A stretch of DNA of 61,963 nucleotides, taken from the NCBI GenBank assembly GCA_051382335.1, contig JBBCAX010000050.1, positions 1 through 61,963 of the forward strand, written 5' to 3'. Of this stretch, positions 1 through 61,963 are shown piece after piece. Under the pieces are notes generated by a model. It was not told the DNA's origin, made no database searches, and saw only the letters and a list, made by a program, of their open reading frames with translations. The translations under genes and the position numbers were made by a program. The first letter of the stretch is position 1. The number at the start of each line of letters is the position of its first letter. This DNA comes from Deltaproteobacteria bacterium TL4 (GTDB taxonomy: Bacteria; SAR324; NAC60-12).

Positions 1-10
1 CTTTTTTCAT
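1..10 (-). CDS. 5' end of a gene running off the left edge of the window
   Basis: Minus-strand ATG AAA AAA at 10 with a GGAGA RBS-like motif (plus-strand tctcc, 19-23); only 3 codons visible. Confidence 0.35.
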
Positions 11-593
11 GGTGGTATCTCCGATTGTGAGTTAGAAAAATACCAAAGATACCACAGTTTTCGTAAATTTATGACTCAATTCTCAAAAAACGAGGGATGA
101 GGCTCGACTATCTGAAAACGGAGGTTAGCACCATATGTTTATTATATGCAACTGAATTCATTTAGGTTAAACCCCGAACACCTATGCAAGGCCTCCATAA
201 CTTGATCGAGTATATCGTCCTTTGCAACTGCTCGCTGAATTGCTGACGATAAACAGAATTATTGACACTCAATTATCAAAATGTTAAAGGATCTAAAACA
301 TCTATTTTCTGTCATGACGAAAATAGGACTGTTTGCAATAATTTATTAAAATTATTTAGCAGGAAAAGACATTTTTTATGATAGTCAGTTCTTTATATAT
401 CCTACTTATTTTATTGATGAAAGTTTAATTTTACATGAAATACATACTTCCTTGTATGAGGGGAGTTGGACGGTTTACAACAAAGCCGTTGTCAAGTAAG
501 TAATGTTTATATTACACTAATCGTCAATGAGAGACAGAGAGGAAATAAATTCCTGATCTAATTTTAATAATTAACAAAAATGAGGAGGACATT

Positions 594-1934
594 ATGAAAA
601 ATTCAATCTTAAAAATCATGATCGTGTCTGTATCCATGATTTTCATGTGGGCTTGTGCGACTCCAGACGAAGCACAACAAGACGAGGGGGTTAACAGTGA
701 CCAGGCGAGTCAAGAAGCTCTGACCACAGAAGAAGTTGCGGAAATTGATCCCGCTCTCGTGAATCCCGCAGTGTTGGGGGAACGCTCAACAGCGAGGAAT
801 ACTGTAAGAACTGAAACCATAGACGGTGCTGTTGATGATATTGTTTTTCTTCACGGTTTTGGACTATATTTCAATAACGGCTCGGCCGTTGGTGAATTGG
901 CACAGACAGCGTACTGGGGATACTGGCATACGAATTTTAATGATGAGGGTGTTGGAGCGCGTAAACACAACGTTTATTGGGATTCCATGCTAAGAATGGA
1001 GCAACTGGCAGCGATTACAGCTCAAGCAATAGTTGATAACTGTCAGAGTAGTAAATGTGTCGTCATCACTCATTCTACAGGTGGGATGGTGATAGATTAT
1101 ATCTTATCCAGGCATCTGACCCATGGTGGTGTGTATGCGCAAGTTTATGACAAAGTGATGGGCGTTATTGAAGTAGCCTCTGCGACGGGTGGTGTGAACT
1201 TGGCAAAAGTTGCGATAACTGACGTTGTATGTGCGGGTGGGACTTTATCCGGAACATTGGAACTGGCCTTTAACTCAATATTTGGGTTTTTGAAAAATTC
1301 GAATCCGAATTGTTCTAATCCAGCTTCTTTTGGAGCAGGATATGACTTGATTCCAAATGTGGCTAGATCCATTACGAATCAAAGCTATATCGACACTCCT
1401 GCCTTGATGATTGCAGGAACAGGGGAGTTAGGAAGTGATCTACTGGGAGCTAGTGTAAAACCTTACCTGATCGGAACAAGTGATGGATTGGTTGCGATGC
1501 ATTCTGGTTGTGGCTTTGCTTCGATTTACAATAATGGTAGTAACACAAACATTAGTGGCTCATTTTCATACCAATCTGGGTTTTGGTGTTCTAATAAGAC
1601 GGGTTCATACAACATAAACTATGCTAATAATAGTAATGTTACGAGTGACTTTTGGGGATGGTGCGGTTCAAATGATGAACTGGACAAGAAAGGAAATGCG
1701 ATAAGTTCGAAAATGTATCAAGACTGTAGCAACCCCGGTACAAAGTTTGAGGATCATTACCCCTTTATCAAAACAGGTGAAGGTCATGGTAGTGAGTTAT
1801 GGCCGGGATTGTTGAATATAAATCCTGCTGAAAGTGAGTGGGCCTATAGTAATCAGTTAGGCAGTTCTGTTGATACAAACTGGTCTAGTTTATATCATCT
1901 AAGTACAATAGTGGCTGATGCCTTCACTTGGTAA
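594..1934 (+). CDS. Lipoprotein alpha/beta-hydrolase (lipase/esterase-like)
   Basis: GAGGAGG RBS; signal peptide ending in lipobox-like MWAC; oxyanion-like FLHG; nucleophile elbow THSTGG; later SDGLV motif; Cys-rich, consistent with export. Confidence 0.75.
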   Translation: MKNSILKIMIVSVSMIFMWACATPDEAQQDEGVNSDQASQEALTTEEVAEIDPALVNPAVLGERSTARNTVRTETIDGAVDDIVFLHGFGLYFNNGSAVGELAQTAYWGYWHTNFNDEGVGARKHNVYWDSMLRMEQLAAITAQAIVDNCQSSKCVVITHSTGGMVIDYILSRHLTHGGVYAQVYDKVMGVIEVASATGGVNLAKVAITDVVCAGGTLSGTLELAFNSIFGFLKNSNPNCSNPASFGAGYDLIPNVARSITNQSYIDTPALMIAGTGELGSDLLGASVKPYLIGTSDGLVAMHSGCGFASIYNNGSNTNISGSFSYQSGFWCSNKTGSYNINYANNSNVTSDFWGWCGSNDELDKKGNAISSKMYQDCSNPGTKFEDHYPFIKTGEGHGSELWPGLLNINPAESEWAYSNQLGSSVDTNWSSLYHLSTIVADAFTW

Positions 1935-1949
1935 GCAATAGAAAATTAA

Positions 1950-1979
1950 TCCCAAAGGTGATTTTCATCGCCTTTGGGA
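1950..1979. terminator. Probable intrinsic terminator between convergent genes
   Basis: Stem TCCCAAAGGTGAT / ATCGCCTTTGGGA with 4-nt loop and A/T-rich flanks. Confidence 0.65.
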
Positions 1980-2004
1980 AAAAGAACTTCCGTCGTTTCT
2001 TGTC

Positions 2005-3201
2005 TTATTTTTTTATTCCCTCCCCAATCCATTTCATAAAGTTATTATATTTCTTTTGCCTCACGGGATCAACATACTCCTCATCCTTATACTCACTGAA
2101 ATCATGTTTCCCAACAACGAAGGATAGTTTCGCGGCGTCACCATAGGCGACCTTGCTTTCGGAAACATTGGAGAGAATAAAGGTGGTAAGAACATAAGGT
2201 CCAGTATCATTTTTTGCTTTCAAGGTAGCAATATGGACTTTAAGCGGGACTGTTCCTTCATTTCCTTCCAGTTCGCTCACTCCAGTCAGATGACTGATAG
2301 GTTTGTTGTCAGCCTGTGAAAAAAGATTAGCTGTTACACTGTAACGACCTGGTTTATTTACTGAAAGATTAATGGGAATAACGAGATCAGCGCCTTCAAC
2401 TTTTTCAGTTTCTATTCCAGTGATAGTACCAACAGACGTCATATATTGAAAACTCGTAAAAGCTGATTGTTCTCCATATCCACTGACATTTAATACAACC
2501 TTTGCGATAATAAGTTCCTCTGGCCAGGATGCGCTTTTTTCTGCTGAAGGAGAGTATGTGGCTAGATACACCTTTTCAACATCACGATCTGATTGAAGTG
2601 TTAAACTAAATTCATCCACTGTTTCTTTATTCACTATTATTGATCCTGATATGGAAATAATTTGAGGAATTGGCTGTCCATCAGTAGAGAATGCACGAAA
2701 TTTCATAGGAATCGGATCAGGTTTATAAAGAATAAACCTGCTGAGTTGTAAGTCATATGAGATATTACTATCTGGGATGTCATATGTCGCAGGAAAATGT
2801 GTATTTGGTTCTAATAAATCAGTCTGTTTTTCTGAAAGAAGCCTTGAATAGGTAGGATATTTAAGTTTTTCTTTATATGTCTCAGCAATTTCTTTCAAGC
2901 GAGGACGTAATTCCTCACGAATAAGCTCTTTTCTTTTAGCACGTTCGTCCTTTTCCTCCTTTTGAGCTTCTTGGACTGGATCATTTTTCTTTGAATCTTT
3001 GATTTTTTCCTGTGGTGGAATAGAAGTGGAATTTTCGGGAAGAACCATTTCTGGGGCAGATTCAATTTCTTGTTTTGGTGCGGCCGCAACACGAATACTG
3101 ATTTCTTCCTGCAATTCATGTTTGGTCAGTCCATCTATTAAAAAATACAGACCAATCAGTAAGACGATAAGCCCTCCGAGTCCCATATATAATTTTTGCA
3201 T
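2005..3201 (-). CDS. Membrane-anchored exported hypothetical protein
   Basis: AGGAGA RBS; N-terminal TM helix, charged linker, YPTYSRLL...LLEPN segment, beta-rich C-terminal part. Confidence 0.75.
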   Translation of the reverse strand: MQKLYMGLGGLIVLLIGLYFLIDGLTKHELQEEISIRVAAAPKQEIESAPEMVLPENSTSIPPQEKIKDSKKNDPVQEAQKEEKDERAKRKELIREELRPRLKEIAETYKEKLKYPTYSRLLSEKQTDLLEPNTHFPATYDIPDSNISYDLQLSRFILYKPDPIPMKFRAFSTDGQPIPQIISISGSIIVNKETVDEFSLTLQSDRDVEKVYLATYSPSAEKSASWPEELIIAKVVLNVSGYGEQSAFTSFQYMTSVGTITGIETEKVEGADLVIPINLSVNKPGRYSVTANLFSQADNKPISHLTGVSELEGNEGTVPLKVHIATLKAKNDTGPYVLTTFILSNVSESKVAYGDAAKLSFVVGKHDFSEYKDEEYVDPVRQKKYNNFMKWIGEGIKK

Positions 3202-3331
3202 CTTTTCTCCTCATTTTGTTTTGTTTGACGGGTTTCCATTAGGCTAACCAACCCATCTAGTTCATTCTTATTTGACAAAAATAAATTTACAGATTACTTG
3301 GAAAATGACAGTTAGCTCGAACTTATTGACT

Positions 3332-3439
3332 TTAGTAGCCCACAGACGAACGTAAATGAACGCAGATAAAAATCAGGGTTTCTGTTTAAAGCTAGACAAG
3401 TTAAACCTTAGTATAAAATCTGCGTCAATCTGCTGCTAA
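3332..3439. repeat. Degenerate palindromic intergenic element
   Basis: Left arm cacagacgaacgtaaatgaacgcagat and right arm atctgcgtcaatctgctgctaa are imperfect inverted repeats (acgcagat/atctgcgt; ttagtagc/gctgctaa). Confidence 0.5.
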
Positions 3440-3457
3440 TAAAAAATTGAATAGGAG

Positions 3458-4918
3458 TCAGGATTCTTCCTGGTTTTTAAGAGCATGCTGGATCAAGTGA
3501 TCACCAATTTCGTGTTGTGCTTCAAGCAATTCTTGTATACGAGCCTCTGCTTTTTTGCGTAGCTCAACTTCTTTGCCAAGCGCCACATTTTTAATGCGTA
3601 ACTCTTCAGTTCGTTCCTGTACCTTTTGTTCCAAGGTTCGATTGTGTTCTTCAATCAATTTCACCATTTGAATATTTTTTGTGGTCACCACCGTCATTCT
3701 GGCAAGGGTTTGAGCAAATTCTTCATCATCCGCTTCAAAAGTTACCTTGCTGGTATCCCCTGAAAAGTTCATAACTCCAAAAAGTTTTGTTTTATCCAGC
3801 ATGGGAACACAAAGGAGTGCTCTTGGGGTTGCTTTCAATTTTGCATCTTGAACAAAAACATTATCTTTGGTGGTATCTGCAACAAAGATAGCTCGTTTTT
3901 CCTGGGCTGATTTTCCTGCGATGCCTTCACCCATGTTAAAAATTTCCCTAGCTGATTTTGCTTCCGCAACTTCAGGATAGCAATTATTAAACTGGAGTAT
4001 GTTTTTTCCTTCATCAAGGAGATAGATGGATCCCCACTCTACCTGGGTTTGTTCTTCAAGGATCTCCAATGAGAGTCTTAAGGCTTCGTTGTGGTCACGG
4101 AGATTCGCCAGTTTTTCGCTGGTTGTATTTAACGCTCGAAGATCATGGATCTTTTTACGAATTGCCAATCGCATTTTTTCAAAAGATTTCACCATCCGAC
4201 CAACTTCATCTTCTCCTCGTGAAGCAAGAGCCTCATCGTAAGATCCTTCTGCGACACGAGTCATTCCTTCACTGACTTGACGTAAGGGTAAGGTTACTAA
4301 CTGCCGTAACACAAAGGACAGGGCCACAAAGATAACACCAAAAACAAGCAAAGTACTAATGCTTAAGTTACGGATCGCCATTTGGCGTTCCTGGATTAAA
4401 TACTGAGTTGAATAGCTGACATTCGCTACACCTGTGAGTTCGTGATCCATTTCTTTGAGAAAAGGTGTTTTTATCAAATGTTCGATATAGCTTTGTGAAA
4501 GTGTGGTGAGTTTAAAGATGGGAATTTCTTTTGAAATACTATCCTCATAGTGGCGTGTTTCCTGTTTTTGTGTAAATTGTGGATTGCCCTGTTCATCACG
4601 AAGGATGCTGAAAAAATAACGTTTTTTATTTTCTTTGAAGATATAAACGGATACCTCAAGCATATTGGCATCGGCAAACATTGCTTGGACGGCAGACTGA
4701 ACAGCGGGCTCATTATCAGCACTCTCCCATTGCATTGGATAAGCAAGCGCTAATGAAAATAATCGCCCCATTTCATTAACTCGTTTATCAAAATTCATAT
4801 TTGCGGTTTGGGTAATACGGGAAACTTCCAACGCAATTGAAAAAATAGAAACCATTATCAAACAGATCGCCAGAATGGCCATTACTTTTAGCTGCATACT
4901 TTTTTTAAATTTTTCCAT
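3458..4918 (-). CDS. Membrane sensor: 2 TM + periplasmic domain + HAMP + GAF + coiled coil, no output domain
   Basis: Start at ATG 4918 with AGGAGA RBS; HAMP (PLRQV...DEVGRMVKSF); GAF (GEGIAG...LLCVPM...FEADDEEF); LEQKVQERTEEL signalling helix. Confidence 0.8.
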   Translation of the reverse strand: MEKFKKSMQLKVMAILAICLIMVSIFSIALEVSRITQTANMNFDKRVNEMGRLFSLALAYPMQWESADNEPAVQSAVQAMFADANMLEVSVYIFKENKKRYFFSILRDEQGNPQFTQKQETRHYEDSISKEIPIFKLTTLSQSYIEHLIKTPFLKEMDHELTGVANVSYSTQYLIQERQMAIRNLSISTLLVFGVIFVALSFVLRQLVTLPLRQVSEGMTRVAEGSYDEALASRGEDEVGRMVKSFEKMRLAIRKKIHDLRALNTTSEKLANLRDHNEALRLSLEILEEQTQVEWGSIYLLDEGKNILQFNNCYPEVAEAKSAREIFNMGEGIAGKSAQEKRAIFVADTTKDNVFVQDAKLKATPRALLCVPMLDKTKLFGVMNFSGDTSKVTFEADDEEFAQTLARMTVVTTKNIQMVKLIEEHNRTLEQKVQERTEELRIKNVALGKEVELRKKAEARIQELLEAQHEIGDHLIQHALKNQEES

Positions 4919-5107
4919 GAATTTTCTCCTTTTTAATTCAATTTGGACTTCGAACAAATTTATAAAATGATTTAAGACGTCCTTGCATAACCCCAAACTA
5001 AAAAAGCTATGAGACAGTCCTCAACACATCTCATACAAGCATAGATCAGGAACTAGTATGGATACACAAGAATGCACTGCAATTTTCAAGCGATTTTTTG
5101 AAATAGA

Positions 5108-6718
5108 TTATATTAAATCTAACTCCGCTAGAGCTTGATCTTGGTATGCATGGTAAAGTTGATGGCAAAATTGATCCCACTGCTGACAGATATCCATGGT
5201 TTGCTCATCCATTTTTGTTAATCCTGGATGAGAAATCAAAGCAGTCATTTTTTGAGATAATTCGTTAATGAGCTTGAGATCCGCATGAGGGAAAGTGTCT
5301 CTAATAAATTCAGCAGGCGTGTACCATACGGAGGCTTTCTGGAAATCTCGATGAATTTGAGAAAGCAACACATTTCTGGGGCCCTCCCACAGTTCATTGA
5401 TTGCGGCATCTCGATAGAGTCGAGGTAAGGATGAGAAGTCTTCCATCACACCGTGTCCACCAAAAATAGACATAGCGGTACGTAGGACATCAGTGGCGTC
5501 CCAAGAGGTTGTGATTTTCTGAAACAAAATCAGTTCCCGTATACAAAAACGTTTCTTCTTTGAAACAAGGAGTTCTTCCTCTTTCTGCTGATGATGGCCT
5601 TCCTGTCCACGTTCCATGTCTAAAAACTCATGGTACAACTTGAATGCACCTGCAGTTGACCTTTGGGAGGCCTGTTTGATGGTCCGCAGTTGATTCGCAA
5701 GCAGCGGGAACAAGTTAAGCGTTTGACCAAAAGCGCTTCTAAACTGGCTATAAGCCTCAGCTTCACGAACAGCTCGAACCATACTTGCCGCTGAAGAAAG
5801 CCCCACGGTTAATCTTGAATAAGTCAGCACTATCCCTACCACGTTCGAAATTCCCCTGTTTAGAGGCCCCATCGGATAGGCAATGGCGCCATCATAGGTT
5901 AATTCTGCCGTCGTTAGCTCACTGGTCCCCAGTTTCCATTTGATTCTGTCAATAGTGTAACCGTTTCTCTTTTCTTTTGCCTTATCGCCTGGTAACCAGG
6001 AAGGGACAATGAATAAAGCAACATCTTCTGAGTCAGAAGGTTTCGCTGTCACCACCGCGTAATTCGCATGGGTCGCGGAGCAGAAGAATTTTTTACCGTA
6101 AAGCTGCCAATGATCTCCCTTATGAATCGCTTTCAGCAAGTTCGCTTGTACATCGGATCCTCCCTGAATCTCAGAGAGGTATTGAGCGCCTATACCGTAA
6201 TCGAGATCCAACCCTTCCTTACAATGTTGTAAGATTCTCAGCGTTTCAGGGGTTTCCGCAAATTTTTCCAGCAAGGTGACTAACCCCTCCGTACAGGTCA
6301 AAGGACAAGAAATACAGGCTTCTCCATTTTGATAGATTAAATACATTTTGATCAAACGTTCCCATTTAGAGGTTTTTTTGGAAAATAATTTTTCGGAAAA
6401 AACCTCTTTTTCCATGATTTCCGTTTCAGCAGGACGCACAATGCGATCAATCCGATGATGATGACCATCATAATGCAAGATAAACGGACGTTTTTCGGGT
6501 CTAGCGATTTCGTCAGCAATATCACGCCAGCGAAAGGACACTTTGGAGGAAATCTTCCGGGCCTCTTCGTCCAGGCGTTTCCACTCATCGCCAACATGAT
6601 ATTGAATTACTTTTTGTAGAAACAGGTCCTCTTGATAATAATCTACATTTTTCCGCCAATTAAGAAATTCATCAAAAGCATAGGGATTGTTTTCATTTGG
6701 GAAAGACATATTGAACAC
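5108..6718 (-). CDS. Acyl-CoA dehydrogenase, AidB-like
   Basis: CPLTCT, QYLSEIQGGSDV, GKKFFCS, KWKLGT, GGHGVMED, LYRDAAINELWEGPRNV motifs; true start may be ATG 6709. Confidence 0.85.
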   Translation of the reverse strand: MFNMSFPNENNPYAFDEFLNWRKNVDYYQEDLFLQKVIQYHVGDEWKRLDEEARKISSKVSFRWRDIADEIARPEKRPFILHYDGHHHRIDRIVRPAETEIMEKEVFSEKLFSKKTSKWERLIKMYLIYQNGEACISCPLTCTEGLVTLLEKFAETPETLRILQHCKEGLDLDYGIGAQYLSEIQGGSDVQANLLKAIHKGDHWQLYGKKFFCSATHANYAVVTAKPSDSEDVALFIVPSWLPGDKAKEKRNGYTIDRIKWKLGTSELTTAELTYDGAIAYPMGPLNRGISNVVGIVLTYSRLTVGLSSAASMVRAVREAEAYSQFRSAFGQTLNLFPLLANQLRTIKQASQRSTAGAFKLYHEFLDMERGQEGHHQQKEEELLVSKKKRFCIRELILFQKITTSWDATDVLRTAMSIFGGHGVMEDFSSLPRLYRDAAINELWEGPRNVLLSQIHRDFQKASVWYTPAEFIRDTFPHADLKLINELSQKMTALISHPGLTKMDEQTMDICQQWDQFCHQLYHAYQDQALAELDLI

Positions 6719-6745
6719 CGTAACAAGTTGTTATAAAACGAATAG

Positions 6746-6912
6746 TAACGACTCATTCCGTTTTGAGTCCGCGAAATGCACAAAAAAGCACGAAAAAATA
6801 TTTTTAGCGATGTTTGGGATCAAGTATATCACTCAAGATTCTCCTTTTTTAAAAATACTTTTTGTGTTTTTTAGCGTTTTTAGCGGACTTTCATTTTTAG
6901 GCTGAGTTGTTA
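6746..6912. mobile_element. MITE-like palindromic element flanked by direct repeats
   Basis: Terminal IR taacgactca / tgagttgtta; internal IR agtccgc...gcggact; direct repeat agttgttataaaacgaata at 6726-6744 and 6905-6923. Confidence 0.55.
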
Positions 6913-6929
6913 TAAAACGAATAATGCAG

Positions 6930-8177
6930 TTACTCGAAAACCTTTTCTTCCGCGGCATCCGCATTAACGGCATCGTCTTCTACATTACGAACATTTTCCT
7001 TGGAAATCGTGGTTTGGTACTCTTTATACCATTCGGACTGGATGATATATTGCATGATTTCGTTGGTTCCCACCCAGATCATGGAAAGGCGGATATCACG
7101 TAAGATTCGCTCCAGGGGGTAGACATTCGTGTAACCAATACCGCCAACAACCTGCATACAGTCGTTGATGACCGCCCACGCAGATTCACTACAAAATTGT
7201 TTGGATTGTGAAACCATCCGCCTGATTCTGCCCGCAGAGACTTTTCCAGAGTCAATAGCCAGGCAAGTGCTATACACCAGGGAACGAGCAGCATCAAGCT
7301 TGCTCACACAATCCGCGACTTTAAAGCCAACGGCTTGAAAATTCATGATGGGTTGACCAAAAGCTTTTCTCCGACTCGAATAACGAGTGGCAATTTCCAA
7401 AGCTGGTCGGACAGAACCGATGGTCATTGCAGCGGTTCCCAAGCGTTCAGGAATCATCATGCGCATAAAAACATCCACGCCGCGATGCATCCCATTCAAG
7501 GCATAACGCTCCGGGACACGCACATCCTTCAGGCTCAGTCGTCCTGCGCCGCCTCCCCGAACGCCCATCAATCCATAGATATATTTGCTTTCAACGCCTT
7601 TAGTTCGGGGGACCATAAAGGCGGTTAGTCGTTTGTGAGCAGGCGCATCGGGATTGGTTACAGCGTAGATCAAGAACCAATCGGCGCCTTCGGCACCAAC
7701 AATAAAACGTTTTTGGCCATTAATAATCCAATCGGCTCCATCCTTGACGGCATGAGTGGTGGCCCCGAAAAAATCGGAACCGCCACGTGGTTCGGTAAGC
7801 CCTTCGGCGGCGTAAAGTTCGCCTTTCAGAAGGGGAATCACAATCTCCTGTTTCAACTCTTCTGAGCCAAATTCAACAATCGCATCACAAACGATATCAG
7901 CACCGACGCCCCAGAGACACGCCAAAGAGTAGCTTGCAACTCCAATTTCTTCCGCAACGATTCCGTTTTCAACCCAGTTTAATTCTCGGCCACCATAAAC
8001 TTTTGGCAAGCGAACCCCCAGCAAGTTACGCCGCCCCGCTTCCTTGAGATACTCGTGCGGAAATTGAATTTTTTCTGCATCCATATCCTGAATCAGTTCT
8101 TTAGGCACCCATTTTGAAAAATCTCTGGCCTCATCTCGTAACCTTTTTTGAGCATCAGTCATTATATAGTCAAACAT
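6930..8177 (-). CDS. Acyl-CoA dehydrogenase
   Basis: Start at ATG 8177 with AGGAGA RBS; LTEPRGGSD, INGQKRFI, RKAFGQPI, QVVGGIGY, ERILRD motifs. Confidence 0.9.
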   Translation of the reverse strand: MFDYIMTDAQKRLRDEARDFSKWVPKELIQDMDAEKIQFPHEYLKEAGRRNLLGVRLPKVYGGRELNWVENGIVAEEIGVASYSLACLWGVGADIVCDAIVEFGSEELKQEIVIPLLKGELYAAEGLTEPRGGSDFFGATTHAVKDGADWIINGQKRFIVGAEGADWFLIYAVTNPDAPAHKRLTAFMVPRTKGVESKYIYGLMGVRGGGAGRLSLKDVRVPERYALNGMHRGVDVFMRMMIPERLGTAAMTIGSVRPALEIATRYSSRRKAFGQPIMNFQAVGFKVADCVSKLDAARSLVYSTCLAIDSGKVSAGRIRRMVSQSKQFCSESAWAVINDCMQVVGGIGYTNVYPLERILRDIRLSMIWVGTNEIMQYIIQSEWYKEYQTTISKENVRNVEDDAVNADAAEEKVFE

Positions 8178-8444
8178 ATCCGTTCTCCTCATCGTATAAG
8201 TTAATAGCGATCGACTGTTCCGAATTTTTATTGCTAAAAAGACGATATAGCACAATTGAGGAATAAAACCATTTTTTTATTGAATGAGTGTTTGGAGGTA
8301 GGCACTTCAATGTAAAAGTTAGGTCCTTAATCATGAAAAATTGAAGAAGTCTTGAGAATGTCGATTGAATGGGGTAGTCAACGCTCAGATACGATGAATA
8401 GCCCTGCCTGTTTTCAGAAATTAACTTTTAGTTTAGAAGACACC

Positions 8445-9665
8445 ATGATTGCTCAAAAAAGAAAAGCTATAGCCGTAATCGCCGAAAAAAGAAAAACTAT
8501 TAGAACTACCAAGGCTTTGATATCCGTGACATTTTTTGATAGAATTGGTCAAATCGTCAAAGAACGCAAACTCATGTCAAAAGAGATTCAAACGGGATTG
8601 ATTGCTTCCACAAAGGCCATATTTACCCGTAGAAAGGATGACCAGAAGGCGGTATTTGGGGAGTTGGTAGGAAACGACACTGCCTTGGGAAAAAGTAGAA
8701 TTGCCGTCTTAAAAAAAGACCCGTTGAATGTTGCAGCACGTTTGGATTTGATAGAGCACTATGTCAAGCAAGACACTGTCTGTACCTTGGAGGTCTTGAG
8801 AGAAGTGTATATCAATGCGCTGTTTGCGGCAAGCCAAGAACTTTTATCTTCACGTGCTGTCAATTATGCCCTGCTTGCGCAAAAAAACTATTTAACCAAA
8901 TTGAAAGTGGAAACCACTCAAGAAGGACGGAAAATCAAGGAGCATTTGGACGCGATGCAAGGGACGCGGAGTCCTGAAGAACGAGGTTTGGAGCAGCAAT
9001 TGACGAGGCAATACAAAGAACGTGTTGAAATCGTCAATTTTCTCAATGAATGTTTACGAATTCTGCCCCCCCGAAAATGTGCTAAAGAAGTTCAAATCAA
9101 TTATTCAGAGTTTTTAACCTCTGATGAAAAAAAACTGGTGGGAGGACAGACCAATACGAGGCAAGGCCCAATTCAAAATATGAACAGCCTTTTGAGAACG
9201 GCAATCTACTTACCTCCTATTAGCTCAAGGTACCTCGAAATTTCTGATGGGATGCAGAAAAAATATAAGGATCTTCCCATAGGGGCTTTGTACAAATCAA
9301 AGATCTATAAGCTCCATGCGGTAATTGCCCAAGCAGGGTTTCAAAAGGAAAAACGCCTCCCGTCAGGGGATATCAACCCCCAACAGCTTCAGCAACGTCA
9401 AAAAGAATACATAAACAAAGCGATGAAGGTGATGACGAACGCGATTGGACTGATTCCCGATTTGCCTAAAGAACAATTGGAAATCACCTGTATTGAAGAA
9501 TATGGAGTTTTGATTTTAGAATTCAACCGGATGTTTCCCACGGTCAACATCGTTGAGCATTTGAAAAAAGCGGTGGTATTGCTCAGTAAAATAATCAATA
9601 GTGAAAACAAAGAACAAGTGGAGGAGTTGCAGGAGCGCATCAATCGTATTCTCGAAGGGAGTTAA
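8445..9665 (+). CDS. Hypothetical alpha-helical protein
   Basis: Long open frame with helical, TPR-like character; start uncertain (8352, 8394 or 8445). Confidence 0.7.
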   Translation: MIAQKRKAIAVIAEKRKTIRTTKALISVTFFDRIGQIVKERKLMSKEIQTGLIASTKAIFTRRKDDQKAVFGELVGNDTALGKSRIAVLKKDPLNVAARLDLIEHYVKQDTVCTLEVLREVYINALFAASQELLSSRAVNYALLAQKNYLTKLKVETTQEGRKIKEHLDAMQGTRSPEERGLEQQLTRQYKERVEIVNFLNECLRILPPRKCAKEVQINYSEFLTSDEKKLVGGQTNTRQGPIQNMNSLLRTAIYLPPISSRYLEISDGMQKKYKDLPIGALYKSKIYKLHAVIAQAGFQKEKRLPSGDINPQQLQQRQKEYINKAMKVMTNAIGLIPDLPKEQLEITCIEEYGVLILEFNRMFPTVNIVEHLKKAVVLLSKIINSENKEQVEELQERINRILEGS

Positions 9666-9714
9666 ACAGATTGCCGCGTTAAAACATTTATCAAGGAAAA
9701 TGTAAGGAAAAATC

Positions 9715-10992
9715 ATGCAAGTTAAAATAGTTAAAGGCTTTGACGCTTATCAACAGCGCCGAATACTGCTTAAAGAAGACGATAATGTTTCAGAAACGGT
9801 GAGTAGTGTTTTACATGATGTCAAAACACAGGGAGATCTCGCTCTGAAAAAATACACGCAAAAGTTTGATCAAGTGGCTATTGAGTCCTTTCGTGTTTCT
9901 CATGAAGAGAAACAGGAAGCCTTAATCCAATTAAATCCGAAGTTACGTGAAGTTTTACTGCAAGCCGCATCGAATATTCGTAAATTTCATCACCGGCAAA
10001 AAACCGAGTCCCAATTGCAGTTTAGCGATGATGGTACGATTTTGGGCTGGAAAGTAACTCCGATTGATTGCGTTGGGATTTATGCCCCTGGTGGTCGCGC
10101 AATTTACCCGTCAACGGTGTTGATGAATGTCATTCCCGCTCAAGTTGCAGGCGTCCCACGCATAGTAGTCGTCTCACCGCCTGAGTCCAGTGGGAAACCC
10201 CATCCTTTGGTTATGGCAACGTCCGCGCTTTTAGGTGTCGAAGAAATCTACGCAATTGGAGGCGCTCAGGCGATTGGCGCGTTGGCCTATGGCACAGAGA
10301 GCATTCCTGCCGTATTTAAAATTGTCGGTCCAGGAAACGCATTTGTCACCGAGGCGAAACGACAGGTTTATGGTACGGTTGGAATTGATTCGCTAGCAGG
10401 ACCGAGTGAAATCCTCATTCTTTGTGGACGGGAAGATATTCCCACCGAATATCTGGTCAGGGATATGCTTTCTCAGGCAGAACATGATCCTCAAGCCAGG
10501 GCGTTATTGATTACAACCTCTAAAAAACAGGCGGAGGTTGTTGCGCGTCGGTTAGAAAGTTTAATTCCAACGATTCCACGATGGGAAATAATTGAGGAAT
10601 CGTTTAAAAATCAATCGGCGATCATCCTGGTCAACTCGATGGAAGAGGCCTTTGACGCGGTGAATCATATTGCGCCTGAACACCTTGAACTCATAACCGA
10701 GGATCCCTTTGGCAATCTTCATAAAGTTCGTAATGCGGGTGCCATCTTTTTAGGACCGAACACGCCTGAACCCGTGGGTGACTATTTTGCGGGACCGAAC
10801 CACACCCTCCCTACTTCAGGTTGTGCTAAATTTTCTTCACCTCTTGGTGTTCATGACTTTGTAAAGACCAGTTCCGTTTTGAGTTATTCCGCGGAACGTT
10901 TGCAAAAAGAGAGCGCCTCGATTATCCGTTTTGCTGAAGCGGAGGGATTATTTGCGCATGCGGCGGCAATTCAAGTTCGAAAAGATCAATAA
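9715..10992 (+). CDS. hisD: Histidinol dehydrogenase
   Basis: GIYAPGG, GGAQAIGALAYGT, KIVGPGNAFV, AGPSE, QAEHD, APEHLE, GDYFAGPNHTLPT. Confidence 0.97.
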   Translation: MQVKIVKGFDAYQQRRILLKEDDNVSETVSSVLHDVKTQGDLALKKYTQKFDQVAIESFRVSHEEKQEALIQLNPKLREVLLQAASNIRKFHHRQKTESQLQFSDDGTILGWKVTPIDCVGIYAPGGRAIYPSTVLMNVIPAQVAGVPRIVVVSPPESSGKPHPLVMATSALLGVEEIYAIGGAQAIGALAYGTESIPAVFKIVGPGNAFVTEAKRQVYGTVGIDSLAGPSEILILCGREDIPTEYLVRDMLSQAEHDPQARALLITTSKKQAEVVARRLESLIPTIPRWEIIEESFKNQSAIILVNSMEEAFDAVNHIAPEHLELITEDPFGNLHKVRNAGAIFLGPNTPEPVGDYFAGPNHTLPTSGCAKFSSPLGVHDFVKTSSVLSYSAERLQKESASIIRFAEAEGLFAHAAAIQVRKDQ

Positions 10993-11177
10993 ATCTGCTA
11001 ATCCTCTTGATTTTTTGGTGATTTCCATTAATGGTTACCTTCTAACTCAAAAGTTGTTAGTTTTCAGATATCAATTATGACATGAAATTAAAATGTTTAT
11101 CTATGACCTTTCCTGGTATATTGAATTGCTAGGCGACTAAGGGCATAAAACCCATTGAACCAACCGAAGGAGATGCC

Positions 11178-11672
11178 ATGAGCACAAAATCAAAAATGAG
11201 TTTAAGTGATTTGACCAATAAAACGGTAGAGGAGTTGGACCAACTCTATCTGTCGGCAGAGACTCCAAGTATTTCAGAACTGGATGGGCAAATGAAAGGG
11301 CGAGTTCTTGCCGGTGAGTCTGTTTTGGAAAATCAACATCTTCGTAATCTGCTAATGAATCCCCTTTATTTACCTTGGAAAGGGAAAGTTTTTACACCGA
11401 TTAGTCCAACTAAGGGGGAAGGCGAAAACAGGGTTGAGGTTGGGCTTTTCAAATCAAGGCTTTTTCATTTTGAAACACGAGAAGTTCCACCGCTTGTTGG
11501 GAAAAATAATGTGGTGGCTTTGAATTATGACCTTCCAGAAAACCCCTGGTTTATCCGACACATTCGAGATGACCTGAAAAAGCTCAGTGAGGGATTATAT
11601 TTGGGAACAGCCAACGTGAAAATCAAAGACAATTACCAGTTTGTGCTCTACTTTGCGTTGGAAGCTGCATAG
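11178..11672 (+). CDS. Conserved hypothetical protein
   Basis: AAGGAG RBS; WKGKVF ... LNYDLPENP ... IRDDL ... GLYLG pattern. Confidence 0.75.
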   Translation: MSTKSKMSLSDLTNKTVEELDQLYLSAETPSISELDGQMKGRVLAGESVLENQHLRNLLMNPLYLPWKGKVFTPISPTKGEGENRVEVGLFKSRLFHFETREVPPLVGKNNVVALNYDLPENPWFIRHIRDDLKKLSEGLYLGTANVKIKDNYQFVLYFALEAA

Positions 11673-11674
11673 AA

Positions 11675-11725
11675 GGCAAAACGATGAGCGCACCCGGCCC
11701 CCCTTTCGAGTGCGCTCATTTTGCC
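11675..11725. terminator. Hairpin between convergent genes (terminator or degenerate REP)
   Basis: ggcaaaa..atgagcgcac / gtgcgctcat.tttgcc inverted repeat. Confidence 0.5.
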
Positions 11726-11813
11726 ACACCCCGCGTTTTTTTGAGGACGTGTTGGTGAAGTTATGACCCACCCTGTCTTTATTCACCAGGAAATTCAGAA
11801 TCCATGGGTGGAC

Positions 11814-12830
11814 TCAGTTGAGAGTCATCCATTGTAAGATCAAACTGTCCATCCAGCGAAAATTGAAAAGCGTTTGAGGTTTTCCCAGGAAGCCCACATG
11901 TCCGCCACGACGAGTCAAAATAACGTCAAAATGAGAAAGTTGTGGTAATCGCTGCAGACTTTCCGTTTCAATAACGGGATCATCATAGGCGCAGAGGATT
12001 AAGGCGGGGATACTGATAGAGGGGATCACAGGATAAGAGCTGGCCTTGATGTAGTAGTCACGCGCGTCCGTAAATCCACTTCTTGGAGCCGTATAAAGAT
12101 CATCAAAAGTCCACAATCTCATTTTTTCCGGAAAAACAGGAATCGCTGGGAGTTCCGGAAAATGTTCATGTAATTGCTTCGCATGTTTTGTCAGTTGCTG
12201 TGTGAAGTAATAATCTAAAAACCGGCTTCCGGAACGTTGTAAATAAATGGAACTTGCCAATAAATTCACCGGAGGCGAAATGGCCACAACACTGTCCATA
12301 TTGCCTGATGGCTGTTGCCCATCTTCACCCGCCAATTTAAGCGAAATATTCCCACCTAAAGAAAATCCCATTAAGGTTACAGGAGCCTGAGGAAACTTTA
12401 GCGCAGCCCAGTTGATTACCGCACGGACGTCTTCACTTCTTCCACTATGATAAAGATTCCGGGCCAAACCCTCGCCGGGTCCACAGCCTCTTAAATTGAC
12501 TCTTAGCACTAACATCCCCTGAGAAACCAATTTACGGCATAATCGAATCATGTAGTTGGAGAGGTAACTTCCCGTCAGTCCGTGCACGAGAACCGCAATA
12601 CGATCCGTTTCCTTCCAGTCCTCAGGGCGGTTTTCCACAACAACTAACTGATCTCCATCAGAAAGAAGAATGTTATGAAATACAGCAGTTTGAGGTGCGG
12701 GAAGTTGTGGCCAATAAACCGCTGCAACCGTTTGAATCCAACCACTTTTTAAGGGAGGCAGTGCTTTAAAAGGCGTATGGCCAATGGTTTCAAGTGACGA
12801 TAAATTGATTATATTAGGCAGTTGTGGCAT
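11814..12830 (-). CDS. YheT-family alpha/beta hydrolase
   Basis: VHGLTGS, NLRGCG, YHSGRSED, GFSLGG nucleophile, DDP, GGHVGF; start placed at ATG 12830. Confidence 0.85.
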   Translation of the reverse strand: MPQLPNIINLSSLETIGHTPFKALPPLKSGWIQTVAAVYWPQLPAPQTAVFHNILLSDGDQLVVVENRPEDWKETDRIAVLVHGLTGSYLSNYMIRLCRKLVSQGMLVLRVNLRGCGPGEGLARNLYHSGRSEDVRAVINWAALKFPQAPVTLMGFSLGGNISLKLAGEDGQQPSGNMDSVVAISPPVNLLASSIYLQRSGSRFLDYYFTQQLTKHAKQLHEHFPELPAIPVFPEKMRLWTFDDLYTAPRSGFTDARDYYIKASSYPVIPSISIPALILCAYDDPVIETESLQRLPQLSHFDVILTRRGGHVGFLGKPQTLFNFRWMDSLILQWMTLN

Positions 12831-12831
12831 A

Positions 12832-13065
12832 TCAGTTTTCCACTCGTTTGGTTTTCGAGAGCTCTTCAAAATCGACATCCTTCATCTTATTTTTGATATG
12901 CTCTGCCAGTTTTTTCTCGACTCGTTCCTTCATATGCTTAACAACCTCTTCCTCAACCCTTTGCTCAATACGGCCTCTAAGCTTACGTCTCATTAATAGC
13001 ATGTTTAGTGCCATTCCGATGATAAAGAACAGCAACATGGCTAAAACCAAAATTAGCGTATCCAT
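12832..13065 (-). CDS. Small single-TM protein with coiled-coil tail
   Basis: Hydrophobic N-terminus; fits tightly between the decarboxylase beta gene and the hydrolase. Confidence 0.65.
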   Translation of the reverse strand: MDTLILVLAMLLFFIIGMALNMLLMRRKLRGRIEQRVEEEVVKHMKERVEKKLAEHIKNKMKDVDFEELSKTKRVEN

Positions 13066-13086
13066 AAATGTGACCTTGAGTGAAAT

Positions 13087-14214
13087 TTAGTGAACCAATA
13101 CATTCCAAAGAACCCCTGCCGCAATGGCAGAGCCAATGACTCCCGCAACATTCGGAGCCATTGCGTGCATTAAGAGAAAGTTGGTAGGATCTTCCTTTTG
13201 GCCAACTATTTGAGCGACTCTCGCAGAATCAGGTACCGCGGAAACTCCGGCGGCTCCAATCAGAGGATTGATTTTATCGGTGAGAAAAAGATTCATGAAC
13301 TTCGCGAAAAGAACACCTCCAGCAGTAGCGATACCGAAGGACAAGGCACCCAATCCAAAGATCAGCATGGATTGCTTGGTAAGGAAGTAAGCGGCACTAG
13401 TGCTGGCACCTACTGAAAAACCAAGGATCATGGTCACAATATCAATCAGCGCATTACGTGCGGTATTGGCTAAACGTTCGGTAACACAACTTTCCTTTAA
13501 TAAATTCCCAAAAAAGAGCATTCCCAGCAAAACCAGCGCACCTGGCGCAATTAACGAACAGATTAAAAATCCCCCAATGGGAAAACAGATGCGCTCCGTT
13601 TTGGATACTTCCCGTGGCGCTTTCATGCGGATCAAACGTTCTTTTCTCGTTGTGAGCAGTCTCATGATCGGCGGCTGAATGACCGGTACCAACGCCATAT
13701 AGGAATAAGCGGCGATCGCAATGGCGCCCAATAAGTGCGGTGCCAATTTTGCCGCCAAGAAAATGGCGGTAGGTCCATCAGCCCCTCCGATAATTCCGAT
13801 GGCACCGGCTTCACTGGGTGTGAACCCGAGGTACAGGGCCCCAATCAGTGTTAAAAAAATCCCCAATTGGGCCGCTGCTCCAAGTAGAATAAGTTTGGGG
13901 TTTGAAAGCATGGCTGAAAAGTCAGTCATTGCCCCTATCCCCAGGAAAATCAAAGGGGGATAGATCCCTTTACTGACTCCAAAATAAAGGTAAGACAAAA
14001 CACTCCCGTTATCATAAACACCCATGTTCATTCCTGGTCCAAAAGGAATGTTACCTACAAGAATACCAAAGCCGATAGGGACCAGTAAAAGGGGCTCGTA
14101 GTCTTTGGTAATGGCCAAGGTAATAAAAATGAGGCCTACCATAATCATGGCGAAATTGCCCCATGTCATTATAGAAAAACCTGTTGTTGAAAGAAATTTC
14201 ACCAGAGTTTCCAT
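13087..14214 (-). CDS. mmdB: Na+-translocating decarboxylase beta subunit (OadB/MmdB/GcdB family)
   Basis: EPLLLVPIGFG, GIIGGADGPT, AAYSYMALVP, GAAGVSAVP, MAPNVAGVIGS. Confidence 0.93.
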   Translation of the reverse strand: METLVKFLSTTGFSIMTWGNFAMIMVGLIFITLAITKDYEPLLLVPIGFGILVGNIPFGPGMNMGVYDNGSVLSYLYFGVSKGIYPPLIFLGIGAMTDFSAMLSNPKLILLGAAAQLGIFLTLIGALYLGFTPSEAGAIGIIGGADGPTAIFLAAKLAPHLLGAIAIAAYSYMALVPVIQPPIMRLLTTRKERLIRMKAPREVSKTERICFPIGGFLICSLIAPGALVLLGMLFFGNLLKESCVTERLANTARNALIDIVTMILGFSVGASTSAAYFLTKQSMLIFGLGALSFGIATAGGVLFAKFMNLFLTDKINPLIGAAGVSAVPDSARVAQIVGQKEDPTNFLLMHAMAPNVAGVIGSAIAAGVLWNVLVH

Positions 14215-14279
14215 CCAATTCTCTCCAAATTAGTAATCTGTGCTCAAGTCGGAATTAACCGGTAGTTCCATGATTTGAT

Positions 14280-14717
14280 TTATCCAATCATTAACAATTC
14301 TTGTCCCTGACTAACCGTATCACCGGGCTTAACGCTAATGGTTTTAATGGTTCCTGCGGCTTGAGCACTGATTTCGTTTTCCATTTTCATGGCTTCCATT
14401 TTCAATACTTTTTGACCGACTATGACTTTATCTCCAACCTTGACCAAGATTGTCATGATTGATCCTGGAATCGGAGCTCGTAACGCACCTGCTTGTCCAG
14501 TGCCTGCACTTGGAGAGGTATGAACAGGAACTGTGGCTGCTTTAGACGTGGATGACAAGATACGCGGAGCGGGTGAAGTAGATCCGGCGGATTCAATACT
14601 ATTAATGTGAACATCATAAGTTTTTCCGTTTATTTCCACTTCTGCCGCTTCAGAGGTAAAACTTTTGACTTCAACTTTATAAGGCCTGTTGTTAACTGAG
14701 ATTTCGTACTTTCTCAT
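14280..14717 (-). CDS. mmdC: Biotin carboxyl carrier subunit
   Basis: APIPG...EAMKMENEI biotinylation motif after an Ala/Pro/Ser/Thr linker. Confidence 0.9.
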   Translation of the reverse strand: MRKYEISVNNRPYKVEVKSFTSEAAEVEINGKTYDVHINSIESAGSTSPAPRILSSTSKAATVPVHTSPSAGTGQAGALRAPIPGSIMTILVKVGDKVIVGQKVLKMEAMKMENEISAQAAGTIKTISVKPGDTVSQGQELLMIG

Positions 14718-15090
14718 TAGTTCTCCTACCTGGTGAAGGTCTCATTTTAGCTACATTTCCCCATTTTGAACGTTGGTCTTCCGTTTTAGAAAGGGTAATT
14801 CTTTGGTTATCGGACGCGGAACTTAACTCAAGTTCCATATGAAGGACGAGTCCTATCAGTGCAGGGATTAGATCCTCCTCACTGTCTCCTTTAGAAGTCA
14901 TTACGGTTGACGAGGATTGAGTTCTTTTCTTCTTTGCGGAGATACCCCGCTCCAAGAGTTTTAGAACATGAGGGATCGCCGCAATGAAAAAGCTAACACA
15001 TAGCAACCCCAAAAAGACGATCAACATCCCCGTGAGTGTAATTTCAATACCTTGTCCGTCAATTATATTTTGAACACTGAAAGAATTCAT
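14692..15090 (-). CDS. mmdD: OadG/MmdD-family anchoring subunit
   Basis: TLTGMLIVFLGL TM motif; position between alpha and biotin-carrier genes. Confidence 0.8.
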   Translation of the reverse strand: MNSFSVQNIIDGQGIEITLTGMLIVFLGLLCVSFFIAAIPHVLKLLERGISAKKKRTQSSSTVMTSKGDSEEDLIPALIGLVLHMELELSSASDNQRITLSKTEDQRSKWGNVAKMRPSPGRRTNEKVRNLS

Positions 15091-15122
15091 AATCGGATCA
15101 CCTTAGTTTAGTAATAGACAGC

Positions 15123-16667
15123 TCATAACGGAATATTTCCATGTTTTTTAGCTGGGTTTGTGTCATGTTTATGTTCCAACATGCCCAGTGCCTTGATTAT
15201 ACGAAAACGGGTGCGGCTTGGTTGCAGGATATCGTCAATATATCCACGCTTCGCCGCAGAAAATGGGGTGACAAATTCTTCCGTATATTCGTCTTCTTTT
15301 TCTTTCAAAAACGTTTTCGGGTCCTCAGCCTGTGCCGCTTCTTTCGCATAAAGAATTTCAGCGGCACCTCTCGCTCCCATGACTGCAAATTCGGCAGTTG
15401 GCCAAGCGTAGTTGATGTCACCACGAAGATGTTTTGAACTCATGACACAGTATGCGCCACCGTAGGCTTTGCGGGTTACCACCGTGATTTTAGGAACGGT
15501 TGCTTCGGCATAAGCGTACAATAATTTAGCGCCATTCTTGATAATCCCACCATATTCTTGGATGGTTCCCGGGAGGAAACCCGGTACATCCACAAAGGTG
15601 ACTAAGGGAATGTTAAAAGCGTCACAGAAACGCACGAATCTTGCGCTTTTTACGGAAGAATCATTATCAAGTACTCCTGCGAGGTGATTCGGTTGGTTTC
15701 CAACAATACCGACTGAAAATCCGCCATATCGTCCAAAACCAATGACGATATTGGGTGCGTAGTCGGGTTGGATTTCCAGAAATTGACCATCATCAACAGT
15801 ATTGAGGATGATCAATTTCATATCATAGGGTTCATTGGGACTCGTCGGGATGATTTCGTCCAAGTAGTCCACTGAACGGTCAGCAGGGTCATCCGTTGGA
15901 AGTCTAGGTGGAGCTTCCATGTTATTTTGAGGCATATAGGAAAACAAGCGTTTGATATAGTCAATGGCCTGCTTTTCATCATCGGCGGCAAGGTGAGCCA
16001 CTCCGCTTTTAACCGTATGGATGCTGGCGCCTCCCAAGGACTCAACATCGACATCTTCATGAGTCACCGTTTTCACTACCTTGGGTCCCGTCAGGAACAT
16101 ATAGCTATTATTTCTGACCATTACCGTATAGTCGGTCAGCGCGGGAGAATAAACGGCGCCTCCGGCACAGGGACCGAAGATGCCTGAAATTTGAGGAACA
16201 ACCCCCGAGGTCATCACGTTTCTCAGGAAAATATCCGCATAGCCCGCCAAACTTTCAATCCCTTCCTGAATGCGAGCGCCTCCTGAATCGTTGAGTCCAA
16301 TGACAGGAGCTCCATTTTTGACTGCAAGATCCATCACTTTGCAGATTTTTTCAGCAAAGGTCTCTGAAAGAGAACCGCCAAACACGGTAAAGTCTTGAGA
16401 AAACACATAAACTAACCGTCCTCCAATGGTTCCATAACCGGTAACAACCCCATCTCCAAGCCATTCCTGTTTTTCCATGCCAAAGTTTTGACAACGATGA
16501 GTTTTGAACATGTCAAACTCTTCAAAAGAGCCTTCATCCAAAAGCATGTTCAAGCGCTCTCGCGCAGTATAGCGCCCCTTGTCGTGATGAGTTTTAATTC
16601 GCTCAAGACCACCCCCTTCAAGGGCTTTCTGGCGAATTTTTATCAGTTCATCTATTTTTTTTCTCAT
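15123..16667 (-). CDS. mmdA: Acyl-CoA carboxyltransferase (methylmalonyl-CoA decarboxylase alpha-like)
   Basis: [60 protein letters not shown]; operon context. Confidence 0.9.
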
Positions 16668-16703
16668 GATTGATTCCCTACCTCATTTAGTCTTTCTGCC
16701 CGG

Positions 16704-16991
16704 TTAGCCATTGTGATAAATTTGATATAATGTGATTTCGCCAAGAACCCCATCGACTTTGCTTTGCAAGTTTGCACGGGTTTCACTTTCCAGCCACTGA
16801 TTCCAACTCTCAATGGAATCCCATGTGGCAATGACCAGGTGTTCTTCGGGATCATCATAGTTGACTAAGGTCTCTCCCAAAACGTACCCAGGCTGAGTCA
16901 TTGCCTGTTTACGCATCTCAAGAAGCATAGGAAGAATGGCTTCCTCCTGCTCTGGAGTTATTCGTCTCTTAATAAAAATTTTTACTGACAT
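16704..16991 (-). CDS. Antibiotic biosynthesis monooxygenase (ABM)-domain protein
   Basis: AMTQPGYVLGETL...LVIATWDSIESW pattern; start at ATG 16991 with GAGG RBS. Confidence 0.8.
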   Translation of the reverse strand: MSVKIFIKRRITPEQEEAILPMLLEMRKQAMTQPGYVLGETLVNYDDPEEHLVIATWDSIESWNQWLESETRANLQSKVDGVLGEITLYQIYHNG

Positions 16992-17309
16992 GCGCGCCTC
17001 TTCATGTTTTAAAAGTTGCCAAACTTTTACCCCGTGAGTGATGAATTTCAGAATTTGAGAAAATCTCTCAAACCTCATCAGCATCATTATTCACCATTAG
17101 GTGATGCAACAAAAGAGGCTCAACATAGAAATTTAACGAAAATGTTCAAGATAAAAGATGATTTGACCACGCTTTCGTTAATTGTGTGGAGTTAAGCTTG
17201 CCAAAAAATTGGACTTTTTATATGAAAAAGGGAGGAAGGTTTTTTATGGGGTTAAGAAAGGTACGCCGTTCGCATGAAGGGTGCTTTATGCGATAGTTGC
17301 AGATAAGCA

Positions 17310-17339
17310 TTGACGGAAGCGATTGATATTTTTTATAAT
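17310..17339 (+). promoter_or_regulatory. Putative sigma70 promoter
   Basis: TTGACG-N18-TATAAT upstream of the ORF at 17432. Confidence 0.5.
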
Positions 17340-17431
17340 GATAAAAGCGGCAAGGGGTTGCTGAACAATCGCCTCAACTCCGTTCCACGTTGGGTCCGCC
17401 CTTATGGAGTAAACAAAGAGGAGAGTAGAGA

Positions 17432-17743
17432 ATGTTTGATAAATCGGATGTGTTGGATGCTCGTTTCAAATATGAAGGTGATGTTTTAATTCACAATTGT
17501 GTTGTGCGTTTGGAAGAGGGAAACGAGGTAAGAGAAGGGACTCGTTTTGGAATCACAGTGAATGCTGATGCCAGACCGGGTAAGGAATTGACCATGATCT
17601 TGAGTGATATTTCGAAGATCGAGCAGATAAAAATAAGAGTGGAAATGATTACGGCGGAACATGTAAAAAAGGTACCGCGAGGGTGGTATAGCATTGTTGA
17701 GGTTAAAGAAATATTACGTTTGAGAGATGGAGATGACATATAA
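17432..17743 (+). CDS. Hypothetical protein
   Basis: GAGGAG RBS; stop overlaps the next start (TAATG). Confidence 0.65.
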   Translation: MFDKSDVLDARFKYEGDVLIHNCVVRLEEGNEVREGTRFGITVNADARPGKELTMILSDISKIEQIKIRVEMITAEHVKKVPRGWYSIVEVKEILRLRDGDDI

Positions 17744-18498
17744 TGAGAGAGCACTTAGAAAAAGTGATTCGTTCTGCGGGAAAACTGGCTTTAGCTTGGT
17801 TTCTGCGCCGACAAGAACTTCAAATTCATTTTAAAAGCGCCAAAGACATTGTTTCTGAAGCGGATATCGCGGTGGAACAATGGATTCGTCAGGAAATGCT
17901 GTCTCAGTACCCGGATTTTGGATTTTATGGTGAAGAAAGTCAGGAAGTGAAAAGTTCAGCAGGTCGATGGATTGTGGATCCCATTGATGGAACAACCAGC
18001 TTCACACGAGGACAGTATCATTGGTGCATCAGTATTGGTGTGGAAATTGGTACAGAGATGGTGTTAGGGGCGGTTTATGCTCCAGCGCTAGACGTTTTGT
18101 ATCTGGCAGAGCGAGGGAAAGGCGCCTTTTGTAACGGGAAACCTATTTCGGTATCCGCAACCAGCACCGTTGAGCAAGCTGTGATGGCAACAGGTTTTGC
18201 GTGCTTACGGTCAGGGCTGGAGGAAAATAATCTTCCTCGTTTTAATCGCATTGCACAGCAGATTAGCGCAACACGGATTTTGGGTTCTGCCGCCTTGGAT
18301 TGTTGTTTAGTCGCTGACGGTAGACTTGACGCTTTTTGGGAACAACATCTAAACCTTTGGGATGTGGCCGCGGGAGCCTTTATTGCCCAAGAGGCAGGAG
18401 CAACCGTTACGGATTTTCAAGGGACCCCCCAGGTCAAGCCTCAGGAAACGCTGATCAGTAACGGGCATTTGCATGAATTCTTGCTGAAGAATATTTAG
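17743..18498 (+). CDS. Inositol monophosphatase family protein (SuhB-like)
   Basis: VSEAD, GEE, WIVDPIDGT, GSAALD, WDVAAG motifs. Confidence 0.92.
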   Translation: MREHLEKVIRSAGKLALAWFLRRQELQIHFKSAKDIVSEADIAVEQWIRQEMLSQYPDFGFYGEESQEVKSSAGRWIVDPIDGTTSFTRGQYHWCISIGVEIGTEMVLGAVYAPALDVLYLAERGKGAFCNGKPISVSATSTVEQAVMATGFACLRSGLEENNLPRFNRIAQQISATRILGSAALDCCLVADGRLDAFWEQHLNLWDVAAGAFIAQEAGATVTDFQGTPQVKPQETLISNGHLHEFLLKNI

Positions 18499-19400
18499 TC
18501 GGATTGGATCGGTTGGTATTCCTCAGGTTGATCAAGAGTCAAAGGCCCCAAGTTTCCTGCTCGAAAATCATGAAGCAACATTTCTGAAACACGGTGTCTG
18601 TCTATCGTTCCTCCTGATTCGAGACAACCTCGTTTTTTGGCGATAGTGGTTATAATTTCCTCTGCCGTCTGTTGTGTAAGAACCTCAGGTATCAGATAAT
18701 ATTGGCAAAATTGTTGTGAAGGATTGGACAGAAAAAGCTGAATCAGATAGGAAGATAAGCGTTCAACGCCAACAGCCGTATCTTTAATGGCACCCGTAAT
18801 GGCTAAACGAAATGCCGCCTCTTCACTTTCAAATTTGGGCCACAAGATTCCAGGAGTATCGAGCAACTCGATGTTTTTTGCCAAGCGGATCCATTCCTGG
18901 TGTTTTGTGATACCAGGCGTCGGGCCCGTTGAAGCGGCGTGATGGTTAGCCAAGCGATTGATCAAGCTAGATTTACCGACATTCGGAATTCCGATAATCG
19001 CTAGCTTTAAGAAAGGGGGGCGGATTCCTTTTTTTTGCAGTTGAGTCCATTTCCCTTCCATCAAGGCTTGAGCCAGGGGGATGATTTTTGCAAGATTTTG
19101 TTTTGTTTTGGCGTCAATGAAAATAAAAGGGACGCTACTGTTTTGCAGGGTAGTGTTCCAGCGTTGTGTTATTTGAGGATCCGCTAATCCGGTTTTATTA
19201 AAAAGGACGATTCGGCGTTTTTGCTGTAAAAAGGGTTCAAAATCATGATTGATAGAAGTCATTGGGATTCGTGCATCACGAATTTCAAGCACGACATCAA
19301 CCCGTTTGAGAATCAGCTCTAATTCCTTTTTGGCCTTGAGCATGTGTCCAGGGTACCAATTAATTGAAGTTTGTTGTTGTGAGTCACTCGTGTTCGGCAT
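18495..19400 (-). CDS. rbgA: Ribosome biogenesis GTPase RbgA/YlqF
   Basis: INWYPGHM, DARIP, NKTGL, GIPNVGKSS, PGITK, LLDTPGILWPK; circularly permuted G motifs. Confidence 0.93.
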   Translation of the reverse strand: MPNTSDSQQQTSINWYPGHMLKAKKELELILKRVDVVLEIRDARIPMTSINHDFEPFLQQKRRIVLFNKTGLADPQITQRWNTTLQNSSVPFIFIDAKTKQNLAKIIPLAQALMEGKWTQLQKKGIRPPFLKLAIIGIPNVGKSSLINRLANHHAASTGPTPGITKHQEWIRLAKNIELLDTPGILWPKFESEEAAFRLAITGAIKDTAVGVERLSSYLIQLFLSNPSQQFCQYYLIPEVLTQQTAEEIITTIAKKRGCLESGGTIDRHRVSEMLLHDFRAGNLGPLTLDQPEEYQPIQSD

Positions 19401-19507
19401 AAATTCCCAGGATTGAATAAACGGTTGATCATGCTGTGGATCTTGATAAAGTTCCATGTTACTCGTTACTGCAAAGAACTCAATATAAGAACAACTAAAA
19501 AAACTGT

Positions 19508-20173
19508 ATGACTCTTGATCAATTTCCTAAAAGAATGAATAAAGACGCACTGCATGACCTTCCGTTAAGGGGTTATGAAGGTCCGATCCATGTCATTACC
19601 TCTGCCGATGAAATGGAACGTGCGGTTGAGAATTTGTTTCAAGAACAGGTTTTGGGGTTTGATACGGAGACTCGTCCCGCTTTTAAAAAAGGGGAACATT
19701 ACTCAGTCTCACTCCTGCAACTGGCGGCTCAGGATGAGGTGTATTTAATCCGCTTGAATCAGGTCCCGATTTCAGAGTCGTTGGCGCAACTTTTGAGTGC
19801 CCCGGAGATCCTTAAAATTGGCGTTGCGGTGCATGATGATATCAAGAGTTTGAATGCACTTTATCCTTTTGAAGCCGCAGGTTTCGTCGATTTAAGCAAT
19901 ATTGCCAAGAAACTGAACATCATTACGGTGGGGTTAAGGAATTTGGCCGGAATGTTTTTAAAAATCCGCATTTCCAAAGGGGCACAAGTTTCTAACTGGG
20001 AAAATCAAAGCTTGACCGCAACTCAAATTCGTTATGCGGCGACAGACGCGTGGATTTGTCGCGAAATCTATCAGTTTTTAAAAAAGCATAAGTTTTTGGA
20101 TGGGCATCAGGGCTTGTTGAAGACAGAGGCAGAACCAGAAGAGGAATCAGTGCCTGAGGCGGAATGTGAGTAG
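19508..20173 (+). CDS. 3'-5' exonuclease (DEDDy, WRN/RNase D-like)
   Basis: GFDTETRP, SLLQLA, DDI, SNWE, YAATDAW. Confidence 0.9.
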   Translation: MTLDQFPKRMNKDALHDLPLRGYEGPIHVITSADEMERAVENLFQEQVLGFDTETRPAFKKGEHYSVSLLQLAAQDEVYLIRLNQVPISESLAQLLSAPEILKIGVAVHDDIKSLNALYPFEAAGFVDLSNIAKKLNIITVGLRNLAGMFLKIRISKGAQVSNWENQSLTATQIRYAATDAWICREIYQFLKKHKFLDGHQGLLKTEAEPEEESVPEAECE

Positions 20174-20321
20174 CGTTCAGTTACGGCTTTCAAAAAATAT
20201 AACTTTGCCTAACGCCATGTTGATTTGGTATTTGAAAATGAGTGAGTCAAATGTTAAGGAAAAACCAGGGGATTGTCCCAAATTCATCACGAGTAAAAAA
20301 GAAAATCCATAGGGAGGATTT

Positions 20322-21662
20322 GTGAACGTTATTGTATGTGGATGTGGTGCCGTTGGACGATATTTGTTGACTCATTTGATTGAGTTAAATGCCCAGATTC
20401 TGGTGATTGAACAGGATCCTCTGGTTGCGGAGGAAATTCGGGATAATTTTGATGTATTGGTGATTAATGACTCCGCCTTATCGGTGAGTTCTTATGAAAT
20501 GGCTTCAACAATAGCGACCGATTTATTTGTTGCGGTCATGGGAAATGACGCGGAAAATATTGTAGCCTGTATGTTGGCAAAGGAATATGGAGTTAAACGA
20601 ACAATTGCCCGTGTCGGATCCAACGCGTTTTTTAAAACACAAGAAGGAAGTCACGAAAACTTTTTAGGGATTGATTTGGTCCTTTCTCCCGAAAGTTTAA
20701 CCGCACAGGAAATTAATCGTTTAGTTCGTAGTTATGGCGCCTTGTCTGTGGATCAGTTTGCCGGAGGAAAAATTGAGGCAACCCGTATCAAACTAGCGGA
20801 TAATTCGTCCTGGATTGGTTATGCGGTTCAAGATATCAAGGTGCCTAAAGATGTGATGATTGCCGCTGTGCTTGAAAGCGGAACCCTTCAGGCTGCCCGT
20901 GGTGGAACAATGATCCGTCCTGGTTGCCAGATTCTGCTCATTGGAATCGCCAGCTCTGTTCATAAATACGTGATGGAACATGGGCATTCAGTAAAAGAAC
21001 ACCGGGAAAAGATCTTCTTTGGAGGACTCGCTCAAAGTAGCAAAATGGCCTTGGCCCTATTACACGATTTACATTCCCGGATACAAATTATTGAGCAATC
21101 GCGCTCACTTTGTGAAGAGCTGGCTGAGGCCTTTTCTGAAATCACGGTAATCCAGGGCGACAGCACCAACTATCGAAAACTTCAAGAAGAAGACATCAAT
21201 TTATGTCGTACCTTTATGGCCGCGAGTAACGATGATTCGCTTAATTTGACCATGTCGCTCGTTGCCAAACAAATGGATGTCGATCATGTGATCTCAATTG
21301 TTCATGATGTGAACCGGGTTTCTTTGTTTGAACGCTTGGATATTCCGCGGGTGATTTGCCCTAATTTGTTGACGGGGGAAGAAATTATGCGGTTTGTTCA
21401 GGGAGAACAATATAAAGCCATGAGTGTGATCGAAAATGGGGCGGCTGAAATATTTGAAATTATTTTAAAAGAAGGCGCGCCTATCACACAGTCACCTTTG
21501 AAAGAAATCATCATGCCGGTAGGCTCTTTAATTGGAGGCGCAAAACGAGCAGATACAGTATTTATGCCTCATGGCGATGATCGTCTTAAAAAAGATGATC
21601 ACATTGTTGTGATGGTGACGCCTCGTGCTAAAAAAGGTGTTTTACGGTTGTTAGGATTATGA
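20322..21662 (+). CDS. trkA: Trk potassium uptake regulatory subunit
   Basis: Two TrkA_N/TrkA_C (RCK) pairs; GCGAVG; DAENIVACMLAK; GGGAGG RBS with GTG start. Confidence 0.88.
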   Translation: MNVIVCGCGAVGRYLLTHLIELNAQILVIEQDPLVAEEIRDNFDVLVINDSALSVSSYEMASTIATDLFVAVMGNDAENIVACMLAKEYGVKRTIARVGSNAFFKTQEGSHENFLGIDLVLSPESLTAQEINRLVRSYGALSVDQFAGGKIEATRIKLADNSSWIGYAVQDIKVPKDVMIAAVLESGTLQAARGGTMIRPGCQILLIGIASSVHKYVMEHGHSVKEHREKIFFGGLAQSSKMALALLHDLHSRIQIIEQSRSLCEELAEAFSEITVIQGDSTNYRKLQEEDINLCRTFMAASNDDSLNLTMSLVAKQMDVDHVISIVHDVNRVSLFERLDIPRVICPNLLTGEEIMRFVQGEQYKAMSVIENGAAEIFEIILKEGAPITQSPLKEIIMPVGSLIGGAKRADTVFMPHGDDRLKKDDHIVVMVTPRAKKGVLRLLGL

Positions 21663-21855
21663 ATTCAATGGCTCACGAATCCTTATTTTCTGCGGGTTTC
21701 CTCCAATTTTTTTGAGGGCAAAAAAGTGAGCAAAAAATTCACGTCAAAAAGGCATATTTTGGACGACCTAGATTACTCCATTGGAAGTTTTGGGTTCGCT
21801 AACATCGAAAAAGCATTAAACTGAAGATGACAACTTATGAAACGAGCAGGGGCTT

Positions 21856-22656
21856 ATGGCACTGAGTGGTGCAAATATAGTTGAAAGTGTTTATAATGAC
21901 CGGGTTCTGCTTTTGGAAAGCAATCCTGAACTACGTCGCTTTTATGAAGAACAACTCGAATTTGCGGGCTATGAAGTTCATTGCGCCCAAAATGTTTCTC
22001 AAGCACTGAATGTGTTGGAGTATGTTCCTGTAAATCTCATTGTCTGCAATGAGCTTTTCGATGGGAATAGAAACTCGGTCAAATATCTGAGGCTATTGAG
22101 AAGTAATGGGATCAAAAGTGCGGTTTTGGTTTTAACGGCAAATGAAGATCGGGTGTGGAGTCAAATTCCTGACGAGGAGGTGTGTCTCCATACTTTTCCC
22201 ATACCGGAGGACTTGGACGAATACTTTAAATCGGATATTAATCAGTTTGTCGCCGTGGTTAATATGGTTCTGGATGAGTTGAAGTGTCTGTTAATTGTTG
22301 ACGATATTACCAGTGAATCCATTGAAATAGAAAATTTACTGGTCAGTAACAGCTACCGGGTATGCAGTGTGAGTAATGGCGAGGATGGGTTGAAGGCGAT
22401 TGCCAAAGCAGAGCAAACTTCTTATAAGTTCAATGCCATCATTTTGAATACCATTAATCGCTATTATCCCGGGGCCCTTTTTTTAGAAGAATTGTTCAAG
22501 CAGGGGTATCAAATTCCAGTCCTTGTGTTAATTTCTGGAACCGGATCGTCAGAAAAAATGTCTGAGAAAACGCAATATGAGTTCTTGCGTACCTTGCCTA
22601 AAGCTGAAATAGCCACCCAACTTATTCCCGCAATTTGTGAGTTAATACACTCATAA
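21856..22656 (+). CDS. Tandem (pseudo-)receiver domain protein
   Basis: Two CheY-like folds (RVLLLE...GYEV...LIVCN; LLIVDD...YRV...AIILN), both with Asn at the apparent phospho-Asp position. Confidence 0.7.
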   Translation: MALSGANIVESVYNDRVLLLESNPELRRFYEEQLEFAGYEVHCAQNVSQALNVLEYVPVNLIVCNELFDGNRNSVKYLRLLRSNGIKSAVLVLTANEDRVWSQIPDEEVCLHTFPIPEDLDEYFKSDINQFVAVVNMVLDELKCLLIVDDITSESIEIENLLVSNSYRVCSVSNGEDGLKAIAKAEQTSYKFNAIILNTINRYYPGALFLEELFKQGYQIPVLVLISGTGSSEKMSEKTQYEFLRTLPKAEIATQLIPAICELIHS

Positions 22657-22733
22657 GTCAGCAAGGTTTTTAGCCTGATCTTAAAGGCAATTAAAATTAA
22701 ATTACTCATGTTTTAGACAGGGGATTTGTAAAC

Positions 22734-25700
22734 ATGGCTCCAGACGCTACAGAAGGATCAAATTTGCCGAATCATGCTGATTTATTGGCAGAACTGCTTG
22801 GAAGTTCAGGAGATCCAATCCCTGCTCCGTCACAAAAATCAGAGAAGACTTCTTCCTCTAACGCCTATATCACCACTGTTTTTTTTCAATTGGTTATGCC
22901 CGGCTGGAATACGGGGCGCTTAACGCGTTCTTTGCATGTGGCTTTTAAAACTATTGAGGATGCGTGCCATCAGGCGGATGAATGGGTCGATCAAACTCAT
23001 AAGCTGATCAAGGATCTTATCGATTCCCTTCCCGACGTTTGGCCAGATCATGATAGCGGAGAAGTGACTTCACGCCTGTTAGGTCAATTCTATGCGATCT
23101 CCCAACAATATCCTGTCTCTCAATATCTAAGTAATTTTTCCCAGATTCCTAAAATTGCGAACACTTTCCCCAAGGGGATGGAGGTGGGGGTTCCCTCAAA
23201 TTTATTACAAGAAGGGCTTGAATCCGCACCTTGGTGGGGAATGGCGTGGATTGCTTATCAAAAATCAGAGCAGAGTCTTCGGCAATTAGGGGGCAGCGAG
23301 GAAAAATTAAAGGCGAATGTGCCACTGAGAAAAATAGGCATTTACTGGCTAAAGCTTCAAAACGCCTTACAAATGCGCGGGACTTTACGGGATGCCGGTG
23401 ACTATTATTTTGTTTTTTTAAAGTCCGTTCAGCGTTTATTCAACATTTCCCCAGGAGATCAAGTAAAATACCTTTGGGATGAAATGTTATCAGATGTTAA
23501 GGAACTGGCCGATCATTTAAAATCAACACACCGAAGCCATTTAATGTACCTGTTTAATGGTTTTGAACAAACGTTGCGGAACTCATTGCTGCCATGGCAG
23601 GCAGAAAAATTCATGAGAATTTCACGTTTGCAGAAGTATGTTGAAAAAGTGGAACAGGAAAATGTGGAGAGGCTAGAGAAATATTCCAAAGCATTGGAAT
23701 ATGCGTTAGAAGATTTTCACATTCGATTGCAGTTTTTCAAAATTCAGCGTGAAGCCCTCAGAATCATGCAGGGGGAGTTGAGTTTTATCCGTCAACAATA
23801 CAAACGACTTGATAAACAACTTATTGATTCTATCGAAAAAATTCGTTCCGTCGTTCCAGAAAGTGTTGATGAGTGGGAAAACCTGAATAAGTTTAAATTT
23901 TCCTTTCGGATGAATCAAGTACAGAAAAATTGTTTTAGCGCGATCCTTCAATTGCAAAACGTCTTTCGGCAGATCCTGAGTAACACGCGAACAAACAACA
24001 TGGTAGACCTGGTGTTAAGGCGTTATGAGGCAATTTCACAAACCCTGCCAGAACATGCCAATATTGTACACCTGGATAAACTTTGGTCTTGGACGAATAA
24101 AAAAGTTGAAATTGATGAAGCCGTCCCCTTACGCTATACGGTTGAACGATTCTTCCATACCAAACTTGATGAAGATCTGAACTTTTATCACAGCAGATGG
24201 CTGAATTATATTAGAATTTGGTCTGACTTGGTGGCGCAGCAAGAGCAGTTTTTCCATTTCAGTTTTTACTCATTAAGACAAGAATATGGGGATCCGGCAA
24301 CCGATTGGCAAAACGCGAATAGAGCAGTATTGCATAAAACGCTAATTGACAGTTCTCAGCCGACCATTGGGCAACTGAGTTCGATTGAGCAAGATCTTAC
24401 AAAAGAATACGAAATTTTTGACAGTCAAACACAAAAAGCGGTCACTACCACCATTTCGGCTTTAGAAGAAGTCATTTTTGACCCGGGTCTCCGAGAAAAA
24501 CTTTTACGTCTGGCAACCGAAGGCACAGGCACGCTCAGTACGATTATTCGCTTTGTTATTGAGTTAAAACATATAGAAATCATTCTAAGACTGCCATTGA
24601 TTCGGCATGTGTTGTTCTCCTATCGTTGGTTGGACAAAAAAACGATGGAATGGAGCAAAAAGTTTGAGAAAAAGAAACAGGCTCCCGAAGCACTTTCGCC
24701 CGCCTATTATTCCCGTATTTTCGTGATTGAACCCCTCGAGGTTGCAAGCCTGTTTGTTGAGCGGACGCAAGAAATCGAACAGATGCATCGGATTTGGGAG
24801 CAACGACTCCAAAGGGAAAGAACGGTCTTGGCTATTATTGGAAAACCGGGAAGTGGAAAGCGAAGTTTGATTCACCATTTTTTACATAACGAAATCAGTG
24901 GCTCCATGATGAATGTCCGCTTGTCTCTGCTTGATGAACAAATCAGCGCGATGATCAACAACCAGCCTTTTTCCCTGGACCGAATGTTGCACAAAGTCTT
25001 GGTAGATCGGTTTGAAGTCATTGTGCTTGAAGGTTTGGAGGCTTGCTTTGTCGAAAGTGTGGGGGGCGCAACCTTTCTGAAAGAGTTCTTTAATTGGCTG
25101 CAGAATGCTTCAGGACGGATTTTTTGGATTATTTCTATCAATGAATTGTCTTGGAAAACGATGGGACTTTTGGAACAAGTGGGGGCAACCTTTACCGATG
25201 TGGTTCAAATTTCTCCGACTTCTGGAAAAGATCTGGAACAAATGTTGATTAAGAGGCATAACGTCGTTGGTCTTCCCGTAAAATTTAAAGTCCCAGAAAA
25301 GAAATCATACCAGTTGTTGAGTCAATTCAAACCCGAGGAATGCCAAAAACTATTGAATTGGCGCTTTTTTTCAGAATTAGCGCTTCGAAGTGAAGGGCTT
25401 CCCGCTTTGGCACTACGCTTATGGATCCAGCAAGTTCGAGTGTTTAATGATAATGAAATCTATATTTTGCCCTTTAAAGAAGATACCGAATTACCCCTTT
25501 TAGGAGAGGAGGAACTCCTCATCTTACGTATCGTTTTAGCTCAAGGGCCGGTGAGCGCTCACCATCTGCAACCAGCGGTGATGTCCTCAAAATATTTACG
25601 AGTTTGTCTCGATAAATTAAGTGGGTTAGGATTAATTTCTATTCAAAAGTTCAACGCTTCTACGCTGTTTTTGGCCAATCCCAACTCCTATCGAACCATA

Positions 25701-25736
25701 TATCAACTTTTGCGAAAAGCGATGTTATTATCATGA
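22734..25736 (+). CDS. Large coiled-coil protein with C-terminal P-loop NTPase and winged-helix-like end
   Basis: FVERTQE, Walker A GKPGSGKRS, Walker B-like VIVLEG, SEGLPALAL; ATGA overlap with next gene. Confidence 0.75.
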   Translation: MAPDATEGSNLPNHADLLAELLGSSGDPIPAPSQKSEKTSSSNAYITTVFFQLVMPGWNTGRLTRSLHVAFKTIEDACHQADEWVDQTHKLIKDLIDSLPDVWPDHDSGEVTSRLLGQFYAISQQYPVSQYLSNFSQIPKIANTFPKGMEVGVPSNLLQEGLESAPWWGMAWIAYQKSEQSLRQLGGSEEKLKANVPLRKIGIYWLKLQNALQMRGTLRDAGDYYFVFLKSVQRLFNISPGDQVKYLWDEMLSDVKELADHLKSTHRSHLMYLFNGFEQTLRNSLLPWQAEKFMRISRLQKYVEKVEQENVERLEKYSKALEYALEDFHIRLQFFKIQREALRIMQGELSFIRQQYKRLDKQLIDSIEKIRSVVPESVDEWENLNKFKFSFRMNQVQKNCFSAILQLQNVFRQILSNTRTNNMVDLVLRRYEAISQTLPEHANIVHLDKLWSWTNKKVEIDEAVPLRYTVERFFHTKLDEDLNFYHSRWLNYIRIWSDLVAQQEQFFHFSFYSLRQEYGDPATDWQNANRAVLHKTLIDSSQPTIGQLSSIEQDLTKEYEIFDSQTQKAVTTTISALEEVIFDPGLREKLLRLATEGTGTLSTIIRFVIELKHIEIILRLPLIRHVLFSYRWLDKKTMEWSKKFEKKKQAPEALSPAYYSRIFVIEPLEVASLFVERTQEIEQMHRIWEQRLQRERTVLAIIGKPGSGKRSLIHHFLHNEISGSMMNVRLSLLDEQISAMINNQPFSLDRMLHKVLVDRFEVIVLEGLEACFVESVGGATFLKEFFNWLQNASGRIFWIISINELSWKTMGLLEQVGATFTDVVQISPTSGKDLEQMLIKRHNVVGLPVKFKVPEKKSYQLLSQFKPEECQKLLNWRFFSELALRSEGLPALALRLWIQQVRVFNDNEIYILPFKEDTELPLLGEEELLILRIVLAQGPVSAHHLQPAVMSSKYLRVCLDKLSGLGLISIQKFNASTLFLANPNSYRTIYQLLRKAMLLS

Positions 25737-27559
25737 TGGATCAACCTGTAAATTGGATCCGAGTACTCATTACCGATTTAGGAGAAGCGTTGGATTCCTG
25801 GTTCCAGATTTCTTTACTGGAAAGTGTCGTCCAAATTGCGCTGGTTCTGCTTGCGGCATGGATTACGGTTTTTGTCTCCAAAAAAATTCACCCTCGGTTG
25901 ATCCAATTCCCTCAATACGCCGAGTGGCATGGAAGACATCGCAGATTGATAGAGTCTGTGTTTGTAACGGTTGTCGGAGTGCTGGTTCTTATGAAAATCT
26001 GGCACATGCATTGGGGCCTTATCTTAGCGTTGTGGGGTGCGTTCCTTTTAAGCCTTGGGTTGGCCTTTCAGGAAATTTTAATCAATCTTATCGCCTACCC
26101 TGTGGTTCGCCTTTCGCTTGCTGTTCAAATCGGTGATGACATCCAGATAGTTGGACTTCGGGGTAAACTGACGCAGCGCCGTTGGACGCACCTGTTACTC
26201 GCTGGAAGTTTTGGTGAAATCATCACCGTCCCCAACAGAAAAGTACTTACCGATATTCTCTCTCATAGCAAAAACACACAAACGGTCTATCATTTTGAAA
26301 TTGAATTTCCTGTCTCGCTGGAATATCAAAGTGATTTGAGCCATTTACTCGAATTTTGCTATGAAATGGTCCTGTTATCCGCATATCGTTCACTCGATAA
26401 TCCACCGGAGGTCAGTGCGGATCTTCATAAGGGTCAGATTTGGTTACGATGTGTTTGCTACACGAACCGGCAATACTACATTGCGCCTTACCGTACTTTT
26501 ATTTTAAAAGAATTAGCTGAAAAAACGAACGTTTTTTCTACCCAACCCAGAGGACCTTCCAAAGAAGAGGCCACACCTCAGTCATTGATCAAAACACCCT
26601 TCAAATTGAAAAAAGCGTGGGGGAAAGACGTTAATAGCATTCATCCAACGACGACTGAAGTGTATGCTGAAGAAGGAAAGTCGTTTTTTGATGAAGAAGC
26701 AACAGCCGATGATTCCACCATTGAAATGTTTGATGATGAGTCTTCTGCAAAAGCTACAGCCGCTCAGGAGACCTCTTCTTCAAAAAAACAAGTCTTAACC
26801 CAGGATGAGGTAAATCAAATGAATGTGGATCAACTCAATGAGTTGATCATGTCTGGAGAGGAACACCTGATCACAATGGCCTCCCGCGCCATAACACAGT
26901 TGTCAACGCTGACTCCATCAACAGAAAAACTTTCAGCAGCCCCCTTGACGGAGGCCTCAACGCCTTCAACTCCAGAGATTCCCGGTTTGACTCAAGAAGC
27001 GGTGAATCGGATGGACATTGACCAGCTTAACGAACTGGTTATATCTGGAGATGAAGATTTGGTAGCCATGGCCATGAAAGCCATGGAACAGCTTGTTTTA
27101 TTGGAAACGGCAGATTCCGTCGAAGACCCAGCCTCAGCGGTTCAACCGGTAATAGAAAACTTGGGTTCGGAGGACGTTCTTGAAGAAGAACAAACTGAGG
27201 AGCAAAAAACAGAAGCGCTGAGCCATAGTGAGGAGTCTGAAATTCAGACAAAAGGGACGTTACCCGAACATCAATTGATTGATGACGATGATGAGATTTT
27301 AACGATACACCCTCCTGAATCGGGTGAAAAAGAGGTTTCTGAGCAAGAATCCTCTCAAAAAGAACATGATGATTTAATCCAGGAAGCTTTGCTGGAGGCC
27401 TTGATTGCGCTGAAACAACTTCCAGGACTCCCGGAGGCAGACGCGCCTGAAGTCATACACTTAGCGGAAGTCATTGAAAAAGCGTCCGAAGTCCTGCCCG
27501 CTAACACCCCCTTAGTCTTGGAAGCAATGCAGTTTCTAATGGAAAAAATATACGAATGA
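25733..27559 (+). CDS. MscS-family channel with long acidic C-terminal extension
   Basis: TM helices, LGLAFQEILINL, VQIGDDIQI, ITVPN core; about 330-aa acidic tail. Confidence 0.75.
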   Translation: MMDQPVNWIRVLITDLGEALDSWFQISLLESVVQIALVLLAAWITVFVSKKIHPRLIQFPQYAEWHGRHRRLIESVFVTVVGVLVLMKIWHMHWGLILALWGAFLLSLGLAFQEILINLIAYPVVRLSLAVQIGDDIQIVGLRGKLTQRRWTHLLLAGSFGEIITVPNRKVLTDILSHSKNTQTVYHFEIEFPVSLEYQSDLSHLLEFCYEMVLLSAYRSLDNPPEVSADLHKGQIWLRCVCYTNRQYYIAPYRTFILKELAEKTNVFSTQPRGPSKEEATPQSLIKTPFKLKKAWGKDVNSIHPTTTEVYAEEGKSFFDEEATADDSTIEMFDDESSAKATAAQETSSSKKQVLTQDEVNQMNVDQLNELIMSGEEHLITMASRAITQLSTLTPSTEKLSAAPLTEASTPSTPEIPGLTQEAVNRMDIDQLNELVISGDEDLVAMAMKAMEQLVLLETADSVEDPASAVQPVIENLGSEDVLEEEQTEEQKTEALSHSEESEIQTKGTLPEHQLIDDDDEILTIHPPESGEKEVSEQESSQKEHDDLIQEALLEALIALKQLPGLPEADAPEVIHLAEVIEKASEVLPANTPLVLEAMQFLMEKIYE

Positions 27560-27580
27560 AAGGAGACTGGCAGAGGAAAA

Positions 27581-27760
27581 GGGGTACCCCCACATAAGCC
27601 GTGTGAAAGTTACTTTTGTACCTGGATCACCAGGTGGGGTAAGGTATAAAGGGTTCAGGCTTCCTTAATTAAAAGGCATGCACACCCCCCTCAGGGACAA
27701 ACCCCTTTTTAATAAAAAAGGTGCAAAAGACTAACATCACGAGAATCGCAGGGATACTCC
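27581..27760 (-). ncRNA. ssrS: 6S RNA
   Basis: Directly downstream of zapA on the same strand; closing stem GGAGUAUCCCUGCG / UGUGGGGGUACCCC; CCCACCU and CACACGGC motifs typical of 6S; about 180 nt. Confidence 0.8.
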
Positions 27761-28092
27761 TAAATAGATTTATTGGAATGAACTTGGGTTTTTCCCAAGG
27801 TACTATCTAATTTATCACACATTTCAACCACAGAAGCTTGCCACTCTGAACTGACGTAATTATTTTTACTTTTCAAAGTAAGCAACTCATCTGCTAAATT
27901 CAAGGCGACCAATAAAGCCAAATTTGAAGGACCATAGGTCTCTGACCGTGCCCCAACAGCTGTCATACGTTCATTTAAAAACCGCTCAACGGTACGAATG
28001 TGCTCCTCACCATAAGAAGACGATACGTTAAATTGGTGACCATTGATGTTTATTTGATATTGTTTTAACTCATTTGGCAAGTCTGTTGACAT
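27760..28092 (-). CDS. zapA: Cell division protein ZapA
   Basis: ININGHQF, EEHIRTVERFLNERM, LALLVALNLADEL; adjacent 6S RNA. Confidence 0.88.
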   Translation of the reverse strand: MSTDLPNELKQYQININGHQFNVSSSYGEEHIRTVERFLNERMTAVGARSETYGPSNLALLVALNLADELLTLKSKNNYVSSEWQASVVEMCDKLDSTLGKTQVHSNKSI

Positions 28093-28328
28093 CTTTTATC
28101 AGTAGCTTAGGTCACATCCGATGTGAAACCCATTCAACACTCAATGAGATCCATCAAACACAAAATTAGTAAAAATCTATTTGTTTTATGTCTCCGATTC
28201 ATGTAAACACTCGAAGCAAACTAGATGTAATGTAACAGCTTTTAGAGTGGAAAGCAAATGCCTTTTTTATGGATGTTTCAAAACCTAAAAGCATCATATT
28301 ATCAGTTTAACATAAGCGATGGAAAGTT

Positions 28329-29141
28329 ATGAGCACTAAAAAACGACACCCTTTAAGTGATGAATTGAAGCAGCAATTTGCAGGGACTATTATCCTGGAT
28401 CGTACTCTTCAGGAACAAGGGCAAATTCATGCGTCTCTTTTGAATAAGAATGATAAATTTTTAGAACCTTATCTCGATCGCCTTCATAGAGAAGGAATCC
28501 TGGAGATTAATGCCGACAATTATTATGTTGCAACGTCTCAAGGAAAAGAGGCCTATGGGAAAATGTTGCAGCAACAGGCGTCGTATGTGACTCATTTTGA
28601 TATTTACTCTCATGTGGATTTGCAAGAAGGCGTTTTTGCAGAGAAGGACACCGACTTTTTGGAAGATGACCGTTGGGAGGATTTGCGGGTTGCGGTTGCG
28701 GAATTTAAAGGGATTGATCCTTACCGTGTAGTTTTCCTTGCAATGTTGAGTGATGAATATTTTTTCGAGGATTCAGATTGGAAGTTCGATTTGGCAATGG
28801 GCAGTCTTTTTGAAGAAATGGAAGACATTGTTCAAAGTCAACTTTCTGAAGAAGAATTGGGCTATGAGGAGGAGGGCGAGTATATTTCTGGACATGAAGT
28901 TCTTCAGGATATTATTGAACAGGGCGCCCGGCTGAATCAGGAACGTTTTGAACAACGCCAGTCCGAAGAAAGAGAAGAAAAACGAACTGACGATGATGAC
29001 TTTGAGGAAGAAGAAGTGGTAACCACGGTACATTATGGTGGGGGGTACGGTTATCCGGCTTATAATCCGTGGGCAACCTTTGGCGCCTATGCCGCAAGCG
29101 CCTTGTTTATTGAGGCCATGTGGCATGATCCATACTGGTGA
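28329..29141 (+). CDS. Hypothetical acidic protein
   Basis: Long ORF; possible N-terminal winged helix; WEDLRVAVAEFKGIDP; Tyr/Gly/Trp-rich C-tail. Confidence 0.75.
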   Translation: MSTKKRHPLSDELKQQFAGTIILDRTLQEQGQIHASLLNKNDKFLEPYLDRLHREGILEINADNYYVATSQGKEAYGKMLQQQASYVTHFDIYSHVDLQEGVFAEKDTDFLEDDRWEDLRVAVAEFKGIDPYRVVFLAMLSDEYFFEDSDWKFDLAMGSLFEEMEDIVQSQLSEEELGYEEEGEYISGHEVLQDIIEQGARLNQERFEQRQSEEREEKRTDDDDFEEEEVVTTVHYGGGYGYPAYNPWATFGAYAASALFIEAMWHDPYW

Positions 29142-29160
29142 ACTATTTTTTGGATTGACG

Positions 29161-29805
29161 ATGAAACATCAATTGCCAAAGGCTTTTTTTGTAACAGGGA
29201 TTGGGACCGAAGTTGGAAAAACCGTCGTTTCAGCCATACTTGTAGAAACGCTAAAAGCTCATTACTGGAAACCTGTTCAGGCAGGTGATTTAGAAAACAC
29301 CGACACGATGAAAATACAGCAGTGGGTCTCACACCAGCAAGTTCATTGCTATCCTGAGCAATATCGGTTCACGCGACCGATGTCGCCTCATGCGGCTGCG
29401 GAGCGAGAGGGAGTACGTATTAGGTTAGATCATTTTCAATTACCTCAAACTCAACGGCCTCTTGTTGTGGAAGGAGCGGGTGGATTGATGGTTCCTTTGA
29501 ATGATCAGGTATTGGTCTTGGATTTGATTGTTCATCTCAAACTTCCTGTCATTCTTGTTTCCCGTACCTACCTAGGCAGCATTAATCATACACTGCTTTC
29601 TATTCTTTGCTTACAAAGCCGAAACGTTCCTATTCTGGGCATTATTTTCAACGGTCCTGTCAATTACGAGACGGAAGCCTACATCCTTCAATATACCCAC
29701 GTGCTCTGTCTTGCCAGATTGGAAGAGGAAAAAGAGGTCAGTTCCACAGTCGTCTCTAAATACGCTCGAATATGGCAGACCACACTGGAAGTCCCACAAA
29801 ATTAA
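29161..29805 (+). CDS. bioD: Dethiobiotin synthase
   Basis: TGIGTEVGKT, YWKPVQAG, SPHAAA, VEGAGGLMVP, LGSINHT. Confidence 0.95.
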   Translation: MKHQLPKAFFVTGIGTEVGKTVVSAILVETLKAHYWKPVQAGDLENTDTMKIQQWVSHQQVHCYPEQYRFTRPMSPHAAAEREGVRIRLDHFQLPQTQRPLVVEGAGGLMVPLNDQVLVLDLIVHLKLPVILVSRTYLGSINHTLLSILCLQSRNVPILGIIFNGPVNYETEAYILQYTHVLCLARLEEEKEVSSTVVSKYARIWQTTLEVPQN

Positions 29806-29862
29806 GCAGCAAAAAACCCGAGAATTAGTTGGAGAATAGAAAATTTGGAGAAGTTCGGGATA

Positions 29863-29896
29863 TTAACTTGAGCACACATAGAGGTGCTCAAGTTAA
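29863..29896. terminator. Hairpin between convergent bioD and porin genes
   Basis: Perfect 13-bp stem TTAACTTGAGCAC / GTGCTCAAGTTAA. Confidence 0.65.
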
Positions 29897-29937
29897 AGCT
29901 TTTGGTTTATCTTTGACTTAAACGCTTTTCTAATCTT

Positions 29938-30981
29938 TTAGATACTGATAGCAAATTCAGTAATGAACTGTGTCGCGTCTCCACCCAGTTGATCAGTAGA
30001 CCACAAGCCAAATGTTACGTTGCCAGGACCTAAAGGCAATTCGACGGCAAGGGTGGTATTACTCCAAGTGTTCACCCCAGCTTTTCCACCACCGGTACCA
30101 TCATCACGAGATTCTATGGCGATGGTTATTCCTAATAACCCAGCTACATTATGCAAATCAATGCCTAAAAGAGTATCCACTGCGGTATCGGTACCATCAT
30201 TCTTAGTTCCATAAGCCGCAAAGGGGGCAAACATTCCTGCTGTGTACTGAACGCCTAGTCCCATTGCACTCGTTGCATCACCAGCGGATACCCCAGCAGC
30301 AGTGGCTATATCATTATCAGACTCTGACGCATTTTCTAGTTCAAAAGCGGCGCTCAAGCCTCCAACTGCGTAAGTCGCAATTACGTCAAAGACCTGAGAC
30401 TGAAGCGTAACAGAACCAGGTGTTCCAGCAGCCGTGGTATAACTATGTTTATTTTGCCCCGATATCAAACCTAGCGTTAATTTGAGTCCCTCGCTTGGTG
30501 CCAAGAATACCGCTAACGTTGGAGCATCATCCGCTTCGTCTCCATAAGTTCCCTCCGATGCGTTACCTTGTTCAGTGGCATAGGTTTTTCCTAGGTCACT
30601 ACCATTGTATCCTCCACCGCTGAGATCAACTAATCCAGCGATAACCCCAAAAGAACCGGAAGAAAGCGTCATGAAAACTTCATCCGCTTTGTTCAACTGT
30701 CCATCGCCTTTTGTGTTTAGTTCCAGTTTAAGTGTACCCTCAGCCTTCCAGCCATCTTTTTCAGCAAGCTTGCCTTGGATCTTGACGTCGGAACGTCCAT
30801 AGGTATTCGTTGTTGAATAACCTGTATCCGCATTCTCAGGTGTATTCATGTAAATACCAGCATAAATATCGGCTTTATAGCAGAATGTCTTCTCATTCAT
30901 ACAAGCAGCTTGCGCTATAGATAGCCCAAAAAACGAAGTAACGCCGATTAACGCGAGACTTTTAATAGTTTTTGATAACAT
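29938..30981 (-). CDS. Probable outer-membrane porin
   Basis: Cleavable signal peptide (AQA), amphipathic beta-strands with Gly/Asp/Thr loops, alternating C-terminal strand. Confidence 0.7.
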   Translation of the reverse strand: MLSKTIKSLALIGVTSFFGLSIAQAACMNEKTFCYKADIYAGIYMNTPENADTGYSTTNTYGRSDVKIQGKLAEKDGWKAEGTLKLELNTKGDGQLNKADEVFMTLSSGSFGVIAGLVDLSGGGYNGSDLGKTYATEQGNASEGTYGDEADDAPTLAVFLAPSEGLKLTLGLISGQNKHSYTTAAGTPGSVTLQSQVFDVIATYAVGGLSAAFELENASESDNDIATAAGVSAGDATSAMGLGVQYTAGMFAPFAAYGTKNDGTDTAVDTLLGIDLHNVAGLLGITIAIESRDDGTGGGKAGVNTWSNTTLAVELPLGPGNVTFGLWSTDQLGGDATQFITEFAISI

Positions 30982-31033
30982 AATTTATATCCTTGAATTG
31001 GAGTTTGAATTAACCCGGCAAGAAGAACAACCC

Positions 31034-31420
31034 CTCTTAGTGCCAAGAGTACGTGACCCACTGACCACGTATCAAATACATTTTCACAGGTCTAAACGAA
31101 CCAACACCTCCAGGTGTTAGGCCTTCATAACCGTCATCCCAACTGAGAGGGACGTACAAAGCACCCTACTGGACAAAACTACCGCAGTAGAAAGTCGCTC
31201 AATGATCGCAATTCCTCCTTCCCCAAGTCTCAAAGGCAGAACTCGGAAAAAATTGCTCGTTTTTTTCACCAAGGGTGATGCTGTCACCTTTGCAAACAGC
31301 GTTCCAGAAGTGGCAACCATTTAGGTTTGATGGGTTTTTTGTTCCTTAGCAAACGCACAGAAACAATTTTCCCCTTTGCTTCCAGCCGATGAAACTGGAG
31401 CTTGTGAAAATTTGCTATGC
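31034..31420 (-). ncRNA. Candidate long structured 5' leader or ncRNA upstream of the porin gene
   Basis: At least nine consecutive stem-loops; several stems gain G-U pairs on the minus strand; no convincing ORF. Confidence 0.55.
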
Positions 31421-31516
31421 CCTATACCAAAATTGAACATCGAGTTATACGAATGACCAACTCCTTGTTAATACATGACTGTGCCTAAAAATCAAACAAC
31501 TGCAAAAATAAATTGC

Positions 31517-31536
31517 ATGTAATTTGACATTTACAT
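31517..31536. promoter_or_regulatory. Palindromic operator candidate
   Basis: ATGTAA-N8-TTACAT in the divergent intergenic region. Confidence 0.35.
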
Positions 31537-31673
31537 CCCAATTATTTTAAGATCCTGTTGAAACATTAAGGGTCATAGATTTTAATAGATAATTGCAAGG
31601 GGAGCCTTTCCTATTTTGAATCTGGCGTGGAGTCAATAAGATTAGTCATTGATATTATTAGCAAAGGAATGAT

Positions 31674-32009
31674 ATGAAAAAAGAACAGGTGAGACAACTT
31701 GTCGAATGTATGGTTATTGTCAGTCAAGCGGATGGCCTTCATGAAGAAGAGGTTAAATTTATGACCAGTATCCTCCTTCCCCTTTGGAAAGAAGAATCAA
31801 CCTCTCTAGATGAATTCGTCAATGCTGTCATTCAGGAAAATCTGCCTGCCTCCCGATTTATCCAAAGCGCCAGGGCTCTTGCAAAAGGTGTAGATCAACA
31901 TGAAAAACAAGTGGTTCTGAATTTGATGCAGAAATTAATGCTTGCGGATGGTATTTTTACTCATCAGGAAAAAGAATATTACGTTGAGTTCCAAAAATTG
32001 TTTAAATAG
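31674..32009 (+). CDS. TerB-family (tellurite resistance-like) protein
   Basis: Duplicated ADG...EE/QE motif (QADGLHEEE; LADGIFTHQEK). Confidence 0.75.
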   Translation: MKKEQVRQLVECMVIVSQADGLHEEEVKFMTSILLPLWKEESTSLDEFVNAVIQENLPASRFIQSARALAKGVDQHEKQVVLNLMQKLMLADGIFTHQEKEYYVEFQKLFK

Positions 32010-32211
32010 CCCCCATTCCATGGAAACAGCCATCTGATATTTTACTGGCGGTACACTCATTATTTTAGGGCATTCACTTTGCTTCTTGCTTTGCGTTTCT
32101 TTGTTTTCCTTCATGATTGAGCAATTAGGTTTTCTTTTCAATTGCACAACGCACCGATTCCATGCCTTTTTGTGGCGGAATAATAACAACTCTATGCCTA
32201 TATTTTGCAGG

Positions 32212-33168
32212 ATGACAAGCAGCTTCACACATAAAGTAACTGAATCAGAATCCGGATCTCGAATTGACCGTGTTCTTTCAACATTGAAAGAAATTTCCTC
32301 TCGTGTTGAAGGCCAACGCTTACTCAAGGAAGGCTGGATTACGGTTAATCAACAACACGTTTCTCCCGCAAAAAAATTATGTAAAAATGATGTTATCGAA
32401 ATTTCGATGCCCCCTCCGGAACCCTTGGAGATCAATCCAGAAGCGGGTGACTTAGAAATCCTCTTTGAAGATTCTGAAGTGATTGTGATTAACAAATCAC
32501 CCGGTGTCGTTGTTCATCCAGCACCAGGCCACACTTCAGGAACGCTTGTCAATTATCTACTCCATCATTGCCATGATTTGTCGGGAATTGGGGGTGTTCT
32601 GCGACCTGGAATTGTCCACCGTTTGGATAAAGATACCTCCGGCGCGTTAGTGATTGCCAAAACAGATCAGGCCCATCAGCACTTGGCAAAGCAATTCCAC
32701 GAACATACCATCCATCGTATTTATAAAGCCTTGGTTTGGGGCTTCCCTCCCACCGCTAAAGGCACGGTAGACGCGGCCTTAGGACGACATCCTCAAAATC
32801 GTAAATTGAGAGCCATTACCGAACAGGGGAAATCGGCGGTGACGCATTGGACAGTCCTTGAACGCTTGAAACATTGGACGTTACTGGCGTGTCAACTGGA
32901 GACAGGGAGAACCCATCAAATTCGTGTTCACATGGCTTCGATTAAATTACCGATTGTTGGTGATATGCAATATGGCCGCTCAAAAACGAATCGTTTTCAG
33001 CATTTTTCAGAGCCTGTCGCGGAAGTCCTGAATCATTTTCAAAGACAGGCATTACACGCTGAAAGGTTAGGGTTTGTTCATCCGGTCACAAAACAAAATC
33101 TGGAATTTTTCGCCTCCTGGCCGAATGATTTTCAACATTTGCTTGAGGTATTAAGAACAGAACCGTAG
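32212..33168 (+). CDS. rluD: RluA/RluD-family pseudouridine synthase with S4 domain
   Basis: RIDRVL S4, INKSPGVVVHPAPG, RPGIVHRLDKDTSG, LETGRTHQIRVH, QALHA. Confidence 0.9.
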   Translation: MTSSFTHKVTESESGSRIDRVLSTLKEISSRVEGQRLLKEGWITVNQQHVSPAKKLCKNDVIEISMPPPEPLEINPEAGDLEILFEDSEVIVINKSPGVVVHPAPGHTSGTLVNYLLHHCHDLSGIGGVLRPGIVHRLDKDTSGALVIAKTDQAHQHLAKQFHEHTIHRIYKALVWGFPPTAKGTVDAALGRHPQNRKLRAITEQGKSAVTHWTVLERLKHWTLLACQLETGRTHQIRVHMASIKLPIVGDMQYGRSKTNRFQHFSEPVAEVLNHFQRQALHAERLGFVHPVTKQNLEFFASWPNDFQHLLEVLRTEP

Positions 33169-33231
33169 TCATGGGACCATGACGTATCTCAGGGCAATGA
33201 TTCCACCTATAGACCTTCAGATAAGTCTTTC

Positions 33232-33257
33232 CTGGGAGCGCTGGCATCTTGCCCGCC
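33232..33257. repeat. Single REP-like half element
   Basis: GC-rich ctgggagcgctggcatcttgcccgcc in an AT-richer intergenic region. Confidence 0.35.
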
Positions 33258-33384
33258 TTCCCTGCAGAAATTTATCTGGACAGCTATAATGAACTTGATG
33301 AATGGATTTAGAACAGTTTTAATGCCCCTTGTTTTCAATCCTATTGATTCTTCTGAAAACTCACACTCAATTCATAATTGCGGC

Positions 33385-34368
33385 ATGGCTGATTTTTTAA
33401 TAGAAGCGCGAGATATCAAAAAACACTTTCCTCTTTATAGCGGCATTTTTTTACGGCAGACGGATACCGTTTTTGCGTTGGATGGCATTTCTCTCCGTGT
33501 GAAAAAAGGTGAAACCCTTGGTTTGGTGGGAGAGTCCGGTTGCGGGAAAACCACGTTGGGAAGAACCCTACTCCGATTGTATGAACCCACACAAGGCCAA
33601 ATTTTTTTCGACGGTCACGACATCACCCATACCTCTCAAAAAAAACTTCGACAGTTGCGAGTTCAGATGCAGATGATTTTTCAAGACCCTTACGAGTCCC
33701 TCAATGCTCGGCATACCATCGGGAAAATTCTTGAAGAACCGTTCATCATACACAGAAAAGGGACGCCCGCAGAGCGGAAAAAACGTGTGGCACAGCTCCT
33801 GGAAGTCGTCGGTTTGCCGTCGAGTGCTATTCATAAATATCCCCATGAATTCTCAGGAGGTCAACGTCAACGTATTGGAATTGCCAGAGCGATTGCGTTA
33901 CATCCCAAATTGATCATCTGTGACGAACCCGTCTCCGCCTTGGATGTTTCCATTCAGTCTCAAATTTTAAACTTACTGATGGAATTACAAAAAGAAATGG
34001 GGTTGACCTATCTTTTTATCGCGCATGATCTCGCTGTAGTGAAGGTGATTTCTGACCGTATTGCGGTTATGTATTTAGGACGAGTGGTTGAGTTGACGGA
34101 TGCTGAAACCATTTACCATGCCCCCTTTCATCCTTATACCCAAGCCTTAATTTCCTCTATTCCTATTCCTGATCCCAAACTAAAGAAAAAGAAAATCATC
34201 CTCACAGGAGATGTCCCCTCTCCCCTTTGCCCACCCTCGGGGTGTCATTTCCATACGCGATGCCCGATTGCCAAAGATCTTTGTAAAATACAGATCCCTA
34301 CTCTTGAACCCGTGGACAAAACCCAGGAACACTGGGTTGCGTGTCATTTTGCAGGTCAGGCCGAGTGA
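33385..34368 (+). CDS. Oligopeptide/dipeptide ABC transporter ATP-binding subunit (OppF/DppF-like)
   Basis: [38 protein letters not shown]...VACH. Confidence 0.93.
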
Positions 34369-34419
34369 AGAATTATTCAACAGTCCTGCGTCTTTGGGTT
34401 CTGTCATGACGATCCTTTT

Positions 34420-37400
34420 TTATTTGGTGTCTAACGCGGTCACACCATCCCAATTTTTGTCCCATCCTGTTTTGATAAAATATTGGCAGCGATCAATGTA
34501 AACCTTGATCGAGTGATCGTCAGGATTTTCGTTATAACATGCTTGAAATATCTGTTCTGCCTTCTCAAACTCATGAGCACTATAAAGAGCAATCGCTTTT
34601 TCAAATCGTGCTTGAGTCGCCAGTTTGAGGGCTTTAATTTGAGGGGGATCGCAGTCAAAAACTTCATAAATCGTCACAGGTTCCGTTTTTCCTTTAACTT
34701 TAACACGGTCAATGACTCTCAAGGCGTATTTGGAAGGATTGCGTAAACTGTGTACGGTGCGTTCTGTGATGAGGATGGCAACTCCATACATTTTGGTCAT
34801 GCCTTCGACCCGGGAGGCTAAATTCACAGAGTCACTAATCACCGTCCCTTCCATACGGCCCGCCTCTCCTACGGTTCCCAACATCAATTCCCCGGTGTTG
34901 ATGCCTATTCCGATTTTGATGGCGGAATATCCTGCGCCTTTACGTCCCTGGTTATAATCTTCAAGTTCATGCAACATATCAATCGCGCCTTGAACCGCGT
35001 CATCGGCTTCATTACCAAAGAGAGCCATAATCGCGTCGCCTATGTATTTGTCGATAAAACCATGATTGTTTCTTATAATTGGAGCAATACGGCCCAAGTA
35101 TGAATTAATAAATTTGAAATTTTCTTCAGGAGACATGGACTCAGAAAGTGTAGTGAAAGATCGTATATCTGAAAACAAAACGGACATCGTTAACTGGGTG
35201 TGATCTCCAAGTTCCACTTCCAGGATGCTCTCTCGTTGTAAGTGTTCCAAAAAATCACGAGGAACAAAACGCTGAAACGATTCACTGGTATAGGAAAGCC
35301 ACGCTTTTTCCCGCTCACTTTCACGGAGTTTAATATACACAAAAAAGCGAATTGCTAAAAATAAGACGATCAAGCCGCCCAATACTTGCAGCAGAATTCC
35401 CAGTAAAGTTAAGCGGAAGGGTTTTTTGATGATGAATTGATAACTTTGATAGGGACTCCAAACCGCATTCTTCCCTCTGGCTCTGTATACAAATTTATAG
35501 TCTCCCGGAGGCAAATTATTATAAACCGCTCGATAGGCCTGACCTAAAGATTCAGAATAATCTTTCTCCATGCCCTCCATGAAGAATTGATACTCAAGGG
35601 CTTTTTCATCTTGAAAAGAAATTCCTGTTATTTCGAAAACAAAATTGTTTTCTTCCGCAGTGAAGGTCGTTGATTTTGCTTCTGGTAAATCTTGTCCATT
35701 GAGTAATATTTTTTCAATATGCACATCAGGGGCTTTTAGATTTTGTTTCCTCTCGTTCCAATCGAACGTTGCCAAACCATGATAGGTTCCGATCCATAAG
35801 ACCCCTTGACTATCCACAAACAAACCATCGGTGGTGATTTCATTTCCCGGTAATCCGTCTTTGACATCCAGTGTAAAAACGGGTTTGTCGCTTTCTTTAT
35901 CGTAGTAGACAACACCTTTTTGGGTTCCTAGCCACAAATAGCGGTCCTCTTGAGCGCTAGTGATGGAATTGATGGAAAGCTTGGTAAATGTTGATTTTTT
36001 GTATTGTCCCTCTTGATACAATCCCAGTCCATTTTCGGTTCCAACCCATAAACGTTCCCCAATATTTCCTGGCAGGAATTCCCGATGAATGCTCCATACC
36101 GTATTTTCCAAGAGAACTAACGGTTTAAATTCATTGTCGCTATAGCGCAATAAACCAGAACAGCTTCCTCCAACCGTTGTTTTATTAAAAGGTTCCAATT
36201 GATTGACAAGGGAGGTGAATTCATTTTCCAAAGGCAAAGGCGCAGCATAAAAATCATGGAGATAATAGATTCGACCCTCATTTCCTGTGAGTAAAAAGAT
36301 TTGCCCCTGTTCGGAAATAGTGACCTTCGTCAGGTTTGAAAGGGGTTTGCTAAACTGTCTTTTGCGAAGGATCTCCAAAGATTCCCACTTAATTTCGACC
36401 AAGCCCTGATTATTAACCATTAACAAATTACCCTTGGGAAACAGACTGACCAGTGTGTTTTTATGGAATTCAGGAAATTTTTTTGAAAAGTCTTTGAGCG
36501 AATTATCAAAATAATAAAGGGTGCTTTCTGTTTCAATCCAAATTCTTTGTTTCCTGTCTTCCAAAACATGGGCGACCCGGCTATTGAGGATCTCGGGACT
36601 AATAATGCGCATACTTTGGTTTGAAAGTTTATAGATTCCCCCTGATAAACCAATCCAACGGTTACTTTCCCTGTCTTCAAAAAAAGCATACAAACGCTTC
36701 CCCTTTAACCCCGCGTTGTGATGGTAAGGGATGGCGCGTTGGTTCAAGAAAACCACTTGAAACAGAGTTGACTGGGAAAGCAGCCAAATGGAATCATCGT
36801 GGGCCTCAACAATTTGACTGAACTGTTCTTTCGGAAGGTTCAACTGGGCATTGATTTGTTTGCCGAGTTGCCCGTCCATCAACGCATTCAGAGCACTCAG
36901 AAACAAACCCTCTTCGGTTGAAATCCAAACTCGCTGTTGCCGATCAACCAGCGCATAAAACGTCTGAAGATCACTCAAACGGCGCAACCCCTTTGACTCT
37001 GAGAACAGGAACAGACCGCCTGTTGTAGACACCAGAAGATTTTCTGACTGAGGAACCTGAGTCACCGCATGGATTTTCTTTGGCAAAGGGGAGTAGGTTG
37101 CATTGATTGAAAGGAAACGTGCCTTTGGTTCTTTTTCAGGGGAATAAAGAAATAAACCTTCATTACCGTAGAACCATTTGCGATTTTGGTCGTCAATATG
37201 AATGCCTTTAAACGAAAGTTGAGGGTACAGCGTGTCAGTCTGGTGATTCTTGATCACAGAAACACCCCGGGAGGTCGCAAGATAAATGGAACCTTCCTTA
37301 TCTTGGGCGATCTGATGAATAGTATTACTTTTTAAGCCGGAGTTTAGATCAGTAACCTCCATGTGTCGGCCATTATATTTCACAACTCCTGAAAAGGTGC

Positions 37401-40400
37401 TAAACCACATATTCCCGGAATGATCCTGAAGCATGGACAGTACATCTTCTTGGGGCAATCCATTTTTGGTGGTATAAGCGAAAAAGGGGAGATGAATGCT
37501 CTGATTCGTCTGGTTATAAGTGGACTGGAAGTTTTCTGCCTTATCCAGAGACATCTCAGTTTGTTGCTGATATAACTCAGCAATCAAGCCTGTCTTCCTT
37601 GCCTGTTCCACAAATTCAATGATTTTATGCTTGAGCTGGGGTTGATTCTTTTTCACCCCCCATCCGCTTTTTTGGGGTTTTCCCAAGAACAATTTGACTT
37701 CCAATTCTGAATACTCAGGAATCAATGAATACGCATCACCATAGATGATGTAATCTGCTTTGTGTTCCAAGAGGTCAGGAATGAAATTATTGACTTCATT
37801 GTAATGGTAATGGGTCAATTGATTATTGGTTAAGATGTCTTCATAGCGACTGCCTTTGAGGGTGACGCCTCTCAAATTTTCGAGATCCTGAATAGCATAG
37901 ATTTCCGTATCTTTTCTGGCGACCACCGTGGTTAGATGGGGAAATATAAGCACCAGATCTACTTTGTTGACTCGCCAATCCAGTTCGGCAAAGGCTTCCG
38001 CGGCAAGATCAAAATGATAAAACCACTCGGGGATATAGCTTTTTCCTTTAAGGATGACACCACGTTCATTTTCCCAGTACTGCGAAAAATTTGGAGTAAC
38101 CACCAGTTCGATCGTAACCCCTAAATATTTTGCGAATTCCTCCACCAGTCTCTGGTAAAACTGCTTTTTTCCTTCGTTGTGATAAACAATATCCCGATCA
38201 CGAACAGCGACAATCAGTTTCCCTGATTTTATAATTTCATCCAGATCTCTTACAGGTCGTGTGCTCGTGAAGGTCTCAGGATTTTTTATTCCCAGGCGTT
38301 CCAGATATTGATAATATCGCATGTTGTTGGACTCAATAAAGATCTTGTCCAGAATCCCATTGGCTAAAATAGAGGTCATGAACGTTTTTATTTTAGACAA
38401 AAGTTCATAATTCGATTTTTCTACAGCCCATCCTCTATAACTTGCGGGTTTGACAGGACCGTCGATAAGGAAATCAAGGTTATTTTTCTCCCATTGTAGC
38501 GCCTGATAACCCTCCATTATTGCGCCCTCAACCTGGCCCTGGAGGAGCAGTTGCTGTAATTCGTCCAGTGACGCACATTCAAGCAGTGTTGTGCCTTCTG
38601 TGCGAAGTTGTTCCACAAAAGCTGAGGGTAGCGGTGAATTTCTTTTTGCGACGATGCCCCATTTACTGTTTTTCTGCGCTCCCTTTTTAAACAGTTTCGA
38701 GCGTATCCCTAAGGAGGTTGAAAGAATCGTCTCAGCAAAATCAAAAAAAGTGTGTTGCTCTGCGGACATCGAAAAATTATCGGCAATGAGATCCACTTTA
38801 TTAAAAATACGGAGTGTTCCTTTGATGGGTGACGGGGTTGAATCCTGGTGGGGTTGCTCGTTTCTGTCAAAATAGTCCTCCCACTGAACTGGAACAGGAA
38901 CCAGCTTTACTTTGAGATAGTTTGCAAATTCCTGCGCCAGCAGGTAATGAGGCGAATTCAACGTTTCTTTGGTAAAAGCGACATAGAGTTTTCCGCTCCG
39001 CTTGATTTGCTTTAAGCTCCTGGCAGACGGGGCCGCATATTGATTTAACACCTGAACATAGTCAGCATAGGTAATTCCCATGTTATTTTTAAAGGTCTGA
39101 TCCAAAGGACCCTCGGAAAGGCTATTCTCAAAAAAAGTTTCAATCGAATCAATCAACTGCCTGTTATTTTTTTGGAGTGCCCATCCCGCTTTCTTAACCG
39201 GTGAGATCGGAATCGTCAGCTTAAACTCAGGAAATTCCCAGGTGAATTTCAAAGCCTGTTCCGCACCCAGCATGATGCCATCCACTTTTCGCTCTTGAAG
39301 CAGTTTTTTCGATTCCAGAAGGCTCGATACTGGTTGTAATAAGAGGCTTCCACTTACCCGCTTGTTAATCGTCTTCAGACGTTCCGCCCATGAGCGTTCG
39401 TCCCTGAACGCAAGCCTTCGATTTTTTAAGTCCTCATACTTTTGGATAGCAGGCCCTTGCTTGGGAACCACCAAAAAATCAGTGAAAAGGATCGTTCCGG
39501 CATAATCAAATATTTTTTTACCCCATTCATTGAGAGTAAAATATTCCGCGACAAAATCTACATATTTGAAAATATCAGGAGTATAAAAAACATTGGGATC
39601 CTCTTGTAAGCCTTGAGGGATTTGTCCTTGCCGGTGGAAAAGATTTTCCCATGTTGTAGGGAAAATCACGGCCTCCACTCCTATTGATCGAGCAAATTGG
39701 TTCACTAACGGATAGTTGAGGGAATTCATGCCTTCGGTAGTCATGGCAACGTATAGTTTCCCATCTTTCTGGATTTGTTCCAGGTTTCTATAAGAAAATT
39801 GAGCTAAACTTCTTAAGCGATCGAGATAATTGGCGTATTCGATGCCAAAATGCTGAATGAAGATCGGGTTGAGTTTTTCATATTTCCCCATCTCTAAAAT
39901 AAATTTTTGCAAGGCTTGTTGAAGTGTTTTGTTGTTTTTTTTCAATCCCCAAACCCCCTTTTTCAGCGCTGAAATGGAGAAGACCGACATTAAATCGGGA
40001 TGGGTGTGCAGAAATTTAAAGGCCGTTATGGAATTTAAGACAAGGCCCTCAACTTGCCTGTCTGCCAAAAGTGTTTGGGCCTCTTGGTCACTATTTGTGG
40101 GCTGGAAAACAATCCCTCCGCCTATGTTTTTATTGATCTCGCTTAAATAGTTTTCTGTGGCCGTATGTTGAAGAAAGGCGATCCTCTTACCTCGAAGCTG
40201 CGCGTATTTAAGCAAATTCTGCTGTTCGGAATTAACAATTAAAAGTTCCGTCGAGACGATGTTTTCCACGAAATCGAATTGTTGCTGATACGGTTCCGCG
40301 ACAAGTTCATGCATGCTGAGGATGTCTACCTGTTCAAAAATATCATCAGAAACCGACGAGGTGGCTTGAAGCGAAGGCTTTTGAGATTCCTTGGGTGGGG

Positions 40401-40638
40401 TTTTTAAAAACTCCTCCCAAGTATACGGCCGAACGACTAACTCCACTTTCAGGTACTGTGCGAAGGCTTGAAATAATGAGTAATGAACCGTATTGAGTGA
40501 ATCTTCCGTAAAGCCAATGTATAGTTTTTTACGGGCTTTGATTTGTTCCAAGGTTGCGGAAAAAACGCTTTGCGTCCAAAAGAAACACAGGATGAAAATC
40601 ATTGCCCCCAGTTTAATTTCGGTATGGTGTCGTCTCAT
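34420..40638 (-). CDS. Giant receptor adenylate/guanylate cyclase: 4x family-3 solute-binding domains + Reg_prop beta-propellers + Y_Y_Y + TM + class III cyclase
   Basis: Signal peptide; four LxxI(K)xxxKL(Y/I) starts; GLPQEDVLSMLQDHSGNMWFST repeats; YNNLPPGDYKF; LFSDIRSFT, DKYIGDAIM, VNLASRVEG. Confidence 0.88.
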   Translation of the reverse strand: MRRHHTEIKLGAMIFILCFFWTQSVFSATLEQIKARKKLYIGFTEDSLNTVHYSLFQAFAQYLKVELVVRPYTWEEFLKTPPKESQKPSLQATSSVSDDIFEQVDILSMHELVAEPYQQQFDFVENIVSTELLIVNSEQQNLLKYAQLRGKRIAFLQHTATENYLSEINKNIGGGIVFQPTNSDQEAQTLLADRQVEGLVLNSITAFKFLHTHPDLMSVFSISALKKGVWGLKKNNKTLQQALQKFILEMGKYEKLNPIFIQHFGIEYANYLDRLRSLAQFSYRNLEQIQKDGKLYVAMTTEGMNSLNYPLVNQFARSIGVEAVIFPTTWENLFHRQGQIPQGLQEDPNVFYTPDIFKYVDFVAEYFTLNEWGKKIFDYAGTILFTDFLVVPKQGPAIQKYEDLKNRRLAFRDERSWAERLKTINKRVSGSLLLQPVSSLLESKKLLQERKVDGIMLGAEQALKFTWEFPEFKLTIPISPVKKAGWALQKNNRQLIDSIETFFENSLSEGPLDQTFKNNMGITYADYVQVLNQYAAPSARSLKQIKRSGKLYVAFTKETLNSPHYLLAQEFANYLKVKLVPVPVQWEDYFDRNEQPHQDSTPSPIKGTLRIFNKVDLIADNFSMSAEQHTFFDFAETILSTSLGIRSKLFKKGAQKNSKWGIVAKRNSPLPSAFVEQLRTEGTTLLECASLDELQQLLLQGQVEGAIMEGYQALQWEKNNLDFLIDGPVKPASYRGWAVEKSNYELLSKIKTFMTSILANGILDKIFIESNNMRYYQYLERLGIKNPETFTSTRPVRDLDEIIKSGKLIVAVRDRDIVYHNEGKKQFYQRLVEEFAKYLGVTIELVVTPNFSQYWENERGVILKGKSYIPEWFYHFDLAAEAFAELDWRVNKVDLVLIFPHLTTVVARKDTEIYAIQDLENLRGVTLKGSRYEDILTNNQLTHYHYNEVNNFIPDLLEHKADYIIYGDAYSLIPEYSELEVKLFLGKPQKSGWGVKKNQPQLKHKIIEFVEQARKTGLIAELYQQQTEMSLDKAENFQSTYNQTNQSIHLPFFAYTTKNGLPQEDVLSMLQDHSGNMWFSTFSGVVKYNGRHMEVTDLNSGLKSNTIHQIAQDKEGSIYLATSRGVSVIKNHQTDTLYPQLSFKGIHIDDQNRKWFYGNEGLFLYSPEKEPKARFLSINATYSPLPKKIHAVTQVPQSENLLVSTTGGLFLFSESKGLRRLSDLQTFYALVDRQQRVWISTEEGLFLSALNALMDGQLGKQINAQLNLPKEQFSQIVEAHDDSIWLLSQSTLFQVVFLNQRAIPYHHNAGLKGKRLYAFFEDRESNRWIGLSGGIYKLSNQSMRIISPEILNSRVAHVLEDRKQRIWIETESTLYYFDNSLKDFSKKFPEFHKNTLVSLFPKGNLLMVNNQGLVEIKWESLEILRKRQFSKPLSNLTKVTISEQGQIFLLTGNEGRIYYLHDFYAAPLPLENEFTSLVNQLEPFNKTTVGGSCSGLLRYSDNEFKPLVLLENTVWSIHREFLPGNIGERLWVGTENGLGLYQEGQYKKSTFTKLSINSITSAQEDRYLWLGTQKGVVYYDKESDKPVFTLDVKDGLPGNEITTDGLFVDSQGVLWIGTYHGLATFDWNERKQNLKAPDVHIEKILLNGQDLPEAKSTTFTAEENNFVFEITGISFQDEKALEYQFFMEGMEKDYSESLGQAYRAVYNNLPPGDYKFVYRARGKNAVWSPYQSYQFIIKKPFRLTLLGILLQVLGGLIVLFLAIRFFVYIKLRESEREKAWLSYTSESFQRFVPRDFLEHLQRESILEVELGDHTQLTMSVLFSDIRSFTTLSESMSPEENFKFINSYLGRIAPIIRNNHGFIDKYIGDAIMALFGNEADDAVQGAIDMLHELEDYNQGRKGAGYSAIKIGIGINTGELMLGTVGEAGRMEGTVISDSVNLASRVEGMTKMYGVAILITERTVHSLRNPSKYALRVIDRVKVKGKTEPVTIYEVFDCDPPQIKALKLATQARFEKAIALYSAHEFEKAEQIFQACYNENPDDHSIKVYIDRCQYFIKTGWDKNWDGVTALDTK

Positions 40639-40984
40639 AAGTCTTCAGTCTAAGAAATTATATAAAATATCTCGTGCAGAGCACATCGAAACAGCTTTTT
40701 ACCTGTCCTTTTCATTCCAATTATATCTCCTGAGACCATAAGCAAAGGACAGGCCTCACGGATTGCACCAACAGGGATTCTTTTTTTTTATGAAACTTGC
40801 GGGGATAAATCAATGCTTTTCAAATTTATCTTTAAAGGGCAAAGGGTAAAATAAGTGAGGACTGTTGATTTGTCGCAACCTGTTAAAAATAATACTTTTA
40901 TTACTTAGGTTGACACTTTTCACCACGATTGGTACCTATTTAGGGAAGGTCCAGGAAAAAAGAAAATGGGAACAAAAGAAAACG

Positions 40985-41231
40985 AAATCGTTGATCCTTT
41001 GGAAATTACAGAAAACGGAGCCGCTCAGAATCCGTGGCTTTACCCAACGCTCTCGGAGACATGAAACAACTGCAATCACTCAATTGTGCCGGTTGTGAAA
41101 AAATCACGCACTTCCCTGAATCCATCGCAAATTTAAAGTTACTTGAAGAGTTGGATCTCAGATACGGCAACTCTGAAATAAAGTTGCCACCATCTCTCCA
41201 AAATATGAAAAATCTAACGATCCTCTTTTGA
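40985..41231 (+). pseudogene. Leucine-rich-repeat gene remnant
   Basis: LPNALGDMKQLQSLNCAGC / FPESIANLKLLEELDLRY / LPPSLQNMKNL repeats; no good start; in-frame stop at 40992. Confidence 0.55.
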
Positions 41232-41256
41232 TAAAAATCTTAAATAACGGAGAAAG

Positions 41257-43128
41257 ATGAACCGTATTCAAGAATTAGAACATCTCATTACATCCTACAA
41301 TCAAAACTATCGTAGTGGAGAGGATGAAGAAACCATCACTGACGCGGAATTTGATGCGTTGGTTGATGAACTGCAATTGATCGCTCCGAATTCTCAGGTA
41401 TTGATTCAAGTTGGAATAACGCTTGAGCCGTCCGATAGTCGCAAAGAAACGCTCCCTCATGCGATGGGAAGTTTGAATAAAATTAAAACCGGGGAAGAGC
41501 TCTCCAAGTGGATGAAAGCAAAAGCGATTGATCCGGAGACTGTTGTTTGTTTAACGCCCAAATATGATGGTCTGGCTTTTCTGGGACATCACACGCCCGA
41601 GGGGATTGAAGGTTGGACTCGGGGTAATGGTCAAGTCGGGCAGCGAAGCGACGAGTGGATCCAAGGCGTGACGCAAAAAGAAAAGTTCACAACCCAGGAA
41701 GCCTTCTACTGCGTGGGTGAGGTGATCATGCCCAAAAGCACCTTTGCCCAAAAATACGAAACTCAATTTAAGAATCCCCGAAATTTTGTGGCAGGCTTGT
41801 TTAACGCCAAAGAACCCGATGCGGAAAAATTGAAAGATGTGGTTTATCTTCGGTATGGAATGATTTGCGAAAAAAACAAATCGGAGCAGATCCAGTTTCT
41901 GAATCAGCAACTCAACTCTGTCGAAGTCCCCTTCCGACGCTACCCCTTGTCCCAAATCACTCAAGCCTTCTTGGAATCTTTGTTTGAAGAATGGTCCCGC
42001 GGAGATTTTGAAATGGATGGAATTGTTATCGAAATTGATGACTATGCCCTTCAAAGCGATTTAGGGCAAGAAACTTCATCGTTCAATCCTGCCTATGCCA
42101 GGGCATGGAAAGGCGTTCAGGGAGATGTGGGCATCACCACAATCCAGGACATCGAATACCAAGTTTCAAAAGAAGGCAGAATTGTGCCCGTTGGATTGGT
42201 GGATCCCATTGATATTGGAGGAGTTACGGTAAGTCGTGTTACACTCAATAATGTTGAAATGATGCATGCGATGGGCTGTGGGATTAACGCCAAGGTTGAA
42301 ATCATCAGGAGTGGGGATGTGATTCCTAAAATTGTGGCTGTGTTGGAAAAAGTGGCACCCGTTCTTCCAACCCATTGCCCTTCATGCCGGTCCGCTCTGA
42401 ATTGGGACAAAAACCATATTCATCTGCTTTGCCCTGCGCCCCACTGTCCCGAAAAGGGGATTCAAAAATTTGTTTTTTATTTCAAGACGCTAGGTGTTGA
42501 AGAAACCAGTGAGCGGACTCTCCGGCAACTCTACCTGGAAGGGTGGAATACCCTGGAAAAAATCTATGCTATCACCAAGGAAGATCTGCTAAAGCTGGAA
42601 GGGTGGAAAGAAAAAAAGTCGACGAAGTTTTTATCTGAAATTCACAACCGATCCAAAAATGTTGAACTTTCCAAAGTTCAACACGCCTTATCCCTCTTTC
42701 CTTCCTTAGGACAGAAAAAACTGGTGCTCCTGCAAGATTATGACACGCCTGAGAAAATTCCCTCCAGGGATGACCTCTTGGCAATAGACGGATATTCAGA
42801 GATTCTTGCGGATGCCTATTTGGATAACATCAAAATCTTCTGGGAAACCTTGCCTACCTTACCCGTGACCTTGAAGAAAAGCGAAGTCAACCGGGAAGGA
42901 AAGTTTAGAAATCAGGCGATTTGTTTTACAGGTTTTCGAAATAAAGATTGGGAAGCGCTCATTACTGCTGAGGGCGGAAGCGTGGTTTCTTCAGTCAGTA
43001 AGAAAACAAGCCTGGTCGTTTGTAAAGATCCTTCAGTGGCCTCAGCCAAACTGAAAAAAGCACAGGATTTGGACATTCCCGTCCTGTCCCTCAAGGAGTT
43101 TGAGGAATCCTATCTTCAAGGGAATTAA
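41257..43128 (+). CDS. ligA: NAD-dependent DNA ligase (divergent LigA family)
   Basis: KYDG adenylation motif, TRGNG, NPRN, DGIVI, RSGDVIPKI, Cys4 zinc finger, C-terminal BRCT (CFTG...SVSKKT). Confidence 0.85.
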   Translation: MNRIQELEHLITSYNQNYRSGEDEETITDAEFDALVDELQLIAPNSQVLIQVGITLEPSDSRKETLPHAMGSLNKIKTGEELSKWMKAKAIDPETVVCLTPKYDGLAFLGHHTPEGIEGWTRGNGQVGQRSDEWIQGVTQKEKFTTQEAFYCVGEVIMPKSTFAQKYETQFKNPRNFVAGLFNAKEPDAEKLKDVVYLRYGMICEKNKSEQIQFLNQQLNSVEVPFRRYPLSQITQAFLESLFEEWSRGDFEMDGIVIEIDDYALQSDLGQETSSFNPAYARAWKGVQGDVGITTIQDIEYQVSKEGRIVPVGLVDPIDIGGVTVSRVTLNNVEMMHAMGCGINAKVEIIRSGDVIPKIVAVLEKVAPVLPTHCPSCRSALNWDKNHIHLLCPAPHCPEKGIQKFVFYFKTLGVEETSERTLRQLYLEGWNTLEKIYAITKEDLLKLEGWKEKKSTKFLSEIHNRSKNVELSKVQHALSLFPSLGQKKLVLLQDYDTPEKIPSRDDLLAIDGYSEILADAYLDNIKIFWETLPTLPVTLKKSEVNREGKFRNQAICFTGFRNKDWEALITAEGGSVVSSVSKKTSLVVCKDPSVASAKLKKAQDLDIPVLSLKEFEESYLQGN

Positions 43129-43901
43129 GAACACCCTTTGACCAGTCTTTCCAGGTGCGCTTGATAAGCGGCTTTTCCGCCTTCTTCCCAGGTTTTGAGG
43201 AGAGCCGTTCCCACTATGGCAATTTCCACTTTTCCCTGTAACGCCTGTAAATCTTCCGCGTCTGAAAGTCCAAAACCCAGTGCCAGCGGAAGTTGAGTCG
43301 CCTGGCGGCAGCGTTTGATAAAATGAGTGACTTCTTCACTCATTTCGGTTTTCTTACCGGTGACGCCTTTACGGGCGACACTGTAAATAAAACCTTTCCC
43401 GTGCTTGCCAATTTCAGCCAGCCGTTCATCGGTATTGGTTGGAGTAAAGAGAAAGATGGGTGAAAGGTTATGGGCTTCGCTATACTGAAAAAGGTCCCCA
43501 AACTCCTCCACAGGCAAATCGGCAAGAATATAACCACAGCCTCCGGACTCCTGGATACGAGTACAAAACGCTTCATGTCCCATGGTAAAGGCCGCATTAT
43601 AGTATCCCATAAAAAGAAAGGGAAAACTATATTGTTCCGTTGAGGTTTTCATGAGTTCAAAGTAGTCGTTCCAAACCGTGCCATGACTCAACGCGGCTTG
43701 ATTTGCTCTCACAAACATGGGGCCATCGGCAATAGGTTCACTGAAGGGCATTTGCAATTCTACCAAATCAACACCTGCCTCCTGCATACACTGAAGCATC
43801 GTCCGGTTTTCTGCCAGAGAAGGATACCCCACAATCAAGTGAGTCATCAGTAATATTTTTTTCCGGGAGAGCTGTTTTTTCAGGTAGTGAGCTAAATTCA
43901 T
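43125..43901 (-). CDS. trpA: Tryptophan synthase alpha chain
   Basis: GYP, ELQMPFSEPIADGP, FMGYYN, GVTG, LGFG. Confidence 0.93.
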   Translation of the reverse strand: MNLAHYLKKQLSRKKILLMTHLIVGYPSLAENRTMLQCMQEAGVDLVELQMPFSEPIADGPMFVRANQAALSHGTVWNDYFELMKTSTEQYSFPFLFMGYYNAAFTMGHEAFCTRIQESGGCGYILADLPVEEFGDLFQYSEAHNLSPIFLFTPTNTDERLAEIGKHGKGFIYSVARKGVTGKKTEMSEEVTHFIKRCRQATQLPLALGFGLSDAEDLQALQGKVEIAIVGTALLKTWEEGGKAAYQAHLERLVKGCS

Positions 43902-45145
43902 AAGTTTGCCGCTTTCTTTTTTAAAAATTCTTTCCAGTTTTTGTCACTCAAGGCTTCTGCCATATTAAAAATATCCTTATCCCCTCTTCCCGATAAATTA
44001 ACGAGCAGGATTTGATCTTTGGAGAGGGCCCCGGCTTCACGGAAAATGCCAGCCAGAGCGTGACTGCTCTCTAACGCGGGGATGATGCCTTCTTTTCGAA
44101 TCAGAAGCCGGGCAGCCTCGACAACTTCTTCGTCGGTTGCCGATTCAAAGCGTATTCTTTTCAAGTCATGCAAATAACTCAAAATCGGGCTGACGCCAAT
44201 GTAATCCAGCCCTGCGGCAATCGAGTGAGTCGGTTGCATTTGCCCTTCCTCATTTTGGAGAAAGTAAGTTTTATAACCTTGAGCGACACCAACGCGTCCT
44301 CCAGCAAATCGGACAGCGTGTTTTCCTGTTTCAATTCCCAAGCCTCCGGCTTCAACACCAACGAGTTCCACAGCGTCATCGTCAAGGAAAGGAATAAACA
44401 TGCCACAGGCATTGGAACCGCCTCCAACGCAGGCGTAGATTCGATCAGGCAAACGTCCCGTCAAGGCTTGCATCTGCGTGCGGCTTTCCGCTCCAATTAT
44501 TTTTTGAAAATAGGCGACTATTTGAGGAAAAGGATGAGGACCGCAAACGGTTCCCATCACATAATGAGTGGTCTCCATTGAAGTCGCCCAATCTCTCAAC
44601 GACGCATTGATGGCATCTTTAAGTGTGGCGGTTCCCTCTGTGACAGCGACCACTTTTGCGCCAAGCTGTTCCATCCAGAACACATTGGGACGTTGGCGTT
44701 CCACATCGACGGCTCCCATGTAGATGGTACATTCCAAGCCCATGCGCGCGGCCATCGTGGCGGTGGCAACACCATGTTGACCCGCGCCGGTTTCCGCAAT
44801 CACCCGTTGCTTCCCCATTCTCTGAACCAGGAGTCCTTGTCCCATAACATTATTCGCTTTATGAGCCCCTGTATGGTTTAAATCCTCCCTTTTACAATAG
44901 AGTTGTGCTCCTCCCAAGTAGGAAGACAGATTCGTTAGCGGGGTGATGGGAGTAGGTCGGCAAGAATAACTTTGCATGACGTCAACGTATTGTTTCCAAA
45001 ACCGGGGATCGGCTTGCGCTTCTTCGAAAACGGCGATCAATTCGTCAAACGTCGTTTTTAAAATTTCAGGGATAAACATACCCCCGTAAGGGCCATAATA
45101 GCCTGGAGTCTCAAAATTAAATAGAGCTTGTTTCAAAGAGGTCAT
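43898..45145 (-). CDS. trpB: Tryptophan synthase beta chain
   Basis: KREDLNHTGAHK (PLP Lys), AETGAGQHG, CVGGGSN, PALESSHA, NLSGRGDKD. Confidence 0.97.
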   Translation of the reverse strand: MTSLKQALFNFETPGYYGPYGGMFIPEILKTTFDELIAVFEEAQADPRFWKQYVDVMQSYSCRPTPITPLTNLSSYLGGAQLYCKREDLNHTGAHKANNVMGQGLLVQRMGKQRVIAETGAGQHGVATATMAARMGLECTIYMGAVDVERQRPNVFWMEQLGAKVVAVTEGTATLKDAINASLRDWATSMETTHYVMGTVCGPHPFPQIVAYFQKIIGAESRTQMQALTGRLPDRIYACVGGGSNACGMFIPFLDDDAVELVGVEAGGLGIETGKHAVRFAGGRVGVAQGYKTYFLQNEEGQMQPTHSIAAGLDYIGVSPILSYLHDLKRIRFESATDEEVVEAARLLIRKEGIIPALESSHALAGIFREAGALSKDQILLVNLSGRGDKDIFNMAEALSDKNWKEFLKKKAANL

Positions 45146-45148
45146 TTT

Positions 45149-46525
45149 TTATTTTTCCTTTGCACCAGCGGCTTTTAGTAATTGGACAATATCGGTGTAT
45201 TCTTCCTCAAGCGCTTCCGCCAGCGCAGTACGTCCAACTTTATCCTTCACATTGACCTCGGCACCACTTTTTATCAATAATTCAACCGTATCGGTGTGAC
45301 TTTCGCTTGCCGCCTCCATTAAAGGCGTCCGGCCATTATGATCTTGAATATTAACTTGAGCGCCTTTTTCTATCAGGAATTGTAAAGCGTGATAGCGCCC
45401 TTCACTTGCCGCGAGCAGCGTTGAGGAAACACCATCTTCGTCCACAGCGTCAACATTCGCGCCTTTTTCAATGAGTAATTTGATGATTTCCACTCTTCCT
45501 TCCAGAGAGGCTAACATGAGCGGTGTAAATCCCTGATTATCCCGTTGATTGACTTTGGCCCCTTTTTCCAGAAGAAGGCTGACGGTAAAATATCGTCCTG
45601 TGGAACAGGCTTCCAGCAAGGCAGTCCGGCCTGTTTGATCCTTTGCGTTCACATCGCCTCCACTGGCAATGAGTTTTTTAACCATGCTGATACGTCCTTC
45701 ACTGGCCGCTTCCATCAGAGGGGTTCGGCCTTCATCATCTTGAGCGGGGAGAGCGTCTTCCCCCACTTGAACAACTTCTCTTTGTCCTTCAACCATATCA
45801 AGAGGAATGGTCGATTCCCCTTCTATGTCGATTTTAGCGCCATGACTGAGGAGTAACTGCACAATCTCCGGGAAACCATTACTTGCGGCCGCGGCCAAAG
45901 GCGTGAAGCCTTCCTCACTAACGACGTTGACATCCGCTCCCGCTTGAATCAGTAAGCGGACCACCGCGATATTGCCTTCAAAGGCCGCGATCACCAAAGC
46001 GGTTTCTCCATTGCGATTTTTAGCATGCACCTCCGCTTGATGGGAGAGCAATCGTCGAATAATGGCAACGTCCCCTTGCAACGCGGCAATAATCAAAGGC
46101 GTTTCCCCGTTTTGATTTTTTATATTCACTTTGCCATCGTGTTGAAGCAGAATCTCGACCATGTCCAAATCTCCGTAACGCACGGCCCACATCAGGGCAC
46201 TCATGCCCTGGAGATCTTGCTGCTGCGTATTAATGCCCGATTTGATCAACAGGGAGGCCATTTCCAGATTTCCCATGAATATTGAAAGGATGAGTCCATT
46301 AGCGCCAGTCTCCTGTGTCATGTTGAGATTGACCCCTTTTTCAATAAATTCCGTGACTTTTTTGGTGTTTCCCTGCTCCACTGCCGATAAAAAAGGAGGC
46401 ATTGGTGTTGGTGCCGCAAAAGCATTCAACGCCAACAGAAATCCTCCTAAAGACAACAGCCCCCGCAATAACAACCCCCTGAGAAGAGCCACAGATAACA
46501 ATGATTTTTTTGCTGGTAAGTTCAT
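45149..46525 (-). CDS. Exported ankyrin-repeat protein
   Basis: Signal peptide (AFA) then roughly 12 GxTPL/AL..AA..G...V..LL..GA.VN repeats. Confidence 0.92.
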   Translation of the reverse strand: MNLPAKKSLLSVALLRGLLLRGLLSLGGFLLALNAFAAPTPMPPFLSAVEQGNTKKVTEFIEKGVNLNMTQETGANGLILSIFMGNLEMASLLIKSGINTQQQDLQGMSALMWAVRYGDLDMVEILLQHDGKVNIKNQNGETPLIIAALQGDVAIIRRLLSHQAEVHAKNRNGETALVIAAFEGNIAVVRLLIQAGADVNVVSEEGFTPLAAAASNGFPEIVQLLLSHGAKIDIEGESTIPLDMVEGQREVVQVGEDALPAQDDEGRTPLMEAASEGRISMVKKLIASGGDVNAKDQTGRTALLEACSTGRYFTVSLLLEKGAKVNQRDNQGFTPLMLASLEGRVEIIKLLIEKGANVDAVDEDGVSSTLLAASEGRYHALQFLIEKGAQVNIQDHNGRTPLMEAASESHTDTVELLIKSGAEVNVKDKVGRTALAEALEEEYTDIVQLLKAAGAKEK

Positions 46526-48756
46526 GAAGCAAGCTCCTTTAGCATGGATTTGATTCCTGAGTATCGGTTTATTTTTCTTGACGCCGCATGAATCAAGGTT
46601 TCTTTAGGCCCCAAAATCAATACGGATTTTTTTGCGCGTGTCAGAGCCGTATAGAGCATTTCTTTACTCAAAAGTTCATCCGCTTTTGAACTCATGCTCT
46701 CGGAAGCACTTTCTCCAAGCGATTCGTTCTGTGAGTGAGGGGGGAGGATGATCGCAACATGATCATACTCCGACCCTTGACTCTTATGAACGGTGATAGC
46801 ATATGCAAGCTGATGACTCTTCAGTTGATGATCATAGAACGTTTGATACGCACCCTCAATTGGAAAAACAGCTTTAAGTTCAATTTTTTTACTCTCGGGG
46901 TGTTCAAATTTTAAAAATAAACCTTGGTCTCCATTAAACAAGTTATTTTGGTAATCATTTTCTAAAATCATCACAGGCGCACCGGCATAAAAAGCTTCGA
47001 AGGCCTGAGAGGTCCATCGGGACTGAGGAAATAATAACTGTGGAAAAATCCGGTTAACCGCTTCTGATCCTGTACGGAGCACCCGTGTCAGAGTCAGAAT
47101 ACGGAAACGATTCAGGATCTCAAACAATTTTCTCAAATCCTCCCAATGCTGCTCAAAGGACGCCAAGGAATACGTTTGCTGAATCAATTCGAGAAAGGCG
47201 TTATCTAACAAAAAATCAGAAATCCATTGATGCACAAAGGTTTTTATCTGTTTCGAGGTATTCTGCTGTTCCAGGAACGCTACTTTTTCATAACGATTCT
47301 CTGCCAACGAGGAAAGAGGGATCAGGCTGTCAGGGTAAATAGGAGGTTGAAATAATCCCTGTGAAACTTCCTCAGCGGAGGACGCCTTATGGATGAGGGA
47401 CGCGATGTCTAAAATGGCTTTTCCGGAAGGGTCCTCCGCTTTTTGACGAAAACTTTGAATCAAATGCGCCGATTTTCCAGAAAAAAGATCCGTTGAAGAC
47501 GTGGTGTACTGATTGATTAAAACAGAAAGTTCCGGGGCCAGTTGACTCAGCTCATGACCTTGTGAAGGACTTAAGGATAATGACAGCGGAACCAGATCTT
47601 TCAAGACACTTCCCGCACCCACAGAAGGCAGTTGGTTCACATCCCCCAAAAGGATCAAACGTGCCGGAGGGAAAAAATGGGTGCGTTGCGGAGAGACAGC
47701 GCGAAAAAGGCGGGACATCAAGGTCAGGTCAATCATTGAAGCTTCATCAATGACAACCACATCCATAGCGAGTGGATAATTTTCATGGTGACGAAAGCGT
47801 TTTGTGACAGGATGGTACCCCAACAAGCGGTGTAAGGTTTGTGCTTCCCGAAGATTTTCGAGAAGACGCTGATCCTTAGGGGAATTCTCTATGTCGCGGA
47901 TATGAGTCAACCCCGCTTCAATAGCTTCGGCCATGCGTTTGGCCGCTCTTCCTGTAGGTGCGGCAAGTGCTATTTTTTGTGCAAGTCCCAAGCGGGACAA
48001 GGTTCGTAACAGGCTCACAACAACAGAAGTTTTACCCGTACCCGGTCCCCCTGAAATGATAGTCAGTGGACTTTGAAGTGCCAAAAGAAGAGCCAACAAC
48101 TGTTCTTTCGCCAGTTGCAGTGGTTGTGAACCGTACATGATGGGATAGGTTACCAGCACCTCCTCCAAAACTTGCCGAGTTTCCGTTGGCTCAGGAAGAG
48201 GCACGTTCATACGCAAGCGCTGTTCTAAATATCGAACTAAAATGCCTTCATCGTGGAAATTGTTTTGGTGATATAAGTATTGCGCTTCCCTGCTGAGAAT
48301 GAAGGGTTTAAACTCACCCTCTCCGCCAACCAGGGGCGAACCTTCCTGAATCAACATTTGAAGGAGCAGATCTGGAATATCCCGCGCTATAAAAAATCCT
48401 GTTTTTTCCAAGATTTGAGCAACGGCGGGTAAATCTTTTTCTAAATAAAGACAAGTGCTGCCATTCAACCAGGACTGCCTCAAGTAGAGAAAAACAGCCA
48501 TAAGCCCCAGTTCCTGAAAACTTTCTGGAGTAATAGAAGCCCAGCGAATCATATCTAAGGTTTGGTAAAAATAGACATCATCCAGTTGTGCTTCATTAAA
48601 ATATTGAAATAAGGCTTGAAGCGCAGGTGACAGTCGTAAAGGGGCCACGCCTGAACACGTACCTGATAGCTCTGAAACGGCTTTCATCCGCGCGGTGCCG
48701 AAGGGGGTCCAGACTGTTTTTTGAGGGCTTAAAAGAGGCATTTTCAACTTCTCCAT
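46522..48756 (-). CDS. recD: Exodeoxyribonuclease V alpha subunit
   Basis: GGPGTGKT, APTGRAA, TLHRLLG, DEASM, GDVNQLPSVGAG, FNGD, AYAITVHKSQGSEY, LYTALTRAK. Confidence 0.9.
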   Translation of the reverse strand: MEKLKMPLLSPQKTVWTPFGTARMKAVSELSGTCSGVAPLRLSPALQALFQYFNEAQLDDVYFYQTLDMIRWASITPESFQELGLMAVFLYLRQSWLNGSTCLYLEKDLPAVAQILEKTGFFIARDIPDLLLQMLIQEGSPLVGGEGEFKPFILSREAQYLYHQNNFHDEGILVRYLEQRLRMNVPLPEPTETRQVLEEVLVTYPIMYGSQPLQLAKEQLLALLLALQSPLTIISGGPGTGKTSVVVSLLRTLSRLGLAQKIALAAPTGRAAKRMAEAIEAGLTHIRDIENSPKDQRLLENLREAQTLHRLLGYHPVTKRFRHHENYPLAMDVVVIDEASMIDLTLMSRLFRAVSPQRTHFFPPARLILLGDVNQLPSVGAGSVLKDLVPLSLSLSPSQGHELSQLAPELSVLINQYTTSSTDLFSGKSAHLIQSFRQKAEDPSGKAILDIASLIHKASSAEEVSQGLFQPPIYPDSLIPLSSLAENRYEKVAFLEQQNTSKQIKTFVHQWISDFLLDNAFLELIQQTYSLASFEQHWEDLRKLFEILNRFRILTLTRVLRTGSEAVNRIFPQLLFPQSRWTSQAFEAFYAGAPVMILENDYQNNLFNGDQGLFLKFEHPESKKIELKAVFPIEGAYQTFYDHQLKSHQLAYAITVHKSQGSEYDHVAIILPPHSQNESLGESASESMSSKADELLSKEMLYTALTRAKKSVLILGPKETLIHAASRKINRYSGIKSMLKELAS

Positions 48757-49120
48757 AACTTTTTATTGATTAACGCTATAATTGGCACGATTTTAGGAAG
48801 GAAGCAAGCCAGTACACAACAAATTTCTCCGTAAAGCCTCCCGTGAGGGAGAAGGACTCAGGACCGCTTTGGAAGCTAAATTAAGTCTTGAAAGAAACTC
48901 TGGGAAAAAGATGTGTCCCTGCTTGATTTTTTGATATGTTTTTGAACATAACCTAGAGGAGAGCCTTGGGAGGTAGAAAAGGTCAATTACCTCCTCAAGT
49001 GCATGATAAGAAATAATGAACAACTTAGGGCGTTCCAGGAAATAAAGTTCCGATTTACGTAGGAGGTGGCTTTAGATAGCTATTATCCAGGAATTCTCTT
49101 ACCAGATGTTAAGGTGTTTT

Positions 49121-49618
49121 ATGGAAAATCCAGTGCCCATTGATGAAGTCCGATATCTTCGTAGAATTCTCGAAGGCCTTGATATGGTCTTTCATACAAA
49201 TAGTTCTTTCGACCTGGAGGACAGAGGTCAGGAAGAGGACCCCGCGTCCATTGATTCTGCCGTCTTGATGCGCCAAATGATGGCACTCAATAAAATTGAG
49301 TTATTGCTTGATCGTATCCTTTTTATCTGTGCGGAATCCCCTTACTGCCGAGTTTCTTTTGAGTCTCAGAACAATTTCGAATTAGATCTTAGAGTACCGA
49401 TTCATATGGTGGTGGAACACTTTAAAGAGGATGAACTGTTACGTGTCCACCGATCTTATCTGGTCAATCCCAAAAGAGTTCTTTGCGTGGACAGGAAAAA
49501 TCCAAGAGATTTTGAAATGTGGATGAAAAGCGGTCCACGATCAACCATACAAGTCCCCGTAGGACGGTCGTATGTGAGCAAACTACGTAACACTAATCCC
49601 CGGTGGTTTAAAACCTGA
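49121..49618 (+). CDS. LytTR DNA-binding domain regulator without receiver domain
   Basis: LRVHRSYLVN and VPVGRSY LytTR motifs. Confidence 0.85.
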   Translation: MENPVPIDEVRYLRRILEGLDMVFHTNSSFDLEDRGQEEDPASIDSAVLMRQMMALNKIELLLDRILFICAESPYCRVSFESQNNFELDLRVPIHMVVEHFKEDELLRVHRSYLVNPKRVLCVDRKNPRDFEMWMKSGPRSTIQVPVGRSYVSKLRNTNPRWFKT

Positions 49619-49624
49619 GTCATT

Positions 49625-49736
49625 GGGAGGCTCTCCGAGAAGAGGTTGGTAGGATGCGTTAGCGAAGCCGCACCCCTCAAAATGCCCGTTGCTGAGGGGT
49701 GCCTACGGCGAAGTGAGCGTTCTTGGACCGTCTCTT
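49625..49736. repeat. Degenerate REP/MITE-like palindrome (copy 1)
   Basis: Outer IR tccgagaa/ttcttgga; GTAGGATGCGTTAGCGAAGC; inner stem gcacccctca/tgaggggtgc. Confidence 0.6.
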
Positions 49737-52700
49737 AGTAGTTGGAGTTGAGTAACCGTTGTTCATATTCCTGTACTTCCAGCCAGGTCGGTTGATGGAG
49801 GAATACGCCCTTCCCCGTGGGCATGCCTCTTAAGAAGATGTAAAGCGCCCCTCCGAATCGGCAGTCGAAGTCTTTTTCGGTGCGGATCTGTAACCAGCGT
49901 AGGATTGCCAGTGTGTAAATGATATACTGCAGTTCATAATGTTCTTTTGCTTCTTGACTTATGGTTGAGTCCTCATAGTCCGCCAACATATTACTTTTCC
50001 AGTCAATAAAATAAACTTTCCCCTGATATTCAAAAATAAAATCAATGGAGCCCTGTAAAAACCCTCTTTGTATCTCCCAGTGCGGTGAGAGGTCCGAGGT
50101 AAGTTGATTCAACAAGGGATGCGCTTTTTCAGGAATGGGAAAATAGAAACTCATTTCTCTTCGGGTTTTCCTGGCCTGTTGGGATAAGGAAATCGTGGTT
50201 TCTCCCAGGGAAATAGGCCGAGTCAACGTATGCCAAATAATAGACGCGCTTCGTCCCAGGGCTTCAATCGGACGATTGTACTTTCCCATGAGATCCGTGA
50301 ATAATTTTTGCACAGGCTTGAGCGAAAGCCAGCCTTCGGGGGAGACCGAAGTTTCAAGAGAATGGAAGTCCACGCTTTCGAGCACTTCATGCAAAAAGCT
50401 ACCTGTTTGCGTTCCACCTGGAAGTACATCGAGTTCTGGAGATTCCATCAGGTTTTCCAGTTCATCCATTTCTTTAGGAGCCACCAGATCTTCCTCACTC
50501 AAGTGAGCCGTTTCGGAAATCGCGGCCAACTCTGCTTTGCGATGCAGCCTGCTGAAAGAACTCACCACAAAACCACGTTTTTGAATTCGTAAGTCCGTCA
50601 GCGAGTCTTCCGCGTCATTCCCAAGACACGAAGAAAATTGAGGAAGGGGCGGGAGCTCAAAAGAGTCCACAGGATTTCCCCCATGATCCGGACGGGCTGA
50701 GGATTGCGCCTCAAAAGACGAGGGCAGCACCTCACTATAACTGAATTCCTTTTGGTTTTCATTGGCAGAATGACTGATTTTGTTCCACGTCGAATCGAGA
50801 CTTTCAAGCAATTGGAAATAGGTGCTTTCCTGATTAATACGGATCACCCTTTTCAGTTCCTTCGTCTCATTATAGGGGTTTACAGGAATGTAGGGCAAAT
50901 AAAGACGTGCTCCCGCACGAGTGAGTGAGACATAGAGCAGGCGTTGTTTTTCCTCATTTTGTTCTTTGGTAAATTGTGCCTTGCCTTCTTTTAACAAATC
51001 AATGATCCACGCTCCTTGCTCATTATGATAACGATAAAAGGAATCCTGAGGGGTATCCGAAAAGCCTCCGTAAATGAAAACCACCGGAAATTCCAAGCCT
51101 TTTGACGCATGCATCGTCATCAATTGTACCGCCTGGCGGTCACTTTCCAGACGTAACAGATTTTGATCTTGTCCAGGGTCCGCTTTTTCCTGGATGAAAG
51201 AAAGCAGTAAGCCCAGGAGTTCTGTTAAATCCAGTTGTTTTTCGGTAGCCTGTTGCGTGAGAATTTCAAACAAGTGAACATAGTTGGTGATTTCCCGCTC
51301 ACTGCTTGTTAAAAATAATTCACGTTGCAGCAGCTCCGTTTGCTGTAATATTTCTTCAAATAATTGTTTAAATTGTTTTTCAATCGCCAGTTGATGCCAA
51401 TGTTTCAGTTGTTGATAATAATGACTGGCCAGGGAGGTATCCTGCGCTAGCTCGACTTGAGACAAAGGAACGGAGAAAAAACGGGTTAACCACGATTTGA
51501 ACCGTTTTGAATGATCCTGCGGTTGGTTGATCGCTGTAAATAAATCATAGATTTCAAAAGCTTCTCTGGTTTGAAACAAGCCTTTTTGTTTATAAAACGC
51601 ATAAGGAATATTTTGTTTTCTGAGGTGTGATACCAGAATTTCACCTTCTGCCCGACTCCTGAAAAGAATGCAAATATCTTGAATTTCCAACTCCCGACTT
51701 TTTTTTGTCTCTGTGTCCGATAACCGGGGTTTCGATTGCAGAAGTCGATTAATTTCAACCGCAATCTGAGCGGCAAAGCTTTCCTTGGCAATTCCCACGT
51801 TGGTCTGAAGACAGGCATTCAGTAGTTTGCTTTTCAACGAATCCTCGTGTTCCCCCCAAAGTTGATCCACGGTCTGAGAAAATAGTTCCCAACCCGTAAA
51901 TCGGGTACCGATGAGCGGTTCAAGGGAGGTTAACAAATCGCGGGGAAATTCTGTTTTTGCTGAATTGAGTTGGCCTTCCAGCCATTTTCGTTTAATTTCA
52001 AAGGAAGGCAGAAGAACAAATAAATGAACCGCTTTACGATCGCGATAATCGTCTTCCAACAACGTATTTTCACGTCCACATTTTGCTCGAATGAAGGGAA
52101 TGGATTCTTCCTGAAACAGAGAGGGATGCTCAAAAATCTGATTCAGCCCTTCAATGAGATCTGGTGTGGAACGAAAGTTATAATCCAATCGAAGCGGGAT
52201 TCCCTGAACTTTGGTAATTTCCGTTCTTGCCTGAATATAGGTTGAAACATCAGCACCTCGAAACCCATAGATCGCCTGTTTAGGATCTCCGATCACCACA
52301 AGTTGATGCTCGCTGCTATCCAGGAAAATACTCTTGAATATTTCCCATTGAATTGAATCGGTATCCTGAAACTCATCAATAATCGCATAGCGATACTTTT
52401 TCTGAATGGCTAAAGTCAACATGGAGGGCGCATTGGAAGGTGTTTTAAGATTCTTATAAACCCGTGTTAACATATCATCAAAATCAAACAACCCTTCTTC
52501 GGTCTTATAGTGTTCCAATTCCTCCCTGAGTTGAGGCAGTAAGGTTTGTAAAAGCCAGACGCGAAGAATCCGGTTTGTGTTCTTATCATCTTCCTCAAGC
52601 GGAATTTGGGCCTCGTGAAAGACCTTGAAGATTTGTTCAACAGCACTCAACCATTGCTGCATCAATGCCGGAAGATCGGAGGGGTTTCCATAGAGTTCCT

Positions 52701-53625
52701 CCTTTTTCCGATTTTTATTGCACCGAGGTTGAAAAATTGCGTTGAGTTCAATGGTCAACAACTCCAACAGCACTTTTGATTCCTGTTTGTGCTGTTTGAA
52801 GTGAGCAAGGACCTCAATTAAATACTTCAAATTTCTCAGGATTTTATTACGAGAAACGCCATTGAGGCTCATCTGTTCAAAAGCTTCAAGGACAGGATGT
52901 GAAACCGCTGGAATTTTCGTTCTCAACTCTCGATCCACACTGCTCAGAAGCATCAAAGGCGCAACCAGTTTATAGAGCACTTCTGAAAAAGGAGCCAGCT
53001 CTGGAATAATTTTCCCCTCTTTATCCAAGAGGTGTAAGAGTTCTTGTTCCAAGCTTTCAATAGGGTGAGATTCTGTGTTATTTTTGATAAATTCGTCAAA
53101 AGGCTCAAAGGTCCCGCAGGGTTGAGATAAAAAACTTTTTTTCAGATAGCGTCTGAACAGATCAGGGAAAATGAGCTGATTACTCCTTTGTTGTTGTTCC
53201 AATAACTGACGATTTTCAAAGGCAAACTCTCGTAACATTCGATGACAAAATCCATGAATCGTATAAATGGCAACCGAATCAAAATCAAGTAAAGCCGCCG
53301 TCAACAATTCTTTCTTACGCGGATCCACTTTCCATAATGGCTTTGTTTCATCGACCACCCGGTTACCGGGAGATTCCAGTTGTTCCCACATCTCCTGCAA
53401 ACGCTTACGGATTCTTTCTTTGAGTTCTGACGTGGCTTTTTCGGTATAGGTGACGAGAAGGAGGGCACGGATGGGCAGTTCCTGTTCCAGGAGTAGCTCC
53501 ACAACCAACTCCTCAATGGTGAAGGTTTTTCCTGTGCCTGCTGACGCTTCCACCACATTATCTTTGCTCAAATCGATTTTGCTGAAAATGCTGGATTTTT
53601 TTTCAAAACAAACCACGTTCATCAA
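49735..53625 (-). CDS. recB: Exodeoxyribonuclease V beta subunit
   Basis: EASAGTGKT, TIHGFC, DEFQDT, GDPKQAIYGFRGAD, TMHASKGLEF, LLYVSLTRA; nuclease GSFLHEVLE, GSID, IDWKS. Confidence 0.92.
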   Translation of the reverse strand: MMNVVCFEKKSSIFSKIDLSKDNVVEASAGTGKTFTIEELVVELLLEQELPIRALLLVTYTEKATSELKERIRKRLQEMWEQLESPGNRVVDETKPLWKVDPRKKELLTAALLDFDSVAIYTIHGFCHRMLREFAFENRQLLEQQQRSNQLIFPDLFRRYLKKSFLSQPCGTFEPFDEFIKNNTESHPIESLEQELLHLLDKEGKIIPELAPFSEVLYKLVAPLMLLSSVDRELRTKIPAVSHPVLEAFEQMSLNGVSRNKILRNLKYLIEVLAHFKQHKQESKVLLELLTIELNAIFQPRCNKNRKKEELYGNPSDLPALMQQWLSAVEQIFKVFHEAQIPLEEDDKNTNRILRVWLLQTLLPQLREELEHYKTEEGLFDFDDMLTRVYKNLKTPSNAPSMLTLAIQKKYRYAIIDEFQDTDSIQWEIFKSIFLDSSEHQLVVIGDPKQAIYGFRGADVSTYIQARTEITKVQGIPLRLDYNFRSTPDLIEGLNQIFEHPSLFQEESIPFIRAKCGRENTLLEDDYRDRKAVHLFVLLPSFEIKRKWLEGQLNSAKTEFPRDLLTSLEPLIGTRFTGWELFSQTVDQLWGEHEDSLKSKLLNACLQTNVGIAKESFAAQIAVEINRLLQSKPRLSDTETKKSRELEIQDICILFRSRAEGEILVSHLRKQNIPYAFYKQKGLFQTREAFEIYDLFTAINQPQDHSKRFKSWLTRFFSVPLSQVELAQDTSLASHYYQQLKHWHQLAIEKQFKQLFEEILQQTELLQRELFLTSSEREITNYVHLFEILTQQATEKQLDLTELLGLLLSFIQEKADPGQDQNLLRLESDRQAVQLMTMHASKGLEFPVVFIYGGFSDTPQDSFYRYHNEQGAWIIDLLKEGKAQFTKEQNEEKQRLLYVSLTRAGARLYLPYIPVNPYNETKELKRVIRINQESTYFQLLESLDSTWNKISHSANENQKEFSYSEVLPSSFEAQSSARPDHGGNPVDSFELPPLPQFSSCLGNDAEDSLTDLRIQKRGFVVSSFSRLHRKAELAAISETAHLSEEDLVAPKEMDELENLMESPELDVLPGGTQTGSFLHEVLESVDFHSLETSVSPEGWLSLKPVQKLFTDLMGKYNRPIEALGRSASIIWHTLTRPISLGETTISLSQQARKTRREMSFYFPIPEKAHPLLNQLTSDLSPHWEIQRGFLQGSIDFIFEYQGKVYFIDWKSNMLADYEDSTISQEAKEHYELQYIIYTLAILRWLQIRTEKDFDCRFGGALYIFLRGMPTGKGVFLHQPTWLEVQEYEQRLLNSNY

Positions 53626-54731
53626 AGTTCCTTGTAAGGGTATTGAAAGTTAACTTTTTTGGAAAATCGATATAAATCTCCGCCGTATTCGGTGAAAGGC
53701 GTTGGCGCTGTTTGCAAAGCGTCAAGGGCTCTGGAGTTGTCAAAAACGGTATCAAAACTGATATAGGGAAGAAAGACTTTAAGCAGAGAGCCGACATAAG
53801 TGATCTGGTTTCTTTGCGGTAATCCCGCAAGCAGGTTGACCACTTTGTCAAAAGGTTGTTCTAATTTTGGCAAAAAAACAGGTTTCCGTTTTAAATCCCG
53901 ACTCAACACGTGGGCAATGTCCTTCAACGTGGAGGACTGCGCTCCCGCGGACAAGTGATAAATGTTATGTTTGAGATCCTCTTTCAAATGAAGTTCAACA
54001 ATAGCCTCGCCCACCCAATCAGCGTTGACAATATCCAGACGCGTTTGAGGATTGAAAGGGAGTAGGCGCAAGTCAGCAAAAAAACAAAAGGCCCGAACCA
54101 TATCAAACTGCGTGGTCTCAGGAAAGCGGGAATCCCCCATCACAATGGAAGGACGCAAGGTCAATAAAGGCACATCCTCGCCTAAAAGTTCGTGCTCCAG
54201 ATACTCGCAAAACTTCTTGGTTCTCCCATACGCGTCATAATCAGAACGCTCCCAATCAATGGCCTCATCTTCATGGACCATTTCATGACTGCGGTGCCCA
54301 GACACACCCACCGTTGAGATATGCGTAAATCGACGAAGACCCTTCGTATCCGCAATCGCACGGGCCAGTTTGATCACAGCAAGAGTTCCTCTCAGGTTCG
54401 TGTTCAAACAGGCCTTTTCGGATTTACGATTTAAAGAGGCGGCAATGTGAAGTATCGAGGTCGTTTGATGCACCAGTTTCTTATGACTCGTTGGATCAAG
54501 CCCCAAATCCGGTTGATGTAAGTCCCCGAACACCATTTCCACGCGGGAAAGATGACTCCGGAATCGCTCTTCAGAAAGATGGAGCTGAAGGGCTTTCCAA
54601 AGTTTATGGATGGCGTCTTCTTTGTTTTTCGCACGAATCAGCAGGGATAAGGCCTGTGTGGTGTTTTCGAGCAGATTGCTAATCACATAGGAACCCAGAT
54701 AACCTGTTCCTCCAGTAATAAAAATACTCAT
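53622..54731 (-). CDS. Extended SDR oxidoreductase (fatty acyl-CoA/thioester reductase-like)
   Basis: ITGGTGYLG, HIAA, HIST, YGRTK, RPSIV. Confidence 0.85.
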   Translation of the reverse strand: MSIFITGGTGYLGSYVISNLLENTTQALSLLIRAKNKEDAIHKLWKALQLHLSEERFRSHLSRVEMVFGDLHQPDLGLDPTSHKKLVHQTTSILHIAASLNRKSEKACLNTNLRGTLAVIKLARAIADTKGLRRFTHISTVGVSGHRSHEMVHEDEAIDWERSDYDAYGRTKKFCEYLEHELLGEDVPLLTLRPSIVMGDSRFPETTQFDMVRAFCFFADLRLLPFNPQTRLDIVNADWVGEAIVELHLKEDLKHNIYHLSAGAQSSTLKDIAHVLSRDLKRKPVFLPKLEQPFDKVVNLLAGLPQRNQITYVGSLLKVFLPYISFDTVFDNSRALDALQTAPTPFTEYGGDLYRFSKKVNFQYPYKEL

Positions 54732-54761
54732 AGTTTCTCAGATGGATTAAGGTTGCCAAAA

Positions 54762-55649
54762 CTATTTCCAGGTTTGGACTTTATAGGCGCTTTGCCAGAA
54801 ACTATACATTAAAAAAATACCGATGGATCGCGATTGTTTGGCCACGATCAAAGGACTCTCTCTTACGACAGAAGTGTACATTTCATGAATCCCATATCCT
54901 CCTCCCAATGTCAATTGGTCTGTGACATCAAAACTGAAATCAACACCATAACTGAACGTGGTGAGACCTGAAGTGGCATGATATTCCGGTCGGCCCTCAA
55001 GCGCGTTTTTGGCCGGGACTTCATAATAGTAATTATTGTACAGGTAGTCTCCTAACAGCCAGGAAACGCTAAATTCCAAAATATGATTGGAAGCACGATT
55101 GAAAACATCGAAACTTAGCGTGGGAGAGAGTGTGTCTCCCACATGAGCAAAGCCACTGCCCACCGTAACACCTACCAGCAGAGGGCTTTCAACATAAAGA
55201 TGGTTGTTTAAATACCACTTGGGATTGATCCCCAGGAGCAGAACAAACGGTAAGTCCTCCATTCCCCTCCGAGTGTAGTTTGTCGAACGATAGATCTCCG
55301 CATGAGGATCCTTGACTTCATTGGGGGGATGGGCCTCAAGGTCGTCACTTTCCAAAGCCCATCTACCGCTTGCACTAAACTCCACTAAAAAATCATCTTG
55401 CTCCGCCAGCTTTATTTTATTGCTATCGCCAAGCTGCAAATAATCCAACCGATAGACAAAAAACGGGAGCGGCAACACGGCATAAATGTGATGGTTGGAA
55501 CCAAAATAATGCGGTGTTTGTCCCCCAATAACCGCAAGTCCACCTTCCCATTGCTGTTTTTGACCTGCCCAAACTCCTGCGGTGAATAACGACAGGATTC
55601 CAGCTAACAAGATTGTTTTCAAGGAGTTGAAACTTCGACAAGGATCCAT
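54762..55649 (-). CDS. MipA/OmpV-family outer-membrane protein
   Basis: Signal peptide, PHYFGS...LPLPFFVYR, RRGMEDL, YNNYYYEV, SPL. Confidence 0.8.
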   Translation of the reverse strand: MDPCRSFNSLKTILLAGILSLFTAGVWAGQKQQWEGGLAVIGGQTPHYFGSNHHIYAVLPLPFFVYRLDYLQLGDSNKIKLAEQDDFLVEFSASGRWALESDDLEAHPPNEVKDPHAEIYRSTNYTRRGMEDLPFVLLLGINPKWYLNNHLYVESPLLVGVTVGSGFAHVGDTLSPTLSFDVFNRASNHILEFSVSWLLGDYLYNNYYYEVPAKNALEGRPEYHATSGLTTFSYGVDFSFDVTDQLTLGGGYGIHEMYTSVVRESPLIVAKQSRSIGIFLMYSFWQSAYKVQTWK

Positions 55650-55943
55650 TCAGTCACTGTCTTTACAAAGGATTTTATCCATTACGATTCGAAAGAACAC
55701 GGGTTCTAACAGCGAAAATAAGAGGCTTCACTGTAATGAACTTTGTAAGACGAAACAATACATATCTGACGAAGTTCCGCTTGATGAATCCAGTCAATGG
55801 ATCCGATATCCCTTGATTTTTTGAAGAGTTTAACTACCCTTACGTCCGGAAATTATTATTGATTTAAAACATTGAAAGTCCGCACTGCTAATCTCCACGG
55901 GCTGGACCCCTAATTGTAATAACTTGATGCGGAAAGGCACATT

Positions 55944-56459
55944 ATGCCCAAGAAAAGTAAGAATGAAAACGTCCCCAAGCAGATGCAAGCCACCTTTGAG
56001 GCTATTGTGGATTTAACGGATAAATTTTGTAAGGAAAGCCTCAACGAAGAATATGCCCTCTTGGCTCGTCAAGCGACAGCGGCCTTATGTCGTAAGCGTC
56101 CTTCTCCTTTAGAAGGTGGCCGGACCAACACATGGGCTTGTGGAATCATCTACGCGCTGGGATTTGTCAACTTTCTGTTCGACAAAGATAATCAGTTTTA
56201 CATAACCACCACCGATCTCTGCAAAGGGTTTGGCCTCAGTAAAAGTACAGGTGCCGCTAAAGCAAAGACCGTCCGTGATCTTTTGGAAATGTTTCAAATG
56301 TCCCCGGATTGGTACTTGCCCAGCAAGATGGAGGATAACGTTCACGCATGGTTGATTTCCGTCAATGGATTTATGGTAGATGCTCGTCATCTGTCTCGTG
56401 AAATACAAGAACTCGCCTTTGAAAAAGGGCTGATTCCCTATATACCCAGTGAGCAATGA
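55944..56459 (+). CDS. DUF6398-like protein
   Basis: TDKFCKESLNEEY, LCRKRPSPL, WACGIIYALG.VNFLFD, AFEKGLIPYIP (family recognised from memory). Confidence 0.75.
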   Translation: MPKKSKNENVPKQMQATFEAIVDLTDKFCKESLNEEYALLARQATAALCRKRPSPLEGGRTNTWACGIIYALGFVNFLFDKDNQFYITTTDLCKGFGLSKSTGAAKAKTVRDLLEMFQMSPDWYLPSKMEDNVHAWLISVNGFMVDARHLSREIQELAFEKGLIPYIPSEQ

Positions 56460-56492
56460 GAAACGCAAAGTAAAAACAAAATTAAGTAAATG

Positions 56493-56637
56493 CTAGGTGG
56501 TTGTCCGAGAATGTGATGTAGGGTGTGCTTTAGCGAAGCGAGCGCACCAGAAAGCTGTCCCCTTATTTTTGGTGCGCTCGCTTCGCTTAAGCGGCACCCT
56601 ACTTAGGCTCAACTTCTATTCTCGGACAGAATCCTAG
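56493..56637. repeat. REP/MITE-like nested palindrome (copy 2, well preserved)
   Basis: CTAG ends; outer IR tgtccgagaat/attctcggaca; GTAGGGTG/CACCCTAC; inner 18-bp stem agcgaagcgagcgcacca/tggtgcgctcgcttcgct. Confidence 0.75.
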
Positions 56638-56795
56638 GCCAAGGGATTCAATGTCAATGTTTTTGAGAACTCAGAAAGGTAAAGTTATGGCAAAAGGATT
56701 GTTAATGGGTTCCATGAAAGTAAGGGGTAGGGTCTTATTGACGATGAGGCCGGCAGGATGATCCATGTCAACAAGGCAAAGAGGGACGAAGCATC

Positions 56796-59700
56796 ATGAC
56801 AAAACAATTTTGTCTGGGGACCTTACTCCTATTCGGACTGTGCACCGTCCTTTTTCTGGGTGCCTGCACTTCGAATGATGAAGAGGTACAGCTATTTTTA
56901 AAAACAAAAAAGTGTGTCCAGTGTAATCTTCGAGGAGTTTCGTTTGATAAAATGAATCTCCAGGGGGCGGATCTGAGAGGCGCGTCTTTGAAAAGGACCA
57001 GTTTTGTTGGCGCAAACCTGGAAGGCGCCATATTTGACGATGCGGATTTAGTCCATGCGGATTTACGTGACAGCAATTTAAAAGGGGTGTCTTTTAAAGG
57101 GGTCTTGATGCAGAGGGCCCGCTTGCAGAGGGCCAATTTGGAGAACGCTGTTTTTCAAAATGCGGATTTGGAGGGCAGCAGTTTTGAAAGTGCCTGGATT
57201 CGAAAAGCCGATTTTTCAAAGGCACAAATGCAGGGAGCCAATTTTCGTTGGGCCATGCTCCAACAAGTGAACATGGAAGGCGCATGGCTGCATCGTGTTG
57301 ATTTCCAGGGCGCAAGCGGCCGCTATGCTAATTTTTTTAAAGCCAGTTTGAAGCATTCCTTTTTACACAAAGCTGACTTTAGGGACTCCAATTTTCAACA
57401 AGCCAGTCTGGAGAATACCCGCCTGGAAGGGGCCCTACTGGAAAACTCGAATTTTGATCGGGCTAACCTGGTTCGAACTCGTTTTGAAAAGGCCAATCTC
57501 ACACAGACGGTATTGACCCATATCAACGCAAAGGATGCGGTTTTTATAGGAGCCACGCTCACGAATGCGAATTTACGCAATGCCAACTTGGGGGGCGCTA
57601 TTTTCAGAGAAAGTCTTGTCCGAAGGGCCCAGTTTCAAAAGGCCAATTTGCAAAATTCGGATTTTAGCTGGGCCGAGATGGAAGCTGCCTCTTTTCAAGA
57701 AGCGCAGCTAACGAAAGCCGTTTTGAAAGGTGCCAATTTACTCAACGCGCAACTGCAAAACGCAAAGCTCCGGGATGCCATCCTCACCAGTGCCAATTTA
57801 CAGCAAGCCAACCTTTCAGGAGCCGATTTACACTGGGCCAATTTGAAAAAAGCAGATTTGCGTCATGCCAATTTGCAATTTGCCGATATCCACGGCACCG
57901 AGTTGTATGGGGCTCGTTTACAAGAGGCGACTTGGGTGGATGGAAACAGTGCCGGTTCCGTTCAGGAACAACTGTCTTTGAGTCGATCCATTGAGTTAAT
58001 GAATGATTATCTGCAAGAACTCCTTTCACCTCTGGCCATTGAGTTTGTTGACGATCCTTTTCGGATTATTTTAGGGCTATTTATTTTAGGCATCGGCTGG
58101 TATGTGATCCGACATCAGCGGCAATCAAAACAGGGAACCTTATTTTATCTTGCGCTCTTGACCCTCAGTATTGGCGTTGCGTTGATTACGACGACTAAAA
58201 TTACTTATCGGTGGTTTGGTGTTCCGCGACTTGGCGATGCTTTAGGTGCAGTGTCCATCTGTTTTATTCTGGGTAGTTTCAATACCCTGGTGGATCAGGT
58301 CTTGGGCTTTACCTCAAAAGTCTTTCTGCTGTGGACCTGGCGTCTTTTTATAGGAATCTCCATCCTGTTGTTGGTGCTGTTGGCCGTCATCTCCCCCTGG
58401 TTTGAAGATGTGATCTATGTTTCCAGTTGGATTGCTCTGCCCGGCATTTTTGCCCTGAGTGTGTTGGGCTTAATTTTTTACATCATTCCTCTAAATACGA
58501 TTTTGAGGGGATTGATTGCTGGCAATCCCGATGCCAAAATAATCACCATTTGTGGAACCCTGGGCTTCCTTTGTAGTGTTCCTCCCATACTCAAATACCT
58601 GGAAATCTTCAACTTGCCCGAATGGACTGAAAATTTACTCTTTTTGGGAAGCGCTATTTATTTTTCCTCTTACGGCTTTATTGGTCTGAGGCGATATATG
58701 GAGGTTAATCGCCAATTAGAAAATAACGCTCGTGTGCTTGAAGAAAAAAATGAGGAACTGTATTCAAAAAATATGGAGTTGTATCGAGCCAATCAGTTAA
58801 AAGATGAATTTCTCGCCAATACCTCTCATGAACTCAGAACGCCCCTCAATGGGATTGTGGGTATAGGCGAATCCATGCTGGCTGGAGCCACAGGAAAGCT
58901 AACTCCGATACAAAGAGTCAACCTCTCCATGATCACCACCAGTGGTCGCCGACTCAACGCGTTGGTGAATGATATCCTGGATTTTTCAAAACTGAAGCAC
59001 CGGAAACTCGATTTACAGATCAAAGCGTTGGGGATGAGGGAAATCACAGAGGTCGTTTTAATGATGTCACAACCGTTGATTGGCACTAAAAATCTGGAGT
59101 TAATTAATGCCATCAGTCATGACATGCCCAAAGTTGCCGCTGATGAAAATAGAGTTCAGCAAATCATGCATAATTTGATAGGCAACTCCCTCAAGTTTAC
59201 CCCTCAAGGAACGATAGAAATTTCCGCGGAAGTCCTCAAACCGTACTTGATGATTCGAGTCACTGATACGGGAATTGGGATTCCTGAAGATAAGTTGGAA
59301 ACGATTTTTGAGTCCTTTGAACAAGGGGACGGTTCCACAGCCCGTGAGTATGGAGGCACAGGCTTGGGGCTTTCCATTACCAAACAATTGATTGAGTTAC
59401 ATGAAGGCAATATCCGTGTTAAGTCGGTATTGGGAAAGGGCACAACCTTTGAGTTCTCACTCCCGTTGGCCAGTGAGAAAGGAGTTGAAGGCCACGAGTG
59501 TTTTGACCTCTTTAACAAAATCAAAGAACTCCCGCTGCATACGTTACTGGAAGGCAAAATGGCAAAAGATCCCCTTCTGTCGAAATTCAAAGATCTCCCC
59601 TTATTTGAATTGTTTAATGAAAAAACCTATGAATCTGTTTTTAGAAAGCTTAAAGAAGGAAGACTCACCGATATATTTGATGACACACATAACATCATTA

Positions 59701-61055
59701 TTGCTCAAATCAAACACAAATTGCCGTTCCTTTTAGAAGAAATTGAAGAAACCTTAAGAAGCAAGTGGCTAGAGCCTCCAAAGCGCGGACCTGTAAGAGA
59801 ACTTGACGCGCCTCCAGCCGAGCAAGGAGAGGCTGAACCGTTCAAACATTCTGAAGCGTTTCATATTTTGATTGTTGATGATGAGCCCATTAATTTACAG
59901 GTTTTGGTGAATTATTTATCTCTGGAAAAATATTCGGTAACCAAGGCTTCCAGCGGCGCTGAGGCCTTGGCGATAATTAAAGATCAGGCGCCTTTTGATC
60001 TGCTTTTGCTGGATGTGATGATGCCTCACATGACAGGGTATGAGTTATGCCAAATATTACGGAATAATTATCCTGCTCATGAACTCCCCATCGTGCTGTT
60101 GACCGCTAAAAATCAACCCGCTGATATCAAATCGGGTTTCGAATCCGGTGCCAATGATTATTTGACCAAACCGATTTCCAAAGATGAACTTTTAGCCAGA
60201 ATCAAGATTCATATCCAGCTTTCAAAAATCAACTCCGCCTATGGTCGTTTTGTTCCTCATGATTTGTTGCGTTTGCTAGGCAAGGAAAGCATTGTTGATG
60301 TACGGTTGGGAGATCAAGTAGAAAAAAAGATGTCTATTATGTTTTCGGATATCCGCTCGTTTACATCAATGTCTGAAAAAATGACTCCTGAAGAAAACTT
60401 TCAATTCATCAATGATTATCTCCATCAAATGGAACCCCTGGTGCTCCAGAATGGAGGATTTATTGACAAGTTTATCGGGGACGCCATTATGGCACTGTTT
60501 GAAAAAGACGCGGATCACGCCATTCAAGCCGCAATTGACATGCTTCAGCGCTTAAAAACGTATAATTTCGACCGGGGAAAACTGGGGTATTTGCCCATTA
60601 AAGTAGGGATTGGAATCAATACGGGGTTATTGATGTTAGGAACCATTGGAGGCCCCAATCGTATGGACGGAACCGTGATTAGTGATGCCGTGAATTTAGC
60701 GGCACGAGTTGAGAGCATGACCAAAGTTTATGGGACCTCCCTTTTAATTACGGAATATACGTTCCATGAGCTTAAGAAACCACTGGCCTTTTGTACCCGA
60801 ATCATTGATCGCGTTACCGTCAAAGGAAAAGTCGATCCTGTCACTGTTTTTGAGATTTATGATGGAGATCCCGCGGAACTGAAACAGCAAAAAACGGAAA
60901 TGGCCCGGGCTTTTGAAGAAGCCATTGCTATCTTTCACTTGCAGCGTTTTACTGAGGCCAAGTCTTTATTTGAGGAATGTCTTGAACACTGTCCTGAAGA
61001 TATCGCGACCAAACTTTATCTTCACCGCTGTAGCGAAGCGGTGAGGCAATCTTAA
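56796..61055 (+). CDS. Hybrid sensor: lipoprotein pentapeptide repeats + 7TM + HisKA/HATPase + REC + class III cyclase
   Basis: Lipobox LGAC; about 340 aa of A(D/N)Lxx repeats; 7 hydrophobic segments; SHELRTPLN, NSLKFT, DTGIG, GGTGLGL; LLDVMMP; FSDIRSFT, DKFIGDAIM, VNLAARVE. Confidence 0.9.
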   Translation: MTKQFCLGTLLLFGLCTVLFLGACTSNDEEVQLFLKTKKCVQCNLRGVSFDKMNLQGADLRGASLKRTSFVGANLEGAIFDDADLVHADLRDSNLKGVSFKGVLMQRARLQRANLENAVFQNADLEGSSFESAWIRKADFSKAQMQGANFRWAMLQQVNMEGAWLHRVDFQGASGRYANFFKASLKHSFLHKADFRDSNFQQASLENTRLEGALLENSNFDRANLVRTRFEKANLTQTVLTHINAKDAVFIGATLTNANLRNANLGGAIFRESLVRRAQFQKANLQNSDFSWAEMEAASFQEAQLTKAVLKGANLLNAQLQNAKLRDAILTSANLQQANLSGADLHWANLKKADLRHANLQFADIHGTELYGARLQEATWVDGNSAGSVQEQLSLSRSIELMNDYLQELLSPLAIEFVDDPFRIILGLFILGIGWYVIRHQRQSKQGTLFYLALLTLSIGVALITTTKITYRWFGVPRLGDALGAVSICFILGSFNTLVDQVLGFTSKVFLLWTWRLFIGISILLLVLLAVISPWFEDVIYVSSWIALPGIFALSVLGLIFYIIPLNTILRGLIAGNPDAKIITICGTLGFLCSVPPILKYLEIFNLPEWTENLLFLGSAIYFSSYGFIGLRRYMEVNRQLENNARVLEEKNEELYSKNMELYRANQLKDEFLANTSHELRTPLNGIVGIGESMLAGATGKLTPIQRVNLSMITTSGRRLNALVNDILDFSKLKHRKLDLQIKALGMREITEVVLMMSQPLIGTKNLELINAISHDMPKVAADENRVQQIMHNLIGNSLKFTPQGTIEISAEVLKPYLMIRVTDTGIGIPEDKLETIFESFEQGDGSTAREYGGTGLGLSITKQLIELHEGNIRVKSVLGKGTTFEFSLPLASEKGVEGHECFDLFNKIKELPLHTLLEGKMAKDPLLSKFKDLPLFELFNEKTYESVFRKLKEGRLTDIFDDTHNIIIAQIKHKLPFLLEEIEETLRSKWLEPPKRGPVRELDAPPAEQGEAEPFKHSEAFHILIVDDEPINLQVLVNYLSLEKYSVTKASSGAEALAIIKDQAPFDLLLLDVMMPHMTGYELCQILRNNYPAHELPIVLLTAKNQPADIKSGFESGANDYLTKPISKDELLARIKIHIQLSKINSAYGRFVPHDLLRLLGKESIVDVRLGDQVEKKMSIMFSDIRSFTSMSEKMTPEENFQFINDYLHQMEPLVLQNGGFIDKFIGDAIMALFEKDADHAIQAAIDMLQRLKTYNFDRGKLGYLPIKVGIGINTGLLMLGTIGGPNRMDGTVISDAVNLAARVESMTKVYGTSLLITEYTFHELKKPLAFCTRIIDRVTVKGKVDPVTVFEIYDGDPAELKQQKTEMARAFEEAIAIFHLQRFTEAKSLFEECLEHCPEDIATKLYLHRCSEAVRQS

Positions 61056-61276
61056 GTTGACAACGAAGGCCAATGGACTGCTTGGACTTCGTCCATCTTT
61101 GGCCGGGATAATTGCGGCAAGCTCTTGCTTGATTTGTTTGAGATGACGCTCTTCTTTGTTCATGCTGGCCTCCTGGGGGCTGTGTTAGCAAAATGTCCAG
61201 AATGTCATCTTTTCAACAAGAAGCCAATTGAATTTATTATGATTTAAAACCACGAACACCTAGGATTGCCCCTCAT

Positions 61277-61544
61277 GTGGATGGGACCATCGAAATTGAG
61301 GATTTCATGCAACTGCTGGAAGATTATCTGAAATCGCTCCACATTGAACAAGCACAAGAGGTATTTGTCTGTGGAGATGGAGCCCCTGGATTTGGAACAG
61401 AATTCCTCAACTGCTTCTCAACTTGGGCGTCGGCGTGGAAAACCTTCATGAAATCCTGGACTATACCCATGCCAAACAAAATCTCGATGAACTCTATGAG
61501 ATTTTACTCAAAACTATTTGATGTCACACTTTTGGAATGCACCC
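61277..61544 (+). mobile_element. Frameshifted, truncated transposase remnant (ISKra4/UPF0236-like)
   Basis: VCGDGA then, after a 1-nt frameshift near 61385, WIWNRIP...ILDYTHAKQNL; possible terminal IR ending ...ggaatgcaccc at 61544. Confidence 0.6.
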
Positions 61545-61586
61545 ACGTTCATTTAAATAAATTCATTTGAGTTTAACCCAGACAGT

Positions 61587-61662
61587 GGAGTGCCAAAGCT
61601 TGCTTTGGCCAAAGGCAAAGAAAGGCCTTCGCCTTTCTGGCCAAAGCAAGCTTTGGCACTCC
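61587..61662. repeat. Perfect 24-bp inverted repeat (GGAG-type REP-like doublet)
   Basis: ggagtgccaaagcttgctttggcc (61587-61610) / ggccaaagcaagctttggcactcc (61639-61662). Confidence 0.8.
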
Positions 61663-61769
61663 TGAAACAGAGTTGTTTAAACGGATCTCGCGACAGGATG
61701 AGTTTTCTGAATATTTAAATGAACATCTATAATTAAAAAAATCGATGGGTGTCCTTACTTTACGTCAAG

Positions 61770-61925
61770 GTAGGCCGGAACTACGTGTCCGGCAACCTCA
61801 ACGATCAGAAACGATCAGAAAAGCGAGGCATGTAATCCCCGCCTACCAATGTCCCGCTTTTGTAAGAAAGTGGTAGAAGGGGACTACGTGCCCCTCATTT
61901 TGCCGGGCATGTAATCCCGGCCTAC
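61770..61925. repeat. Cluster of four GTAG-type REP sequences in two inverted doublets
   Basis: Copies at 61770-61793 (+), 61823-61846 (-), 61873-61896 (+), 61902-61925 (-); consensus GTAGGCCGGGA(C/T)TAC(A/G)TGCCCGGC. Confidence 0.8.
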
Positions 61926-61963
61926 CAATTACTTTCATGCTTCGTTGTGAGACTTGTCTCATG

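Follow-up and report, generated by a model that had tools for sequence, protein, structure and literature searches.

A candidate structured 5′ leader of a porin gene in Deltaproteobacteria bacterium TL4, with two hairpins kept in a second genomic copy

The 5′ untranslated region (5′ UTR) of the Escherichia coli ompA gene is reportedly an mRNA stabiliser, a role said to have been described by Emory, Bouvet and Belasco in 1992 and by Arnold, Yu and Belasco in 1998; the same two studies are said to give the ompA leader a length of 133 nt and to place the hairpin hp1 at its 5′ end. Stabilisers of this type reportedly feature, following the 1992 study, a stem-loop located at the mRNA 5′ end or within a few nucleotides of it. 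The stabilisation of ompA mRNA by elements of its 5′ UTR is also described in two further reports (PMC2777011; PMC7509114), and the 5′ UTR of rne is an example of a long structured enterobacterial leader (PMC13692253). Leaders of the rne type run for several hundred nucleotides ahead of the coding region and contain several stem-loops, and a reading of the locus considered here as an RNA of about 400 nt, proposed in a first-pass annotation of the DNA upstream of a porin gene, would resemble them. However, the stem-loops of rne-type leaders are conserved and functionally mapped, whereas the distal 300 nt of the porin locus are present in a single copy and have a centre that folds at chance level. 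The reading that we favour is a structured 5′ leader of the porin gene, ~110-145 nt long, ordinary in kind and specific to the lineage, which is backed by a paralogous copy and is likely to be a stabiliser of the ompA kind.

The window, that is, the whole 61,963-nt stretch of DNA that was analysed, is contig C50 of a 6.59-Mb assembly in 445 contigs, the only one in the set of compared genomes to represent its genus. The spacer of interest is 692 nt long (30982-31673) and separates two divergent genes, the porin gene, which encodes 347 aa on the minus strand (29938-30981; Porin_4, Pfam PF13609, E 4.1e-10), and a gene encoding a TerB domain on the plus strand (31674-32009; Pfam PF05099, E 1.1e-07). 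The GC content of the spacer is uneven, with 45.7% in 31034-31420 and 32% in 31421-31673, for a genome mean of 43.4%. Judging by composition, the AT-rich zone 31421-31673 is presumably the site of the divergent promoters; the GC-rich block 31034-31420 looks unlike plain promoter spacer, and composition alone leaves its identity unspecified. A word-based search of 5.8 billion proteins, in which 7997 candidates were scored, returned as relatives of the porin the protein itself and one paralogue (62%) encoded on contig C93 of the same genome, and, judged from this search, the product of 29938-30981 (minus strand) is an orphan. Protein and alignment searches of genome and metagenome contig collections yielded no confirmed relative, and the search of 44 genomes of the family gave weak matches alone, all of them in one genome (G009). 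At the DNA level, the 692-nt spacer matched none of 40 relatives (0/40), nor were there blastn matches to plasmids or to phages; a tblastx comparison of the spacer with its own genome gave contig C86 as the sole match.

Nothing in the spacer matches a known RNA family; the first look at the DNA had likewise brought up no known riboswitch, tmRNA, RNase P or SRP RNA. Scanned against Rfam 15 at gathering score, the spacer gave no covariance-model match, and relaxing the threshold to E up to 10 added one spurious match, to a eukaryotic lncRNA (18.6 bits). Over the whole window, the only match at gathering score was 6S RNA (27583-27757), which lies on the minus strand and is recognized with 80.6 bits over the full length of RF00013. 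A repeat of the REP/REPIN/MITE type was considered as well and rejected: blastn with word sizes of 7-9 and a covariance model of the leader (R1) find C50 and C86 only. Palindromes of this type, which are abundant in the genome and of which one resides in the window at 56496-56635, are likewise hairpin-forming intergenic DNA, but the porin spacer, unlike them, is not repeated, having a single partial copy (on C86) in 6.6 Mb. The element at 56496-56635 is a near-perfect palindrome of ~140 nt, located between the open reading frames (ORFs) 55944-56459(+) and 56796-61055(+), and no other part of the contig reaches so negative a GC-adjusted fold energy; since it produces 365 blastn HSPs genome-wide, it is a dispersed repeat of the REP/REPIN/MITE type.

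The nine inverted repeats that had been recognized in 31034-31420 all fold as hairpins in their places. G-U pairing favours the minus, porin-sense strand, as had been noted for several of the mismatches, and seven of the nine have lower minimum free energy (MFE) on that strand; 31088-31124 is lower on the plus strand, and 31266-31278 is equal on both. The repeat at 31050-31071, for instance, forms 9 bp as minus-strand RNA, two of them G-U, but only 6 bp when the plus strand is folded. The z-scores of individual stems (-1.0 to -3.4) are inflated because the intervals were cut at the ends of their own inverted repeats. Folded as a whole, the minus strand of 31034-31420 reaches -123.4 kcal/mol, compared with -110.7 ± 6.3 for dinucleotide shuffles (z -2.03, 4/100 shuffles as good), and the plus strand -94.4 kcal/mol (z -0.66, 24/100 as good). 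A GC-adjusted energy as low as that of 31034-31420 was found in 2 of 452 background windows of 387 nt on the same contig (226 positions on two strands, taken from roughly its first 58.5 kb), and the window that contains the 6S RNA scores about equal. The fold signal of the region is strand-specific, yet modest. It is also unevenly distributed: in 120-nt sliding windows on the minus strand, z lies between -0.64 and +0.89, that is, at chance level, across 31110-31350 and between -0.9 and -1.6 on the proximal (porin) side, and reaches its best value, -3.26, at 31320-31439, a segment for which the plus strand gives -0.14. Comparison with shuffled sequence thus favours structure modestly for 31034-31420 as a whole (z -2.03) and also for the distal segment 31336-31439 (z -2.9), but not for the central 240 nt. 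The notion of a single densely structured RNA of ~400 nt is not supported, since 31110-31350 folds like shuffled sequence and the homology to C86 ends at ~31092-31125.

The match on contig C86 (C86:2231-2321) aligns with window positions 31001-31091 at 84% identity and continues through roughly 14 codons of the porin start before it ends, so that the block shared by the two contigs consists of the proximal ~110-145 nt and about 14 codons of the porin gene. By eye, the remnant on C86 reads as about 28 codons of open frame; it adjoins two ORFs with HTH_33/DDE_3 transposase domains, and C86:2175, the end of a repeated element, lies no more than about 6 nt from the end of the porin homology. Given the adjoining transposase ORFs and the near coincidence of the two ends, the C86 copy is what an IS-type element has left of a third porin gene, namely its head. 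In the coordinates of L002 (C86), the porin head, with about 14 shared codons and a short non-homologous tail, occupies 1396-1482, beside 390-1295. Elsewhere on this contig, an element of ~200 nt (C86:631-835) recurs on many contigs at about 98-99.5% identity and accounts for most of the 137 HSPs that a 2.3-kb C86 query produces in its own genome, and immediately before a gene that encodes a Guanylate_cyc domain (from L002 1927) lies an ORF of 51 aa (L002 1765-1920, plus strand), which has AAGGAGG as a strong Shine-Dalgarno (SD) sequence and no Pfam match. In the direction away from the porin, the homology fades between 31092 and 31125, and local alignment of 31092-31673 with the upstream sequence of C86 scored 19, which is at chance, the mean for shuffled sequence being 19.3. 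The covariance model R1 identified no further copy of the leader in its own genome and none in the 44 genomes of the family. A pattern scan for the hairpin at 31050-31071 in large collections returned three metagenome matches and one genome match, found in a HigA-like coding region (by eye), in a tandem repeat and in a Streptomyces record; these were rejected as relatives, their agreement being limited to the 20-22-nt pattern and their contexts being unrelated.

The shared block contains two hairpins on the minus strand, which we denote A and B′. Hairpin A (31050-31071) has 9 bp, two of them G-U, and a 4-nt loop, is paired in every leader length that was modelled and keeps 9/9 pairs in C86, where it differs from the window copy by a change of G-U to A-U and one of U-A to U-G. 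Hairpin B′ (31016-31045) consists of 5+5 bp around an internal loop, with 2 additional pairs in the window copy, and replaces the stem at 31034-31049 (stem B): the latter, proposed in the first-pass annotation, does exist, but in context both copies prefer the longer hairpin at 31016-31045/47, which uses the same AAGAG arm. All 10 of the 10 pairs of B′ are kept, with one double change of G-U to U-G and two one-sided changes. The succession of A and B′ is the minimum-energy fold of each copy folded separately, and RNAalifold predicts the same two hairpins together with two small ones further upstream. The latter fall in 31088-31125, on the fading edge of the shared block, where small hairpins form in both copies and include one change of C-G to U-A; within this segment, 31101-31120 was flagged as terminator-like.

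Across A and B′, the two copies differ at 10/56 positions, six of which are in paired columns, and 19/19 pairs nevertheless remain standard, the changes being G-U/A-U, U-A/U-G, C-G/U-G and U-G/U-A, together with a double change of G-U/U-G. In simulations that place 10 changes at random, all 19 pairs are kept with P 0.0008-0.007, depending on the transition bias, and the 15/15 pairs of A and stem B survive six differences with a simulated P of 0.005-0.026; the simulations are flattered, the A and B′ structure having been derived from the two test sequences themselves. Sliding the partners against each other leaves 34-50% of the cells paired, whereas in register all 38 of the 38 cells of A and B′ pair. 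On the plus strand, the same positions pair in just 12/15 cases for A with B and 15/19 for A with B′, so that DNA palindromes fit the pattern worse than porin-sense RNA does. At one position, the window has G where C86 has U; this difference is balanced by a partner change in stem B (C to A) as well as in B′ (U to G), and the two alternative stems may both matter. The test of pair keeping compares two sequences, which are paralogues in one genome; with two rows, the shuffle control cannot discriminate (249/500), and, the C86 copy now being a dead gene, part of the divergence arose without selection. Taken alone, the proximal leader of the window copy is thermodynamically unremarkable, with z -0.83 over 103 nt and z -1.19 over 150 nt.

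The SD sequence of the porin gene, AAGGAU (30989-30994, minus strand), is predicted to be about half unpaired, with a mean unpaired probability of 0.49-0.54, for modelled 5′ ends at 31078, 31125, 31440 and 31560. As this is the case whichever 5′ end is modelled, the models give no hint of an expression platform that would hide the ribosome-binding site. Between the SD and hairpin B′, a stretch of 14 nt (31001-31014, minus strand) is identical in the two copies and is predicted to be mostly single-stranded (unpaired 0.61-0.62). Exact copies of this 14-mer occur in C50 and C86 only, with five one-mismatch matches elsewhere versus one for a reversed control, and a search for complementary or repeated copies gave chance-level one-mismatch matches alone. 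The leader of the C93 paralogue (62%) is unrelated in sequence to that of the window; its last 150 nt (L003 1267-1416) nevertheless fold well, with z -2.88 (1/200), into a pair of neighbouring hairpins that are followed by an open SD. By eye, a single-stranded motif resembling UUCAAAC immediately precedes the SD in both the C93 and the window leaders. With regard to host factors, two open frames, one of 922 aa and one of 504 aa, match PF10150 above the cut-off and identify genes of the RNase E/G type, and Hfq (PF17209) gave 0 matches in the genome, the assembly of which is estimated to be 100% complete; the Hfq/sRNA layer of the ompA style is, for this reason, probably missing.

We tentatively favour, with doubt slightly outweighing belief, the reading in which 30982 to about 31125 is a structured leader of the porin mRNA and in which A and B′ stabilize the message in the manner of ompA, with the ribosome-binding site open. 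Under this reading, the leader would be transcribed from a start located further upstream, A and B′ would be RNA structures maintained by selection, and the two hairpins would shield the message from 5′-end-dependent decay, as do elements of the E. coli ompA 5′ UTR, while leaving, as the predicted SD accessibility suggests, the ribosome-binding site open. The original proposal of a cis-regulatory or stabilizing leader is thereby retained for its sense-strand structure and for the two proximal hairpins kept in the 84% copy, but not for the whole ~400 nt. The remainder of the block, 31126-31420, is most likely either untranscribed spacer or the distal portion of a long 5′ UTR. No second copy, family or homologue of it was found in any collection searched. 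The central segment 31126-31335, read on the minus strand, is present in a single copy and is GC-rich for spacer, with hairpins at chance level (sliding z about 0), and the stems within 31126-31420 are what chance gives, apart from the distal one. The latter is a long irregular hairpin on the minus strand at the border of the GC-rich and AT-rich zones (31336-31439; z -2.91, 2/200 shuffles, folded as 31330-31440), for which a short-word blastn search of the genome for a second copy gave matches with E >= 0.14 only. Promoter candidates were ranked by approximate position frequencies, used as a ranking device only, which gave only weak sites and nothing decisive. On the minus strand, all candidates are weak, and the one that the scan proposed lies inside the start of the TerB gene; no convincing sigma-70 site was found just upstream of hairpin A, and on the plus strand TTGACA-18-TAAGAT (31524-31553) is a candidate. 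Promoter motifs of the sigma-54 and Bacteroidota types were considered by eye and dropped.

Other readings of the spacer have to be set against the short stabilizing leader. The stems might be chance inverted repeats or DNA palindromes, an operator for example, devoid of RNA function, with the keeping of the pairs a matter of luck; we hold this to be unlikely. The local z-scores, mostly within ±1.7, the comparison of two sequences only, the conserved ACGTG...CACGT core of hairpin A, which could bind a dimeric protein, and a weak promoter candidate that spans hairpin A (TTGATA-18-TACTCT) are all compatible with it, but the hexamers of this candidate are not kept in C86 (by eye), the changes between the copies resolve as G-U/A-U and G-U/U-G, which is of relevance to minus-strand RNA only, and 19/19 pairs form on the minus strand against 15/19 on the plus strand, with P 0.0008-0.007 for all being kept. 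It seems to us distinctly unlikely that the stretch from about 31440 to the start codon is one structured 5′ UTR of ~450 nt, a sensor or regulatory unit with its promoter at the AT/GC border. Such a unit would account for the minus-strand energy of the whole region (z -2.03, 4/100; 2/452 background windows as low), for the strand asymmetry (-123.4 versus -94.4 kcal/mol) and for the sharp GC step at about 31420 (46% versus 32%), where the distal hairpin (z -2.91) begins, and a weak candidate, TTAACA-16-TATAAC, would set the start near 31437. Yet the -10 element of that candidate is without the invariant final T, the central 240 nt have z about 0, the 9-nt long-range helix that closes the MFE fold is, by our estimate, about what chance provides in 690 nt, Rfam has no match at E 10 and the SD is unsequestered in every model; moreover, the C86 leader shares nothing upstream of about 31125, so that a related porin leader managed without this part. 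We also strongly doubt that 31016-31440 on the minus strand is one lineage-restricted leader RNA of ~430 nt, peculiar to an orphan porin family and falling in no described RNA class, with the long 5′ hairpin (31336-31439) first and the two conserved hairpins last.

Two further readings, both rated low, take the block out of the porin message. The first-pass annotation had offered an independent large ncRNA as an option, and the GC-rich block, bounded by the distal hairpin, together with the terminator-like hairpin at 31101-31120, might be taken for a small RNA of its own on the minus strand, running from about 31440 to about 31100 and ending at that hairpin. This is very unlikely. The terminator candidate comprises an 8-bp stem followed by the tail UUCGUUUAGA, a poor U tract, and is the 1 site found where 0.7 were expected; in the aligned segment of C86, the small hairpin is a different one, and the sequence after it is A-rich, without a U tract; the minus strand offers no good promoter; the body folds like shuffled sequence; and neither an Rfam match nor a homologue was found, the latter in its own genome, the 40 relatives, the 44 family genomes, plasmids or phages. 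It is scarcely credible, in turn, that the block encodes a protein of 67 aa (31117-31320, minus strand), the hairpin over its stop codon being the terminator. The frame is open from an ATG start to a stop codon inside hairpin 31101-31120, with a codon score of 0.063 it ranks at the 94th percentile among false ORFs, and it has one HMMER match (E 2.3e-05), but the same codon score is just at the 5th percentile of chunks of true genes, no SD precedes the ATG (by eye), and the frame is absent from the called proteins of the genome, whereas the porin and its paralogue are present. There is no Pfam match and otherwise no homologue, the lone match being a 730-aa repeat protein with a score summed over five weak stretches of 26-37% identity, and the opposite strand is open across the same 67 codons, in a frame that itself has no family and no credible homologue. 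The ORF at 31117-31320 is probably not a gene.

The main value of these results is negative, in that a structured RNA of 400 nt shrinks to a leader of ~110-145 nt and one unexplained distal hairpin. If the hairpins of the short leader do stabilize the porin message, an ompA-style device would have arisen independently in an orphan porin family, in a lineage apparently without Hfq, which would be a modest addition to knowledge. The leader has no sequence relation to that of ompA, the gene belongs to the Porin_4 family rather than to OmpA, and Hfq was not found in this genome; furthermore, ompA is reported to carry its hairpin at the mRNA 5′ end, and the porin leader is likened to it by its hairpins and ribosome-binding site. 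In other respects, the porin leader parallels the 5′ UTR of ompA: it precedes the gene of a major outer-membrane beta-barrel protein and comprises, within about 110-145 nt, two hairpins, a single-stranded A/U-rich stretch and then an open ribosome-binding site, with hairpins on the sense strand that are kept among related leaders (19/19 pairs in 2/2 copies), a predicted accessibility of the SD (unpaired 0.49-0.54) and, in the host genome, RNase E/G homologues (two PF10150 matches) that point to an RNase E decay pathway such as that of the ompA host.
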